Source: Klebsormidium nitens
Taxonomy: Eukaryota; Plantae; Klebsormidiophyceae
Assembly: GCA_000708835.1 (NCBI GenBank)
Contig: DF236954.1
Span: 360,052-423,914, forward strand
DNA: 63,863 nucleotides
Direction of reading: 5' to 3'
The notes beneath the pieces were generated by a model. The model ran no database searches and had not been told where the DNA came from. It saw only the letters and a program-made list of their open reading frames with translations. A program made the position numbers and the translations under genes. Positions 1-63,863 of this stretch are shown here, in pieces (positions within the stretch are counted from its first letter, which is position 1; the number at the start of each line of letters is the position of its first letter).

Positions 1-107
1 CTGACTCCGGTTTCAGCATAGTCAAGCCACTCACACTAAGTCAGCTTTGAGTACTATCTTCCTCAACACTCACTGAGCTGCATTCATCACTTTTCTGTTA
101 CTAGGAC

Positions 108-1163
108 TTACAAAGAGCTCGAGAAGCCATCCTTGAAAGCCAACCGACCGATCATCCGTTTTCGGAACCATGACTCTCTGAGGAGCATCTTGTCTGTCCA
201 GGAGGTATCCTTCGAGATTAAGCGGCAAGTGGCAGACAACTCTACCTTCCAATCTTTGACTTTCAAAGAGCATCTTTGACCAGATTTTCGACGCTCATGA
301 CCCGTTCCTTCTGGCTTTTCTAACCTGCCACTCAGGGAAGAAGAGAGGCTGACATCCTCCGTGAAAACTCTGAACCCCGTTGTCCATGAGCTCAAGCTAC
401 CTGCACACCCGTCGACACAGAATCCTCTGTCTTTTTCAAAGTTTGGATACGCTGAGCTGTCAAGAAGCATCGGACCAGGATGACGCATGTACAGGGGAAC
501 GGATGCTCCGCCTGGAAGGAAAATAATGTCCAGCACAAATGCGTACTTTACTCTACCAAAGCTGCTCTTCTCAGCTTTAGTCGAGATGTTCGCGAGCCCC
601 AGTTCCATGCCAGCGTTGCGAGAAGCTAGTTTGAGACGAGACTCCAAACTGTTGAAGTCGAATGCTGTCTCTTGATTACTCCCCAAGGTGCGCTGCCGCA
701 CAGGACCTGGTTCCATTGCTTCCTGATTTGCGACGCCCCAGAGTATGATCCTTTTCTGCAGCGATTTCACAAGGAAAAGCAGCCTTATCTGCGGACACGC
801 GTTGCCTTCGGCGGACTTGGACTTTACAGAGCTCAGTTCTTTCTTCTTCTGCTTCTCCCAGCGAACTATCACCAGGTTCCTGTACCCAGAGAAGCCTTTA
901 ATCGCATCTTCGAAGGCTTTGGCTTCTGAACATTCAGCAGGAAACTGCTCGCGCTCATGGAACATCTTCTTCCATAGGCTTAGCTGTTCATCAGAAGCAA
1001 TGTTCTGGAAGGTTCTGCAAGCGTACGTGGCGTCTATGAAGGAAGGCGGATCCTGCACAGCAAGCTTGCTGAGGATGATAGCCAGAACATCTAACGGCAG
1101 TTCGTGCAGCGCGCTTCCGTTCTCAGCCGCTCTTGTGGCCCCCGCGCCTACTGACAACGTCAT
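108..1163 (-). CDS. Intronless F-box-like protein, 351 aa (lineage-specific family)
   Basis: Single ORF. N-terminal LHELPLDVLAIILSKL...ACRTFQNIASDEQLSLWKKMF has the F-box pattern (LP.ev...Il..l...l...s.vCr.w). A close paralogue lies divergently at 1511. Confidence 0.8.
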   Translation of the reverse strand: MTLSVGAGATRAAENGSALHELPLDVLAIILSKLAVQDPPSFIDATYACRTFQNIASDEQLSLWKKMFHEREQFPAECSEAKAFEDAIKGFSGYRNLVIVRWEKQKKKELSSVKSKSAEGNACPQIRLLFLVKSLQKRIILWGVANQEAMEPGPVRQRTLGSNQETAFDFNSLESRLKLASRNAGMELGLANISTKAEKSSFGRVKYAFVLDIIFLPGGASVPLYMRHPGPMLLDSSAYPNFEKDRGFCVDGCAGSLSSWTTGFRVFTEDVSLSSSLSGRLEKPEGTGHERRKSGQRCSLKVKDWKVELSATCRLISKDTSWTDKMLLRESWFRKRMIGRLAFKDGFSSSL

Positions 1164-1330
1164 GGCGGCGTCTAGTCTGCCTTCTCAGGCTCTGCTCTTC
1201 GTCTTAGAGGTTACCTGTGGACGGGGCTGCGCTGATACGAACCGTCGAACTGCTGAACGTATAGTGGTTCTGAGGTGGTTCGAGAGTGGGAATGGAGGGT
1301 TTAAATTTTATGGCTGGTTCAAGCGGTAAA

Positions 1331-1358
1331 TTTGAGGGTTTAGGTTTGAGGGTTTGAG
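1331..1358. promoter_or_regulatory. Degenerate telomere-like (telo-box-like) repeat in the bidirectional promoter of the F-box pair
   Basis: tttgaggg-tttagg-tttgaggg-tttgag resembles plant TTTAGGG units. It is followed by a very GC-rich tract at 1361-1405. Confidence 0.4.
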
Positions 1359-1510
1359 CCCCGCGGCCGCGCACTTCCGGCCGCGCCCCAGCGCGCGCGG
1401 CGCAGCAGTGCCAGCGACTCGCTCACTCCTTAAATTCAAGAATTCAATGCTCTTCGCTCTCCGAAGTAGAACGAACAAGGTCACTCTGAAATTGTAAAGG
1501 CGCCTGCAAC

Positions 1511-2579
1511 ATGCCGCCGCCATCCGCTGAAGGTTTCACCTGTGACAGAGGGCTACACTCGCTTCCAATTGACGTCCTTTGCGTCATTCTGAGCAAGGTC
1601 GCTGCACAGGACCCTCCCTCCTTTCTAGAAGCCACGCGCGTATGCAGAGTCTTCCAAGATATCGCGTCAGATGAACAGCTATGCTTGTGGAAGAAGGTTC
1701 TCATTGGATATGGTCAGCTGCGTGATGACACTCCAGAAACGAAGACCTTTGACGACACAGTTGCCAGCTTCAGCGGATACAAAAGTCTGGTAGAAGCTCG
1801 CTGGGGGAAGCCAAGCTGCGCATCCTATGACTCCAGCTCTGATGACCAGAAGCCCAGAGAAGAAGGGGGCGCTGCATGCCTAGAGACTAGGTTTCTCTTC
1901 CTTTCCAGGTCGCTGGAGGGACACTTGGTGATGTGGGGCGTTTCTAAAGAGGATCTGAAAGGCTTGGAGTTAGGCATGTACCTGAATGGGGGAGTTGGCG
2001 AACGAGATTTTGGGTTGCTTTGTATGAGGTCCATAAATCTAACATTCATCTCTCAGGATCCTGCTGAAGTTGAGGAGGGGCTCACAAAGATATGGAGACA
2101 CGCTAAAAGGACTGTAGACGATAGAAATGAATGTTTTTCTTTTGGAGGTGTTCTTCCTGCTTCCAGGAGAACCAGCGCCGTTGTACATAAGATACCCAGA
2201 CTCGATTTCCATCTACACGACGGAGAACCACAATTTCCGACACGACAAGGACGTTATCTGGTTTTCTGGGAGTGAAAGAACGGTGTGGAGCCCAGCAGGA
2301 TCCGAGGATTGGAAGGAGGAAGTGTGGATTCGTCTCGACATCAATGTCCGTTTGCGTGATATGTCCAAAGCAAAGCATGCCGAGGTGCTTCCTAAAGGTC
2401 AACGAGAGCCCTGCGTTCAGGAACTCAGGGGTGCGGAATGGCACTTCGATATTCATGCACGTAGCAGACCTTTTGGCCCTGAGTGTAGACTTTGGATGCG
2501 AAACACAAAGCTCAGTGTTAAGGAGAGCATGCTCTGTCGTCTGTCGTTGGGATCTGGCCCTTTAAGTCAAGGGATGTAA
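1511..2579 (+). pseudogene. F-box-like paralogue interrupted by one +1 frameshift near 2118-2130
   Basis: ORF 1511-2275 matches the N-half of 108-1163 (LHSLPIDVLCVILSKVAAQDPPSFLEAT...DIASDEQLCLWKK). ORF 2127-2579 in the +1 frame matches the C-half (FLLEVFFLLPGEPAPLYIRYP vs FVLDIIFLPGGASVPLYMRHP). Removing 1 nt gives 355 aa versus 351 aa. Confidence 0.7.
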
Positions 2580-3791
2580 GGACGATTCTGACGATTTGAT
2601 TTTGTGCTGAGGACCTCGAAAAGTTTTGCCATGCAAAAATGCAGAAAATAGCGGAGCTACACGACCTTTCAGCGGGTTGTCCTGCTTTTGTATTCAAAGC
2701 CCGATGTGCCGGCCTGCATAGTATGGAACCGAAGCCAGCTTTTCGCATACGATCGATGATAGATTGCAGGGCGGCTCCGAGTCACGCGAGCTTGTCACCC
2801 GCAGCCTACACATATTCCTCTACAATCAAAGCGTCAATGAAAGAAACTAGCTGTGTAACTCGACAATCAGGCAAAGCGTGTCAAAAAGTCGTGAAAAACT
2901 CTCCCACCACGCAGACTTCGAGAATGCGACCGTCATGTTGGAAGCTGCACATGCATCTTGGCCCCCACACGTACGTACTTTTATTTGGACAATGACACCA
3001 TGATCGAGTCAACCCGTGCGCATGTGTGCAATGATGTGATTCATGCCAAACTCAGCTGTATAGCTGTTCACGTACGTGTGCTATAGCGGTTTGATTGCAC
3101 CAAGTGTATACTACACGCATGCTTGCATGGCCGCCCTACCGTGTCACGGTGCTGGGGCGATTATAAAGGCCACCATGGGCAGACGGTCTGCAGATATGAC
3201 CGTCATTCATGCAGGCCGGACAACTCGAGATTGACGGAATGCCGCGCGCTGCACAACTTCTTCCAGATTTTCTCTTCGACTGTGCCAACCCATATGTGAC
3301 CCGCAGGCTGGTACGTCTGGCAACAAACTAGGACTTAACATCACCCGGCCACGCTCACCAATCACCAAAAACGGTCCAGCTGACATTCAGGCTACCAACT
3401 TGAGGTGCTTCATCCCTTTCTTCATCCAAAGCGTGGCGGCTTTGGAGGTGCTACCTGGATTACATTCTTGGAGAGCTCCGCCAGCTAACACGTTCACTTA
3501 GAAGAAGTTCTTCTCAAAAATGCTCAGATGCTCGAAAGAGTTGTCTTCTGGAAGATACTCATGAATTGCAAGGAGATCAGGTCCTGATGGTGCATCAAAA
3601 GATTGCTTCCTTGCAGCACCGAAGTAGGAGAATTATCCTGAAAACAAACCTTGTACACGAGCATGTTATACACGCAACTGAGAGGCTCTCTTGACAATCT
3701 GAAGGCTTTCCTCCTATCGAAGTATACTCGCTGTACATCTTCTAAAAAGACCGCGTGCTACCCTAAGCAGTGAAGACAAAGTCATGCAAGC

Positions 3792-6700
3792 CTATGTTTG
3801 AGTCGCGATCGACTTGCTTAGGTCTGGTTTCCTGCTGGTAAACTCGGGGAGGTCGTACGACGACTTCTTGTCTTCTGGCTTCTTCTCCTCTACTTTCTTC
3901 TTCTCTGCCTTCTTGGGCTTAAAGTCGTAACCGCCCGGGTGCGGGCCCCAGGCAGTCCCAGCCTTGCCGTGCTGCAATCAAGCAGTACAAGTCTGCTTCA
4001 CTTCCCCCATAACTTCGCGCCAGAAAAGCTTTTAGACATGCCTTCTGCGTGAAATCCTTGCGATCTCTGCAACGTTCACCAAAAACGCAGGAGGCGACCT
4101 GACCCCTTCATAACACATACCTCGACAAAGGTTTTTGCAAGACCAAACTGGGAATCGCGCCTCGTTGTGCAAAAAGCCCACTCCAACATGACCCCAACGA
4201 AGAGCCACAACGACTCTTCGGCGGTCAATTGACATTGTGTGTGTCCGGAGATCCGCATAGTCAAAGTGAGTTCTTCATGAATTTTGACTTGTACGGACGT
4301 CTAGGACGAACTCCTGATGTTGCGCAAGCAGGCGCTGGCACAAAAAAGGTATTAGAACACGCGTGGCGACACGAAAGTTCTCCTTTGAGATTTCCAAAAA
4401 TCTTGTAGCTGAAGAAAGCAGTCAGGATATTTAACCTCTCCGAGCCTTGGCTTCGCGGGTGGCCTCTCCCACGAGAATGGGGACAGGAAACAAGGACTCT
4501 TGTAACATAGAGTTGATTGAAGCCTTGGGAACAGAAAGGAGCCGTTGTGTGCTCTACTCAAGCAACATGTCTGACGTACCTCTTTCGCCTCGGCTGCATT
4601 CACCACTCGATCCCAGGCATTCACGCCACCCCCTTTGCTGAGGGTCATGTGCGTCAGGCCTCGTAATTTGCCCTCAGACTGCACAAGGAAACAAGCCGGG
4701 TATGGAAGTGGGCCTTGAGCTTCGTCGGACGCTTGGCCTGGATGCCAATGACGTTAGGACTTTAAGGAGAGGTTCGTGGACGCAGAATGGAAAGATTTCC
4801 ATAACGGTGTTAACTTTAGGGGGCCACATTCAGTCCTAACATAAGCCTTCCAAAACGGCCACACTTTCAGAAAGCTCGGTCAGTGACCAAAATTGGCCAA
4901 TAGAGGGCATTCTGCAGGGTTTGAAAACGGCAAGACGCGGCGAGCGAAACCTTGTCGTTTCTCCGGTAGACTCATGATTGTGAAGTTGACATCTAAAGGC
5001 GAAACAAAGCGCTCTCCGTTCCGCTCCTGATAACAACCCTCCAACACCATCAAAACCCTCGAGTAAATGAAACATTGTAAGTTTTCAAATCGTCCATGAA
5101 ATAAAGAAAGCTCAAGAGTGATGTTCCAGAACAACTTCAAATCGCCGTGCGGCCTTGGGGGGCCTCCATCGTCCGTCATTGTTTGACACATTTTTTGTTG
5201 TGAGCTGAAGTTGTCACATTGAGAAAAGATGGGCGCTCCGCCAAAAACTACCTCGCCTTGAACAGGCGGCAGGGCGAAACGATAGGAGGTTTCCTATAAA
5301 AGGCCTTTCGAAGGGAGACAACGGGCCAGTTGACTCGTGCCGTCTGAAATAAAGTGAAACGGGTAGCTGGAGCCGGAGCCGGAACTGGAACCGGAAACGG
5401 AACGGGAATCGCACAGAGCTAGACCGACACTCGAATCAAAGCCGAAGTGCCAGCGCTCACCACCGACAGCAGATCGTCCTCATCGCCGTCTGCGGGCGGC
5501 CCGCCCGTGTAGGCGCACTTTTCGGACCGTCCGCAGGGTCGCAAGAACGTGGCATTGATCAGACGTCCGACGTCCTGCAAAGAGATGGAAGGAGAGGGGC
5601 GTGAGGCTCACCTCGAGAGGAGAGAAGCCGTCAGGCGCATTCGTGCCAGAATACTCGCACGGCGCATGCCGCTTGCAGGGGGTTAGGTACAGGCTGCTGA
5701 CGTAAGCGCCCACGTCCTGTGAACGAGGGGAGGGCGCTCATAGAGCTGAAAGACTATGCGACCTTTGATAGCCTCTTCTCAGGTGTCAGATAATGGAGCC
5801 TTGGACTTCTCGGGTCCTGGCTACTTTCAGCGAATTTGATGCGCCACTTCTTAGAATTCTGATCAAGCTTGAACGTAGGAAATCATACTGTGAGCCCTGG
5901 ATTTTAACGGAGCTTCACTCCTGGCTCAACCAGAACGGGACGCAAAGAGTGAAGAAAGGGGTTCGGACCCAGAAACCAGGAGATAGACCTTGAGTCTTGG
6001 ACAAGAACAGCGAACGAACTTGGACCGTTATGATGAAGAGACTTCAAGGTTTCACCCAGTCATCGATATGACCTGGGGGAAACACTGTAAAGTTTCATAC
6101 AACTTCATTGCAACAACATCGAAATCCACACGTCCCTTTCACCATCCGTACAGCTGCAGGTCGAGGATCCGTGAAACGCATAATCCTTGAAGTTAGTCTG
6201 GCAAGAATGGGCCGGGTTGTACTTACATGCTCGTTGATCTCCGTCCTGTCTGACTCGGGCCGTTCGCACCAGTTCTTCAGGGGCTCGGGGTTGAGAACGT
6301 CATGATGCGCGAGCTGCACAGCATGGGAAAAGGGTCGGTCGCTCCAACAGTGTAAGCATGGAAACAAATCGCATAGAGCCTGCAAAATTGCAAATACAAG
6401 GCAAGCAGAGATCCTAACCAACGACTATGTGCAACATAGCCTCGCCGTCTAACCTGGATCCCGGTTTCCAACATTTTAACTTGGGACAGGATCTGTTGAC
6501 GATAGAGACTGAAAAGCTGCTGAAATACTAGAAAGGGGTGACCAACCAAAGTACAGAAGCACGTCTGCACTGCAACATCGGCGTGTTTTCAAGAAGAACA
6601 AAACGAAGAGAACATTGCCGGATCATAGCTCACCTCGACCACTTCCTCCTTCCTTTCGGAGCTGGTTGGCTTCACAACATAGAACCTCTGCACCAACGGA

Positions 6701-9306
6701 TGGGTTCATCAAGCCTTGTCATATTCTGACTAAGCCGTGTATTGCCTGAACTTCATATCCCGTGTAGAACAAGAACCAATTCCCAAAGACAGAGACTGTG
6801 GCCAAGTATACATACGAAAGTCGTCCTCTGAAGCAAAGTCTCTGACCAATTTTTGGTATACGCTGATGCACAAGCCGCCTTGAAGCTGGTTTCGCACACA
6901 GGCGAAACAGTCGTCACAAAGGCTAGATCTACCTTCCGTTTGCAGAGACCGTTGAAGTTGACAAGTACCACTACCATGAGCTTACAAACGGAGGCTCCCG
7001 CAGTCGAGAGCGTTGCTGACCTGTCGGTATGGCATCTCGGGAGTCCTCCAAAACGACTGCTCTAAATACAGCACATGGCCCCCATCTGTCGGCATCCTAA
7101 ACCCAGTGTCGCAGGCACTATACCTGCCGTCCAGAAGAGAACAAGAGTTAGGGCCGTGCTTGCTCACCTGCCGATAGGGATGCTTTGGAAGATTGGCGAG
7201 TGTTTGCTCCTGATACAGCACGGGGGCGTTTTCTAGCTTGAGGCCCGTGTCGCAGGCCGACCATCTGCAGGCAGACCGCTGGGCGTTAGGCAGAAAAAAG
7301 GCGGACAGTTTCAGCATTCCGTGAATATGTGATCTGGAATCGAGTATTTGCCGGATGACATCAATCTCCAAGCAATCAAGGGCAATCAGGGCGTGTTATC
7401 CTGAAGGAAACGCAACACCAAAGTTGGCTCAGCAATCAAGGAGACCTTGAGATGAGAAGGCAGCATCGTACTGGTGACTGACAAGTGTCTTCTTTAAAGA
7501 GCCAAAAATTGGGCCCAGCGAGAACTGCACGCGCAGCGAGAACTGCTCCACTCTAATGCTGCATAAGTTGTTTTCGCACAGTCGAGGACAGCTTTCAGAG
7601 TAACCATTATTCGACCAGTCTCTAAGTTGTAAACTTTTTCCTTCAGGAACATCTCAAGTTTTTGCACCCCATCAAGACTCGTCCACAGAACGTCCCTTGT
7701 CCAGCATTGAAATCATTTCTCAACAATGTGCAGTCCACAGCCTTATGCCTGATGTGACCACTCTGCCCTGCTTGCTTCACCAGACTAGCTTCAAACACTG
7801 TGCAGAGCGGTTTTCAATGCTTGCTTGCTTTGGCTGGTTTTTGAACGCCGTCGCTGGCCAGGTCGTCCAGAATGGTAACCTCTCTGCTCTCACCTGATGG
7901 TCGAAACCCTTCCTTCCACCTGGGATGTACAAAACTGCATAAGAGGAGGAAAGAAAACTCTGTTGAGAACCAGGCCTGTCTCAAAACCCTCACCTGACGT
8001 TGTACCAGTCCTTGGACAGTGCTTGCTCCTCATTGCTCTGCAAAATAAAGGGAGCAAAAAAAGGGGTCAAAGGTGGTTGCGCTGAGATTGGCGCTTACCT
8101 GACGTTGAAGAATGAGTCCTCTCTGTGCAACGCCTGGTCAACATTCACCTGCAGAGGAGGCCGAGACTTCACAGGCCCTTACCCGGCAGCCTAAACCCCA
8201 ACTTAGTCCAAGTGTTCCAAACCACAGATTGTGAGAATGATCCCTTTGCTATTGAATTCCCTTAACTTGTCTAAAGTCAGTTTATCTGAATCGTTCTTCA
8301 GTGTCACCTGAACAGGACAAGTGGTACAGACTATGACAAATGTACCAGAATACTTATGCAAAGTACTTTTCATAATGAGAAAGCAGTCCTTTCATCCAAG
8401 GGTCCGAGCACTGGGAGATCCCACAGGTGAGATGGAAAGAAGGAACTGGAAAGAAATGAAGGTCAATGAAAATGAATTATGTGCGTTGATCAATCTATTA
8501 TATCGAAACAGGGTTCAAAGAGGTTCTTGCTTTTAACCTTTTGTTGCCGTGATTATGAGAAGGTAGTCACACAGATACCTGCCGATGTTGAGACTAGTGC
8601 GGCCTTTTGGATCCCAAGTACGATGTAGCATAGATCTTCTGCAGCTTAGAAAATGATAGAACCAAACTTGCTAGAAACGAATTTTTCAAGCATCCTGCTG
8701 CATAGGGAGAGGGCAACACAGCAATGCAGCAACAAGGATGCGGCGGTCGACTCTGCTTTCAATCCGAAAGCAGATGCAGATGTTTAAAAGCCAGAAGAAA
8801 CATGTCGCTGCAGGATTTATCGTTCCTCAAAACTTGTGGCAAAAGGCGTCAATGCAGAAAATTTCTTTGGAAAACTTTGATACGAAAAGCAATGCACTGG
8901 TGTTTCATCTAGCTTGCAGTGGTCGACCAGCTTCATGATCCACAACGTTAGCACCGAATCCTCTTAGCAACACTTTCACAAGGATCCTCTGAGTAAGCAT
9001 TTGCGCCGTATTCAAGCCATACAGTCCCATATTCACCAAAGAATAAAAGACTACCGGATTTGTCAAACATTTGCTGAGCAGCAGCATTACCTTCTCGCCT
9101 TCCAACAATTTCTTCACAGCCTCGACATGATCTTCTTTGGTTTTCTTCTTTGTCATTCTCTTGTATAGGAACCAGCTCCCCACAGCGACGGCCCCGGCTC
9201 CCACAAGCACCTTCCATTTCTGCTTTGAAGATTCATCCCCTCGGTCAGGCCCCGCCCCAGACGTGTTGGGTCTGCTGGTTGCAGCTTCCGCCTCCACTTG
9301 GGCCAT
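3792..9306 (-). CDS. CRL: CRUMPLED LEAF / CpcT-CpeT (DUF1001) bilin-lyase-like plastid outer-envelope protein
   Basis: Hand-spliced exons 9306-9091, 8148-8099, 7123-7021, 6687-6634, 6313-6227, 5716-5612, 4678-4580, 3971-3792 are all GT-AG and phase-consistent (894 nt, 297 aa). Motifs: N-terminal hydrophobic segment, FFNVR, VLYLEQSFWRTPEMPYRQRFYVVKP, KNWCERP, NAWDR, AWGPHPGGYDFKP. These match recalled CRL motifs (LYLEQAFWRTPQKPFRQR, KNFCDRP, LWDR, VWGPKEGPYEFKP). Confidence 0.9.
5366..5407. repeat. Degenerate hexamer tandem (RNNGGA-type) x7 in the CRL intron downstream of exon 6B
   Basis: gctgga gccgga gccgga actgga accgga aacgga acggga. Confidence 0.7.
5461..5574 (-). other. CRL: CRL alternative exon 6B (114 nt, DVGRLINATFLRPCGRSEKCAYTGGPPADGDEDDLLSV)
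   Basis: tttgcAG acceptor and GTG|gtgagc donor; phase 0/0. Shares DVG-x7-L-x-PC-x-R-x3-C-x-Y-x-G...DG with 6A. Confidence 0.8.
5612..5716 (-). other. CRL: CRL alternative exon 6A (105 nt, DVGAYVSSLYLTPCKRHAPCEYSGTNAPDGFSPLE)
   Basis: cacAG acceptor and GAG|gtgagc donor; phase 0/0. Confidence 0.85.
6454..6519 (-). other. CRL: Candidate CRL alternative exon 4' (66 nt, QLFSLYRQQILSQVKMLETGIQ)
   Basis: tatttcAG acceptor and CAG|gttaga donor; phase 0/0 like exon 4. No obvious sequence similarity to exon 4. Confidence 0.3.
7021..7123 (-). other. CRL: CRL alternative exon 3B (103 nt, YSACDTGFRMPTDGGHVLYLEQSFWRTPEMPYRQ)
   Basis: ggcAG acceptor and CAG|gtcagc donor. This is the more land-plant-CRL-like copy. 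Confidence 0.85.
7168..7264 (-). other. CRL: CRL alternative exon 3A (97 nt, WSACDTGLKLENAPVLYQEQTLANLPKHPYRQ)
   Basis: ctgcAG acceptor and CAG|gtgagc donor. Same phases (2 in, 0 out) as paralogous exon 3B; open frame. Confidence 0.8.
7894..7919 (-). other. CRL: Candidate CRL alternative micro-exon 2' (26 nt, VEGRVSTI+AG)
   Basis: ttttgtacatcccAG|GTG...ATCAG|gtgaga. Same phases (0 in, 2 out) and similar ends (GTG...TCAG) as exon 2. Confidence 0.45.
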
Positions 9307-10317
9307 CTCCCTTCACGTGATTGATTACTCGTCAACGCATGCAGCCAGATACTCTGACCTCAACGTGCTGTCTTGTTTGTAATCTGGAGTTTGGAGCGAG
9401 GAGGCACCCGACCAAAACCCTTCTGCAAGCTTTGGAGTTGCCTTCCGTACAATCAATGTGTGCCTGTAGAAGCTTAGTAGGTATGCCTTGCAATCTGGCA
9501 GTGGGAGGACAGCCTTGGCCCACCCAGGTATGGGGCTAGGAGCAGCTAAGTAGGAACCAAGCGAGGAACCCCCAAACATTGAAGGAACAAAGAACTTCGC
9601 ACAGTTCATGCACAGAAACTTTGCCGCTGCGCAAGTCTGACCAATTGAGAGGGGCGTGACACATCATCCGCAACTTCCGGATTTTGTTTAGAGGCCCCAT
9701 GGTAGCAATTCGTTACGTACCCCTACCTCGCGTTACGCAGCTTTCACTAGCCAATCTCGACTGGCTATACCATCGGTGCTTCTGGCGCTGGCACGTAGCG
9801 CGACTTACCAAGCGCGATCGGTACCGTACCTGGTACGTCTAAAGAGAGTCGGAAGATACTTTAAGTGCACAGGTGGCACGCGGTGGTGCAGTTGTGAGCA
9901 GCCACCTGGCGAATTCACCGCAGCGGATTCTCGCCCAGTCCGAAGTGGTGTCATGGTTTCGCACTTTTCTTTGGCAGGAAGAATTGGCACCAATGGCAGG
10001 AAGAAGGAAGTGTGTGCAGGAAGCTGAAGGAGCTTAGGACGTGTGAGCAGTGCTGGTTTTGCCTGACGAAAAGCAATCTGCAGCGTCTTGAGCAAAGTGA
10101 AGGTGTGTGCAGGAGCGCACGCATTTCATGCGGGAAGGATCACAAATTCTCAAGACAAGCTTGTGCTGAGAGCAGATTTGAACAGTTCAGGAAAAGCTGT
10201 GCAAGGAAAGAGGGCGGTTCCGGGAAGTAATTGGTTGTGCACCAGAAAACGGGCTAGGAACGTCAACCAAAAACTTATAATTCGAAGTTTTTGAAACATA
10301 AACCTAAAAGCAGTTTG

Positions 10318-13300
10318 ATGGTCGATAGCTCTCTCAGTGGTGTTCCCAGCACACCGTCTATGGCTGCAGCTAGTAGCGCTCATATTGGGGCAGGGGTTTT
10401 GCACCATAGGGAGAAGCCAATGTCTCCGAAGGGCCTGGACTACCTCCCTAAGGGGCCCTTTGTTTTCCACGCTGACCCCCCGGCCGACTTGAACAAGAAT
10501 ACGTCGTGGCTGCTGTATCCGGGCATCTGGACCTCGTACGTGCTCATCATTGGCTTTGTGTGGATGTTGTTTGTGAGCCTGGGCGGTGTGCCCTCGGGAC
10601 TGGCGTGGACCTACGTGCACCTTCTGCACTTTGTGGTGAGCTTCAGCGTCAGGAGCGGCTGATCTCAATTGTTATTTTTGGAATTTTGGAAATTGCAACA
10701 AACATTTCCCCTCCTGGTAATTTTTGGTGGCAAATCAGATGTTTTTAAGCTGATGGCATAATGGCTGATAGGACTTCGGTCGAGAATGAATTGGAGGAGC
10801 TTCATGTAATTGCATCATGGAGACGACTCGCTCTTGTGGTACTGTGTGCTGATATTGCCCGAGACTCTTGCATGTTATTGGTGGGCTCACTAAACTAATC
10901 TTTCCAAGGGTTTCCTCATGAGGCACTCAACACCAAGCAACATTTCTTTTCTCTGGATACCGCAGCTCATTTCACTTACGTTCCTGCGCTGGCACGAGCC
11001 TTGTCGATTATGGAGGTCACTCGGATGTTGCCATGGTTGAAGTTTAAGAACCCTAGACTTGTGGGGTCATGTTGCCCCTTGAAGCGTTGGCACTTTTCTG
11101 AGTTAAGGCACCCATTTAATGCTGGAGACATAACACAGTTCTTCCCAATCGGGTGACCCTTGCATAGCGTGATGTGACCAATTGCACCTTCGTATGCTGG
11201 GCTGGTCTCGGTGCCACTGTTTGAGCGGATCACTGTGAATTGGCCACTGTTCGTCTGCTAAAGCCTGTGGCACTCATTAAGTCTGGCACAGATACTCACC
11301 GGCCTTTTATTATTCCGCCATAGCCTTGAGCGACAGAATGTTAAATACTTTTGCAGAGAATTACAAGACTTTAGTTACTCCGATCGCCATGTCCTTCTGG
11401 GTAGACATGGCATGCTTTCAGATCGTGATCATTGATGATTTCACATGGGCACCCCAATGGAACCTAGTCAATTGATAGTTCTCCTGTTCAATTCGCTGAC
11501 AGTTCCTGCAGACCTCGTCTTTGGTGCAGCTGAGTGACTCAGCTTTGGGGTCTTGAGCTATGCTGTGGCTTTGTGTCTTTTCATGAACGTCCGTGGGGTT
11601 TTCCTGTTTGGTTGTTTTCAAAATCTCCGCTCAGCCTGCCTTCTCAGCATGTTGTTAAGTGTCCCCACGGGACTTCCTCGTACCATCTGACATCTTCAGT
11701 CTTTGGTTGTCGTCTTCGCATCCCCTATCATCGCGAGTTGCGTCTGCGTGCCTCTTTCCTTGCCTGTGATGACAATAAGACATGCTCAGAAGTGCCCCTT
11801 TTAAAGTTCCTGGCTGTGATCCTGTGTGAGCAATGAACCAACTAAGGCCTGTGACGGGTTACGCTCTCCTGTCAAAACTCGAGATGCAGTCTCTCACAAG
11901 ACTCTTATGGAAGCTTTTCAGAACGACTATGAAAGCAATTGTCTGACATTGAAACGTACTCGCGCTAAAACATTAGATAGGAAGCTCATTGTCCAATAAA
12001 TCTTCATTGGTCTCAGCGGGCCTCCCTCGTCTAGTCCCCTTAGCTCAGGCCTGCGCATTCTCCTCTTTCTAAGCCCAGGGATTGACTTTTTGGCGTAGCA
12101 TCACCTGCCTTCTCCCCCCTCTTGGTGTGATGCACCCAGAACGAGCCAATTCAACAGGTATATCTGTGCCTCTGTCTTAGTAACAGAAGCCCCCCTAGCC
12201 ACAGCCTCAAGGCACTTGTCCTGCTGAGACACGGCACACCTCTCCTGCTTTCCGGAAGAAAACCCAGCCCTTTCATCTCTTGTGCCCATTGACCCCATCT
12301 CAGTTCTGTGCCCTTCATCCCCCCCTTTATCCCCTCGATATTGCATGTGTACCGCAGCTTTCACCACTCTAATCGTTCTTTCGTCATCACGAATTGCCCA
12401 CACATTCCCAGACACCACATGTGTAAACGAAGGTCAAATTCCTCCTACGGTCCCCAACCCCCCTCCGTTCCCCGAAGCTGCGTAATTGTTCATGTGTCTT
12501 CGCTTGTGTGCAGTCCACACTGCACTGGCTTTCGGATCAAAGCTCCTCTCCTTTCAGAAGATGCTTCTCTCTTCTGTCCTTGCCTGCCGACTCAGCTGCG
12601 AACAGCACGTTCCTCTCGCTAACAGTGTGTACAGACTCCTCCTAGTCGAACGAGTACTTTCTTTTGTTGTACTGAGTTTCACATATTCCCCTCTACTTTC
12701 CAACGTCATTTTAACAAACTTCTGCCCCTCACATAGCAGTTTCCCGACCTCCTCAAACCTTTGCTGACCTCCTGTGCGCTTTGCTTGTTTGCAGATTACT
12801 TTCTACCTGCTCCACTGGAGGAAAGGCTCCCCGTTCGGCGAGGACCAGGGGATCTACGACCGGCTGACCATGTGGGAGCAGATCGACGATGGCGTACAGT
12901 TCACGAGGACCAAGAAGTTCTTCACCGCGGTCCCTGTGGTGCTGTGAGTGGCTTGTTCTTCCTTTTTCGCTCCCTTTTCTTGGTTTTCGTTTATCCTTCC
13001 ATCAAGCCTGAATCACGTGGGATGGAGCAAGGCTCCATCAAGAATGAATCGCGTGGAACCAAGGAAGCATTGATCACGGTCGCTGTGGTGCTTGAAACGC
13101 CTTTTTCGCTTCGTTCTTAGTTCAGTTTCGTGGGTCCCGTTCGTTGTCGCGTTGCTGTGATTGCAAACAAAGAATTGCCCGCATGACGGCATGATGCTGT
13201 CCTCGCTTCTTCTTGCCTTTCTACGTTTCTGGCACTCGGGCGAAGAAGTACATCTCGAAAATTTGATTCTGCTGCCCGGAATCTGTTCGCATTTTGGGCT

Positions 13301-14119
13301 TCCATATCTTGCATTGTCTTATTTTGTGCTGTGTTTCACCTGCGCTGAGCAGCATGGAGAAAAGCCGTTTTCCTCTCTTATCGGATCTTCGGTGTTGTGC
13401 ACTGACTGCGGCCCGACATCTTCAGATTGGTGGTTTCTTGTGCTCCAAATGAAAACGTACTGGAGTGCCTGTTCAACATCAGCGTTGCTTTCATCTCTCT
13501 CCGTGTGCCGGTGAGAAAAGAAGAGTCGCCGACTTGGGTGCTCTCGTGCGTGCTTGTAGCGATCGGCAAAAAGGAAAACGGGCGCTTTAGGTACATGGAA
13601 GGCACGAATTAAACGAGTCGTTTCTTTTACAGCGAGAGTGTCTTGGCACGATCTTTTGCTGGTTAGGCTCGCGACGGATTGTGACGCCTCCTTAGTCTTC
13701 CCCTCTCCAATCTGCCGACAACTTGACAATGGCCTCGATTGCCTTACAAAGTATCTGGTCATCTTTTCTGTTGCAGCCTCTGTCAGCGACCGGTTGCCTT
13801 TCAATCTAGGTTTTGAATCCAGCGAGGCGTTCTTCGAAGGAGTACCCTCTCTCTCGTGACGTGGCTTTTGGTCTGTCCTGGCAGTCATTATTCCGCTGAT
13901 TCCACGGAGCTTGTTTTTGATTGTTATCCTCCTCTGAACCTGCTGACCCTCGTTCGGTTCTTCTTTTGCAGCTTCTTGATCGCGTCCCATGCTACGGACT
14001 ACCACGATCATCCATTCTTTGCGCTCAACGTCCTGGCCGTGGGTATCTTGCTCCTCGCCAAGACTCCCATGCTGCACAAAGTCCGGATCTTCGGTATAAA
14101 CTCCGACTATCCGTCCTAG
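10318..14119 (+). CDS. ORM: ORMDL/ORM1 family sphingolipid (SPT) regulator
   Basis: Exons 10318-10635, 12795-12943, 13972-14119, phase-consistent. Motifs DLNKNTSWLLYPGIW, LHWRKGSPF...DRLTMWEQID.GVQFTRTKKF, AKTPMLHKVRIFGIN. Start codon uncertain (10318, 10360 or 10420). Confidence 0.93.
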
Positions 14120-15699
14120 TCCTTAGGAAAGTCGTTCCCACAAAAGTAATTGGTTGTCAGCCGAGCCAATGCTTGTTGATATAGCAGTGCTGAGAGTAAC
14201 CCACTTCGATCTGAGCGATTGATTTGTATACTAGGCCCTTGATTCATCTCATGCGGGAGACAGCGCGAAAACGCTGGGGACTGGGACTATATTACGTCAT
14301 TGGAGCTTGGTTGGCTCCCCAAACGTAACAAAACGCAAGTCCGGTTACAGTTACGAGGCTTTTCAAAACCGAAGCACCGCATGCAAGCACGTTCCATTCG
14401 GCTCGCACTTCAGACAATCAGCGTCGTTTCTGTCCAGAGAGTATAGAGTAAATGCTTTTTGGCATCGAACTGTTGAGTGTTGCTCAAAGGTCATTGTCGC
14501 TCTATGCAAGCGATGAAGAGCCGGCAATCGTGTTTGACGAGACTGTGATGTCCACATGCGAGAATGAATGCTGTGTGGAATGCATTCCTTACCAAAGTAA
14601 CTTGCATTTATCTGCTCATTGGACCCACGCGTTGACTGCGTGCGGAAAGACACATGATGTCTTCAAGTTGGACGCGTACACGTGCAACATCTACGTGCCA
14701 AGTGTGCACGATGTACGATTGACGCAGAATCTTTACATAAGAGGCTCATTTGATCCAGACTGAACGACGCCAGGCGCATTGGCCATCTGGCTTGTAATAC
14801 TTGGAGAGATGAGATGTCAGTTACGAAACCTAAGCTCAGTTGCGGCCGCAAAGGTGCTATGACGGACTACATTTGGCCAGGTAAAGCGACAGTTATCACT
14901 CTGATTGTGTGCTCAGCTATGCATTTTTACCTTGATTTATACGGAAATCCGCGAACAATCAGTCTGTGACTCTTGTCCCCTGGCTCATCATTGACCGGCC
15001 GCACAATCCTTGAGGCTCGGGTCGAGATCTTGTAAACCGTCGGATGTGCTGACTCAGCACATGGGAATTTAGAAAGTTTCTCACCCGTGAGCTGTGACTC
15101 GCATTGCGCAGTCGCAGACGGGTCGCAGATCGGCGTCGCATTCGTCGCTCGCTTCTAGTTGCTAGCTCCTATCGCTGCATAGCGTGGACGGTGGATCACA
15201 TCTCTCCTAAGGCTACTCGCTGGTCAACAATTCTTCCGCGGTGCATGCACAGCGGTGGCGTGTCCAGCTGCCAAGATGGCGCCTAGCAAGCTGAGGTGGC
15301 TTTTCCGGCCATCAAGCTCCTCTCTGCATGGAGGCCAGATTGCTCCAGCTGGTCGCAGGGCTGGAGCTTTTGAGAAGGGAGTATCCCAACTGTTGTGCAG
15401 TTGGTTTGAACAGGAAGATCACCACATTCTGGTGGCACAACCAAGGAACTTTCAAACACAAGTGTTGTGAAGAGAAGCTCAACCACCAACGATCAGCATC
15501 TACTGTCGACAGCGTATCTTTGCACTAAGGTGTTGCAGCAGCTTTCTAACTAAAAATGGCGATGACAAGCACAAGCTTGGCTAGGACCACCATGGTGGCC
15601 GGTATTGCTGAGAGGAGTGAGTTCTCTGCCTTCAAGCTGCATTGAAAATCAAAAGGGCGTACAAACAAGAGCACTTGTCCTGTACAGATGTCTGGATGC

Positions 15700-16278
15700 T
15701 CATTTGCATGAGGTATTGCAAATTAGAATGCTGACTTTCCATAATCCTCCTTGTGTCACGATTGGGCACAAATCCACTTTGCTCAGAGGTTGTGAATTGG
15801 CTGATATGGGAAAGACTCGTTGCCTTTGAATGTGGGAAACAATTGGTCCAATCGAAGCTTTACATATGCGGTATAGACCACGCTCGTAATGGTGGTGCAA
15901 TGTGAAGGTCTGGTCCTGTGAGCTTCCTGAATAAGCTTGGGTAAGGGAAACAGCCTCAGTAAAGTGCGCAACTGGAGCTTTCATCAACCAAGGAAGAAAG
16001 GACAACGTCAGTCTGTTTGCAGTCGGTTGATTCAGGCTGAGTGTGTCTTGATCCATGCAGGTGTTGGAACCACTGCCGTCACCTCCAGCTCCTTCTTGGG
16101 ACGGTCTGTCTGTGTCCCACGTGCTATTCTCCCAGCCAGGAGGTTCAAGACCCAGAGCATCAGGGCAGATGTAAGTCACGCTTATGTAGTCATTCTCTAA
16201 ATGTCTGAACATGTCTTGTGAGTGTATTTTGATTGCAACAAGGATGAGAAGCCTTTCCAATTCGAGAAGCCTATTCAA
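15700..16278 (-). CDS. Unassigned 192-aa ORF (possible fragment of a spliced gene or a decayed element)
   Basis: Long open frame not explained as antisense to a known exon; no family recognised. Confidence 0.2.
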   Translation of the reverse strand: MNRLLELERLLILVAIKIHSQDMFRHLENDYISVTYICPDALGLEPPGWENSTWDTDRPSQEGAGGDGSGSNTCMDQDTLSLNQPTANRLTLSFLPWLMKAPVAHFTEAVSLTQAYSGSSQDQTFTLHHHYERGLYRICKASIGPIVSHIQRQRVFPISANSQPLSKVDLCPIVTQGGLWKVSILICNTSCK

Positions 16279-16494
16279 TAAGTTCCAAAAAGCCTTTCAA
16301 ATGAAGTTTGGCAACTCCACATTCCCTTCCATTGAAATCCACTTGAGCCTACAAGTTCAGTTCATCCTTCAACATATACCCATTAATATATGCTGAGTGC
16401 GACAAAACTTCCATGCACAATGTGCTTGTCAAGGCCCCAGCTCTTGAGGCCCTGTGAGTCAGAGGTACTCAGACCTTCCCTCCTTTGTCTCAGA

Positions 16495-17979
16495 CCCGGT
16501 CCCCTGCTGAGTCTGCCAAGCAGGGCCTCAAGGAGGGCGTACAGGATGCCAAGAAGCTTGGCAAGGAGGGTGGTTCTGAGGCTAAGGCTCGGGTTGATGA
16601 GGCCAGGAAGGACTTTGGCAGCTCTGTTGAGAACACAACGAGCGAAATGCAGCGTGCTGGGAAGGACATTGCTGGGAACCTCAAGAAGGAGGCCAAGGAT
16701 GTCACAGACCCCGCGGGTGATCTTTTGAAGAAGACTAGGGATGAGGGCCGTGAGGCGAACTCGGAGGTTGCGGAGAAGTATGAGGTGAGTTTGGTTGCTG
16801 CAAGACCTCTGCTGTCGGCTGTATCTCAATGAGAAGGTTCGCGCCTTTGGATTGGCTGGAAAGCTGGCAGAAGTGAATTTGGACCTTTTCACCAATGGTT
16901 GCGCAATGTCCCTGCCAATGGAATTTGTGAGTTCGGATCAAGGCCTACAAGCCTCAATTGTGAAGTGCCTCTCAAGCTGACGTTTACACCAGCTCAGTGC
17001 ACAAGAGCCGCAGCAGCAGTTGTACAACATAGCGCAACATTCGCCTGAGCAGTTGATCTGGATTGAGCAAAAGCGCCATTTCTCGTCAATGCTGGAGCAA
17101 GAACATATATCTAAATCCATCTTCGATCGATTTAGTTGTGCAGAACAGTATACTTGAGTCTCTTCAATTCCGCTTCTCTTTTCACGCAGGATCCCAAGAA
17201 GTTCAACCTGGGAGCGGAAATTGAGGGTTCCGCCGGCCAAGCCTTGGTCGACAACACCGAGAAGGCTAAGAGGACTGCTTCGAAGGCCGGAAATGCCGTT
17301 TCTGAAAGCGCTCAGAGCCAGGGCAAGGAGTTCGTGGACAACGTGAGCAAGGGCTTCTCTGAGGCGGGCGACCGACTGAAGGGCGCTGTCAAGGACACCG
17401 TTCAAGACACCAAGGAATTCTTTGATGCGGACGGTAGGTGTTGCTTCCGTGCTTTAGCGACCTGAGAATGCAGGGCAATTTCCGGAACTTCCTTTTTGGG
17501 GATTGGGATTATCGCCTGTTTTGGAAAGAGCTAACGTTTTGAAAGGTTATTTTGATGTTGCAATCGTTCTGCGTCCTTCCAACAAAGTCAGTATGTTTGG
17601 TTGTGGGATCAGAACATCAGAGCAGCGTGTGATGTGGCGCCTCGTTTTGAAGGGTTCAGTTGTGAAACACTGACCCGTTTAGAAGTGTATTTGGGAGGTT
17701 GACGGCCGATTCTCAGGACGGTGTCCGCTTTCGCGTATTGGACTTCGCTATGATACAGAAGTAACGATAGTGTCATACAACCCCATGTCGCATTTTGGTG
17801 CACTTTGGTGAGTTGACTTTATCAGAGGTTTGTTTCGTGACCCGAAGGGTAGATTGAGATTTTGATTGTTGGCGATCTTTGTTGCAGGCGCAAAGCAGCG
17901 GGTGAAGGAGGGACAAGACTTGGTTGGGAAGAATGTCGACAGCGCAAAGAAGCACGCTCAAGAGGGGTTGGACAAGTAG
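16495..17979 (+). CDS. LEA-like hydrophilin (K/E/A/G-rich, 11-mer-like repeats)
   Basis: Exons ~16495-16784, 17190-17433, 17888-17979 with GT-AG junctions in phase. Sequence includes AKQGLKEGVQDAKKLGKEG...GDRLKGAVKDTVQDTKE...AKKHAQEGLDK*. Start codon not resolved. Confidence 0.75.
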
Positions 17980-19765
17980 AGTATTCGAGCAAAGCGAAAT
18001 GATTGCAGCATGTCACTGTAGGTATGTTGAATGCAAAGCTTCGAACGTGTGCGTTTTGGTGTGAAAAGAAAAATGAAACGAAAGAAGAATAAACGAGAAG
18101 AAGAGTTTGACGCTCACGCAAGAAGCGGATTTTGGCGTTGCAAGTGTTTTAGAATAACCGCAATCTGAGTTGAGTTTGTGCATAGCACTCAAATGTACAC
18201 TTAGATTTAGAAAATAACATTGAATGTGAGCAACGTGTACTAAATCAAGTGTACCGTCGACTGTATACATCTATGTGTCCTTCCGTTGCAAACAGAGGAG
18301 AAATTCTGATGATGTCATGGTAACACTCGACAATTGAAGCGTTGGCATAAATACTCCGAGGAAAGGTAAAAATTGTGTTCCTCGTTTGCTATATTGATAT
18401 GATAATTGGACACCTTTGCACCATGTCACATGGTATGTTACAAATCTAAATTGGGCATACTATAAGCTGGCCATACGTCACTATAATTGTGCAAAATTCA
18501 TTGAGAATGCGTTTATATTAACAATAGCTGAAACTTTTACTGTATAAATGTAAATTGCTCGCGTTGAGCGAGTATCTGAAGTTACATAACTTCCACATGC
18601 ACAATTTCGATTGAATGCAACCGAATATTCGAAATTGGGCCAACAATACGCCTCATGAAATTTCTAGCTCGCGCATCGCATTCTACACACAATATATTGT
18701 GTACAAACATTACTATATTGAAAAGCGGCCTCGCGCTGAGTTGTGATATTCGTGAATTAATAAATCACGTACGGCCGAAATACAGATACTGAGAGATACT
18801 GTACGGATATGTATTCTCTTTGGTAACACACGGCCAGCACAACAGGCAAACCACAAATCTGTCATATAGATAAACATGTTTGGAGTGCTTTACTCCACGT
18901 TTGGATATCTTCTAGCAATATCCTGATAAATGAGACAACCAGCTTTGAAACAGTAATTTGTTTGGATGTTGTCTTAAGCATTGTGGTCAAGCATCTCTGT
19001 TGATCATATTGCTGGGGCCAGCAGATTACTGTGAAAACTTACAGTCAGGCTTAATCTGTGCATCGATTGGATGCATGTGAAGATTTGGAAGTTAGCTAGA
19101 CACTCTATGGCTCGCCTTTCAATGATCGAAGTAAATACCATGCCGCCCCCCAATGAGCACCGCGATGGCAACGGGCCCCCGGTCACTAAATCAGCGGGCC
19201 TGGCCTAGTTTCTACCGCAGTAGGGGCCCGCACTTCAACCGCTGAACTCAAATGTTTACTGCTTCCCACAGTGCAGGCCGTCCTATACAGCAAGGGTGCT
19301 TCAATAGAGATTAAAAGAACGTAAGCTCTGTTGTGGAGTCAGAATAATATTTTGATGGTGCAAACATGGTGGATACCGAGACTACGCTGCCCGCGCTACG
19401 CGCCAAATGACGGATCCTCCACCAAAACGAGCCTATTAGCCCGGGGGTCTGAGGTTTGTGGTTGGTCTACAGCCAATCAATATGGTTTAGTGGCTAAATT
19501 CGACCGTCAACGTCACATGTGCCAGTACGTTCAGTTGTATGTAAGCAGATAACTCGATCCTTCGATGTCATCTTGCACTAGGATAGAAAACTAGTTGGTC
19601 CTGAATGGAAGTTTGACGAACTCCCCGACGTCTGAAAAGCTTTTAAGTTACTCATCACGTCCACAAACAACCTCGAACCTCATGCGGGAATTGAAGTTTC
19701 AAACACTCCGCAACAGCTATCAACTCGTAGAAAAGACCCCGTACTTAGAAATAAGGCAGTTTCGA

Positions 19766-22700
19766 CTATCTCTGCGTTGCAAGAGCATATGCCGCCTTGT
19801 ATATCTGATCGTCATAGAACGTCCCGGTCGAAGGTTGGACGAACAAGTTGGCATTCTCGTTGCGGATCGTTGGGTCGTAGTTTTGGCGGACCGCGATGGT
19901 GTTGGCGGTGCCGGCCAAGCTCAGCTGCAGTGCGTACACGGACCCCTGGATGCCGTCCACGTAGCTCTGGTAGTAGTCCGCCGCGACCTGGGTCGGCAAA
20001 AAAAGCGGTATTATGCATTAGGTTACTCGTTCCGTGAAAGGGAAACATCCCGGAACATCGAGAGACAGGATGACCTGGCCCTATTAGTAATCCGCCGCGA
20101 GGTTTGAAGGGGAGAATTCAAAGGTCTGCGTCAAACCGTATACCAGATGTTTTTGGTGCGCGGATGAGTAACCTTTTCAACCCCATCTTCTTCTCGACGA
20201 TCGGACTGTCAGTGTCAAAGTATAGAGTTACACTAATACCAGGACGCAGACACCAGTAAGTGCGGGTGCATGCCACATTGTAGTGCTTGATAATGGAGAC
20301 CCGGATTTGTGGAAAAAAGGAAACGGGACCAGGCTCTACAATCCCCACTCGCCCCACAGGTGGGCCGCAAGACAACGATGTTCGACCTGCCACTTGCTAT
20401 TGAAACGAGGGAAACGGGAAAAGGGAAATGGGCGCTGATGCATTCCGCTGCAGTAACGGACCCATACCATCGATTATTGACAAGTAGGTATGGGTCAACT
20501 TGCACCGTAGAATAGAGACCCTCTCTCCACCTGCCACGTGTCACGTAAAAGAGAGACCCTCTCTATACCTGCCACGTGTCATGCTAGCGCTTACCGCTGG
20601 GTTCAGGACGTTGTTGGTCTGGATGAAGCTGATGACTGCGGCCTTGTTGGTCGCGTTGTAGATGTAGAGGTTGGCCTTGATGAGAGCCGCGGTTAAGTTA
20701 ACCATCTTGGCGTTGAGCTCGGTCTTGCGGGTGCGGTCGAGGACGTACACCTGGAGAGGAAGAAAAGGGGTTAGTATGCGGTTACGGATCAACCCTTTTC
20801 CTAGACGGATTGCTCTGACACCGATGGAAGACCTGATGGAAAGAGGAAATACCTGGAGACGAAGAATGGGTACACTGAGCGGTAATGATACCACCCTGTG
20901 ACTGATTGAAACCATTGGGATGTCTGATGTCAAAAAACGATGCACCTTGGAAAATGAGATTTGGGGGATTCGTTATGCGGAGGTGATCGAAGTGCTCTGA
21001 ATCGGTTGGCATATGGCATGAAACAACAGGACAGTTTTCGCTGCAAAATGCACCAACGTTTAAGATAACCGTTCTTTGAACGGTGCTCCACTCTGAAAAT
21101 CGTTCCGCTTGATCTTTCAATGATCTTTTATGCAACCTTGGGGGCGGATTCGGAAGAGCGATGCTGCTCCTGGGAAGATGCTTCACGTATTGTATTGTCA
21201 AGAAAGTACGGCGGTGGCGTTTGAGATATACGGTCGAATCCAGTAGCTTGTGCAAGAGCCACAGATGGTCGCCTATCCAGCTTTCAAGGTTCGACTTCAG
21301 CAGCTCTTGCGAAGATGCTCGAAGAAAGAACCGGAGGTATGAGTGCCGATGAGGTCGGTTTGGTCGTCCGATTGCGTTAGAGGCTCTTTATCTATTCTTG
21401 TCATAAAAGCTTTGAGCTTTATGCACAAAATCAGAGCAAAGAAATGATTGCAGGGTGCAGAGGGAGAGTTGCTGAAGCAGGTCGGCCGGCTGGATCGAAC
21501 CGAGCAGGGTCTCGTAAGCATAGTCTGTGGAATACTGAACTTGGCGGACAAAGATCAACCGAAAGAACTTTGAGGCAATTCTAAGAAGCACATTGGCAGA
21601 GATCGGGAAGAATGGAAGGCAGATTTCTTCAAGAAATATGTATGGCCTCGAGCTGCATTTCAGAAGCCAGTATCACCGTCTCCTTGTGAACAGGCATCAA
21701 ATTTCTTAAGACAAGGTCACTGAATTACAAACTCCGGATGGTGTTACATATTCCCGTTTCACAGCGGGAGGCGTCAGATCGTTTTTTTTCAAATCATCGA
21801 AGTGGCACCCTCGAACGATTGAAGCCGTTAATCTCGCAGCGCTCCCTCCGCTCGCACACTTCGGACGGAACGACGCTACCAAAGCAGCGTCCAAGGCCTG
21901 GGACGGGGTCTGATAAAGTGACACCAGCAAAGCAGTGGGGTCAAGTTCGATGCCCTTGGCAGTTTCAGGCGGATTCGAGGGGAAGGCTAAGACCATTCGT
22001 CAGTCCCCTGGATGATCATCACTAAAATGGAGTCAGTGGTGTCAAGATTCAGGACCCTCACCGTGCTCTGGATGGGTGACACCACCTCGCCAATCCGGTT
22101 GAGCAGCAGGATGTCGCTGACGTTTTTGGCGAGGTTCCAGAACGGCGCCTCCAGCATGGCGCCAAACACGGTCTGGCCCGTGGGCGTCCTTCCGGCGACC
22201 AGGTAGTCGTACCGCGCCTGAGCGCTAGGGGAAGCTGCGGGGCTGAAGGTCCCCCCTGCAGGAGTTAAGAGCTTTCAGTATCTCGACAATTGAAAAGAAC
22301 TGAAAGAAGGCTGAGAAAGAAGGCTGAGAAAGGTGTGAAGCGAGTTGAAGTCGCTCTGAGATTGCTCGGGGCGCTGCAATAGGCAGCGGCACTGCAGAGT
22401 GCACCCATGGATGATGAAAAAGTTTCAGAACTTTCAAGCGGCCACTGTGCTGTCATCCTCAGCAGAGAGGAAATTGTTGGTGGATCTGAAAGCGACATTA
22501 CCAAAGCTCCTCAGGAACATGGCATGCTCGATTGCAAACCATCCGGCTCCCTTCCTCAACCAATGCAGACGTGATTTTGGACAAAGTAATGACACTCAAC
22601 CAGGGACAATAAATATCCCTCACCGCTCCAACCCTTTCTCTTGACGTCAATGGCAGGTTTTCCAACTCTCCATGACGAACTTTTGAGGCACATGCTTGTG

Positions 22701-25062
22701 CAGATCACGCCCCGATGGCCACCATGTAAGAATCATCCCACCACCTTGCCCTGATCTTTCAGTTCTCCAGCTCTTGCCAGGAACACCTTTAGGAACAGTG
22801 CGGCTCGTTCAGGGCACTCCCTTGCACCAATCTTCAACTTGCCCAGCTCCCAGCTGGGAAACAGACGCTATCAAAAACCTCAACACGACGAGAATCGAAC
22901 GAGAACAAGAACACCCAAGATGCTACGCAGGGACAAGGAGAGTGTTGTGGCCCCTCACGGTTGATCCCATTCAGTTCGGCGATCTTCCACAGGTCCGTCA
23001 CGAGGCCCGACGTCGTGCTGTCCACCAGGAACGCCCGCCCCGCAACGTCAACGTACCCCGTCACATTGTTCCTCCTGTTGACGGCAAGCCCGACTTCACC
23101 CCCGAGCAACCCCCCCGCAAACACCTGTGCCGTGAAGTTGTTCTGGCCCAGGTACCAGCTGAGAGCGTTGTCCGTGTGCTCGTAGGCAAAGTCCGCCGTC
23201 TTGTTCTTCAGCGCCGCAAGGACGTCGTTGACGTCAAGCACCTGCGGGAGGATGCCAAACCGAATTTCAGCATTTTAATGTTAGGGCTTTGGGTTGAGTC
23301 ACTGCAACCTCTGCACCAAGCACCCTGCCAGATTTACCAGCGTCTGGACTTGAGAACGAAGGACTGCCAGAGATCAGTCAGAGTCGCTACCATGCATCTT
23401 CAGGGTGATGAATTTGCTGGTATGTCTTCAGTTTTCGGATCCTCAGGGGTACCTGGGGGCACTCTCTTCAACGTCGTGGAACTTCCTAGATTGAGCGCTC
23501 TTTACACCATTCATCCACTGTTGCTCTTCCTGAAAGATCTGTGGGCTGAGTAACACTAGCACCAGCTGTGGAAGCTGTCATATTGCATTGTTTCCATTCT
23601 GCGGTTTTCTCCTCTGGTGAAGAGGGGTATTGAACCAGGATAGAACCTGCACAGACCTGCCAGCCTTGTTTGCAGTATTGAAGCTATTTTCAAAGTCTCT
23701 AAGGCTCCTGCAGACCAGGCGTGTTTCCTCAGGTTCACGGCTCCTTCAGACCAGGGACAGACCTTAGGTCATCTCAACCGGTATGACGGACCTTCAGGTC
23801 ATCTCAACCAGTTTGACCAGAACATTCGGAAGGTTCAGAGGTTTCTACAAGGCCTGGAACCAGACTGGTAGATTTTCAGCATGAGCATGAGAAAGAGCAA
23901 ATTCCTGACTATGCAGATTGGCTTAACAGAAAAACAGGAAATGCTTCTTTGGAATTCATGTTGGAATGCAGATGCAGCGTCCCCTCTCAGGGGCGCCCTT
24001 CTCCTTTCTTATAATCTGACACTGACCTTCTAGCGCCGTATCTGAGCTTTTTCTGAAGCCTAGAATCGTTCATAAGAACAGCGCCATGGCACTGAAAGAA
24101 GGTTCAGCACAACTTCTTGGTGAGCAATACTTCACAAGGCTGACAGTCTTACAGTTGTGAAGGGCACCTAAGGACACCACACATCAAACAATGCTTAAAA
24201 GGGAACTTCCTCTCAAGTAGATCCTACTTGTTCAATGTGACTTTTGCCAGAGAAAAGTTGGCAGGTAAGTATGCTCTTAGCATTATGGCATTGCATTGCA
24301 GGACCCTGTCCTGGCATTACTTTTACCGACACTTTAGACGAGGACCGAAAAGCAGCCAAGTTAAGGCGCACTCCCACACTGAAAGCGAATGTTGTCCAAG
24401 AAGCTCCTCTGCGAAGAAGGCAGGAATGGGGTGCGCCGCATTGCCAAAGATTAGTGCACTACATCAGCAGCGCAATGCTGTTGCTTAGTGCACAGGGCTA
24501 CCTCCAAGTTGTCATAAATGAGAGCGCCACATTGTCAATGAAAGGATGCTGACATTAGTGGACTGCAAAGCTGTTGCACCACAGGTTTGTGTCATCACCA
24601 TTGCAGCATTGCGGGAAGATGCAATGCAGAACACAGATCTGGAATCTGGAAAAGGAAGGAGGCTGCCAAGCGTGTCAGGAAACACCCAGATCTTCTTCCC
24701 CTTCCGATTCTGCGGGAGACTATTTGTACTCAATGTGATTGTGGTAGACTTCATCTCACTCTGAAGGCCACATTGCGTGAGTGACTCCTTTCTCTGCACC
24801 CCTGTTCCACAACCATCGGTCTTTGTTCAGAAGAATGGAACAAGCAGACCACAATAGCACTCACATTGCGAGGGCAGGGCACGACGCCGAACTGCCTGAA
24901 GAAGCCCTGCCTGTCAGCGACGCCAAACTCAAGCGGGAGAGGGGCCGTTGTTGCATAGGTCAAAGTGCACGGCGGCAGTTGAGCGTTCCCTGGGACGGCG
25001 CCAAAGTAGATGGCCAATGCTGCCAGGAGCAATGCAGATGGGATCCAGGAGGGAGACGCCAT
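19766..25062 (-). CDS. Secreted periplasmic-binding-protein-like (NMT1/THI5/SsuA-type ABC substrate-binding fold) protein, 350 aa
   Basis: Exons 25062-24865, 23241-22959, 22255-22062, 20750-20595, 19987-19766 are all GT-AG and in phase (1053 nt). Signal-peptide-like N-terminus, then VADRQGFFRQFGV, ADFAYEHTDNALSW, FLVDSTTSGL, which resemble class II PBP motifs (GFF...Gl, D....spDN, vD...SG). Confidence 0.7.
20514..20581. promoter_or_regulatory. Two 30-bp direct repeats (period 38), each containing a perfect ABRE TGACACGTGGCA (minus strand)
   Basis: agagaccctctctccacctgccacgtgtca / agagaccctctctatacctgccacgtgtca, immediately downstream of the exon-4 donor of the PBP gene. Confidence 0.55.
23766..23809. 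repeat. Short direct repeat (period 30) in PBP intron 1
   Basis: aggtcatctcaacc at 23766 and 23796. Confidence 0.6.
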
Positions 25063-25299
25063 GATGGCAGCCAGCTGGAGCTTGAGATGCTGAGGTCAAG
25101 GATTGCAGAAAGGTAAGATCTTGTGCGGAAGAGAGAAGACTTTCCCTGCTCCTCAGCTCGCTGAACTCGAACTACTAGTACCGGTATCTTGAGCCAGCCA
25201 AGGAACACCTGGTCCTGAATTCCTAAAGCAACTCGGCTCGACTCCGCTTAGATCTGCCGACTGCGGATCTGTTCATGAGTTCAGTGTCATTCCAAGTTC

Positions 25300-26270
25300 C
25301 AACCAGCAGACCAGCACCGAGTCTGCAGCAGCTACACCTGGCTAGGTACCTGGCTAGACCAGCACTGGCAGACTGCAGTCCCGAAATCATCTCTCGAAAT
25401 CATGGCATGGTCACATCTACGCGTTTTGGAGTCCCGACGGTGAAATTTGGAGCTTTCTCGGTACCAAGCTCTCGATTTTATCGATGTTCGGTACCGAGAA
25501 ACACACCCGACCCTAAACGCTGGGACTCCGCAAAAGTTCGGTACCGAGGTTTCGGTAGCTAGAGCTTCCGAAAAGACCCGTCCGTAGACTGGTACTATGA
25601 TTACTATCCCGGATATCACGGGAGCTTTCAATGTTCCCTCCTCGCTACCGAACTTCCAAAACTTGGTAGATGTGACCGGGAAGGCATTCTCGGTACCGTG
25701 AATTTGTTTGGCGCAATTCCCAAACTTTTTCCAAAGCTCAGATGTGACCATGCTATCAGCAAGACTCGATGATCGATGATCAGGTGTACCGTGTACCAAG
25801 AGTAGGTACCTACTACCGTACTGACCGGTTGGAACCCGCCGGCTACATGGTCTCCCCAGGCCCAGACCCCGGGCGGCGGGAGGAGTATCCGACTGTCGGC
25901 TGATTACAGTCGGATTCGGATACCGGGGACTTGGAATCAGCGTTCGACACCGAGTGTCGATCTCGGTGGCTCCCAAGCGGACTGTTCCCCGGTCCTTCGG
26001 CTGGGATTTAGTTGAACCGGTCGGCTTGTCTCACGCCCAAAGGTCAAACCATAATCACGATCCACTTGTCGTTCCTGTCCGCTTGTCGGCCGACGCCCCT
26101 CGGTTGAAGCGACCGAGTGGCAATTCCGTCGTGCCTGTTTGGACCGTGACGGCTCGTGTCAAATACTGGTCGGATGACTGTACCGGATTCCTGATTCCAA
26201 GTCCGGTCAAGTCCGTATCGGCGCACGGAATCGAACCACTGAATCTCATTTCTTGGTTCCGATAACCCGG
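25300..26270. mobile_element. Probable non-autonomous TE remnant rich in GGTACC/TCGGTACCGA motifs with an internal inverted repeat
   Basis: GGTACC at 25346, 25460, 25490, 25540, 25692, 25805; 14-bp inverted repeat at 25927-25940 / 26191-26204. Confidence 0.4.
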
Positions 26271-26891
26271 TTTGTAACAAGTTACGCACTAACCTAAGGC
26301 TACATGAATGAATACTGACATCTGCTGTAGGAGAGTTACTAAACGTGGCACTTCTGCCAACAAAGTTACTGCCAACCAAGTTTCTGCAGAAGTCGATCCG
26401 AAACTTTTTACACAATATTATTATTGTGTCGAAAAGGTACAGCTTGGTCGAACGGAGCAGTAGATTGCCAGGTTAACGGGAGCGGTACCAACCGTCGGGA
26501 TTTTTGTGCAGCTCCATATCATGTCGTCAGCCCGGCAGGTTGAACTAGGATGTCGGGGGTCAAAGAAAGTCCACAACCGGTCTGGTTCAATCGAACTTTC
26601 ACAAAATCCACAATTTTGTGCCAGCGTGTGTGTGTCATCTTTGTCGTCTCTAGAATCAAAACTCTTCTTATTTGCTCGTGACTCCTCAGACTTTGCTAGG
26701 GGGCTAATGCCGTCTCTTGTATAAGTCCTCCTTTTGCACCCCCCTTCCCATGGCTTCTGCAGGTCGGTGACGACGTAACACAGACCTTGAACAACATAAG
26801 CCGTTCGATTCCGATTTTGCCGACTATTTACTGTCGATGGTGCCCATAGGTACACAGACGAGTGGCATTATTATTTCCAATCAAAGCATTA

Positions 26892-27278
26892 GGCTACGCG
26901 AAGTTGATATGGGGATTCCGGTCCACCCCCTTCGGGGGTGGGTCGGTCGGTCGGCACAAAACAATAAATAAGATTTTGGCCCTTATTGGCAATATTTTGC
27001 TCATTTCTGAATAAGTGCTTCATAAATGCTGAATCCGGTATTGGAGGGGTGTTTTCGGCAGCAAATCAGTGGTTTGGTTACAACCGGGGATCAACTTCGC
27101 CAAAATGCTCAAAGTTCTCTCAGCACATCTTGGAATCTTGAAGCAATATGAGACAAATGGGAGTGCATAAGTGCTGTGTATCCGAGCAATTTTCAACTTA
27201 TTTTATGTCACTTTTTCAAAAATCTCCAAAATCCCGGTCGGTCGCGGACCGGAATCCCCATATCGACTTCGCGTAGCC
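26892..27278. mobile_element. Tourist-like (PIF/Harbinger) MITE, 387 bp
   Basis: 33-bp TIRs GGCTACGCGAAGT(T/C)GATATGGGGATTCCGGTCC with 1 mismatch, flanked on both sides by TTA (26889-91, 27279-81). A 3-bp TTA/TAA TSD is diagnostic of PIF/Harbinger. Confidence 0.85.
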
Positions 27279-28254
27279 TTATTCCCTGCTTGAGCCCGGT
27301 TCTTAGAAATGTGAAAGCGACAAAAGTCGCACTTGCCAGGCTGTTTCGGAACGAACCCCCGTGCTGATGCGTGCTGATGCAAGCAGCAATGGCTGCCACA
27401 GCTGGGGGGAATGCTTGCAGCACGGCCCGACTCTGCCAATGCCATTTCAATTTGTGGTGCTACTCCTCACTTTCGTCGTCGAGCTGTTAGATTTTCTGGT
27501 CGCGGCGGCGGCCGTCTTTATAGGAGCTTGATCTGCATTACCTACATGAGCTTGATGTTCTTGTAGTATGGTGCATCCTGGTAACTTCAGCAGGCGCCCG
27601 CAATTGCAGCAGCTGGGCTTTGCAGCTAGAATGAGATCAGTGCCTCTCGGAAATGGGGCTCCCAGAATTCAGATTGAGCCAGCCCTGTAATGCAGAAAGG
27701 GCTAGCTCAATTTCGATGGGCCGCGCGCTTGGCTTTTTCAACTTATGCTCCAGTATTTGTCGGTGGTGTCATCACTTTCTCTAGTCCAGATTCTGCGTGG
27801 GAAGTATGCCTGTCAAGAGATCAGGCTCTGGAATAGTGGTCTCCTTTGTGCAACTGTAGGGCCTTCTCGTGATAGGACCGTGTCTCGGGAAGCGCAACAG
27901 GCTCATCAGTCACGGTCACCAAGATAAAGCAGAGCTCACATGAAGGTCGGCGAAGGGTACATGTCTAGCTGACCGAGCTTAAACGTTTACGCCCTGAAGT
28001 ACGGCGTTGTCATAATTGTAAATAGGAACCCGTGGCGCAGCCGTTCGTTTGTGGGCCTAGCAGGAGTGCAGGTCTTTGCAATAACAGCGGCCCTAACTCA
28101 TCAATTCCACTGGTTTCAGCTGTAGAGCTCTGTGGACTCAGTTCCAGGGTTTAGGAGCGGGGTTTTGGACCTCAGTTTGTAGAAACAGGGTGTGCCGTTA
28201 TAGGAACAGAGTTAGGCTCTTGGGTTTAAAAGGGAGCCTGCGCATCGTGCCCAA

Positions 28255-29104
28255 ATGGCACCCAACCTGGCCGGAATCCTGGGAGGTCTCTTCACCAAGG
28301 CCGGTGCATTGGCCCAGAGCTTTGCGCACTACCAGAAGAAGATGTGCGACGCCGCGCTGGCCGAGGAGCGTTTCGCCCTGCTCGAGGTTCGGTCGACCAT
28401 GATCTCCTGCGAGAAAGCAAACGGGGGGATCCACTCCCAACCCTACCAGTGGCTGCACGAGATCCTCCTCCCCCCCACGGACGCCGTCATGCACGACTAT
28501 CTGCATTCGCCAGGACGGGGGGAGATCACAGAGGAAGCAAGGGCTCCCGAACCCCCAGGAATGTTCGATGACGACCCTGAAGTCGAGGGGCTCTTCTCTG
28601 AGATTGTGGAAGCGGAGCCGGGGTTTGAGAGCTCCATGCGGGAGCTCGACGCTGACATAAGGGCAGAGTATGATTGGCCTTTCAGCTTCCAAGATGCAGT
28701 TGTGAGGCTGGGCCAGATTGTGCTGCCGCTGTTGGAGGTGGGGAACCCGGGGAGCGGGACAGCAGGGGTGGATGCGGTTATCGGCGCAGACGTGATGCAG
28801 GAGAGGCGGAGCGGGCCTGGGGGCGCGCTCACGCCTGCGGAATCAAGTGTTAGGGTGAGCTAAGCTAGCTTCCTTCCCGTCTGTTCCTTTTGAGCTCACA
28901 TCACTTATGCTTGTTGTCCATGATTTGATGTTTTTCCTCTCACAGTCGATTCATGTAGCAGCCAGCTCTTTCGTGACCTTCTTGAATGTTTTTCCGCTCG
29001 CTTGGTCGCAGGCTGGGGTTTGTCTCTGCTTTCAGTATGTTGGGCCAGTCATGGAGCGTGAAGCAGCAGACTTCACCACTCTGAAGTCTTGCCTTGACAA
29101 TTGA
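28255..29104 (+). CDS. Hypothetical acidic protein, about 222 aa
   Basis: GC3-biased ORF 28255-28854, AGG|gtgagc donor, candidate in-phase terminal exon 29036-29104. No family recognised. Confidence 0.55.
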
Positions 29105-31666
29105 TGAGATCCTGTAGTGTGGATTCAGCGGCTTTGAATGTTTGACGCTTTTAGAGAAGTTGAAAAGCTCTTGTTGCAGAACTGGGTCCTTTTGAGTCTT
29201 CTGACCATACTCTGACTTGGAAAATGGGTAGTAGTGGGGTCAGACCCTGGAATCTTGCTTGAAAGGAACGATTGGATTGTGGTTGGATTTTGCCACTGCT
29301 TCGTATCAACTAGTGTTCTACAAGGAAGCAATCTATGGAGCCTGGATGCCTTTCAGGTTCTCTTCAAGGTCCTTGCGTTTAGATTCACTCCAGTTGTCGT
29401 GTTCAAAGCAAGCGCAGTCCGGCAGTCTTCTGGTCAGAGTTGACCATGGTTTAATCAGGATTCCTGCTTAATGTGAATCAAAACACTTTGGTGAAAGTTA
29501 GAGCTCAAAAATACAACGTTGGACTGTAGCTGCCTCTGGTCAGGTTATCCTCGTTGCAGTGATTTCTACCGCTCAGTCTCAACCTATGTCTTGAGTGGAA
29601 CACCTCGTGCATGTGGTGTTAAACCTCCTCACAATGCTTCCTTCTATTCCTTGTGCAGGTGGTACAAGATAGGATGCCTTGACACTGAAATGCGCAATCT
29701 GGCTCCAAGCAAGGCACCCCTTTCATTATCTCGAAACCATTACTGTAGAAAGTTGACCATTTCAGCAGCGCTAGCTGCATGAGTTGATCCTGTTTTTGTG
29801 GGTCCTTTGGCTGTAAATAGAGACGTGAATATACAGGCTAAGTCTTAATAAGCCTATACAAGCGCTGGCCTGGCATGATAAGTAAGCAAGCAAACGAGGT
29901 CACAAGCTTTTCAGCTGTTGTAAAGTTGGCAGCCCCTGTTAGTCCGCCTTTAGGTGTAGCTTCGAGCACAAGAATCTTGCGACTGATATAGGACATACAG
30001 TCTGGTTGAGTTCAGCCGTTTATCAGTGCTGAGCGTTGACTCACTACAGGACTCTTAACGGCAAGACCATATTTGCCGGCACTGCGGAACTTTTGCAAGG
30101 CGATCACAGAGCAGGCTTGCTTGGGCTGTCTATCAGGCTAGGCTGAAGCGTTTTCTTTGTGCATCTGCGTAAGCCAAGAATTGATTCAGCGGGCCTTTCA
30201 GATCACCAACGAGATTGGTGTCTGCAAATCGCCCGGTCATTATTACACTCAGCTGCAGTCATCAGGCCCTTACTTGTTGCTCCCGCATGGTGAAGGTCGG
30301 ATCATGAGTCGGTCGGACATGGCATCATGTTGTGATCGACTCGCTTCAAATCCGACGCTTCAACTTGCTTGAAAAGTTGCAATATCATCATATATAAGGT
30401 TCCCATACAAGAATCGACTTCAACATTGGTATAGGCGCAATCGCCCCCAGTTAATGTTTAAAGTGTCCGAGAGATCCCTGGCACATCAGACATTGCGCTG
30501 TATGTGCCGATCGAATCAGAGCCGCATGTATAGCTTCAGCTACCTGATTTGAAGCAATGATGGACCTAGCTTTCTGCATGCATGCATGCATGATTTTTAT
30601 GGTTCAACTGCATTCAATCAAGTCATATTCCCTTCGCTGAGTTATGATTTGGCATTCGACGGTGCAATGCTTTTTGCGTACCCAGCTATGCGCTCAACTG
30701 CAAGAGCTTACTCGTTGCTTTATTAATGTCACTGAGAAGGTCATAGGATTCAAACAAGGACCGCAGCTTGGGGGTCGCATCATGACCGTCTCAACGTGGT
30801 GTAGGCCCCATGTATGTGCAACAACTCGCAAGCTAGAATTTCTGTATGGCGAAGCTACGTAAACGAGCCTGGGTGATGACGTGGCATGCGACCAATTTGG
30901 TAAAGATCAAGTGTAGATATGCTTGTGCCGCCCTTGAATGTTTTCATCAGTTCAAATCTTCTTTTCCGAATTTGAACTCGGATTTCAGATGAGCTCACTA
31001 GTATAATCAGGCACGCCCGCTGTCAGCGTTTGATTGGTGACGTAACAGCTGAGCTTGGCACGCATCCCCCAAGGATACTAGTGAACGTGACCTTAGACAG
31101 ATCCACTGCGGGCGTTTCGCGATGCAAAAATGAAGCTGCAAGTGGCCTTTAACTAGAATCTGCGGGCGTTGTATTTGGCCACATGTAGGATATAAATCGA
31201 TTGATCCCAAGCAGCACATGACGCTCCACCGTCATTTGTCCAGCGAACTCGATTGAGGTCAGTGCTTCGCCGCGCCACCCAGCTTAATTCACTCTTCTCG
31301 TCCTACATTATAAGCTACTCGCAATCAGTTCAATTACCACCTCAACGGATAGGCGGGACGCAAGCACCCGTATCTTACATATGAACCGACATGTGTACAG
31401 CAGTCCTACGTCGGTCGCTCAAATGCCTTTACACTCTAGCTCGGGCAATACACGCAGCCTGCATGACTCCGCCGCCGTCTCGATTGTCGGCCATAAAACG
31501 CACACAAATGGCCGCCTTCTAGATTCCCCGCATGACTAACACCCAATCCTACCTATGATCCTACGCACAACGCACTCCTATTCCAATTCTCAATCAATAT
31601 ATATCTTCAGGCCTAAGCAATAATCTTCAGTCCTACGCAAACGCCGACGGGAATCAAATTTGACAT

Positions 31667-34600
31667 TTACGCCAGCACAGCCACCACCACAATTACCAGG
31701 ACAATCACGCCCAGAGCCACGGACCACCGGAAGGCTGACTTCTCCCAGAACCGCTTCTGCTTGCGCGCCGGCGCCGGCGCGGGCTGCAGTCTCACCGGCA
31801 TAACCACCTGGTTGGGGATGATCTTGAGGGGTTTGAGGGGTTTAAGCGGCACCAGCGGCTCGAACGCCGCGTCGGATCCGCGCATCGGGTGGTCGCCGCT
31901 GGGGGACGCCGGCTGCGACTCAGTGCTGCTGTCGCTGAGCTTGCGCGCGATGCGGAGGGTTTCGGGGCCGCCCCCGCCCGTGGCCGCCTCCAGGGAAACC
32001 ATGGCGATCTCGCCTGGACAGGAGAGAGATGTGCGGTGAGCAATTAATGTCTAGTGGTGCAAGAGTGTCTGCATTCTGCACAAATGGACTTTCATTGCTT
32101 TCTGGCTCGTGGACTGTGACGGTTGTAGGAATCAGAAAGCTGACGTCTCTAACTTTCAGGTTTGAACGCCCGGTGCGGTCCTCATGCGTTGTGCTCCCTT
32201 TCTGCCCCTAAAGCAATTTTAAGGTCCTGCAAGACACTGCCGACTTAGGGGGTGGCGTCAAAGGTGTGTTCCAATTGATCCCACAACGTCTTTTCCGGTA
32301 CGCGAAACGAACAGTCTGACAATCGTTTGATCCACGTGTCGTAAGTGCAATGATAGGTCGGACATCCCGAAGCTTTCTTTCAATATCCACCGCGGGCATA
32401 TTTACCCCGTCACGTGCTTCGAAGTTTGTCTGAGCCTTGCTAATTTGTTGCTTGGCCGGTTAGGAGAGTTTTCGCAAACCTTCATCACATCGACGATCCT
32501 CTCTGAAAAGATGAGAATCCTGCTCCCACTGCCTCCAGATAATTGAAGAAGTAAGTCCTTCTAATCCTTATCCTAGCCTTGAGATGGCAAGCAATCCTCT
32601 GGACATGCGAGCGACAACCGTCACCTTCATTGGGATACCGCGAGAGGACAAGCCGTTCTTTGCTGTCAATCGCTGGGATGCGGCGAATCCTGCCGGGTGA
32701 CAAATTTGAAGAAGGTACCTAAAAATACCTAAAAAGCGTTCGCTGGGAAAAAAAGGTGGTACACAAAGCTGAAGCCGCTCCAAGGCCTGGAAAACTAGTC
32801 AGACTCAACAGTTGCAGTAGCTGGGTAGAAAACCCGGACTTTCCCCACTTGACGCTTTGATTGGCTTCAGCGCCTTGCCTTTCGCCTCGATCTAAACCAG
32901 GCCTCGGAATCTCGTCGCAATCCATTCATCTGATGGAATAGAACGAAAGACTCATGGTCGACGCCTGTTACAACGTGGTTCGAATGTTTCTCGCTTCACG
33001 GATCTGTAAGTCGAAAGATAACAAAACGGATAAAGAACAGCAATATTAGTTTCCAGCTCGGACGACATACCTGGAGTCGCCTTCCCCAGCCTAGTCCTCG
33101 AAACCGTCCCGCTCTCCTCGTCATCATTCAGCGCCGCCAGCCCCCGGTCCACCGGATGCGACCTCAGCCAGCGGCTCTTCTTCTCCGCGCTGGGCGTCCG
33201 TTCGCGTCCGTTTTCCTCCTCACCCTGCCCGTCCGAAACCCTCTTCAGCGTCAGGCTCCGCCGCGGCCGCTTCTCGCCGTCCTCCCCTGCCTGCGACCCC
33301 GCTCTCGAGAGACTGGTAACGCCCTTCTGTCCAGCCGCGCTTGGCGTTACGTTTTGGCTGCTGTAGGCGGAGTCTCTGCCGTTCCTAGTCGTGCTGAGAA
33401 TGGGGCCAGAGAGAGACGGCCGTTTGGAGAGGGGACGAGAGCCCTGGCGGCTGATCTGGGTGTCGTCATAGCCGTTTGTGTAGTCTGCTTCGATGGTAAC
33501 CACGGTTGCTTGGTCTGCTCCTTGTGAGCCGAAGAGGTGCTGCCAATCTCCTCGAGGAACAGCGGTACCTGGGGTAAGGCAACGCACATCGATTAGAAAT
33601 CATGCGGGCGTTATCTTTAACTGCGTCTTCTAGCACAAGTATTAACTATGTTACTAGAATCTCCAGATTGGCAATGATGGTTGACAAGGTCTGTCCGCCT
33701 ACGCACAGGGCTTGACAAGGTCTCCGTTTGCATGTCCGATACAATGTGAGGTAGAATAAGCGGACTCCAGGAGGTCTCCTGCTTAAGCTCATGGTCGAAA
33801 CTGATGATCCTGTCCTGTCACACCCCTCTTTGCATATTCATGCAAAAAATGAAGCTTCTCAGCCCTTTCAACAGAATCAGCCCTGACGATTGTTGGAGTT
33901 TTGATAAGCTTGTAAACTCAGCTCGTGATGAGAGGAGCTTGTACTTGAGCTCAGCAGGTCACTTCAGCGGATGTTGGAAGAAAAGCCCCTTTCCAAGACA
34001 AGAAGCTTCCTGACTCACCTCTCTGTTCCAGCTCACTGATGTCAACCAGCGCACTTTCAGCAGCCTTCTCGCTGATTGGCTCGCCTGCTTCCCTCGACAT
34101 ATCTCCAGTCAGGCGCTGCGACCCCATGGCAGAACCAGTGTACAGATCCCCTTTACTAGCGCGCCTGCTCTTTGGTTTCTGCTGGACCTCAAGCTCCGGG
34201 GAGTGGCTGATTGGCTCCATTTTCAAGCTCGACCCATCCCTCTGCAGGGGCCCTGAGTGGCTCATGCGGCTTTGTGAGGTGATGCTCGGGTAGTCCTTGT
34301 CCCCAGGGAAGGCACTGTCAACGCTAGGCTGCCGAGAGGGCCCATACCTAGTTGCAGAGGACTTTCTGCTGAGAGGTACGTTTCCCAGAGGCCCTGACAA
34401 GCTCAGGCTTTCAGCAAGCATGGTGTTTGCGTAAGAATCTCCCTCCCTCCCTTCCCCCGACTCCATCCAGACCTGCTGCTTGGATGACCTCCTCGAGTGC
34501 TGCGCCCCCTCGCTATCCTGCCAGCCTTGATCGCTCACACTCACAGTCATGCTGGCAGAGATTGAATCGAGCTGAGCAGCGACGTCTGGGACTGTAAAAG

Positions 34601-35195
34601 ATCGGAGCTGGTAATTCTCAAGTGAGGCAAAGCTACTGCTTGGCGAGTCTCTTGGCGTTTCAGCAGGAGAGTAAACCGGATTGTCCCGACTGTTCTCCTT
34701 GGACAAAGGTGGTTCTGCGCTTAAGAGCCTTGTCACAGGATGCCGGGGACTAGGGCTAACTTCCGGTGAGCTACTCTCAAAGAACAAGGGATTTGAAGCC
34801 TGAGCCTCTTCAGCTATGAAGAGGGGGTTTGGCTTTCGAGTGTTTTTGCTGCTGAATATGTGGTTGCTTCCAAAGAGGGGAAGCAGATCTGACGCCTCCT
34901 GAACAGAGAGCTCTCGAGGAGTGCCTGCACCGCTGTCTGCTCCTATCCCAGATGGCCACTCTTTGCCGGTCCTCAGGGTTTCAGTTGGTAAAGGAACTTC
35001 AGCATCAACCTCAAATGACGTGTTACCATACGACACAAACGATCCTTGGGACAGACCCGATTGATACCTCAGATTGCTCCCCTTTCGCTGCTTGCTCTGA
35101 TTTTGTGAAGAGAGCAGAGGGGAACTGTCGGCTTCCTCTTCGTCTGCAATACTTTGTGTGGAAAAGGTCCGGAGGTTCTGCTCAGACCGGAACAT
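31667..35195 (-). CDS. Large S/P/E-rich disordered protein with a C-terminal transmembrane helix (tail-anchored or type II)
   Basis: Exons ~35195-34019, 33568-33071, 32013-31667 join in phase 1/1. The protein ends RKQKRFWEKSAFRWSVALGVIVLVIVVVAVLA*. Confidence 0.7.
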
Positions 35196-36571
35196 GGCTC
35201 CACATTGCAGGCGGATGAACACGATTCAGGTCTTCTGCGTGAGGACTCTGGTGCCGCTCCAAACCCCCTCCCTCACTTCTATCGCCTCCCAACATCCCAG
35301 CGGTAAAATTCACCTAAAAGATGCTGCTTCTAACAGTTGCACAGGGTATCAAATTTGTGCCACTGGACAAATAGTGCAATGTCGACAATGCTGGCAAATC
35401 GCCTTCCCACCAACACTTTTTGCAAGCACCCTGGCCTTTGATCGTAATGCCGCTAGCTCCGCCTCAGAGCTGATTGCACAAGGTCAATCGCGACTCAGCA
35501 AAGACCACAAATCTTCTTCAGATTGAAAATTCCTTCAGGAGCGGCCCCCTTCATCACCTCAAAGAGTAAAACCAATGTGCGCCGCTAGCGGCCTACAAAG
35601 TGGCAGCTGCAGATCGTGTATGGTAGAGCGACTCCAATGCTTCTTTCAGAACAACCGTCCTGCAAGTAGAGTGAGGCATTCGAATATCTCACCAAGTGTC
35701 CATTTGGCCAGCCTTCTACACGGCCTTCTGGAGTTGACACAAAAGAGGAAACTTCTGGGACGTAAACCACGGCTGCAACCGCCGACTAATAGAGTTTGAC
35801 TCCTCGGATTTTTGTGATCTTTGAATCTTGGTTACATGGAAGTTTAGCCGTCCGATGATATCGTTGCGGACCAGATTGTTCCACGGCTCGCGGCCGCGGC
35901 CCCGGGACCGGCCGGCTCTGCTTAAGTTACTTGGTTAAAGTTTTTCGAATCCTGCTCCGAGTACATACAAGCAGAATTGGGTGACCTGGGTGCTAACCTA
36001 CTCCTGGGTGCTACACAGCGCTGTATTAGCAGCACTGCATCATCGTATATGGCTGGCAGCAGCTACGTATATTTTTGTCTGACAGGACTTCTGGCACATG
36101 TCAACGTACAAACTTTTTACTTCGTTAGGCCGGCCAGTGACTTGAAGATGCTTCGATTGTTCAAGACAACTCCAGCTAGAAAGTATCACGCTCTAGAATG
36201 TAGCTCGTGAACAAGCAGCAAACATCGATGTTGCCAATAGTCACAGGCACTTCGTAATATTGACGTTTTCAACTGCCGCGTGTGTTGTCGTGAAACTCAT
36301 GCGTGGTGGATCAGCCATCATTCGGTCTAAACACCACCATGACAAAAACACCCCACTTTTTGCAGGCCATGCGCACGAATCCTTTGCTTATGACGCGCAC
36401 AATATGTGAATAACACATCACGCGGAGCTCGCACACCTTTGAGTAAAAAACGTCACTAAGTATGCACTTTTTGACTCCATTGCAGTGTTCAAGCAGTTCT
36501 ATGTCCTTTGCTTAGTCAAGAACCGTGTTCCATTGCAATCTTATAAACATATAAGCCGAATAAGTCAAAGT

Positions 36572-39500
36572 CTATAAGTCGACCGTCGCGGCCATAAGCT
36601 CTTCCCGCTTCTTGCTCAGCATGAGCGTCATCGGTTTGGTGCTCTTCCCCAGGGTCGCCCACTCGTTGACGCAAACGTCCGCATACTCCCGGAACGTCGC
36701 CTCGTCTTCGGACAGCGCCGCCATCGTTGCGTCGAACTCTTCCAAGTCTTGCATCCGCTCTTGTTCCCTTCGACGGGCCTTCTTGTCCTGTGAGTGAGAC
36801 GCGCCTAGGCTAAGTATAACGTCGAATCAGGGAAGAAGGGAAGTGGGCGTATGGCAGTAAGCTCGTTGAGGAAAAGAAAGCTTAGCTTGACGTGGTGTCA
36901 CATTCAAGGCATGGACGTAGAGGGCTTTGACCAGAAAAGTTACCGCTTCCGATCAGTAGATATGACAGAGTTGACGAGGAATATACACCGTAGGCGAACT
37001 TCGGATGCGCGAGGATCTTTGGGTTACAGTCGCTCGGTCGTACAAGTGGTCTGTCCGCTGCACCTTGGTAGTAAGGTCCAAGGAGGAAGTGCGTACGGTA
37101 CCATCTGATCACGTACTGATGCGTGAATGCAAGGTATCCATAGCCAAACTCCAGTTTCATCATCAACAAACAGTTGCTCTCCTCACGCACTTCGTAACAC
37201 TTCGCAAGGTAGTCGCCTTTTTTCTTATGCCTATCGAGTCGCCCTGTAACACAGAACGGAAAGAAGGGAGAAAGGCCCACCATCTGCTTCTTGAGCGCGG
37301 CCTGCATGGCTCGCGCCTTGGCCAGCGCGTCCTGCTTCGTCTTCGCCTCTTCCGCCTTGATCTCCGCGTTCCGCCGCTTCCATTGGTCCACAAACTCCTT
37401 CTGCTCGCGGAACTCCGCCTCGCGCTGCTTGTGCTTGTTCCACAGCTGCAAGGAACGAGAAAAGCTGGTCACTTGAAACCTCGAAAATTCGGAAGTCGAG
37501 CGTGGTTTGCTCCCAGCTCTCACGCCACGCTTCTGGCTCTTTTCAATCTTCGTCCTTTCCAGAACCAACGACCAAGCTTCCAAACAGTAGTATGGAACCA
37601 AAACCGGCCGCGAAAAGACACAGTCAGCGAAACAAGCCGCCTCGCTCATCTGCAGTCTCCGTCTCTTGTGGACTCCTTCTGCCTGACGCCCTTCTAGCCG
37701 TCGCCAATGGCCCTACTATCCCAAAAGTAGATCTCGACATCAGAGTCATGCAAGTCTTTCCTTCTCCGGACACGAACAGTCCTTTCCTCGCGCGCTGTCT
37801 TGGACTCTGTCAACCGCCTTTGCCTGGAGCTTTTAAAGCCGCCGCCAGAAGCTCTGCCATTACAAAACTGATTCACGATATCATTACGATGCAAGTCTTT
37901 CCTCTCCCGGCCACAAAAAGTCCTTTTCTCACCTGCTGTTTCCGGCTCTTGTCGATCGCCTCCGCCTCGCGCGCGCGCCGCTCCGCCGCCTCCCTCTCCC
38001 GGTTGTCCTCGGCCTGTATCCGCGCCTCCTCCTGCTCCTTCAGCCGCGCCTCGTTCTTATCCTTGTAGTCTTGCAGCGCGCGCTCGCGCGCGGCGATCAA
38101 GCGCGCGCGGTGCGCGGCCTTCTTGGCCGTGCGCGCGTCCTCGGCCGCGCGGCGCTCGGCCAGCTGCTGCTGCTTCTGGAGGACGTACTCTGCGCGGGGA
38201 GATGAAATTCTGGTTAAGTCTACGGGTCAAATAAAAAGGCGAATGAATTGATGGATTGGGAAAGGGAAAAGTGGATCAGCAGCATTTCAGAACCTTGGTT
38301 GGGTAGAGATTTTGGTGTGTTAACAAAAATTGGTCTGATTCGAAACTTGCCGTTCAGCAGGATTCAGGCTCTCTCTTCTGCCCAATGTCGACGAGGCGCT
38401 TGCTACGAGACGGAAGTCCTCAAAGTACTATCTCGCACTCCCAAGCTAGGTTCCAAAAGTGCACTTTACTCATAGCTTATGCGTCCCGTTTCGCACATCT
38501 CCACCCCCTTACCCGCGTTCTGTCGCTCCTCCTGCCGCTCCCGCTCCCGCATGTCCTCCTTCCACTTCTTCAGCGCGTCGTTCGCGGCCGCCGTCGCTAG
38601 GTTCGCGGCGACCGCCTGCTGCCGGCGCTCCTCCTCCTTTCGCCGCGCCTCCGCGGCGTCGGCCTCCGCGCGCGCGCGCAGGCGCGCGCCCTCCTCGCGG
38701 ACGTCCGCGCGCTCCTTGAGAATGCGCGTCCGTAGCTCGTCCAACTGGAAATGGAGCCAGGAAATTTTGTCGGACGGGCGCTTTTATCATGAGAGCGTCT
38801 TCTTCGACCTGATAGTGAATCAGAGTACGCAACTACGTTCAAGGGCCGTTTGGAGTTTTGGACGGACCGGACAGAGAGCAGTCGCTCGAGGGTCTTGAGA
38901 CTGGACATTTGTTTTGAAGCGAGTCGTAGGTCTCATTGATCTTCAAGATGCGGCAAAATCAAAAGGCAGCTATCTGAAACCATTAGGAGTCTATGTATGT
39001 CTCAGAGAACACTCAACAGGGTTCTCAATCTAAAAGCGGAACTTCTCGAAATGTCTTCTCACCTGGCTCCCTTGGATGGTCTTTTGCTCGAGCAGCTTCT
39101 TCTTCCGCTCTTCCGCTTTCTTCTTCTCCTCGTCTTCCGCTTTGGCCAGCGCCGCACGCTGCTGGTCTAAGAGAGCCTGGTCCGCCTTGGTGCGCAGCTG
39201 TTTGACGGTCTGCTTGTATGCGATCTGCGCTTCTCGCTCCTGCAGATTAATTCGCGTTTTGAGAATCTTCAAAAGGTGTTTTCAACGGACGTGGCTGAAA
39301 TTGTACACTCTCTGCACAAGCCTTTGTTTCCGCGGGTTGAGAAGGGGGTTCTCGAATCAAACCCAATCTCAAGTCAAAAAAAGACAATTTATTGTATCAC
39401 CATACTCTGCTGTTCAATTCTTTTTGAGAGTAGACGGGACTCGAATGTGGTAATTCCGAGTACTCGCTTGTGCTACTGAGTAAGGCTCGACCTCAAACGG

Positions 39501-41103
39501 AGTAATGGCAGGTCTTTTCTAAAGAAAGACTTAAGCCTGCTCTGCAGAGGGCTTATTATTCCGAATTAGTGCCAAGGTGGCGAGACAAGCACGAGTACGA
39601 TTGGTCTGTTGCCTTAGTCAAAGGCCAAAGTGGGGCTCGCCTGCAATATGTCGCTGAGCAGCATCTTGCCGTGGAACGATTTCACCATGTCGTTCTCGTC
39701 GTGCAGCATTTTGTTGGCGCGCTCAATCTGCATCATGAAAGGGAATATGATAGACTATGAGTCGATATTAGCTGATGGAGATTAGCTTATGACTGGCACG
39801 AGATAGTCGAGACGTCTTGCTCAACTGGCCACACTATCGTGAATAAACTGAGTAGTCCAGTCACGTTGTGCAGTGACTTGATCCGTCACGACGCTTCGAA
39901 CATTCAGGCTTACATCAAGATTGAAAGCTGTTTCTCACCGTGCTCGGATGCTGTTATCTGCACCGTTCAGATGCTGTGCTCTTGGGACATGTTTTCCAAC
40001 GCAGCCAGACGAATCTATTAATCTTGCAAAGCAGACGCGAGCACTCATCCACTCGTGCTTCCGTGAGTCGAACAATTGACTGCATGCGTTTTCTCGAGCT
40101 CTGGAACACGGAGCGCTGGGAATATCTACCTCGGCATGTGCAAGTTTTCAGCATTTGATGCGGAACTTCGGCTACTGAACTTTGCCTTCTAAAACACTAT
40201 TCTTGGGACGCCTACGTGTGGAGCTCCACATACGACATACTCGTCATATATTCCCCCAAAAGAAGACCCTTATGCTTGTTCACCTGCATCCTGCGCTGCT
40301 CTGCTCGGAACGCGGCCTCCTCTGCGTCCACCTTGCACCGCTCCGCCTCCTCTAGTTCTGCCTTCTCCCGCTTTGCCGCCTCCTTCTTTGCACGGAGCGC
40401 GTGGATTGTGTTCGGCCATTTCTTCGATCGCTCTATTGATGCGGCGTGTAGTGTGACCTTCTGCAGAAGTGAGAGTGGGGTCAGCGTGAGGTGAGTACGG
40501 GGGTCAAAGTTCAGGAAGGAGAGTTTTCGACCGTCTTTTCGTGCTCAAATACCAGTGCCCACAGCTCGTGCAATGAAACCGCATAGACTAAGTACTTAAA
40601 GTTCACTGCACACTTTGAGAAAGAAGTGAGACTGCTGTCTTTGTAACTGGTGCCGCTCCTCCTTAACCCTTTAAATTGTTCGAACCGTTGACCAGCCCAG
40701 TGGAGCATTATAGCAGCAAGTCATGTAGGGTGTCTCATACTCCTCTCAGGACAGGTTGGATATTGGCAATTGAGCTGCTGGGCCACTGAACACAGCTCCA
40801 ACGACTTGTTCATTACTCATTCAGTCCCCTGCAGTCACAGTCCAGCATTTGCTTGGCAAGTCGACAGCTCTTCACTTTTCCGACAAAGAACGAAGCAAGC
40901 AAGCTTTATAACAAGCCTCGAATCTACCAGACTTCTGTTCGTTACCAAGACTCCTGCTTTTGTGTCTGTAGCAAGCCAGTAAGAAGTTCTGGCCCGCTCA
41001 CGTCTAAGACGTTGCTCGTTTGCGGGGCCTCCTGCAGCGTGTTCCGAATGCGGTCCAAGTCGGAGGACTTGAGCAACGTGTAGGGCCCCTCCATCATCGT
41101 CAT
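36572..41103 (-). CDS. CFAP210: CFAP210/CCDC173-like ciliary coiled-coil (trichoplein-like) protein
   Basis: Multi-exon. RSKKWPNTIHALRAKKE...IERANKMLHDENDMVKSFHGKMLLSDILQEREAQI and C-terminal FREYADVCVNEWATLGKSTKP match recalled CCDC173 motifs. One GC-AG intron (39640-39240). Confidence 0.8.
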
Positions 41104-42960
41104 CTTGGTTGCTGCTTCTTGCCCTCCTCAATCTAGTTCCCCTGCCAATAAACTCAATTGGCCACCTTCTGCAGAGTTACCGGCACCTAGTTTCTTGAGC
41201 GGCCTCTCAAGAATAAAGACTGCTCTCCTTTCATGCACTCCGTTTCCTCATACCCTCTGTGATGGCTTATCACTCCTCGAAGAGTCTACCTATTTGTGCA
41301 CTGCAAAGTGGCTCGTGCAATGTTGTCAATTTCTTTGGCACTCCTGGCGAGCCTATAACTTGCCCTCTGTCGTCTCATAGCCTACTGAAACTGACTGAGG
41401 GTCGCCCCAGCAATTCAACATGACTCCTTCCCTAGACATTGCAGTGTCCGGTCAATCTTCTACAAAGGGATCCGCTCTTCACGTTCTTCCTGCATGCCAC
41501 AATTTGCACAGCTCTACTGTGGTCCCTTTGGCGCCAGATTGACAGAGTCAGAACCTATTGAGGTTGGCGTCCAGTTAGGAGTGCAATGCTGCATTTTCCA
41601 AAATTCAGATGGTCCCTCATGACGTTCGACAATTTGGGAGGAGCATGATGAACCGCACTTCGAACTGCATTCATTTCTTGTCTAGTAGCACATATGTGCC
41701 AGCTTTCAGATTCTCTATTGCCGCATTGCGCCTTCGTCCAGCTTGAAATCAGAGAGATTCTCCCCGCATTTCGCAATTGAAAGCAACCACAAGAACAGTA
41801 TGAAGACACGAAAGATAATTGTAAAAGTTCTACAGTCCCAGATTCTCAGGGAAGAACGGGGGAAAACCGCTGTCTGACTCGCGGGGCGTCGGTTGACATC
41901 GATGCCTCCTCTAGACATTCGAGCCGTCGATATCCATCCAACCGTCGCGTGCAAGATTCTCGAAGTCAGGATCGGTGCAGATCGACGGCTCGAAATTGTC
42001 TAAGAGATTCCACGCTGTTCTGTGCAACGTCATGGATTCTAGCTGCATAGGCGCTTGCTGACGCAATATCCAGCTTCACTTCTCAGAATCATGCAAGCTT
42101 TCGCAGGCTGAGGTTGCGCTGGATCATTCAAGCTAGAGGATTCTGACTTTGAGGAAGGGAAAACATTGTCACTGCAGGAGGAGCGCTCGAGTCCCCTCCC
42201 TTTCTGCATTTCTGCTTGCATGTACAGTCGAGGAAAAAGTAGGAGAATATTATGAAAGTGACGTTGACAAGCGCCGTCACCAATCAGTCATTCACCTCAG
42301 GTGACCAGTGGTTGGAGCAAGCCGAAAAGCATAAGCATTCATTGTAGAAACTTGCTTAGAGTGGACAAGAATTGAGCACCATCTCTGCTGACGTGCAGCA
42401 TTGCCATCTAAACAAGTGCATGTCGGTTTGCTGGGCTTGGGTTGAGCACCAGGTCATAGGTCTCAGGTCAAAGGTAGGCAGTAATTGGCAGCAAACCGCA
42501 ATTCGCTTGGAGGTGGCGCCGTAGATTAGCACTTCCGCTTCCCTATCAGCTCACTTTGTCAATGTCGTACTGGACTTTCCAATAAGGTTAAAGATTATAT
42601 TCTTCCTGAGGCAGCAGCCATGGTCCTTTCGGAGGCCATTCTGATTAGCGCCTACTTCTTGGGGCTGCGAAGGGCCTATCGACTTGTTCTCAAGACTGAG
42701 CGGAAAGTACTCAGGAGGGTTCCTCGCATCCAGCAATTTGCAGAGAGGTGAACAGCTTTTCTTGGAAGCTGCATTGAGCTATATGTTTTCTCCTTCTGGA
42801 CATCATCTGGTGTCACTCAATGCTTTCGTCATAAAATCAGCGACAGTAACAGATTTGTTCATTCTTGGTATCTTGACATTCCGGGAACAACAGCCAAAAA
42901 TGTTACTTGTGACCACATCATTTGGAGCATTTCAGGTTGGTAGCAAACTTTTGACGTGTT

Positions 42961-43011
42961 GATTATTTCAAACAGATTGTTTCAAACAGACGTGTTGATT
43001 GTTTCAAACAG
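42961..43011. repeat. 14-bp repeat gattgtttcaaaca x3
   Basis: Seen directly; the first copy has one mismatch. Confidence 0.75.
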
Positions 43012-43895
43012 AAAAGGTGACCAAAAACCACCACCAGTATTTTTCCTGCCTTAAAGGTGGTGTGAATTGATCTCTGAAACAACAATCTATAAAACTCAAG
43101 CGTCACTGTTTAGCACGCTCAGGACCTAAGGGAGTCTCAAGTTATGGATGTAATCGCCTTAGTTTGTCATAAACTTGTTTACTTAGATCCAGCTGCTCTT
43201 GCCAGTTTGGCTTCTTCGCAGCACTATGTTTGAACTCAACGGCGTTCCGCACAGTGGTCAAACTGTTGATCTTGAAGGAGGACCTTCCAGTAGGAGCTTA
43301 ACGTGACCCTTTGTTTGAGAGATCAGACATCTGCTCAACTATTAGACAAGGGAATCCTAATGAATACCAATACTTTGTTATCGAACACGCGCACTGACCA
43401 TCTAATGGAGATGATCAATTGGTCCCCTCTGCTCCAAAGTTAAATTGATGCCGGAAAGGCATTGAGTACTGATGAAAGCAAAGATATGGTACTGAGTCAC
43501 ACTGCATTCATTTGTTGTTGATTTGTCTCTGAATGTGGAACAATCGAAGAAGTCTCCTGGTCGGCAAGATTGTACCATGAAGCGAAAGATATAGGTATAC
43601 AAGTCCTCCAAAATGGTCAGCTTGAAACATTCTCAACCGTACACCAGGAAAAATGCAAAGCCACAACGGGGCAGGCATTCAACATAGGAGCATCAGTGTG
43701 TCTTCCAGTTGACACACGTTCTGTATGAGAAGCCGCCATGAGCATCAGCGTGCGCCAAATGGCTCATCATTGAAAGTACATCGACAAGGACTGAAGTGTC
43801 ACTTCACTCTCACAGGAACACCAAGCATCAGCGGGATTGCTTAGTCATCAAGAAACAGATGCACTAATTTCGAATCTGCCATCTCAAATTCACAG

Positions 43896-44847
43896 GAACA
43901 TCAAGCACGTGTTCCGGTTGGCCCAGCGCGGCATCAAGGAGGTGGAGCAGCGCGACCTGGCGTTCGGCAAGTACCTCGGCGGCCTGGTCGACAAGATGCC
44001 GAGCTGGGACTTCTTCAAAGACAGGTCCATCACGCGCGGCGAAAAGTACCGGGCTCTGAAAGCGTCCCTGAGGGCCACGGTAGAGAGCCGCCGCGCACGC
44101 AGGGCTGCAGAATCAGGGGGAGCGAGCGCAGGGGAAGCGATGAAGATTGTGAGAGACCAGGAGAAGGCGAAGTGGGAGGGCCAGGCGCCGGGGCGGGTGA
44201 TCGAGGAGAAGGTTCGGGAGGAGGGGGCGGTGGGGGAATGGCGAGGATTGCCAAACGAGGGGGCGAAAGTAGTCGCGTCCAGACGGGCAGGAGATGAGGA
44301 TTCGTCCAAAATTTCGGATGCATCAAGGAAAGGGTCACCAAAGGGGTCATTGAGGGATAGAACATCGGCGGGAGAGACTCCGTGGGGCGAGCCTGCGAGG
44401 GGAGAAGTCGGAAAAGCGAGCCCGTCCGGCGTCTACGCTGCCCGAAAGTACCACTCTGCGAGAGGGCTTGACGTACTGAGTCAGGAGCGGTGGCCGGAGA
44501 CAAGCGTACTCACGAGGGGCAGGGGGGCGGCAGATCGGTTTGTTCAAGATCAGGGGACAATGGAGGAGAGTATGCCTGCAGATGAGCGGCGAGGATCTTC
44601 TTCAGGGGCAAGGGCTTTCGGAGAGGGGCTTCTTCGAGCTGCCTTTGAAAGTAGTAAAGACGGTTCGGCGGGGGTCGTGGTGAGGGATGTGGTGAGCGCT
44701 GGTCAAGTAGAGGACACAAGCAGCAGTTCTGTGCTGACCGGCACTGGCTCGTGGAAGAGTGTGCGGTGTCAACGTGCGCTATCTCCTGGTTTTGAGCTGA
44801 AGAATTCCATCCGCAAAGCTAGGTCTCAATTCTCGAGTCAAACTTAG
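43896..44847 (+). CDS. Terminal exon of an unidentified gene (upstream exons probably in 41.3-43.8 kb)
   Basis: cacAG acceptor, strong GC3 bias (NIKHVFRLAQRGIKEVEQRDLAFGKYLGGLVDKMPSWDFF), then a low-complexity tail. Confidence 0.55.
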
Positions 44848-46134
44848 CGAGGCAATCAGTTGGTGCAGATTGGCAGCAGCCTACTGCAGTAACGAGAACG
44901 AGAAGAACAATCGGCCGATATGCACGTAGGTGCTAAATCCAAAGCTGTACATTAGACACGACACCACATGATCTGGATGTAATTCTTTTTCAAGTTTGGA
45001 CATTGAGCGTACATGCAGCCAAAGCATGCAGTTCCTAGAGCAGGCGGACAGAAAGACGTTAAATCTGAACAGGACAGGCCGCGATCGAGCATGCAAATCG
45101 TGAGGTCAAATCTTCGAGTCACTTGCGGCCTCCTTATTAAAGCGGCGCCGCCGCTGGCCTCGGGCTGGGCCGGGCCGGATATAGAAAGTCAACTGTGTGA
45201 GCCGGATGGGTTTGTTCAAGTATAGTCAACCGCGTATGATTACTTTGCATATGCAGGACTCACACATGTTGCAGGCTATCTCATTGCATGTACACTTCGA
45301 GGATCATGACAAGTCATGTCAGAAGTTTTATTTGAGCTTTGAGTTGATTGACGTACAATTAAGCAGGCTGCAGCAGCTAGGCATCGAAAACTTGCATGCA
45401 CCAACACAAACCCTGTGCGACGCGCCGCATGACCGCTCTTACTAGTTGAATCATTGCACTTAGCGACTGATCGTCCACGACCAATATACATGGAGGATTC
45501 AGTATGAAATTGTCGGAATAACCGTTTAGTAATACCCGGCCATGCATGGCTCCTCAAATCAAGCCTGCGCGGCCGCCATGATCGAGAGAACAGTGGCCAG
45601 ACCGCGAGTACTGAGCACTGAGAATCATGCCGCAGCTCATTCAGTACGTTTGCCGACATTTTGAGTCGGTTTGCTGGCAGGCCTATGCCTGGCCGCCGCT
45701 GCATGGCAGTTTCCAAAACCTAGTACGGTTAACTTCAAAGTCCAGGCGCCGCGGCCAATTCGCTCGGATCGGATACGCGGTTCAATGCGGACCACCTAGC
45801 ACATTTCGTTGCGCGTGGCCATATTCAGATCCTCGGAATCAGAGTTGTATCATGGTTTTGTACAAATACAAACGTACATTTGCTAATGAAAGTGGCGGGC
45901 CGCGGACTTGAAATGCCAACATGGACGTTCCCCCTCTGAAGAGAGCCCGTCAACCAAGTTCCTGGACCTGCGTCATTGAATTTAAAACTTCGTATTCCTG
46001 GCGGCTATCAGTGGGTGACGTTGCGAGAAGAAAGGACGCGTACGTGGCAAGCCGCTTGCTCGTCTCGGCTGCATCTTGTAGCACAGGGAATGCATGCAGG
46101 CAGTTGTGAACCATAAACTTGACCAATATTCATC

Positions 46135-49100
46135 TCAAGTTGGCTTCACGAAGGTCCGGCCGGAGGCAGTTTTCTTCTCCTTGACCGTCTCTGGCTTGGC
46201 CTTGTGCAGCACCTGAATCAGGCCTTCAACCCGCCTTCGCATTCGCGTGTGCATGAAAGCTTTGGAGCACTGCAAAGGACGAAACGAATGCTCTCAGCTT
46301 CTCAGGTCGTCAGAAGACACTCCCTGTAACGCGCCACCAACCGACCCTGCCAAACGATAGCATGCTTGAGACCAGGAATCATCGTTGCGCAGAAGAGCAA
46401 TGAGGAGCGGAGGTCTTCGTTTGGACAAAGGGCCGATTTCCATCGACATTGTTTTGAGCTTCTTGACAGGAATCTCATTCATAAATTTTCAAGGCTTTGT
46501 CGTGCATTCTTTGATCCCGATGCGAAACACATTATAAACATTCCCACTTGCGCACGAGCTTGTTCCGGCTCACCTTTATGTGGTAGCTGACGTAAGCATA
46601 GAAGGTCAGGAGGGCCCATGCGGTGCGCCCCAGTTTGTCGCCTTGCACGTGCCTCGGGAAGATAACTGTACGAGATAAGGTTTCTGTTTGTACCAAGCTG
46701 ACTGTCCTTGGACTCTAATAAGCGCGAAGGATGCAAACTAGAGTTGGGGCGTCCAGACTGGCTGTAGGCTTCCAATCGCAAAGCGTGAGGGGGTGGGGAT
46801 ACGAGTCCAAGCAGTCGAGACTGTTCTGGCTCACCGAAAGAGACATAGCCCGCGTTCGCCTTAAGAGCGGCGGGGGGGACGTTTTTGAGCTCAAGAGGCG
46901 GGGACTTGGAGTAGGAGCAGAAGGGCGCCGTCTGGGCGGAAGCGGTCCGCCGGGCTTCCATGAATTCCTGCAAGCACGCACCACATTCAGAAACCAGAAT
47001 CGACGTTTATGAATGCAGTCCGGAACAGCAGGTGGGGCGTTCTTGATTTCGAGAGGGGGGAACTTGGGAGTAAACGCAAAAGGGCGCCGTCTGGGCGGAC
47101 GCGGTCCGCTGGGCTTCCAAGAGATCGTGTACGGACGGACATTTGCAAAAGGAGTAAAATCGACCGCCCGCTAGGATTGTTACGTCTTCGGAGACCATTC
47201 GCCGAGCTTCTCAAAGTCCTGTGGCGCGCACATCGCTTGGAAATGCAATCGGCTTTGGCAGAGGCACTCTCAAACCATCAGGATTTCGGACCCGAAAGCA
47301 AAGCGATGGAGAGCTGTCAGGGTTTGGGATAACAACGAGAGCGTTTTGAGGATGGACATTCCGCTGAGCTAAGTCGACTGCAAGAGTTCAGGGCCTGCTC
47401 TCTCAGTACAAGCTCGTTTGCCTGCTTGTAGACCAACTTTGAAATGCTCACATGAGCCAATATACGACTAGCCTCGAGAATCCGCCCGACGGTACGATCA
47501 TCCAGAAAGGACCGAACGCAGAGAACTTCCCGTTTGCAAATTAAGCCGTTGCCTGAACCTCAGGTGGGATGAGGTGCAACTCCGAAAATATCATCGTTGA
47601 ACATAACCCCTCACTCATGCAAGCAACAACCAAATCTGCAGCGAGAACTGTCTAGAAGGTCCGGTCACTCACCTGGAGAAACGAGCTGGCGATGATCACA
47701 TCGTTGCTGTCTTGGAAGTTCATGGGAAAGACGACGGTCGCCTTTTCAGCCTGCCGGCGACAGTCAAGCGGTTCAATGTTTAATCCAGAAGCAGGAGACC
47801 AAGAGAAGAGGAACGGAGCGTAAGGTCTCCAGCTAGCGGTTTCGTGAGCACCGCGAAGTGAAACAGTGTGGCTTGCCCTTGAAGAGTTTCTCAGAGGGCC
47901 TTGCAAACAATCAGAATCAGTCGTTTGCTAGACTTGCACATGCATCATCAGGAGAGGACTCATCAGAAGAATAAAATATAAGGCAGAAGTATGCAGAGAC
48001 GAGTCACTTACATCTCGAGTCACGTAGAAGGCCTCTTTTGGTCGATATGAGAGAGCGGTGGGCTTTGCGGCTGCGGATGGGGGACTCTGAGGGTCTCCCC
48101 CTTCTGAAGAGAGCGCTTTCAAGATGTTTCGCAAAGGAGCCGCCATGATAGTACTTCGTAAAGAGGCTAAACTCCTGATAATCTTTTGTTGTTCACCTGG
48201 CAATGAAGAGGCATCAAGTTTTCAAACTGCGAACATGTGAAGAAAGGGAAAACGGAAGGAAAAAACCAGCTTGAGAGTTTGAAGCTGACAGTGCTTATAA
48301 GCGTGGACATAACGTCTATGTCAGGAATGGCATCCATTCTGGAATATGAGTGAGCTGTTCTGTTAGATTTGCTGAGTGGGATTCCTCGAGAAATCACACG
48401 GGAAATTTGAAGTTTCTGACAGGCAACCTCTTCATTGAAAAGCCACAGTCCGAAGAAATTTCGTCAGGACCCAGAATATCAACAGCAAGTCCGCAAAGAA
48501 GTACATTAGTGCATATGAAAATGGATCAGAAGAGGGCGGACGCACCTTCCCCAGTTGGAACCTTTGAAACGTCTACTTCTAAGGTCAGGTCGAACCCCTT
48601 TTCCGGTTCATCTAGAACTTTTGCATAGCTCCCGTACGCTGCTTCAACAGCCTCCAGAGCCCCCAAGGGAACGATGCTTCCCCCTAGTCCCCCTGCAACA
48701 GCTGCACCCGGGGGAGCCACAGGCAACCCGATGGAGATTGTGATGTGACTGGTGGCAGCTCCGGCCTGCAGCCAGTGAACTGAGACTTGTCAATCATGAC
48801 TCTGCGTCTCTTCGTTGTGCTGCCAACCTAAGAGCAGGTAACCTGAACCTAAGGCCTTAGGTTGTGAGTGAGGGGCGAGAGTCATCATGGACGAGCAACT
48901 GTTCAAACAAGTGGTGCAAAGTGCTGCTGTGATCGTGTTGTTTCAGGACCAGCGGACGGACAGCTTGCCCCAGGAATCCTAATGCAGGTTGCTGTCAGGT
49001 GGTGTGCATACCTGTACATGGTAGCGGACATCGTCAAACTCAACGAGGTGACTGTCCACTTCGGCTGGCTTCTCTGATCTGCAAGTGAGTGGAACCATTT

Positions 49101-49496
49101 CAACACTGGGTTTCGACGTCGTGACTTTCTAATTGCCACCATTCAGCTAGAATGCAGGGAGGCACCAGGATTTTACTCCTCTGTTCCTTCCTGCTCACGT
49201 GCGAGCCCCGATGATAAAAAGCATGTCTGTTCTCAGAATCCAAGAGACGGATGTCTTCCACCAGCTTTGAAACTGCTGGAGTTCCCCTTTATTCTGCAGA
49301 GGTAAACGATATTTGAAAGTTCCTATCGAAAGGGGTCTAGGAAAGTGAAGGAGGAGCTACAGAACCAATCAACCCATGCGGGGAAGGAGTTGAGTTCGAG
49401 ACGAGCAATCAAATTAGTTTTGAAGAGGACTTACTCTTTCAAGCGTGCCACTAATGCATCGCTGAGTATTCTACTTTCCTGATCGAAGAGGATCAT
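46135..49496 (-). CDS. ARPC2: Arp2/3 complex 34-kDa subunit, 323 aa
   Basis: Exons 49496-49435, 49078-49012, 48765-48546, 48196-48012, 47750-47673, 46967-46835, 46665-46574, 46269-46135 are all in phase. Motifs MILF, VEFDDVRYHVQ, SFLQEFMEARR, NAGYVSFVIFPRH, YVSYHIKCSKAFMHTRMRRRV. Confidence 0.95.
47015..47126 (-). pseudogene. Decayed duplicate of ARPC2 exon 6 in intron 5
   Basis: DLLEAQRTASAQTAPFCVYS vs EFMEARRTASAQTAPFCSYS. It has a +1 insertion, the acceptor reads AC instead of AG, and the donor is lost. Confidence 0.85.
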
Positions 49497-51076
49497 GTCT
49501 CCAGTGCTTTGGGGCAGCAGTCTTTTCAGCAGGTCTAAAAGCGATCACAACACCACCTTGCTATTGAGCTATACTTGTAAAAAAGAACGTCGTTCCACAA
49601 TTGTTTGCTGGCAATGGCCTGCTTGTGCAATTGCTTCTCAGATTGGCCAGCCCCTAATACAATGTCTTAGGGGCGCATTGATCTCGGGCACAGCGCGTGA
49701 ATGCAAGCAACTTTTGTAATAACAGGTATTGATGCCGTACGGGAAAGCTACGATTGAAGTCCTGCTCTCCAAGCTTAGCTGAGCTGAATTATGAATGATG
49801 AATGCAACCTTAGCGCAGCTCCTGCAGCCACATGCAGCTCTAGCCTCTAGCATTCGTGAGCGTGAGCTCCGTCTTTGAGGCTTGAACCACTTTTCCTTGG
49901 CTTGAACCACGCCCGGGCAGAGAGTACTGCTTCGGAAATATCGCGGTAGTCTCCTGTATATTCCCTATGGAATTATGTAATATCTGACCTAGTGCTACGC
50001 TCATAAGGGCTTGATTTGTTTTCAATGCCTGACAAGGAGATCGCACTGCCGAAAACCCGGAGCATGAGTAAAGTTTAGCTACGAGGCACAAGGTGTTCAG
50101 GGTAACAAAATTGACAATAATCAGATCGGCCGGATATTTCAACAAGGAGCTTGCTCAATGCTGGGTCATCATGCATGGGTTGTCATGCATAAGGGGATGG
50201 CCTCAACCCGGTCGTGCCCGGGGGTAATAAGGGGCAGCCCCGGGAGGCATGCATAGGGATCCAGGATAGCCGGTGAAGGTGGCTGGTTCCGTTATGCAGT
50301 TACCGAAGCCGGCTTCGGCACGGTAAGATGTCCCAGCCCCAGTGAGGCAGTGCATGCCAGCCTTGTACAGGGGCTACGATAGCGAGGGCCTAGCTAGTTA
50401 AAAGGAAAGCCTCAGGTTAACCGTCGGGTAACTGAATCTGGTCAATGGATGTCAAAGGGGTGCGCCAATTCGATTGGCTCGGTTCACGTGACCCGGTCCA
50501 ACATCGTCGATTGGAACACGCGTACAGCTGCATGTCGGTGCTTGGCGAGAAGCGATCCCGTCGCGCCCTTGGGAACCCTTGCCAACCGATTCTCTGCCGA
50601 CGACTTTTCCTTCCGACATTTGTTGAATATCCTACTATTTAAAATACGGTTATGTAACCGTGCTAATGCGTAAGTGCTAACCGTCATTGAACTGCTCCCA
50701 GTTCATCTACTCCTTGCCGAGTCAGCATACCTGGCACGTAAAGCAGTCCAGTCGATGGTTCCGAATGCCGAGCAGACCCGGCTGATGAGCACCGGGGAAA
50801 AATAGAAACCCGGTTAGAACAAATAAGTCATGCGTAAAGTAGGTAGGTGCAAAATAGGCATTGCCAAAGGAGATTGAGCATTGCTTCCAAGCAGTTTCCA
50901 AGGTGGGGAAAAGGCGCCACCCATGAGGCACCACACATCGCCCTCTTCTCATTTAGTCCTAGGTCGTCTTAAGGAAGCTTTCTGAGACGGTTAGGAGAGA
51001 GGAGACCAGTTCTCTTCAAATATCAGTTCCTTGAATCATTGCTCTGGGGCTCCAAGAGGGTGTGCTCAGGAGGTTT

Positions 51077-54000
51077 ATGGCTACAGAACAATCCATCAGG
51101 TCTTATGTGAAGCGGTTGCTATCATCGGGGTCCTTGTACGACGGAAAGCACAGCCCGAAGCGTAGGCACGAGAGCAGATGCACGTGCGACGAGCTTGCTC
51201 AAAGCTACCCCGCCCGGCATTGCCCCGAGCATCTTTCGAGGGGCCACTTCCGTGGTCTTGGTGGGCCAGAGTACTCGCGTCTTAGTGCTGACGCTCTGAG
51301 GGAGCTTGAAACAGATGTTGAGAGGGGCATTGGTCGCAATAGCTCTCCGGAAGATGTTAGGGTTTCTTCTAACAGCGCCACTGCACCGCCACTCATAGAG
51401 CTAAAGTCTCCGCAGGAGGTGACTCAACCGAAGAACTCTGACGCCACGGAAATGGACATCGCCCGAAGGGCTTCCCCTGGGTTCTCCACAGGCATCATTC
51501 CTCTCACAAACAGCAGCGCAGTCAGCGCTTCTTACTCGGTAGTCCTGCCGAAAGTGAGAACCAGTGTGACCCCGCCAAAAAGTCCGACACATCATTACTC
51601 GCACTTCCGCCGGAGGAAGGGCCTCGTAAACGGAGGCAACGGGAGCGTGCGTGCGAGTGGGAGGGTTGCCGAAGTGGAGCGGGACTCCTTAGCATTTGAC
51701 AAGGAGACTTTGGAACGGCTGGCGGCAGGCAGGGAGGCTGGGCCGTCGGGGCGGGAGGAAGCGCTCGAAGCTGGCACTGATTTCATCAGCGTGACCACTT
51801 TCAACATTCTGGCCCCCATCTATAAGAGGGTGTCGGGGGACGGGGAGAGGGAGAGCGCGGACCAAGCAAGGTGGAAGAAGAGGAACCAGGAGATTGTGGA
51901 GTTGTTGCTGACCAAGAGGTCGTCCATCATATGCCTGCAGGTATGTGGGGGTTGGGGGATATGAGTGTTGGTGCTGGTTTCTCAAGCTTCACTGTTGGGG
52001 GCCAGAATGAGGTCCTGCAAAAAGGTGGTGTTTCTTGTTGCTCGGGCAACAGACCTTAACTTAGGTCAAGAATATGGGTGGTGAAGGCACATTCCCAAAA
52101 GGCCTACCCTTTGAGAACTTGCAACTCACGTAATACTGGTATTGGGCAAAAAGTGTTGCGGGATACAAGTAAGGCATGCTGGGGGTCAGCATGCCTCTTC
52201 TGCACTTGTGAGTAGACTGGGGAACAATCGATTGTGAAAGACTCTGACCGGGAGCATAGTAAACGTAGCTCTGCTGTCAAGATTGTCGTTCATTTCGGTC
52301 ATCATTTCAGCCCAAAGTGTTGCACACAAGGTTCTGAAACGAAGCCGTGCAGCCGTCACCTCTTTCCACTACTCCTGTACAGAGACTACTTTCCGGCATC
52401 TTCAAGAAGCAAACATATCTTCTCTAACTCTCTGCGCTCAGGAGTTTTGGCACAAGAACGAGGAGCTGTGCGAGCTGTACCGTGCAAAACTAGGCGCGGC
52501 CGGGTACACAATGTTCCAGATGGGGCGCACCAATGACAAGGGCGACGGTCTTTTTACGGCCGTCCAAAGCGACCACTTGCGGGTGCTTGACATGCGCGAG
52601 ATTGTATTCCACGACTGTGGGGACCGCGTGGCGCAGCTCTTCCATCTGCAGGTGAGCGTCATGTTTGCGGTGTAGGTGCCTTCGAAGTGTTTCCTCTTTC
52701 TTTTCTGTTGAAAGGGTGCGTGAGTTTCTGCATCCCCAGTTGAAGGGTGCTGTTCTGGTGATTTTTTCATTGTTAGGGTGTCACTTCTTGCAATCCCTTT
52801 CTTCTTTTTGCGGTCAAAGAAATAGAAAGGTTCTGTTTTGACCTGGGTGAGGGCGCTCGATCCCCGTTTTTCTATCTTGTGCGTCGTTGAAGATCCTGCT
52901 TTATCGGTGATTGACCAAAAATCCCAGACGCAGGGACTGCATACCTCAATCTTTTCATCTGCAGGCCATAAGGCTGTTAGTACGGGATGGATCTCGTGGT
53001 CTCGTGGTTGTTGCGCGGTTCCACTGCAGCCTTCTTTGCTTTTGGACGAGACTTTGAGAAGGTTTTCTTGTCCTTCATAAACTCCGCTTAGAACGCGGTT
53101 TTTGGCAGGTGCACAAGACCTCTGTATGCTTCGTCAGAGTTAATGTCAAAGTTTCACCGTCACGTTATTGGAAACACAGCAGTCGAAAGATTGTGCAAAC
53201 TCCCCGAAAGCAACTCAAATCCCGCTTTTCTTTCGCTCGTCTTCGCTCCCATTCCCCTTCCGCACAAGCCCGCTCACTTGCTCACCAGTTTCGAAGCTGT
53301 CATACGTTTGCGAGACAGCATAAAGCACTTTTGCAAACTTCCGTGCTTTCATGTCTATTCACACTCCTGAAGCGGCCCCTTTTTAAAAAGAAAGTGTAGG
53401 CGGACGCATTCGAGTGACCTGGAAAGCGACACAGAGCCGATAGTAGCAGCAGTATGGTCGCCAAGGATCGACATCAGCTCATGACCACGTGGTGCCATTT
53501 CGGCGACAAAACACCAGCCTTCTCCAGCCTAATGTCGCTGCGTGTTTCTTGCATCGCCACGCCCATTCAAAGTCTGTTATCCCCGCTGTTCTCAGGCGAC
53601 GGAGCTGCTGAGCAAGTGCAGCATCGACGACCACGAGGCACGGCCGTTCGACTGGTGCGGGACGGAGCATGCGGCGGAGCTAATCCTTGTGAACACTCAC
53701 CTCATGTTCCCGCACAACGGCAACGCGTGCGTCATAAGGTTACGTCAGGTAAGTTGCTGTGCGGATGTCAAAGCGTCTGCAAGTTTCGGTCTGTGCGCAA
53801 CAAAAATGTATGCTTAATGTAGGAGAGTAGGCAACGGTAGGGGATTCGATGCAGGAGACGTAAGAGAGCTGCCCTTAGCTGGTGTCTTCTCTCCTTCACT
53901 CTGTCCAAGGTCAAAGGAAACTTACCATGCATTGTTTGACGTTTGGACCCAATTTCAGAAAATGTCAAGCCTTTCTTCTTCGGAAATACATTGCAATCAG

Positions 54001-56938
54001 AAATCGGATTCGAGTTGAAGATTGTCGACAAAGACGGAGAGTTCTTCTGGTCTGGTTAGGATGCGGCTTGTGACTACACATGGCCGCCTGTTTCAAATCC
54101 GTCTGGCCCCTTGCTCAACTTGGGCCGACAGATGGTCGCAGAAGAAATGCACGAACGGCTCAGATGAACTTGGTTGCCAGGAATATTGCTCGAAGCCGCA
54201 GTACCCAATCAGCTGCCCCTGGGTCATTTTCGAAGAAGAATGAACGGAATTGGCCATTGTAACGTTGTGGCGGTCCTCGCTTCCTCCACAGGTGTACAAA
54301 CTTGTAGATTACTTAGGGCGCTACCAGCGGGAACGTAACCTGCCCCCTATGCCGATCATCTTGTGCGGGTGAGGGCTCCGGGTCGTTCATGCGGTGGTTC
54401 AAAGGCCAATCCCTGAAAATTAGCGTCTCGTTCAGGATCTGCGAATGTTGTAGCCAGCCCGAGTAGGCGGTGCAGCAGAAGCCTGTACCACACCGTTTCA
54501 CACCTCTTGAATGTTGCAGATGGGGAGGAAGAAGAATCTCTTGGTCTGACCTCCTGTCAGGGACCCGTTCTTACACTCTTTCTCTCTGGCTGCCCGATCT
54601 CTAAGCTGCTCGCTTACTGCTCATCGTTACGCTGCTAATCGATCGGATTGCCGGTTATTCCGTGTTCCGTTTGCTGTTCCTTCCGTTTTCTGAACGTTCC
54701 GTTCGGCCATCGTTCCGCTGTGCTCATCATTCCGTTCCTGACTCGTGCTGCGCAGCGACTGGAACGGCAGCAAGCACGGGCAGGTGTACAAGTTCCTGCG
54801 CTCGCGCGGGTGCATCTCCACATACGACGCCGTGCACGAGTACGACGACAACGACTCTAGCAGAGTGAGCACTGGCGACTGCCCTCCATCGTCTTTTCCG
54901 TTCCGTTGTTCCTTTTCTGTAGCAGAACCTCGTTCCGTCTTCACCCGAAGCGGTTGGGGCTTCGAAGGGATCTAGCGTGCTCCTCAGATTTCTCATACAT
55001 GCCTAGTTTTTGAACAGCATGCGATACTCGTGCTTGCAGTGGGTGAGCCACCAGAACCACCGGGGCAATCTGGCGGGTGTGGACTTCATTTACCTGCTCA
55101 ATCCGAGCAACCAGTGCGAGAAACTAGAGGCGGACTGGAAGTACGGCGCGTTTGCCATGATCCGGGTGAGCGCGTCTTGACGAATTTGTTTCCCGTTGAG
55201 GTTGAGCGAAAAAAAGCGACAAGATAACCTGCAGTCTTCTGGTCGTGGACAAGATAGATTGCGAGATTTGAATCTCTATTGTTCCGTTGTCGTCCACAGC
55301 GATTGCGTACCGACCATTGGCAAAATCACAGGAGTGAAGGTCAACCGTACATTTGGCAAAAGGAGACCATCTCCCCCCATTTAAACCGAAGCCAGGCTGC
55401 GGAAAGTCGTGCTGCGGCCTGCCCTGACAGGGAAGCGTCTGAGTTGACCAACAGTTTGGGTTATTCCTTCTTCAACAACTCTCCCCTGACCTGCAACAAT
55501 CAAAGCATCGGTTTTCGCTGAATACCTGCAGTTGAAGCTACGCAAAGCGGGGCTCGATCCTGGAAAGTCCAATTCTATTCGAACACTCGTACACGATCCT
55601 TCAACATGCGTTCCGCCACCCGTCAATCCACGCTTTCGTCATGTCTTTCTCGTTTTCCAAATTCGAAGCCGCGCAATATTGTTCTACCCGATCGTGAGAC
55701 ATCCGGTTTGACTGCGACTGTCATACCCAACAACCTTCTTCTCCATCAACCCTCCCCCCCACCCGCTCCAACCAAATTCAACACCCCCGTCCTTAAAGTC
55801 TTCGCGATTAGGTTCATAAGTGTTCCCCTCCTTCCGGAGCACCCGCTTCACCCAATGTCACAGGGAAGTCTTGCTCGCTTTTTCCAGTCGAAGCTGCGCG
55901 AAGCGGGCCTGCACGACCGCGACGCGTTCCAGTTCTTCCTCAAGGACGGCACGCACGACGACCACATCACGATGAACGAGTTCTACTGCGCGCTCGACGA
56001 CTTGGGGCTCACCGGCAACGAGGACAACTACGGGCTGACGCCCGAGGAGATCCGCGAGATCGCGCACGGGCTGGATAAGGACGGGGATGGCGTCATCTCA
56101 TTCGAAGAAGCCGCGGTAAGGAAGGTTGCGATTGTCTTTGACGTGTCTTGACGTTGAGGGAGAAGGTTAGAAAGGTTGTCGACGCCCGAGGAACTTGGGT
56201 TGGACGGAGACGGCGATGGCGTCATCTCGTCTCGAGGAAGCGGCGCTGAGGACGATTGAAACGTGCAACTTGGTTGAGATTTTCAAAGTAAAGTTTGAAA
56301 GGCTTGAAAGGTGACTTGACCGAGGACTTTGGCGGGTCTGTGTACGAGCTGCGTAAGGACGCGGATGGCGTCACTGGGTAAGGAAGAAAGTGAACGTGCG
56401 GCTTTCTTGAAAGTTGAAGGGCAGCTTGTGAGGTTTTGTTGAGGAAGCAGCAGTGAGGTTTCGTGAAAGTGCAGCTATCGTTCGAGTCTGTCAATTATCA
56501 AGGGCAGGTTTTTGAAAGCGGTATGTAGTTGGAGAGCTGGCGGCAGGGCTGCCAGTACCGGTGAACTCATGAAAGTACTTTCCGGCCGAAAAAGTTGTGA
56601 AACTACTGTCACCAAGGGTATGTTGTCAATGGCAACGGCTGATCTGTCGTCCCGTCCTGCAGGCACGTGTCAGCGAGATTGAGGCAGTCATGGAGGCCTC
56701 CATGACCATTGATGGAGACACGTCATACATGATGGAAGTCAACTCGCCGCGGGGCCCGCCAGAGGAGACGACATTGCCTCCGGAAGGGCTTGAATTTATC
56801 GTCCGGGACGCCTCGTTTGACCGGTCCGATTTTGAGGAGGCGCGGTGGCCGAGCGACTATACGCTCAGTGACCATGCGCCACTGACGGCCATTTTTGAAC
56901 CGGTAATAAGGATCTCTGAAGGAGACGCTGTAAGCTGA
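51077..56938 (+). CDS. Calcium-binding EF-hand endonuclease/exonuclease/phosphatase (EEP, CCR4/nocturnin-like fold) protein
   Basis: Exons 51077-51940, 52442-52651, 53596-53748, 54292-54368, 54756-54864, 55040-55165, 55888-56115, 56663-56938. Motifs TTFNILAP, IICLQEFW, NTHL, ILCGDWNG, VDFI, SDHAPL; EF loop DKDGDGVISFEE. Confidence 0.92.
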
Positions 56939-57872
56939 AGATAGATAAGCGGCGGTCTATGAAGATATGGCAATTGCCTTGAGAGAGCGGATATAGATTC
57001 GTATGAGCAATAGGTAATGTTTTCAACGATAAGGAGTTGGAAAGATTCATAAAGGCGCTTTGCGTCCATAATGCTGGACAGTGCAAGCCAGTGCAAGCCG
57101 AGCATAGACCACGGAGTCCTGAATTGGTTGAAACGTTGAATTGACGTGCCCTTGGAATCCATTGGCCATACGGAGGACATTGTTTATGGCATGACATGAG
57201 TATAATGGTCCGGGCTTTCTGTTACTGCTGGCAGAGCTACACAGCTTACGTGATACGACTTTAGGGCCTGCTTTCAGCTAGCCCTTCAATGATTGGAAAA
57301 GAGAAATTGACCATGCGCCGTCATGATGGCGCGCGCGCAAGCTTGCAGCGTGCATCGTAGTACGTACTCATTCGCATCTAAAGGTGTTTGCATGTTGTGC
57401 ACCATGAAGCTGCGCTATAAAGCAAAAACTCAACAAATTTCGTAGCCTCAATATAAACTTAGGGTTGCATGGCCGAGAATAAAGTGACCGTTACCATGAT
57501 GCTGCAAGCTGCATCGAATGATCATTGCCCATATCTTAAATCATGGTTCATGCATACATGTACTAAGGGAAGCATGCAGCGCATACCAGATAGATATGCC
57601 GCCAAAACATACTATTGAATTCACGTACGTATACACATAGCTGAGCCTGTAAACCATTGAGATCCAATGTGGTCAACACACGAACTGCGACAACGACTAT
57701 ACAGTGATATGCAGCCTGCCTGGCTGGCAGCACACAGTGCTTACCACCCTATACATTCATTACATAAACCTAGATTGAGTGCTGCAAAGTTGACAAGCTC
57801 TCACCAAGCACAAGCACAAGCACACGCAACTTGCCGAGTCATTGTCTTTTTGCCAATGATGTTGATGAGGTG

Positions 57873-58271
57873 GGACAAGGAGAATGATTCTTTTGGTAAC
57901 CCTGAGCCCGGGGGCTGTTGGAAGGTGCCTTTAGTGACTTGGGGTCACAGTTACCGGGATATGTAGATCTCGTGTGTCAAACCGTCCGGGCTTAAAAAGT
58001 TGTGTTTTCTATAACACTTTCCAAGATGCATTGCCCCAGTGGATCCTCTCCGAGTTCAAAATGAAGTTGCAGTAGCCAAACCCGAAGTCTGACCCAGAAC
58101 CATGAGGGCAGACGAGCAAATGCACACCGTTCGATGCTTGGCACATATTCATCGGATGGTTACAATCTTGCCATCTGCACGTGGAGCTCTGGTCAAGCTT
58201 CACACGTCAGGAAAGGCACCTTCCAACAGCCCCCGGGCTCAGGGTCCCGAAAAGAACCATTCTCCTTGTCC
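57873..58271. mobile_element. Foldback/MITE-like element with about 60-bp terminal inverted repeats
   Basis: Perfect 34-bp IR at 57899-57932 / 58212-58245, extending to 57873 / 58271 with 4 mismatches. TSD not resolved. Confidence 0.7.
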
Positions 58272-60463
58272 GCCCTCTAGCAGTCAAAATCCATCTTCTT
58301 TCTGTCAGCTTTTCAATGCTGTAATCGGACTTTACCAAATCGAAGGGGCTGCGTGTGCATACAAGCAGATGTATCGAAAGGTAGCCCTGGTCACACTTTC
58401 TGCTCCCTGGGACTGAAGTTGGCGGGTAGATTTGCACCGGTCAGTACTTATTTCTGACCCCGACCCGAATCATGGGCTCTTTAGGGGTCCCATGGGGACC
58501 TGCCAAACGCCTCTCCTAGTCAGAACAACCACCTGAGCAATGGCTATGGGTCGGTGAAGTCTGCTGAGCCGTTTCACTAAAACAGGCAATCGGGCGGCCT
58601 TCATAAGGTGACCCTCCGACGGCCAAATGAACCCCAGATTTGCATCACTTTTGACCAAAGGTACCCCCGAGGTGACGACCTTCTCAGATTTTCGTCGAAG
58701 TGCCCGGTTGGACTTTAGCAGCTTTGGTTGTGGCCAAAAACGGGTTATTTTTGCAGGGCAGTTTTTTACCATTGTTAGCTTGATTGTGCCCTCGTGGTTG
58801 CCAGATTGACTTCGACGTCGATGTTAGGCTCTAAACACCTTCTCCATGACCCAAGCTTTCCATCGAACCTTGGGTCGGGGGGCCAATCGCAACCGCTGAG
58901 GGATTATGACGCCCGCCAGATTACCCTCCTTCCAAATTTGTTTGAGGGCAAAACTCGATAACGTCAACATCCAGACGTCGTATGGCAATCTAACCCAATT
59001 CAACGACCTCAAATTGGTTGAAACCCCCCTTCTGGGTCCTGCCAACCTATACGAAGGCCTGCGAAGCTCGTATGATGGGCCTCAGGTGGTTCAGCTGGCT
59101 CTGATTAGGGTTGCAGCGATGCCTTACCAGCCAGATTAGGGTTCTGAATTAGGACAAAACGAGGGCATCCTACGGTGCTCTTGAAGCCGTCGATGCGTAA
59201 TTTGATTAGTATTTGACCGTAGATGACCTGCTCAGCCGCCCCGACTCCTCATACGACCCGGAGAGTGCACTCGTTATATTCGCCCAGGGAGCCGCGTTGG
59301 GGTACCCGTCGCAAAAAATCAGCCAAAACAGTAAACCTTCTCTCCTTTTGAAATGTACCTCGGTACTGCTTTGTAGGGATCCCCGTTGACCAAGTCGCAA
59401 TCGACACCGTCCAATCACGTGAATGAAGCCTGACGGACGGTTGGCAGGGCGTGCTAGATTTGATCTGGCGGGAAACGTTTGAACAGACGCGTCCCCAAAA
59501 CAAGCTGACCCCGACTACCTAGGTAGACTTACCGTACAGCTACAGCTACGGTACCGGTACCGGTTGGTACAAACCGTACAGGCTCCAGCACAGCTGATGC
59601 CAATTGGCAATTGCAATGGCCATTGGCATTGGCCATTGAGATTTCGCACCACATCGCGTCCCAAGTGAATTCCATTGTTAAACGCCAATTCCCTGAACGG
59701 CGCATTAGGTACTCAGGTTCCGCTGACAATCTTAAAGGTAGCTGAACGCACTTTTCCAGGGGAGAAAGCGCTCACGACAATCAAGTCACCCCTTCTGCAG
59801 GCACACAGGTGGTTCAGCCAATGGGGCGCTCCAGCAAGGGCAGCCGGCCGGGGCGGCATCAGTCGATAGAGGGCTTCTTTGCTCGCCCAGAGATGTGGCA
59901 TCCTGTAAAACCTGCTTGTAGGACCGACACAGACAAAGCAGCAAATGCAGGGCCGCCAACTAGACAGGGCCAGATGTCGAGCTCCCTCCTTCAGTTGCTG
60001 GCGGGGCGCAAAGCAGAACACGCGGGTGCAGCGGTCAGCAATCTTTCCCCTTGTTTTGCTCAAGCATTGGCTGAATGAGCTCAGCGCTGATGCAATGAGA
60101 GAATCAATCCAGTAGGCATTGCAGCAAAGTGCTGTGAAAGTGTGTTGTCTACTCCGCAAGCGCTATGTTGAAGTCGGACCCTATTCCAATGCAAGTAAAA
60201 GTGTTCTTGTGATTTGTAAATTCAATATTTTATGAGTGTGCTGCCGATTCATGAATTGATAACGCATAAGGTTTGCCAACTCGCTGGCAGCTGCCCTCTG
60301 CCTGCAACCGGTGTAAGTGAATCGAGTGAGGTACAGTCAGCAGAGGCCCGCAACCTGCGTCTGAGTCTTCCTGCCCTCCAGTGACTTTGTTCTTTGTCAA
60401 TTTACCCTCGTGTTGATCACCTCATGAATCAAAGCATTTCTAGATGACCAGAGAACCCCAAAG

Positions 60464-60692
60464 GGACTCAAGATTGAGGCAATAAACATCTACTCAAGGT
60501 CCGCACGTTTATTCCTGTGCTTCTGACCTCCTTTTTAGCCTTGCAGAAGATCTCCCCAAGAGTTTCTGACCTCACAAGGACACAAGATTGAGGTTATGAG
60601 ACATCTGCTCAGGTTAACATGTTTCTCCCTGACTTTCTGTCCTCCTTCTCGGCCTTGCAGAACATGTCCCCAAAACTTCCTGAACCTCGCAA
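60464..60692 (+). repeat. About 114-bp tandem duplication spanning donor-intron-acceptor at the 5' end of the zinc-finger gene
   Basis: ggactcaagattgaggcaataaacatctactcaagg...gccttgcagaagatctccccaag vs ggacacaagattgaggttatgagacatctgctcagg...gccttgcagaacatgtccccaaa. Confidence 0.7.
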
Positions 60693-62735
60693 GATCAGTA
60701 AGGCAGCACAGGAGTACCGGTGTCCCGTGTGCGGCGAGGCTTTCCCATCTGAAGCGGAGAAAGAGGTGGGGAGCTGAGCTCTCCAGCTATACGGATGTCT
60801 GTGCCACTAGGAAGATTTTGTACTTATCAGTCGTTTGACTTCTCTGTGATAGTCTATCCAATGCTTTGAATGATTTGAGTGATATTCTTCGCTTCTACCC
60901 TTCAATAGTAAGCCCAGTTAGCTGCTCGGTTCGACCTCACTTTATGGGGCTTGCTTCTGCAAAGTCAGAATTTGGCCCCATGGATTATTCTCAAAAGGAT
61001 TGTTCCATGAAGGTTTAGATCACTGTCTGCTGTGAACGAGTGAAATCTACAAAGAGGGCACAATTTACTGTCAGAACAACTGGATGGTGAATGTGGACTT
61101 CTGGCCTGTAACTCCCCCCCCTGTGAAACAGGAAATCAGAGAATAAAACTGTACGTCTTAACTAACCTGGACTGTCCTACAAAGGGATAGGTACGGGGTG
61201 TCCCTTTGAGGAGTCGGCTGAGAATCTGCCTTCATCACCACCGCTGTTACAAAATGAATTCACAAAAACTCCTCCTGCTGCATGAAGTTTTCAAGCTGCA
61301 GCATATGAAAGTTTTGCCTGCAAATTACAAAGTAATCGATAGGACACAAGTTCATAGGAAAACAAAGAAGGCATATACAGCTTTCTGTGTACGATCACAG
61401 CGTGCTTATTCTTTCAATTAGCTGCATATCTTGATTTTGGCCAACAGAAGAAGAATGATTATTGCTGAGCAGGACCACATGGCAAAAGAGTTTGAGTTGA
61501 TGGAAGACCTCGACATGCCATCTCCGGGCCCCCCGTCTGGTTCCCCTGAGGAAACCACGCCCCCCGTTGCGGGGCCTTCCCGACCCAACAATGCCCGGGG
61601 GATCCCTCCTGTTGCGACCGGCAGGACCTTCACAAACTCCAGACCGAGCATCCGGAGAAGCCCCTTTTCAGTCAAAGGAGGGTTTGGGGGTGGGTTAAGC
61701 GGGACACCGGGGGGCGCCGAGCGGGCGGTCACTCCGGACATAGAGTCGCTCATGCGGAGCGCCGCGGAGCGAGCGCAGAGGGAGTTGAGCGAGAAGGCGC
61801 GCAGAGCGGAGGAAGAAAGGGTCAGAAACGGGGGTCAAGAGGGGGCTGCGACACAAGACGAGGAACGAGAGCAAGAGCCTAAAGCACAAAGGGGTACGGG
61901 GGAGGAGAAAGGGGAAATCGAAAAGGAGGGGCAAGAAGGGGGGGAGGAAAAGGAAGGGGGGAAGGGGAAGGGGGAGGGCAGCCAGGAGGGGGGAGAGGGC
62001 GGGAAGAAGGGAGTGAAGAGGAACGGGCCCGAGGGACAGAAGAAGTGTTTCATCTGTCGCTGCTGGGTACCAGAGGAGGTGAGATCCCGAGGCAGACTCC
62101 ACATACATACAAGAAAACATTCTTTTAACTGGTTTCGTGGTCCAACCTCCCCCTCTTTTTCTTGACTCTGTGCGTCACCTGGGTCTTGAATAGACCAATA
62201 CTGCTAGCTTTTCGGCGGGAAAGAAAGGAAGAAAAAACTAAGTTTGCAGGCGATGGGATCATGTCGCATAGCCAGCCTGTGAGGGGTGTCTATTCAACGT
62301 TTTCGTGATTAAGGCGGGCAGATCGCAGGACCGGCAGCCTGGAAGCATACTGCAATCGAAAGTGCGTCCCTCGCACAGCCAAGTGTAAGCGCTGTTAGCA
62401 GGTTCTATGGAGTTCCATGCACGTGTTGCCTTGTACTTTGGGTTCTGCAGATGCGCAGTGTAATAAACAGTGGCCGCCCATTTTTGTGTCGCGCATCTTG
62501 TCAAAGTTGCCTGCTCGAGTACTCAATAAGCCCTCCAAAATGAAAGTAAGAGTTGTAGTTGAACCGAGTCTGATTCCAGACTTGGGGGATGCAGATTCTG
62601 GGCAGTTTGATGACCAAACGCAGCCATCGAACGGCCTCAAGAAACAGTATCAGCGCAGACGAAGACGACCAATTCTGACGTGGTATTGTTTTGCAGGAGT
62701 ACGAAGTCCACGTCAGCAACGAGCTGAACGTAGAG
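60664..62735 (+). CDS. Low-complexity protein with two C-x2-C-x11/12-H zinc-finger-like motifs (3' end unresolved)
   Basis: Exons 60664-60765, 61422-62078, 62697-62735 join in phase. Both fingers are completed only after splicing: YRCPVCGEAFPSEAEKE|LH and CFICRCWVPEE|EYEVH. Confidence 0.6.
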
Positions 62736-63330
62736 GTAAGCTGAAGCTCTCTGGACGCTTTGCTTCGATCTTTCGCACTTGTCTCGCACTTTCACAAGGT
62801 GAAGAGAGATGGTGAGCCAGATGAGGCTTCGAGAGGTCGCGCTATTTTGGATAAGGACTCCGTTGTAGACGTAAGAAATGGTTTTTCTGCAAAGTGATGG
62901 CCATCGACGTCAAGATGAGCTGTTCACATTCGTAAACTCCATCTTATGCATGACTAGGTACCGGATTGATCTGACAAGGGCTGGAAATACTCATCAACCA
63001 CCGTTTGTTTTGTCAAGGATAAAACCTGTGGAAACGATCAACCAGAAAGAATACCTGGATACCTAAAAGTGGACCTTCTAGAATGCACCTGCGCCCATCT
63101 CGACACGAGTTTCGGCCATCAGCAACTGAGTTGATATCTAAGAAGTCCCTTCTAGTGCCAAACACACGACAGCGAATCTTCTCTTCAGCCCACGGAGACC
63201 AATCACTGTTCCTGCACTGTTCCTTTCTGAGACTCGCGGAGCGGTCGCGAAAAACCACAGAACGTGCGAAGACCTCCCACCAAGTCAGACATATTGGAGG
63301 GCGAAGTTGTGCTTTTCAACTATAAAGTTT

Positions 63331-63443
63331 CGCCTCCCTCTAATAGAGCGTGTGCAAGAAACTCCCATCCATTTAAGCTGAAATGCAGTGGGGAAGTTGC
63401 TTCTCCCACTTATTGACGTTCTCCGCCTCCCTCTAACAGAGCG
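63331..63443. repeat. Degenerate tandem duplication (period about 93) with core cgcctccctctaa(t/c)agagcg
   Basis: Core seen at 63331-63350 and 63424-63443. Confidence 0.65.
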
Positions 63444-63863
63444 ACGCCCCTCTGGTCATCCCCGGTCTGGCACCGACCAAGGGCGCCGTCGAGAAGCTGA
63501 AAGCCAAACGGCGGCGGCGGGGGCCGCGGCCCGAGAACTACGACCGATGTGAGACGCGCTTCTCAGTGAATTCGCCTCTCTCCTCCCTGCCTTCCTGAAT
63601 GATCCAGTTCGACTGAAGAGAACGGTTGTGCAACCCCTTGATTGTGCGTCTACTTTTGGCTGCATGAGTGACTTCTCCTGAATGCGCTTGCTGGCTCACG
63701 GACGGTGTAGTTGTAATAACGCTCGTACGAGGAGACCACTATGCATCTGTGCTCTTACGCTGAAGACCGCGGGAGCATCGGACTCGTCTGGGCAAGAAAA
63801 AGCGACGTCTCGCAGGTTTCAAGGCGCACAATACCACTCAAAGTGCTCCGAACTCTCGTTCGA

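Follow-up and report, generated by a model that had tools for sequence, protein, structure and literature searches.

In plants, both plastid division and protein homeostasis of the envelope depend on CRL. In land plants (Arabidopsis At5g51020, PDB 6LIX/6LIY; rice SSG7; Physcomitrium CRL1/2) the protein has an N-terminal membrane anchor and, behind it, a CpcT/CpeT (DUF1001) barrel, an arrangement shared by the algal gene described below. Outer-envelope location and bilin binding are known for Arabidopsis CRL only, and the function of plant CRL is independent of bilin binding (bioRxiv 10.1101/2021.04.25.441383; PMC12016751). The origin of CRL has been placed near terrestrialisation in a recent survey (PMC11135702), and in Physcomitrium the family diversified through whole-gene duplication (PMC11606413). 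The cyanobacterial CpcT/CpeT phycobilin lyases belong to the same domain family (PF06206), but are, unlike CRL, soluble enzymes without a membrane anchor and without introns.

Animals offer many known examples of mutually exclusive exons that are internal and homologous, and well-documented cases from the plant lineage are scarce. For Arabidopsis, the authors of Kassiopeia describe reports of such exons as rare (PMC3923563).

Here we analyse a CRL gene of the streptophyte alga Klebsormidium nitens, contained in a stretch of 63,863 nucleotides (the window), in which several exons are present in more than one version. An earlier note on this DNA had proposed that cassettes are exchanged behind a common anchor at one CRL locus. 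For exons 3 and 6 this proposal is supported by selection and geometry; of the other extra exons that it named, 4' has to be dropped and 2' has no counterpart in the more distant relative. Taken together, the sequence data strongly support a single CRL locus whose homologous cassettes would be used alternatively behind a common N-terminal anchor.

Gene identity and exon organisation

The features of the locus are listed in Table 1. Over 23,760 nt the window agrees with scaffold DF236954.1 of assembly GCA_000708835.1 without a single mismatch. The start ATG at 9306 and the stop codon at 3792-3794 coincide with the ends of the annotated CDS, for which a single product of 295 aa, carrying Pfam CpeT (PF06206), is annotated. 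Five exon combinations would encode a protein of exactly this length: 2'-3B-4-6A, 2-3A-4-6A, 2''-3A-4-6B, 2-3B-4'-6A and 2''-3B-4'-6B. Exon coordinates, splice sites and phases in the earlier note were reproduced to the base, as were the two CDS lengths it quoted (894 and 885 nt), and the frame is open in all 16 combinations of the four exon pairs that it had listed. There were no Rfam matches in the window.

Table 1. Features of the K. nitens CRL locus, in window coordinates. L002 and L003 are orthologous loci of related taxa, L003 being the more distant.
Feature	Position	Strand	Description
CRL/CpcT-family gene	3792-9306	minus	annotated K. nitens gene of same span, scaffold DF236954.1:363,843-369,357 (complement)
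Exon 1 (constitutive)	9091..9306	-	ATG, short N-terminal tail, hydrophobic anchor VLVGAGAVAVGSWFLY, linker to GEK
Exon 2, canonical	8099..8148	-	50 nt, phase 0 to 2; AG/GT kept in L002 and L003
Exon 2'	7994..8037	-	44 nt, phase 0 to 2; L002 copy with intact sites, none in L003
Exon 2'' (candidate)	7894..7934	-	41 nt, phase 0 to 2; overlooked in the earlier note
Exon 3A, derived copy	7168..7264	-	97 nt, phase 2 to 0; Pfam CpeT profile 31-59
3A-3B spacer	7124..7167	-	44 nt (L002 47 nt, L003 52 nt)
Candidate branch site CTAAC	7147-7151	-	in 3A-3B spacer; predicted from sequence
Exon 3B, canonical copy	7021..7123	-	103 nt, phase 2 to 0; Pfam CpeT profile 37-59
Exon 4' (rejected)	6933..6980	-	chance ORF in intron after 3B
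Exon 4 (constitutive)	6634..6687	-	kept in L002 and L003, 0-1 amino-acid changes
Exon 5 (constitutive)	6227..6313	-	conserved, dN/dS 0.02-0.03
Exon 6A, canonical copy	5612..5716	-	105 nt, phase 0 to 0; kept in L002 and L003
6A-6B spacer	5575..5611	-	37 nt (L002 37 nt, L003 35 nt); first 25 nt invariant
Candidate branch site CTCAC	5601-5605	-	in 6A-6B spacer; predicted, ~10 nt from 6A donor
Possible hairpin around 6A donor	5599..5636	-	-15.7 kcal/mol, z=-2.1, 6/200 shuffles as good
Exon 6B, derived copy, acidic end	5461..5574	-	114 nt, phase 0 to 0; kept in L002 and L003
Exon 7 (constitutive)	4580..4678	-	conserved
Exon 8 (constitutive, with stop codon)	3792..3971	-	conserved

Exon combinations were scored against a profile of 116 land-plant CRLs, which is best fitted by the canonical isoform (2-3B-4-6A, 174 bits), and each of the alternative exons lowers this score by 8-18 bits. 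The canonical isoform has 37% identity to land-plant CRL over the full length (E 3e-51), and both share the motifs Y-x-E-Q-x-F-W-R-T-P and P-Y/F-R-Q. The alignment of exon 1 covers the transmembrane and linker region of land-plant CRL as far as the common GEK exon end, and places in exon 1 a hydrophobic N-terminal anchor of the CRL type with a basic stretch behind it. On these grounds the gene is identified from its sequence as K. nitens CRL.

The exon structure is also that of land plants. Boundaries 1/2, 2/3, 3/4, 4/5, 5/6, 6/7 and 7/8 match those of CRL in Physcomitrium and Marchantia, exon 4 has the boundaries of the land-plant exon, and 6A aligns with its land-plant counterpart without gaps; the intron positions held in common point to orthology with land-plant CRL. 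The two bryophyte genes differ from that of K. nitens in that exon 3 is split by one extra intron and in that each exon is single, while K. nitens has two copies each of exon 3 and exon 6, and two or three versions of exon 2.

Duplication of exons 3 and 6

The tandem duplication proposed for exons 3 and 6 is real. Global alignment with BLOSUM62 gave a score of 78 for 3A/3B (z=16.4) and of 57 for 6A/6B (z=9.8), and in neither case was any of 2000 shuffles as good. The stretches of the Pfam CpeT profile matched by 3A and 3B overlap; their matches to PF06206 as single exons (18.9 and 18.3 bits respectively) lie slightly under the whole-protein cut-off of 21.

In each pair one copy is closer to the land-plant sequence. 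3B bears the land-plant motif run YLEQ.FWRTP..PYRQ and outscores 3A by 14.5 bits on the land-plant CRL profile, whilst 3A retains Y-x-E-Q and P-Y-R-Q and has L-A-N-L-P instead of F-W-R-T-P. Similarly, 6A outscores 6B by 8.4 bits, and 6B retains the C-x-R...C-x-Y-x-G pattern with G-D-E-D-D in place of G-F.

Conservation and selection among relatives

The locus was compared with orthologous loci (L001, L002 and L003/L004) from independent assemblies that cover only three or four related taxa. Three further independent assemblies (Logan SRR23617307, Logan SRR14092360 and JGI 3300060284/5), each from another sample and taxon, show the exon copies interleaved in the same order and with the same spacing. 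This refutes the reading, named in the earlier note as a possible refutation of its own proposal, that two paralogous CRL genes were collapsed and interleaved during assembly, and we attach practically no probability to it.

The orthologous loci align with the window at exons only, the introns being unalignable. Length, phase, AG/GT sites and open frame of 3A, 3B, 6A and 6B are all kept in the relatives, as is exon 1 (dN/dS ~0.09). The peptide of 3A, the most conserved exon of the gene, does not differ among three taxa, and all 11 of its variable sites are at third codon positions. For 3B, dN/dS is 0.03-0.09 and variable sites number 3, 3 and 13 at codon positions 1, 2 and 3; for 6B, dN/dS is ~0.07 and 22 of 36 variable sites are at third positions (7, 7 and 22). 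6A evolves faster than the rest of the gene (dN/dS 0.21-0.39). The comparison of dN/dS per copy that the earlier note had suggested thus yields values from 0 to 0.39 for every copy; across three taxa, purifying selection acts at the codon level on both copies of exon 3 and on both of exon 6. Third-position bias, low dN/dS and retained splice sites therefore identify 3A/3B and 6A/6B as translated exons rather than relics.

Scanning for the FWRTP motif with a degenerate DNA pattern retrieved land-plant contigs only, which served as full-length CRL references, and no algal relatives; a metagenome scan with the 3B alignment gave no confirmed relative; and a protein search with the 137-aa 3A-3B stretch found three ORF fragments and nothing else. 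A profile built from plant CRLs and the exon pieces of the window had 372 matches, and among the 120 matches listed all are from land plants.

Versions of exon 2 and the rejected exon 4'

Exon 2 is the version that best fits both the land-plant exon-2 peptide (z=4.5) and the plant CRL profile, which scores 8 bits lower with 2'. Pairing of 2 with 2', as had been proposed, holds in part: their similarity is weak but detectable (z=3.9; 0/2000 and 8/3000 shuffles as good), whereas 2' has no counterpart in the distant L003. It may be a young or lineage-restricted copy of exon 2, to judge from its sequence and distribution. The entire block of 350 nt shares 87% identity with L002, which masks any selection on 2'.

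Downstream lies a third version, 2'', whose acceptor and GTGAG donor are kept in L002 and L003. Its four variable sites all fall at third codon positions of the phase-0 frame, with no nonsynonymous changes, and shuffle comparison detects no similarity to exon 2 or 2'. We regard 2'' as a candidate for a third, conserved alternative to exon 2. A fourth exon-2-like ORF (8579-8638, ending in LNIGR) was discarded: it lacks a phase-0 acceptor that would fit exon 1 unless it is extended, and it is conserved in neither L002 nor L003.

The pairing of exon 4 with 4' is not supported. Similarity between the two is no greater than in shuffled sequence (z=-1.0, 1719/2000 shuffles as good), and 4' lowers the plant profile score by 23.5 bits. 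In L002 it has lost its AG acceptor and carries indels whose lengths are not divisible by three, in L003 there is no donor, and local alignment to the relatives' loci finds no orthologue of 4'. The second isoform put forward earlier (1-2'-3A-4'-5-6B-7-8) falls with it, as it includes this chance ORF as well as 2', which the more distant relative is missing. As for finding the same pairs in orthologues, 3A/3B and 6A/6B recur, 4' does not, and 2' is found in L002 and not in L003.

These data bear on the reading that exon duplication left the extra copies behind as dead relics and that a single copy per pair is ever spliced in. Although the annotation with one product and the poorer fit of 3A, 6B, 2' and 2'' to the land-plant CRL profile are in its favour, 3A has accumulated 11 third-position changes and no amino-acid change at a divergence where introns are unalignable, the same codon bias recurs in 6B, 3B and 2'', and lengths and splice sites are all retained in three taxa; 4' exemplifies what real decay looks like. 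We judge this reading very improbable.

Spacers and the proposed mutually exclusive splicing

Spacers within the exon 3 and exon 6 pairs measure 35-52 nt in the three taxa, compared with 290-2302 nt for ordinary introns. Within the clusters, exons are of 97/103, 105/114 and 50/44/41 nt, with identical phase inside each cluster. All three clusters thus consist of neighbouring exons of similar length in the same frame with conserved splice sites, as in the Kassiopeia/WebScipio criteria; homology between members, a further criterion, is found for 3A/3B and 6A/6B, weakly for 2/2', and not for 2'' and 4'.

The two spacers differ in conservation: the one between 3A and 3B retains only its GTGAG donor and CAG acceptor, the one between 6A and 6B hardly varies at all, and an invariant 23-mer (5593-5615) covers the 6A donor. 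The same stem is predicted around this donor in the three-taxon alignment; since all paired bases are invariant no covariation test applies, and given its modest significance the possible hairpin is a lead only. No docking/selector RNA pairing was detected among conserved intronic elements or alignment folds (three taxa, low power); the few conserved 11-mers in introns show no complementarity, and the search for long-range RNA pairing at the locus gave nothing convincing.

In the model that we propose, 3A/3B and 6A/6B derive from tandem exon duplication; 2, 3B and 6A would have stayed near the ancestral CRL sequence, and the other copies would have diverged and then become fixed. One member only of each cluster would enter a productive mRNA. 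Based on sequence comparison, we consider it probable that CRL comprises three such clusters of alternative exons. Since lengths in clusters 2 and 3 are not multiples of three, two members or none would shift the frame. The 3A-3B and 6A-6B spacers are predicted to be unspliceable because 35-52 nt puts the upstream donor too near the downstream branch site, and exclusion in clusters 3 and 6 may thus be steric, by analogy with alpha-tropomyosin exons 2/3. Both 6A and 6B have lengths that are multiples of three, and frame alone permits skipping or double inclusion.

That the members of a pair are both constitutive, joined across tiny introns of 35-52 nt, would agree with the joint frame of 6A and 6B. 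However, 3A with 3B (200 nt) or two versions of exon 2 would leave the frames that are under selection; the 3A-3B spacer, open in the window, runs into a stop in L002 and breaks the frame in L003, so reading through it is rejected too; and a duplicated hairpin is unmatched in any land-plant CRL examined. This arrangement, too, seems to us very improbable.

The alternative copies could instead act at the RNA level, as decoy or poison exons that tune CRL dosage via unproductive splicing and do not encode different proteins. Synonymous divergence is lower in the alternative than in the constitutive exons (0.48 against 0.76, Fisher p=8e-6), and this reduction, together with the invariant 6A-6B spacer and the possible donor hairpin, points to RNA-level constraint. 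Reduced synonymous divergence is typical of alternatively spliced exons. RNA constraint alone, however, does not confine variation to third positions of the single-inclusion frame, and with single inclusion the frame always runs open to the usual stop codon. A role as decoys is accordingly unlikely, and we favour mutually exclusive use of translated exons.

Such use would yield up to 12 CRL isoforms, and 8 in the relative without 2', and the public K. nitens annotation would under-describe the locus. The isoforms would have the anchor and most of the barrel in common and differ in the helix that precedes strand 1 and in the hairpins of strands 1-2 and 5-6, as mapped via a model of Arabidopsis CRL (mean pLDDT 66, strands 70-88). 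It is conceivable, if doubtful, that choice is coordinated between clusters to give at least two matched barrels on the plastid outer envelope, 2-3B-6A and 2''/2'-3A-6B, with different ligands or partners. If so, the pocket lining of the latter would lack the invariant F-W motif and its strand 5-6 hairpin would have become acidic, and partners might lie, for example, in the TIC236/OEP80-linked envelope machinery. CRL would then have undergone isoform-level subfunctionalisation near the origin of the family, which land plants later lost or replaced with gene duplication.

Comparison with known systems

In K. nitens, a model for terrestrialisation, two to three clusters of this kind would lie in one small gene, with selection visible in three taxa. 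Two natural barrel variants on one anchor would constitute a ready-made experiment on which barrel surfaces matter.

The exons of Dscam and ATE1 that are governed by competing RNA structures (PMC6071210, PMC7797038) resemble those of CRL in their origin by tandem duplication and in some conserved flanking intron sequence, and differ from them in that docking/selector pairing was not found in CRL, where there is just the local hairpin at the 6A donor. The closer parallel is with the sterically exclusive exons of animals. Exons 2/3 of alpha-tropomyosin are adjacent homologues, almost equal in length, alike in phase and with splice sites conserved, as in CRL; their spacer is too short for the distance required between donor and branch site, as is predicted for CRL, and inclusion of two copies loses the frame. 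K. nitens CRL differs in belonging to a streptophyte alga, in having three putative clusters within a gene of fewer than 300 codons, and in its still shorter spacers (35-52 nt), which are predicted to be unspliceable and whose shortness makes the mechanism of exclusion directly testable.

Identity and annotation of the locus

The gene at window 3792-9306 is the CRL orthologue of a streptophyte (charophyte) alga. Its all-canonical spliced product (2-3B-4-6A) shares 37% identity with land-plant CRL over the full length (E 3e-51), and the structure of Arabidopsis CRL has been solved (6LIX/6LIY). The window is identical to the DF236954.1 record (GCA_000708835.1; window coordinate + 360,051 = record coordinate) over the 23,760 nt compared; that record annotates a single gene with exactly the same ends and one 295-aa product containing Pfam CpeT. 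The all-canonical product is 297 aa and the alternative isoform of the earlier note 294 aa, whilst 295 aa is the length of five exon combinations, every one with at least one non-canonical exon, so the public model already holds at least one alternative exon or 4', the proposed alternative to exon 4.

CRL and an ORMDL gene are arranged head-to-head, the first ORMDL exon matching Klebsormidium nitens ORMDL at 98%. Immediately upstream of CRL, a block has 77% identity to L002, a contig of a related alga, and this conservation suggests a promoter region common to both genes. Elsewhere in the window, two paralogous ORFs in divergent orientation carry F-box-like domains (E 5e-5 and 2e-6), and three tandem DNA repeats were spotted by Tandem Repeats Finder or peptide self-matches; those of ~114 and ~159 nt match on both strands and therefore look like plain DNA repeats, not exon cassettes.

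Features of the CRL locus and its surroundings (window coordinates unless another contig is named; variable sites are at codon positions 1,2,3 in three taxa; cost is in bits relative to 2-3B-4-6A)
Feature	Position	Strand	Variable sites	Cost
Exon 1	9091-9306	-
Exon 2	8099-8148	-
Exon 2'	7994-8037	-		8
Exon 2''	7894-7934	-	0,0,4	18
Exon 3A	7168-7264	-		14.5
Exon 3B	7021-7123	-	3,3,13
Proposed exon 4'	6933-6980	-
Exon 4	6634-6687	-
Exon 5	6227-6313	-
Exon 6A	5612-5716	-	6,4,8
Exon 6B	5461-5574	-	7,7,22	8.4
Exon 7	4580-4678	-
Exon 8	3792-3971	-
12-mer in 6A-6B spacer	5593-5604	-
12-mer upstream of CRL start codon	9648-9659	-
Intron 1 block	8659-8732	-
Exon 5-6A intron, L003	11229-13530
Block upstream of CRL	9630-9910
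ORMDL first exon	10318-10647	+
ORMDL-CRL head-to-head region	9630-10647
The same, L002	4862-5840
The same, L003	7268-7627
F-box-like ORF (E 5e-5)	108-1163	-
F-box-like ORF (E 2e-6)	1511-2275	+
Tandem repeat (~114 nt)	60453-60693
Tandem repeat (~159 nt)	46875-47141
Tandem repeat (~141 nt)	37735-37950

Duplicated exons in three algal taxa

The proposed exons were rebuilt to the base, with all AG/GT sites and phases confirmed and coding sequences of 894 and 885 nt. Against shuffled sequences, the tandem duplications 3A/3B (z=16.4) and 6A/6B (z=9.8) were both borne out, and 3A and 3B separately match Pfam CpeT at overlapping profile positions (31-59 and 37-59). The two pairs are therefore real duplications. 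The weaker pair 2/2' exceeded shuffles (z=3.9), but 2' is absent from one relative, whilst the similarity of 4' to 4 was no better than chance.

The 137-aa open stretch of 3A, spacer and 3B was run with HMMER against 1.84 billion representative proteins and matched ORF fragments from related genomes only. The contigs of related algae are L001 (1.3 kb, Logan SRR14092360), L002 (17 kb, Logan SRR23617307) and L003/L004 (25 and 60 kb, JGI 3300060284/5), the last two entries containing the whole CRL gene with ORMDL head-to-head on one side and the F-box-like gene on the other, as in the window. Synonymous differences amount to 0.08-0.48 per site in L002, the closer relative, and to 0.76 per site (pooled over constitutive exons) in the distant L003. 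Nucleotide alignment with the window is confined to exons and a few flanks, and the CRL introns do not align. A 75-nt block of intron 1, devoid of exon-like features, has 76% identity to L002 and was not found in L003; the exon 5-6A intron, 510-520 nt long in both L002 and the window, reaches 2302 nt in L003 owing to an insertion.

Both duplicated pairs are present in L002 and L003, and all exons other than 2' retain exactly the window's lengths, AG, GT and open frames. The clusters are older than the split of the three taxa, with 2' perhaps excepted; it is intact in L002, and in L003 exon 2 and 2'' are separated by 74 nt. Exon 4' was rejected, having lost its acceptor and gained frame-breaking indels in L002 and having no donor in L003. 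Exon 2'', overlooked in the earlier note, spans 41 nt (phase 0 to 2), its acceptor being rich in pyrimidines and its donor reading GTGAG. It is kept in all three taxa, and every change in it is synonymous. No resemblance to exon 2 or 2' could be detected, and the exon may have arisen by a separate exonisation, not by duplication.

Every copy is under constraint, with dN/dS of 0 to 0.39 across relatives. The 3A peptide is invariant across the three taxa, all 11 variable sites being third codon positions (chance ~6e-6), and the selected frames are those arising when each cluster contributes a single member. Alternative exons have a lower synonymous divergence than constitutive ones (0.48 vs 0.76, p=8e-6), as is usual in alternatively spliced exons, which carry splicing signals too.

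Predicted use of one member per cluster

The lengths of the exon-2 versions (50, 44 and 41 nt) all leave a remainder of 2 on division by three, and those of the exon-3 versions (97 and 103 nt) a remainder of 1, so that inclusion of two members or none shifts the frame. The 3A-3B spacer is 44, 47 and 52 nt and the 6A-6B spacer 37, 37 and 35 nt (window, L002, L003), all far shorter than ordinary CRL introns in these taxa (290-2302 nt). The first 25 nt of the 6A-6B spacer are invariant; it would have to contain the 6A donor and the branch site, pyrimidine tract and acceptor of 6B, and a candidate branch site, CTCAC, lies ~10 nt from the 6A donor. In the 3A-3B spacer, the donor and a candidate CTAAC are 20 nt apart. 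In tested systems (alpha-tropomyosin), a donor and branch site this near cannot serve one intron, and steric exclusion of paired copies is the best-supported candidate mechanism.

Read-through of the 3A-3B spacer is not conserved, with a stop in L002 and a shifted frame in L003. Docking/selector RNA pairing was not seen in the conserved intronic elements of CRL or in alignment folds of the three taxa. A hairpin is predicted around the 6A donor in all three, but it outperforms shuffled sequences only modestly (z=-2.1), and its paired bases are invariant, which leaves no covariation to assess. The 12-mer TCACGCCCCTCT of the invariant spacer occurs once more, ahead of the CRL start codon (chance expectation 0.01); as neither L002 nor L003 has this second copy, it is probably a coincidence.

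Protein regions predicted to be exchanged

CRL exon boundaries are the same in alga, moss and liverwort, which allows the algal exons to be mapped onto an AlphaFold model of Arabidopsis CRL (mean pLDDT 66; strand-containing 10-residue blocks average about 65-88). The model places exon 2 at a predicted short helix ahead of strand 1, exon 3 at predicted strands 1-2 and the loop leading into strand 3, and exon 6 at predicted strands 5-6. 3B retains every residue invariant in 32 land-plant CRLs save A98, which is S, whilst 3A retains Y-x-E-Q and P-Y-R-Q and has L-A-N-L-P vs F-W-R-T-P in plants. 6A aligns with the plant exon without gaps; 6B, longer by three residues, retains C-x-R...C-x-Y-x-G and has an acidic G-D-E-D-D end. 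When exon combinations were scored on a profile built from 116 land-plant CRLs, 2-3B-4-6A ranked highest (174 bits), indicating that 2, 3B and 6A form an ancestral-like set and that the remaining members are derived yet strongly conserved.

Comparison with land plants

In contrast to the algal clusters, each exon is single at the CRL loci of Physcomitrium and Marchantia, and no secondary exon matches were found in their introns; on this sampling, the clusters were therefore no part of the ancestral land-plant gene. Five JGI contigs found by an FWRTP pattern (L009, L015, L017, L019, L020) hold grass-like CRL sequences, all with an altered run ahead of YFEQ and an open frame that stops directly past FWRTP; in L009 and L019, exons 2 and 3 are separated by an additional in-frame stretch. 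A grass pseudogene, or grass CRL transcripts that are aberrant or alternative, could account for these five sequences.

In Arabidopsis CRL the bilin pocket is kept yet dispensable for known phenotypes (PMC12016751; 10.1101/2021.04.25.441383), so that changed lyase specificity is only one possibility for the algal isoforms; altered binding of envelope partners would be at least as likely. CRL is counted among proteins arising around terrestrialisation (PMC11135702). A literature search found no paper connecting Klebsormidium CRL to alternative splicing, and mutually exclusive splicing is described as rarely reported for Arabidopsis (PMC3923563). The CRL clusters, with splicing that we infer, add a new and well-supported example of a known mechanism to a lineage that has few of them.

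What the first reader, a model, noticed from the sequence alone, without database searches (positions are those of the whole stretch)
7021..7264. Exon pair 3A/3B: 44-nt spacer plus phase incompatibility enforces exclusivity, while retention gives an in-frame tandem product
Seen: the 3A donor (7167) and 3B acceptor (7124) are 44 nt apart, shorter than the other introns resolved here (about 68 nt or more). Splicing 3A (phase 0 out) to 3B (phase 2 in) would frameshift. Both exons complete the upstream Arg codon (AG|A or AG|G). Retaining the 44 nt keeps the frame open (VSKHGPNSCSLLDGR), so a third product with both motifs is possible. Known: a short donor-to-branchpoint distance causing steric exclusion is the alpha-tropomyosin MXE mechanism.
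Basis: partly seen in the sequence, partly recalled or inferred. Interest (0 to 1): 0.8.

Follow-up and report, generated by a model that had tools for sequence, protein, structure and literature searches.

The report
Either-or twin exons in algal CRL gene
A green-alga gene for a chloroplast outer-membrane protein (CRL) has two old look-alike exons 44 bases apart. RNA uses almost only the first, never both, and the suggested third product that keeps the 44 bases is most likely a coincidence of this one genome.

Summary
On the minus strand, exon 3A (7264-7168, 97 nt) and exon 3B (7123-7021, 103 nt) are homologous, share the same splice phase, and are separated by a 44-nt GT..AG spacer. Both encode the same segment of a CRL/CpcT-like protein (PF06206).

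RNA contigs from four studies put 3A in the main mRNA. The 3B acceptor is joined to exon 2C in three runs. Those contigs run unspliced through the 3B donor. No 44-nt splice and no 3B-to-exon-4 joint was found.

Two related taxa keep both exons under strong purifying selection (3A pN 0; 3B pN/pS about 0.05-0.13). They also keep a short spacer (47 and 52 nt) and a non-consensus GTY donor on 3B. So this is a real, old alternative exon pair.

Exclusivity by frame is shown directly. Exclusivity by a steric block is plausible (branch-point-like CTAAC 20 nt after the 3A donor) but unproven, because the genome's minimum intron length could not be measured.

The in-frame "retention" product is not supported. 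Both relatives have a stop in the spacer, and one also shifts frame.

3B is the exon that resembles Arabidopsis CRL, yet it is the minor form. The scan's notes list similar twin exons in other genes of this genome (said to be Klebsormidium nitens).

The parts
7168..7264 (-). Exon 3A (97 nt, 3n+1), the default copy. It encodes W-SACDTG..VLY.EQ..PYRQ.
   Evidence: RNA joints 7264->7894/7994/8099 and 6687->7168 are present in all four runs, and 3A lies in the 1483-nt full-length contig of X19. The peptide is identical in L003 and L001, with 4-9 synonymous and 0 non-synonymous changes.
7124..7167 (-). 44-nt spacer with GT..AG ends between 3A and 3B. It is open in frame in this genome only.
   Evidence: No joint 7168->7123 was listed. 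The depth of bin 6949-7145 equals exactly the share of the contig that ends at 7121, so nothing laid covers 7122-7145. The orthologous spacers are 47 nt (L003) and 52 nt (L001); both have an in-frame stop, and the 52-nt one also shifts frame.
7147..7151 (-). Branch-point-like CTAAC. The A at 7148 is the 20th base of the spacer, counting from the 3A donor G, and lies 24 nt before the 3B acceptor. A pyrimidine tract follows at 7146-7133.
   Evidence: Motif scan. The same motif sits at position 21 in L003, and TTGAC sits at position 24 in L001. The branch point is inferred from the motif and was not mapped.
7021..7123 (-). Exon 3B (103 nt, 3n+1), the minor copy, which resembles canonical CRL.
   Evidence: The joint 7123->7894 (listed as 7121->7892, cut +2) is present in X20, X2 and X1. 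It matches Arabidopsis CRL 6lix residues 86-109 at E 2.7e-5. pN is 0.025-0.06 against pS 0.41-0.55, Fisher p <= 4e-5.
7015..7020 (-). 3B donor gtcagc, with a non-consensus pyrimidine at +3.
   Evidence: L003 has gttagc and L001/L004 have gtcagc. Contigs that carry the 2C->3B joint read straight through it down to 6690.
6688..7020 (-). 333-nt intron after 3B. It is retained in the only RNA contigs that use the 3B acceptor.
   Evidence: X2 record 16 (6690-7121), X1 record 5 and X20 record 25. Read-through stops after 13 codons.
6634..6687 (-). Exon 4 (54 nt), the shared downstream partner.
   Evidence: Joints 6687->7168 and 6313->6634 are present in all four runs.
7894..7934 (-). Exon 2C (41 nt). 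It is the main upstream partner of 3A and the only one seen joined to 3B.
   Evidence: Joints 7264->7894, 7123->7894 and 7934->9091.

Best explanation
3A and 3B are an old tandem duplicate of one coding exon of a CRL (CRUMPLED LEAF / CpcT-like) gene. They are used as mutually exclusive alternatives for the same strand-and-loop segment, which ends in the conserved PYRQ motif.

3A is the default. Once 3A is taken, its donor pairs with the exon 4 acceptor, and 3B goes out with the 480-nt intron.

3B is taken only when the exon 2 donor bypasses the 3A acceptor. Its own weak GTY donor then limits removal of the next intron, so productive 3B mRNA is rare in ordinary cultures.

A message cannot carry both or neither, for two reasons:
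- Shown: both exons are 3n+1, so 'both' or 'none' gives an immediate stop.
- Inferred: the 3B branch site lies only about 20 nt from the 3A donor, inside a 44-nt spacer. U1 on the 3A donor and U2 on the 3B branch site therefore exclude each other, and the spacer cannot be cut out.

The open frame through the 44 nt is an accident of this genome, not a third product.
For: - Anatomy and frames.
- Same Pfam segment for both exons.
- RNA: 3A is in the main mRNA in four runs from four studies. The 2C->3B joint is in three runs. There is no 3A->3B joint, no joint skipping both, and nothing laid over 7122-7145.
- Conservation: 3A has 0 non-synonymous against 4-9 synonymous changes. 3B has 2-5 non-synonymous against 9-12 synonymous changes (Fisher p <= 4e-5). 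Flanking introns do not align.
- Age: third codon positions between 3A and 3B are saturated at 12/32, so the duplication is old and both copies were kept.
- The spacer stays short at 44/47/52 nt, with a CTAAC/TTGAC motif 20-24 nt from the donor.
- The sister pair 6A/6B (105 and 114 nt, both 3n) has a 35-37-nt spacer. It is never joined in RNA, although that product would be in frame.
- The smallest verified Arabidopsis introns are 59 bp (PMC6161759). The steric 5'ss-to-branch threshold is about 50 nt in vertebrates (PMC7969005). C. elegans exclusive exons have 14- and 30-nt spacers (PMC4165533).
- The retention frame is broken in both relatives.
Against: - No mature 3B->exon 4 junction was found in contigs of four runs or among database proteins, so '3B-only mRNA' rests on selection evidence alone.
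- Contigs drop rare forms, and the tool warns that a hole proves nothing.
- The branch point is a motif guess.
- The shortest intron that this alga can splice is unknown. My window-wide estimate failed and no paper gave a figure. Some organisms splice 40-50-nt introns routinely.
- A double-inclusion mRNA would be an NMD target, so its absence does not prove a steric block.
- One earlier scan note says that a similar branch-point idea for another twin-exon gene of this genome was not supported.
Confidence: 0.6

Rival explanations
1. Exclusivity comes only from frame and NMD plus competition between the two acceptors. The 44-nt spacer can be spliced in this alga, but the 3A+3B product has a stop one codon into 3B and is degraded, so it is not seen.
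For: Both exons are 3n+1 and the joined product stops at once. The exon 2 cluster has 59-61-nt spacers and 3n+2 exons and is also strictly either-or, so frame logic is clearly in use in this gene. The minimum intron of the genome is unknown.
Against: 6A/6B are both 3n, so their joint inclusion would be in frame and stable, yet it is not seen with a 37-nt spacer. The spacer has stayed at 44-52 nt in three taxa while the sequence around it changed. In Arabidopsis nothing under 59 bp was verified (PMC6161759).
Confidence: 0.2
2. 3B is no longer a working coding exon. It is the ancestral copy being retired, or a poison exon: using its acceptor leads to a retained intron and an early stop, which only lowers CRL output.
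For: The only RNA contigs with the 2C->3B joint read through the 3B donor into the intron and stop after 13 codons. The donor is non-consensus GTY. No spliced 3B product was found in protein searches.
Against: Substitutions in 3B among three taxa are mostly synonymous: pN 0.025-0.06 against pS 0.41-0.55. This marks selection on the encoded peptide, not on an RNA element. Both splice sites, the branch motif and the pyrimidine tract are intact in all taxa. 3B keeps the canonical CRL sequence.
Confidence: 0.12
3. Retention of the 44 nt gives a functional third isoform that carries both motifs in tandem.
For: In this genome the spacer is open and in frame.
Against: L003's 47-nt spacer has an in-frame TAA. 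L001's 52-nt spacer has an in-frame TGA and shifts frame. An open frame of this kind has about a 20% chance. Nothing laid covers 7122-7145 in four runs. By inference, a doubled strand segment would probably not fit a beta-barrel.
Confidence: 0.03
4. The choice is made by competing RNA base-pairing (docking site and selector sequences, Dscam type).
For: A few imperfect inverted repeats link the introns before 3A and after 3B, for example 6816-6836 with 7772-7792 at 71% complementarity.
Against: Those stretches lie in intron parts that do not align even with the closest relative. The spacer region folds no better than shuffled sequence in all three taxa, with z +0.8 to +2.4.
Confidence: 0.03

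Closest known systems
Alpha-tropomyosin exons 2/3 (steric exclusion between a 5' splice site and a nearby branch point). The mechanism is named from established knowledge; the threshold is as summarised in PMC7969005 and PMC4165533.
   Same: It has two adjacent alternative exons. The branch site of the second lies too near the donor of the first, so the pair cannot be spliced together.
   Different: Here the whole spacer is only 44 nt, with the branch motif at an ordinary 24 nt from the acceptor, rather than a distant branch point in a longer intron. The organism is a streptophyte alga. The branch point is not mapped.
C. elegans let-2 exons 9/10 and egl-15 exons 5A/5B (intervening introns of 30 and 14 nt; PMC4165533)
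   Same: They are homologous tandem exons with a spacer below the organism's minimum intron, and double inclusion is never observed.
   Different: In the worm the limit (about 40 nt) is known from the genome-wide intron size distribution. Here the limit is unknown, and 44-52 nt is less extreme. Here the exons are 3n+1, so frame and NMD act as well.
Vertebrate OGDH exons 4a/4b (branch points 25-41 nt from the 5' splice site; intron size held down over evolution; PMC7969005)
   Same: The distance from donor to branch point is conserved and short, and the intervening intron stays small across species.
   Different: OGDH uses distant branch points and a long pyrimidine tract, and its regulators are known. 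Nothing is known about regulators here.
Arabidopsis CRUMPLED LEAF (CRL; PDB 6lix/6liy), a plastid outer-envelope protein with a CpcT/CpeT lyase-like domain (bioRxiv 10.1101/2021.04.25.441383)
   Same: It is the same protein family, and exon 1 encodes a similar N-terminal hydrophobic anchor. 3B aligns to CRL residues 86-109 and 6A to residues 158-189.
   Different: No alternative exons are reported for plant CRL in the papers I could search. The main algal mRNA uses the divergent copies 3A and 6B, which give no hit to CRL on their own.
Other twin-exon genes noted by this scan in the same genome (DTC carrier, prolyl 4-hydroxylase, NHX antiporter, MATE, CNGC)
   Same: They show tandem homologous exons used either-or. 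This looks like a genome-wide habit.
   Different: Those are unchecked notes on other genes. This gene has three such clusters in one transcript.

Membership tests
Homologous mutually exclusive exon pair (tandem exon duplication) | Adjacent exons are homologous and encode the same protein segment | tested here: met
   They share 16/32 identical residues. Both align to PF06206 positions 31-59 and 37-59. The nucleotide score was reached by 2 of 2000 shuffles.
Homologous mutually exclusive exon pair (tandem exon duplication) | Same splice phase, similar length, own GT/AG sites | tested here: met
   The exons are 97 and 103 nt, both 3n+1, and both have AG acceptors and GT donors.
Homologous mutually exclusive exon pair (tandem exon duplication) | Mature mRNAs carry exactly one of the two | tested here: inconclusive
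   3A-only mRNA is present in four runs. Never both and never neither. The 3B acceptor is used in three runs, but only in contigs that keep the next intron. No 3B->exon 4 joint was found.
Homologous mutually exclusive exon pair (tandem exon duplication) | Both copies kept by purifying selection in relatives | tested here: met
   3A has pN 0 and pS 0.18-0.39. 3B has pN 0.025-0.06 and pS 0.41-0.55. Fisher p <= 4e-5.
Steric-hindrance exclusive exons (tropomyosin / let-2 type) | Spacer, or the distance from donor to branch point, is below what the organism's spliceosome can handle | tested here: inconclusive
   The spacer is 44 nt, with a branch-like CTAAC 20 nt from the donor. The species limit was not obtained. 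The Arabidopsis verified minimum is 59 bp (PMC6161759).
Steric-hindrance exclusive exons (tropomyosin / let-2 type) | The intervening spacer is never excised | tested here: met
   No joint 7168->7123 was found in four runs. This is contig-level evidence only, and the product would be an NMD target.
Steric-hindrance exclusive exons (tropomyosin / let-2 type) | Lengthening the spacer allows double inclusion | not testable with these tools
   This needs a minigene experiment.
Frame/NMD-enforced exclusive exons | Including both or neither exon breaks the frame | tested here: met
   Including both gives a stop after one codon. Including neither gives a stop after five codons.
Frame/NMD-enforced exclusive exons | Aberrant forms accumulate when NMD is blocked | not testable with these tools
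   This needs an experiment.
Docking-site/selector RNA structure (Dscam type) | Conserved complementary intron elements | tested here: not met
   There is no conserved intron sequence beyond about 50 nt from the exons. Only weak inverted repeats were found. The spacer folds no better than shuffles.
CRL / CpcT-CpeT family (PF06206) | Pfam match above the gathering score | tested here: met
   The score is 33.9 bits against a cut-off of 21, for the open frame 6982-7371 that spans both exons.
CRL / CpcT-CpeT family (PF06206) | Similarity to solved plant CRL | tested here: met
   6lix matches 3B at E 2.7e-5 and 6A at E 0.025. 3A and 6B alone give no CRL hit.
CRL / CpcT-CpeT family (PF06206) | N-terminal membrane anchor and outer-envelope location | not tested
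   A hydrophobic stretch is visible in the exon 1 translation. No predictor or experiment was used.

The most novel reading that the evidence does not exclude
One CRL locus in a streptophyte alga encodes two paralogue-like proteins through three clusters of twin exons. One is a canonical CRL (2A?/3B/6A) and the other is a diverged main form (2C/3A/6B). The canonical 3B form would be held back as a precursor with a detained intron behind a conserved weak GTY donor, and released only under some condition or life stage. The 3A/3B choice would be hard-wired by U1/U2 occlusion across a 44-52-nt spacer. This would be a well-documented steric mutually exclusive splicing switch outside animals.
Probability: 0.25. 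Interest if true: 0.6.

Novelty: new member of a known kind. Interest (0 to 1): 0.4.

Why it matters
Mutually exclusive exons and their steric enforcement are textbook in animals but seldom documented in the green lineage. I found no paper on them in Klebsormidium or in CRL.

This pair is old, kept by selection in at least three taxa, and sits in a gene tied to plastid division and protein import in plants. It also shows an odd reversal: the canonical copy is the rare one.

If the short-spacer block holds, it gives a simple rule for how small tandem exon duplications can be tolerated from birth in this genome. It may also help explain a published remark that exon skipping in this alga goes with short exons and, unusually, short introns (PMC6142364).

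As a single exon pair it is an ordinary member of a known class.

Tried and rejected
1. Window-wide estimate of short intron lengths, from strong GT..AG pairs that bridge open frames. It gave 56 real against 32 control candidates with no clear peak, so it was too noisy to set a minimum.
2. Papers for a Klebsormidium minimum intron length. None gave a figure.
3. Protein word searches for a spliced 3B product. With the 3B region of P0003 (length window 109-346 aa), only the two unspliced relatives came back. With the 47-aa 3B read-through there were no candidates.
4. Two metagenome scans for more relatives. Pattern matches appeared but none was confirmed.
5. RNA-structure rival: inverted repeats and folds of the spacer in three taxa gave nothing conserved or stable.
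6. A global alignment of the two exon units with flanks mis-aligned on the shared spacer. Since third positions are saturated, likeness of the flanks cannot be told from splice-signal consensus, so I make no claim about the size of the duplicated unit.
7. The big representative-protein search was not run.
Exons were searched one by one by reference. Joined exons were only translated locally to check frames. For the same reason no isoform structure was predicted.
9. The organism name (Klebsormidium nitens) comes from scan notes. I did not verify it, and the run names were coded.
Full report
**What is there.** The stretch lies in a minus-strand gene that runs from about 9306 to 3794. Its open frame across 6982-7371 matches the CpeT/CpcT family PF06206 at 33.9 bits, against a cut-off of 21. 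It also matches the solved Arabidopsis protein 'Chromophore lyase CRL, chloroplastic' (6lix). CRL is a plastid outer-envelope protein with a short N-terminal part, a membrane anchor and a CpcT-like domain. It is linked to plastid division and to TIC236 (bioRxiv 10.1101/2021.04.25.441383). Exon 1 here also encodes a hydrophobic stretch after a short N-terminus. Scan notes name the genome Klebsormidium nitens; I did not verify this.

**The observation.** Reading the minus strand:
- Exon 3A is 7264-7168 (97 nt), between ..ctgcag| and |gtgagc.
- Exon 3B is 7123-7021 (103 nt), between ..cggcag| and |gtcagc.
- The spacer 7167-7124 is 44 nt.
- Both exons are 3n+1, and both complete an upstream AG to an Arg codon.

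The frame checks gave these results:
- 3A joined to 3B stops after one codon.
- Skipping both exons stops after five codons.
- Keeping the 44 nt leaves an open 15-codon linker.

The two exons are homologous. They share 16 of 32 residues (SACDTG, VLY.EQ, PYRQ). Each alone hits the same profile positions of PF06206 with near-equal scores.

**RNA.** One look at contigs of four runs from four studies was allowed. All joints have GT..AG ends on the gene strand.
- A 1483-nt contig of run X19 gives the main mRNA: exon 1, 2C, 3A, 4, 5, 6B, 7, 8.
- The joints 6687->7168 and 7264->7894 are in all four runs, so 3A is the default.
- A joint from 2C to the 3B acceptor (7123->7894) is in three runs. Its contigs have a low depth figure. 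The tool warns that contig depth cannot rank parts of a gene, so I use this only as 'minor'.
- In each of those three runs the contig runs on unspliced from 7121 to about 6690, through the 3B donor.
- No joint 7021->6687, no joint 7168->7123 and no joint skipping both exons is listed.
- The depth of bin 6949-7145 equals exactly what the contig ending at 7121 contributes: 20.3 x 173/197 = 17.8, and likewise 12.9 and 3.76. So nothing laid covers 7122-7145, although the flanking introns are covered.
- Contigs show presence, not absence, and the tool says a hole proves nothing.

**Relatives.** A word search with the open frame found three proteins called on unspliced DNA of relatives. Their contigs were fetched as L003 (Logan, close), L001/L002 (JGI metagenomes) and L004 (more distant).
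- Only the exons and a few flanking bases align between these loci and the window.
- The 3A peptide is identical in all taxa, with 4-9 synonymous changes and none non-synonymous.
- 3B has 9-12 synonymous and 2-5 non-synonymous changes. The non-synonymous ones are all in the loop after SACDTG. Fisher tests give p <= 4e-5.
- Between 3A and 3B, third codon positions match at only 12 of 32. The duplication is therefore old, and both copies have been kept as protein-coding sequence.

This argues strongly against 3B being a dead relic or a purely RNA-level poison exon.

**The spacer.**

| Taxon | Spacer length | Branch-like motif (position from 3A donor) | Distance to 3B acceptor |
|---|---|---|---|
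| Window | 44 nt | CTAAC, A at 20 | 24 nt |
| L003 | 47 nt | CTAAC, A at 21 | 26 nt |
| L001/L004 | 52 nt | TTGAC, A at 24 | 28 nt |

Each motif is followed by a pyrimidine tract. So the likely 3B branch site sits about 20 nt from the 3A donor.

- In vertebrates a distance from donor to branch point below about 50 nt is taken as the steric limit (PMC7969005).
- In C. elegans, twin exons with 14- and 30-nt spacers, below the worm's roughly 40-nt minimum, are never joined (PMC4165533).
- In Arabidopsis the smallest verified introns are 59 bp, and none of the tested predicted introns of 31-58 bp was verified (PMC6161759).
- Within this same gene, 6A and 6B are both multiples of three (105 and 114 nt) with a 37-nt spacer (35-37 nt in relatives). 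Their joint inclusion would be in frame and stable, yet only either-or joints are seen. This is the best internal hint that very short spacers are not spliced here.

The minimum intron of this genome is still unknown. My window-wide estimate was too noisy, and the papers I could search give no figure. The steric part therefore stays an inference.

**The third product.** The open frame through the 44 nt is not conserved.
- L003 has an in-frame TAA. Its called protein ends ..PYRQVRKARP.
- L001 has an in-frame TGA, and its 52-nt length also shifts the frame.
- Such an open, in-frame spacer has roughly a one-in-five chance, and no RNA supports it.

I regard it as a coincidence.

- The 3B donor has a pyrimidine at +3 in all taxa (gtcagc, gttagc, gtcagc). 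Of the other ten donors of the gene, eight are GTRAG and the other two also carry a purine at +3. This fits the read-through seen in RNA. It suggests that 3B use is limited at two steps: bypass of the 3A acceptor, then a slow donor.
- 3B is the copy that looks like plant CRL, at 17 of 24 identities to residues 86-109. 3A alone finds nothing in the PDB. The same holds one cluster further on: 6A matches CRL 158-189 and 6B does not. The main mRNA thus uses the diverged copies.

**Rivals.**
- Frame and NMD alone could explain the lack of double inclusion. I give this 0.2.
- A retired or poison 3B gets 0.12, because of the selection evidence.
- A structure-based selector has no support. Intron parts do not align between taxa, inverted repeats are weak, and the spacer folds no better than shuffles.

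**Novelty.** Twin exons enforced by a short spacer and by frame are a known kind. I found no report for Klebsormidium or for CRL. One survey remarks that exon skipping in this alga goes with short exons and short introns (PMC6142364). Scan notes list many other twin-exon genes in this genome. One of them says a similar branch-point idea was not supported there. These are leads, not evidence. I class this as a new member of a known kind, of moderate interest.

**Method note.** Exons were searched singly by reference, and joined exons were only translated locally for frame checks.

Noticed in passing
window 7894-8148 (minus strand): This is a three-way either-or cluster: 2A 8148-8099 (50 nt), 2B 8037-7994 (44 nt) and 2C 7934-7894 (41 nt), all 3n+2, with spacers of 61 and 59 nt. 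RNA joints link exon 1 to each and each to 3A. 2C is in all four runs, 2B in two, and 2A in two for the exon 1 joint but only one for the 3A joint. L003 has all three. L001 lacks 2B and has a 74-nt spacer between 2A and 2C.
   Followed up: partly
window 5461-5716 (minus strand): The twin exons are 6A 5716-5612 (105 nt) and 6B 5574-5461 (114 nt). Both are multiples of three, with a 37-nt spacer (37 nt in L003, 35 nt in L001). 6B is in all runs. 6A joints are only in X20. Joint inclusion would be in frame, yet it is not seen.
   Followed up: partly
window 7021-7123 and 5612-5716: The copies that resemble Arabidopsis CRL (3B and 6A) are the minor forms. The main mRNA carries the diverged 3A and 6B, which give no CRL hit alone. 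Whether 3B and 6A are chosen together is unknown. In X20, 6A is far more frequent than 3B.
   Followed up: partly
window 8121-9118 (intron 1): Intron 1 has more RNA contig cover than the other introns. X19, which covers no other intron, has contigs at 8397-8695 and 8714-8971. This could be intron retention, an alternative first exon or a separate transcript.
   Followed up: no
window 7108-7128 (minus strand): A 7-bp hairpin could hold the 3B acceptor AG in the window and in L003, but its stem is broken in L001. It is probably not meaningful.
   Followed up: partly
window 10291-10662 (+ strand): The next gene, on the opposite strand, is ORMDL-like. The orthologous open frame in L001-L003 carries PF04061. 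Gene order is kept in both relatives.
   Followed up: no
L001 vs L003 vs window, whole CRL locus: Only the exons and about 10-50 flanking bases align between taxa, and intron lengths differ. For example, exon 5 to 6A is about 510 nt in the window and L003 but about 2300 nt in L001.
   Followed up: no
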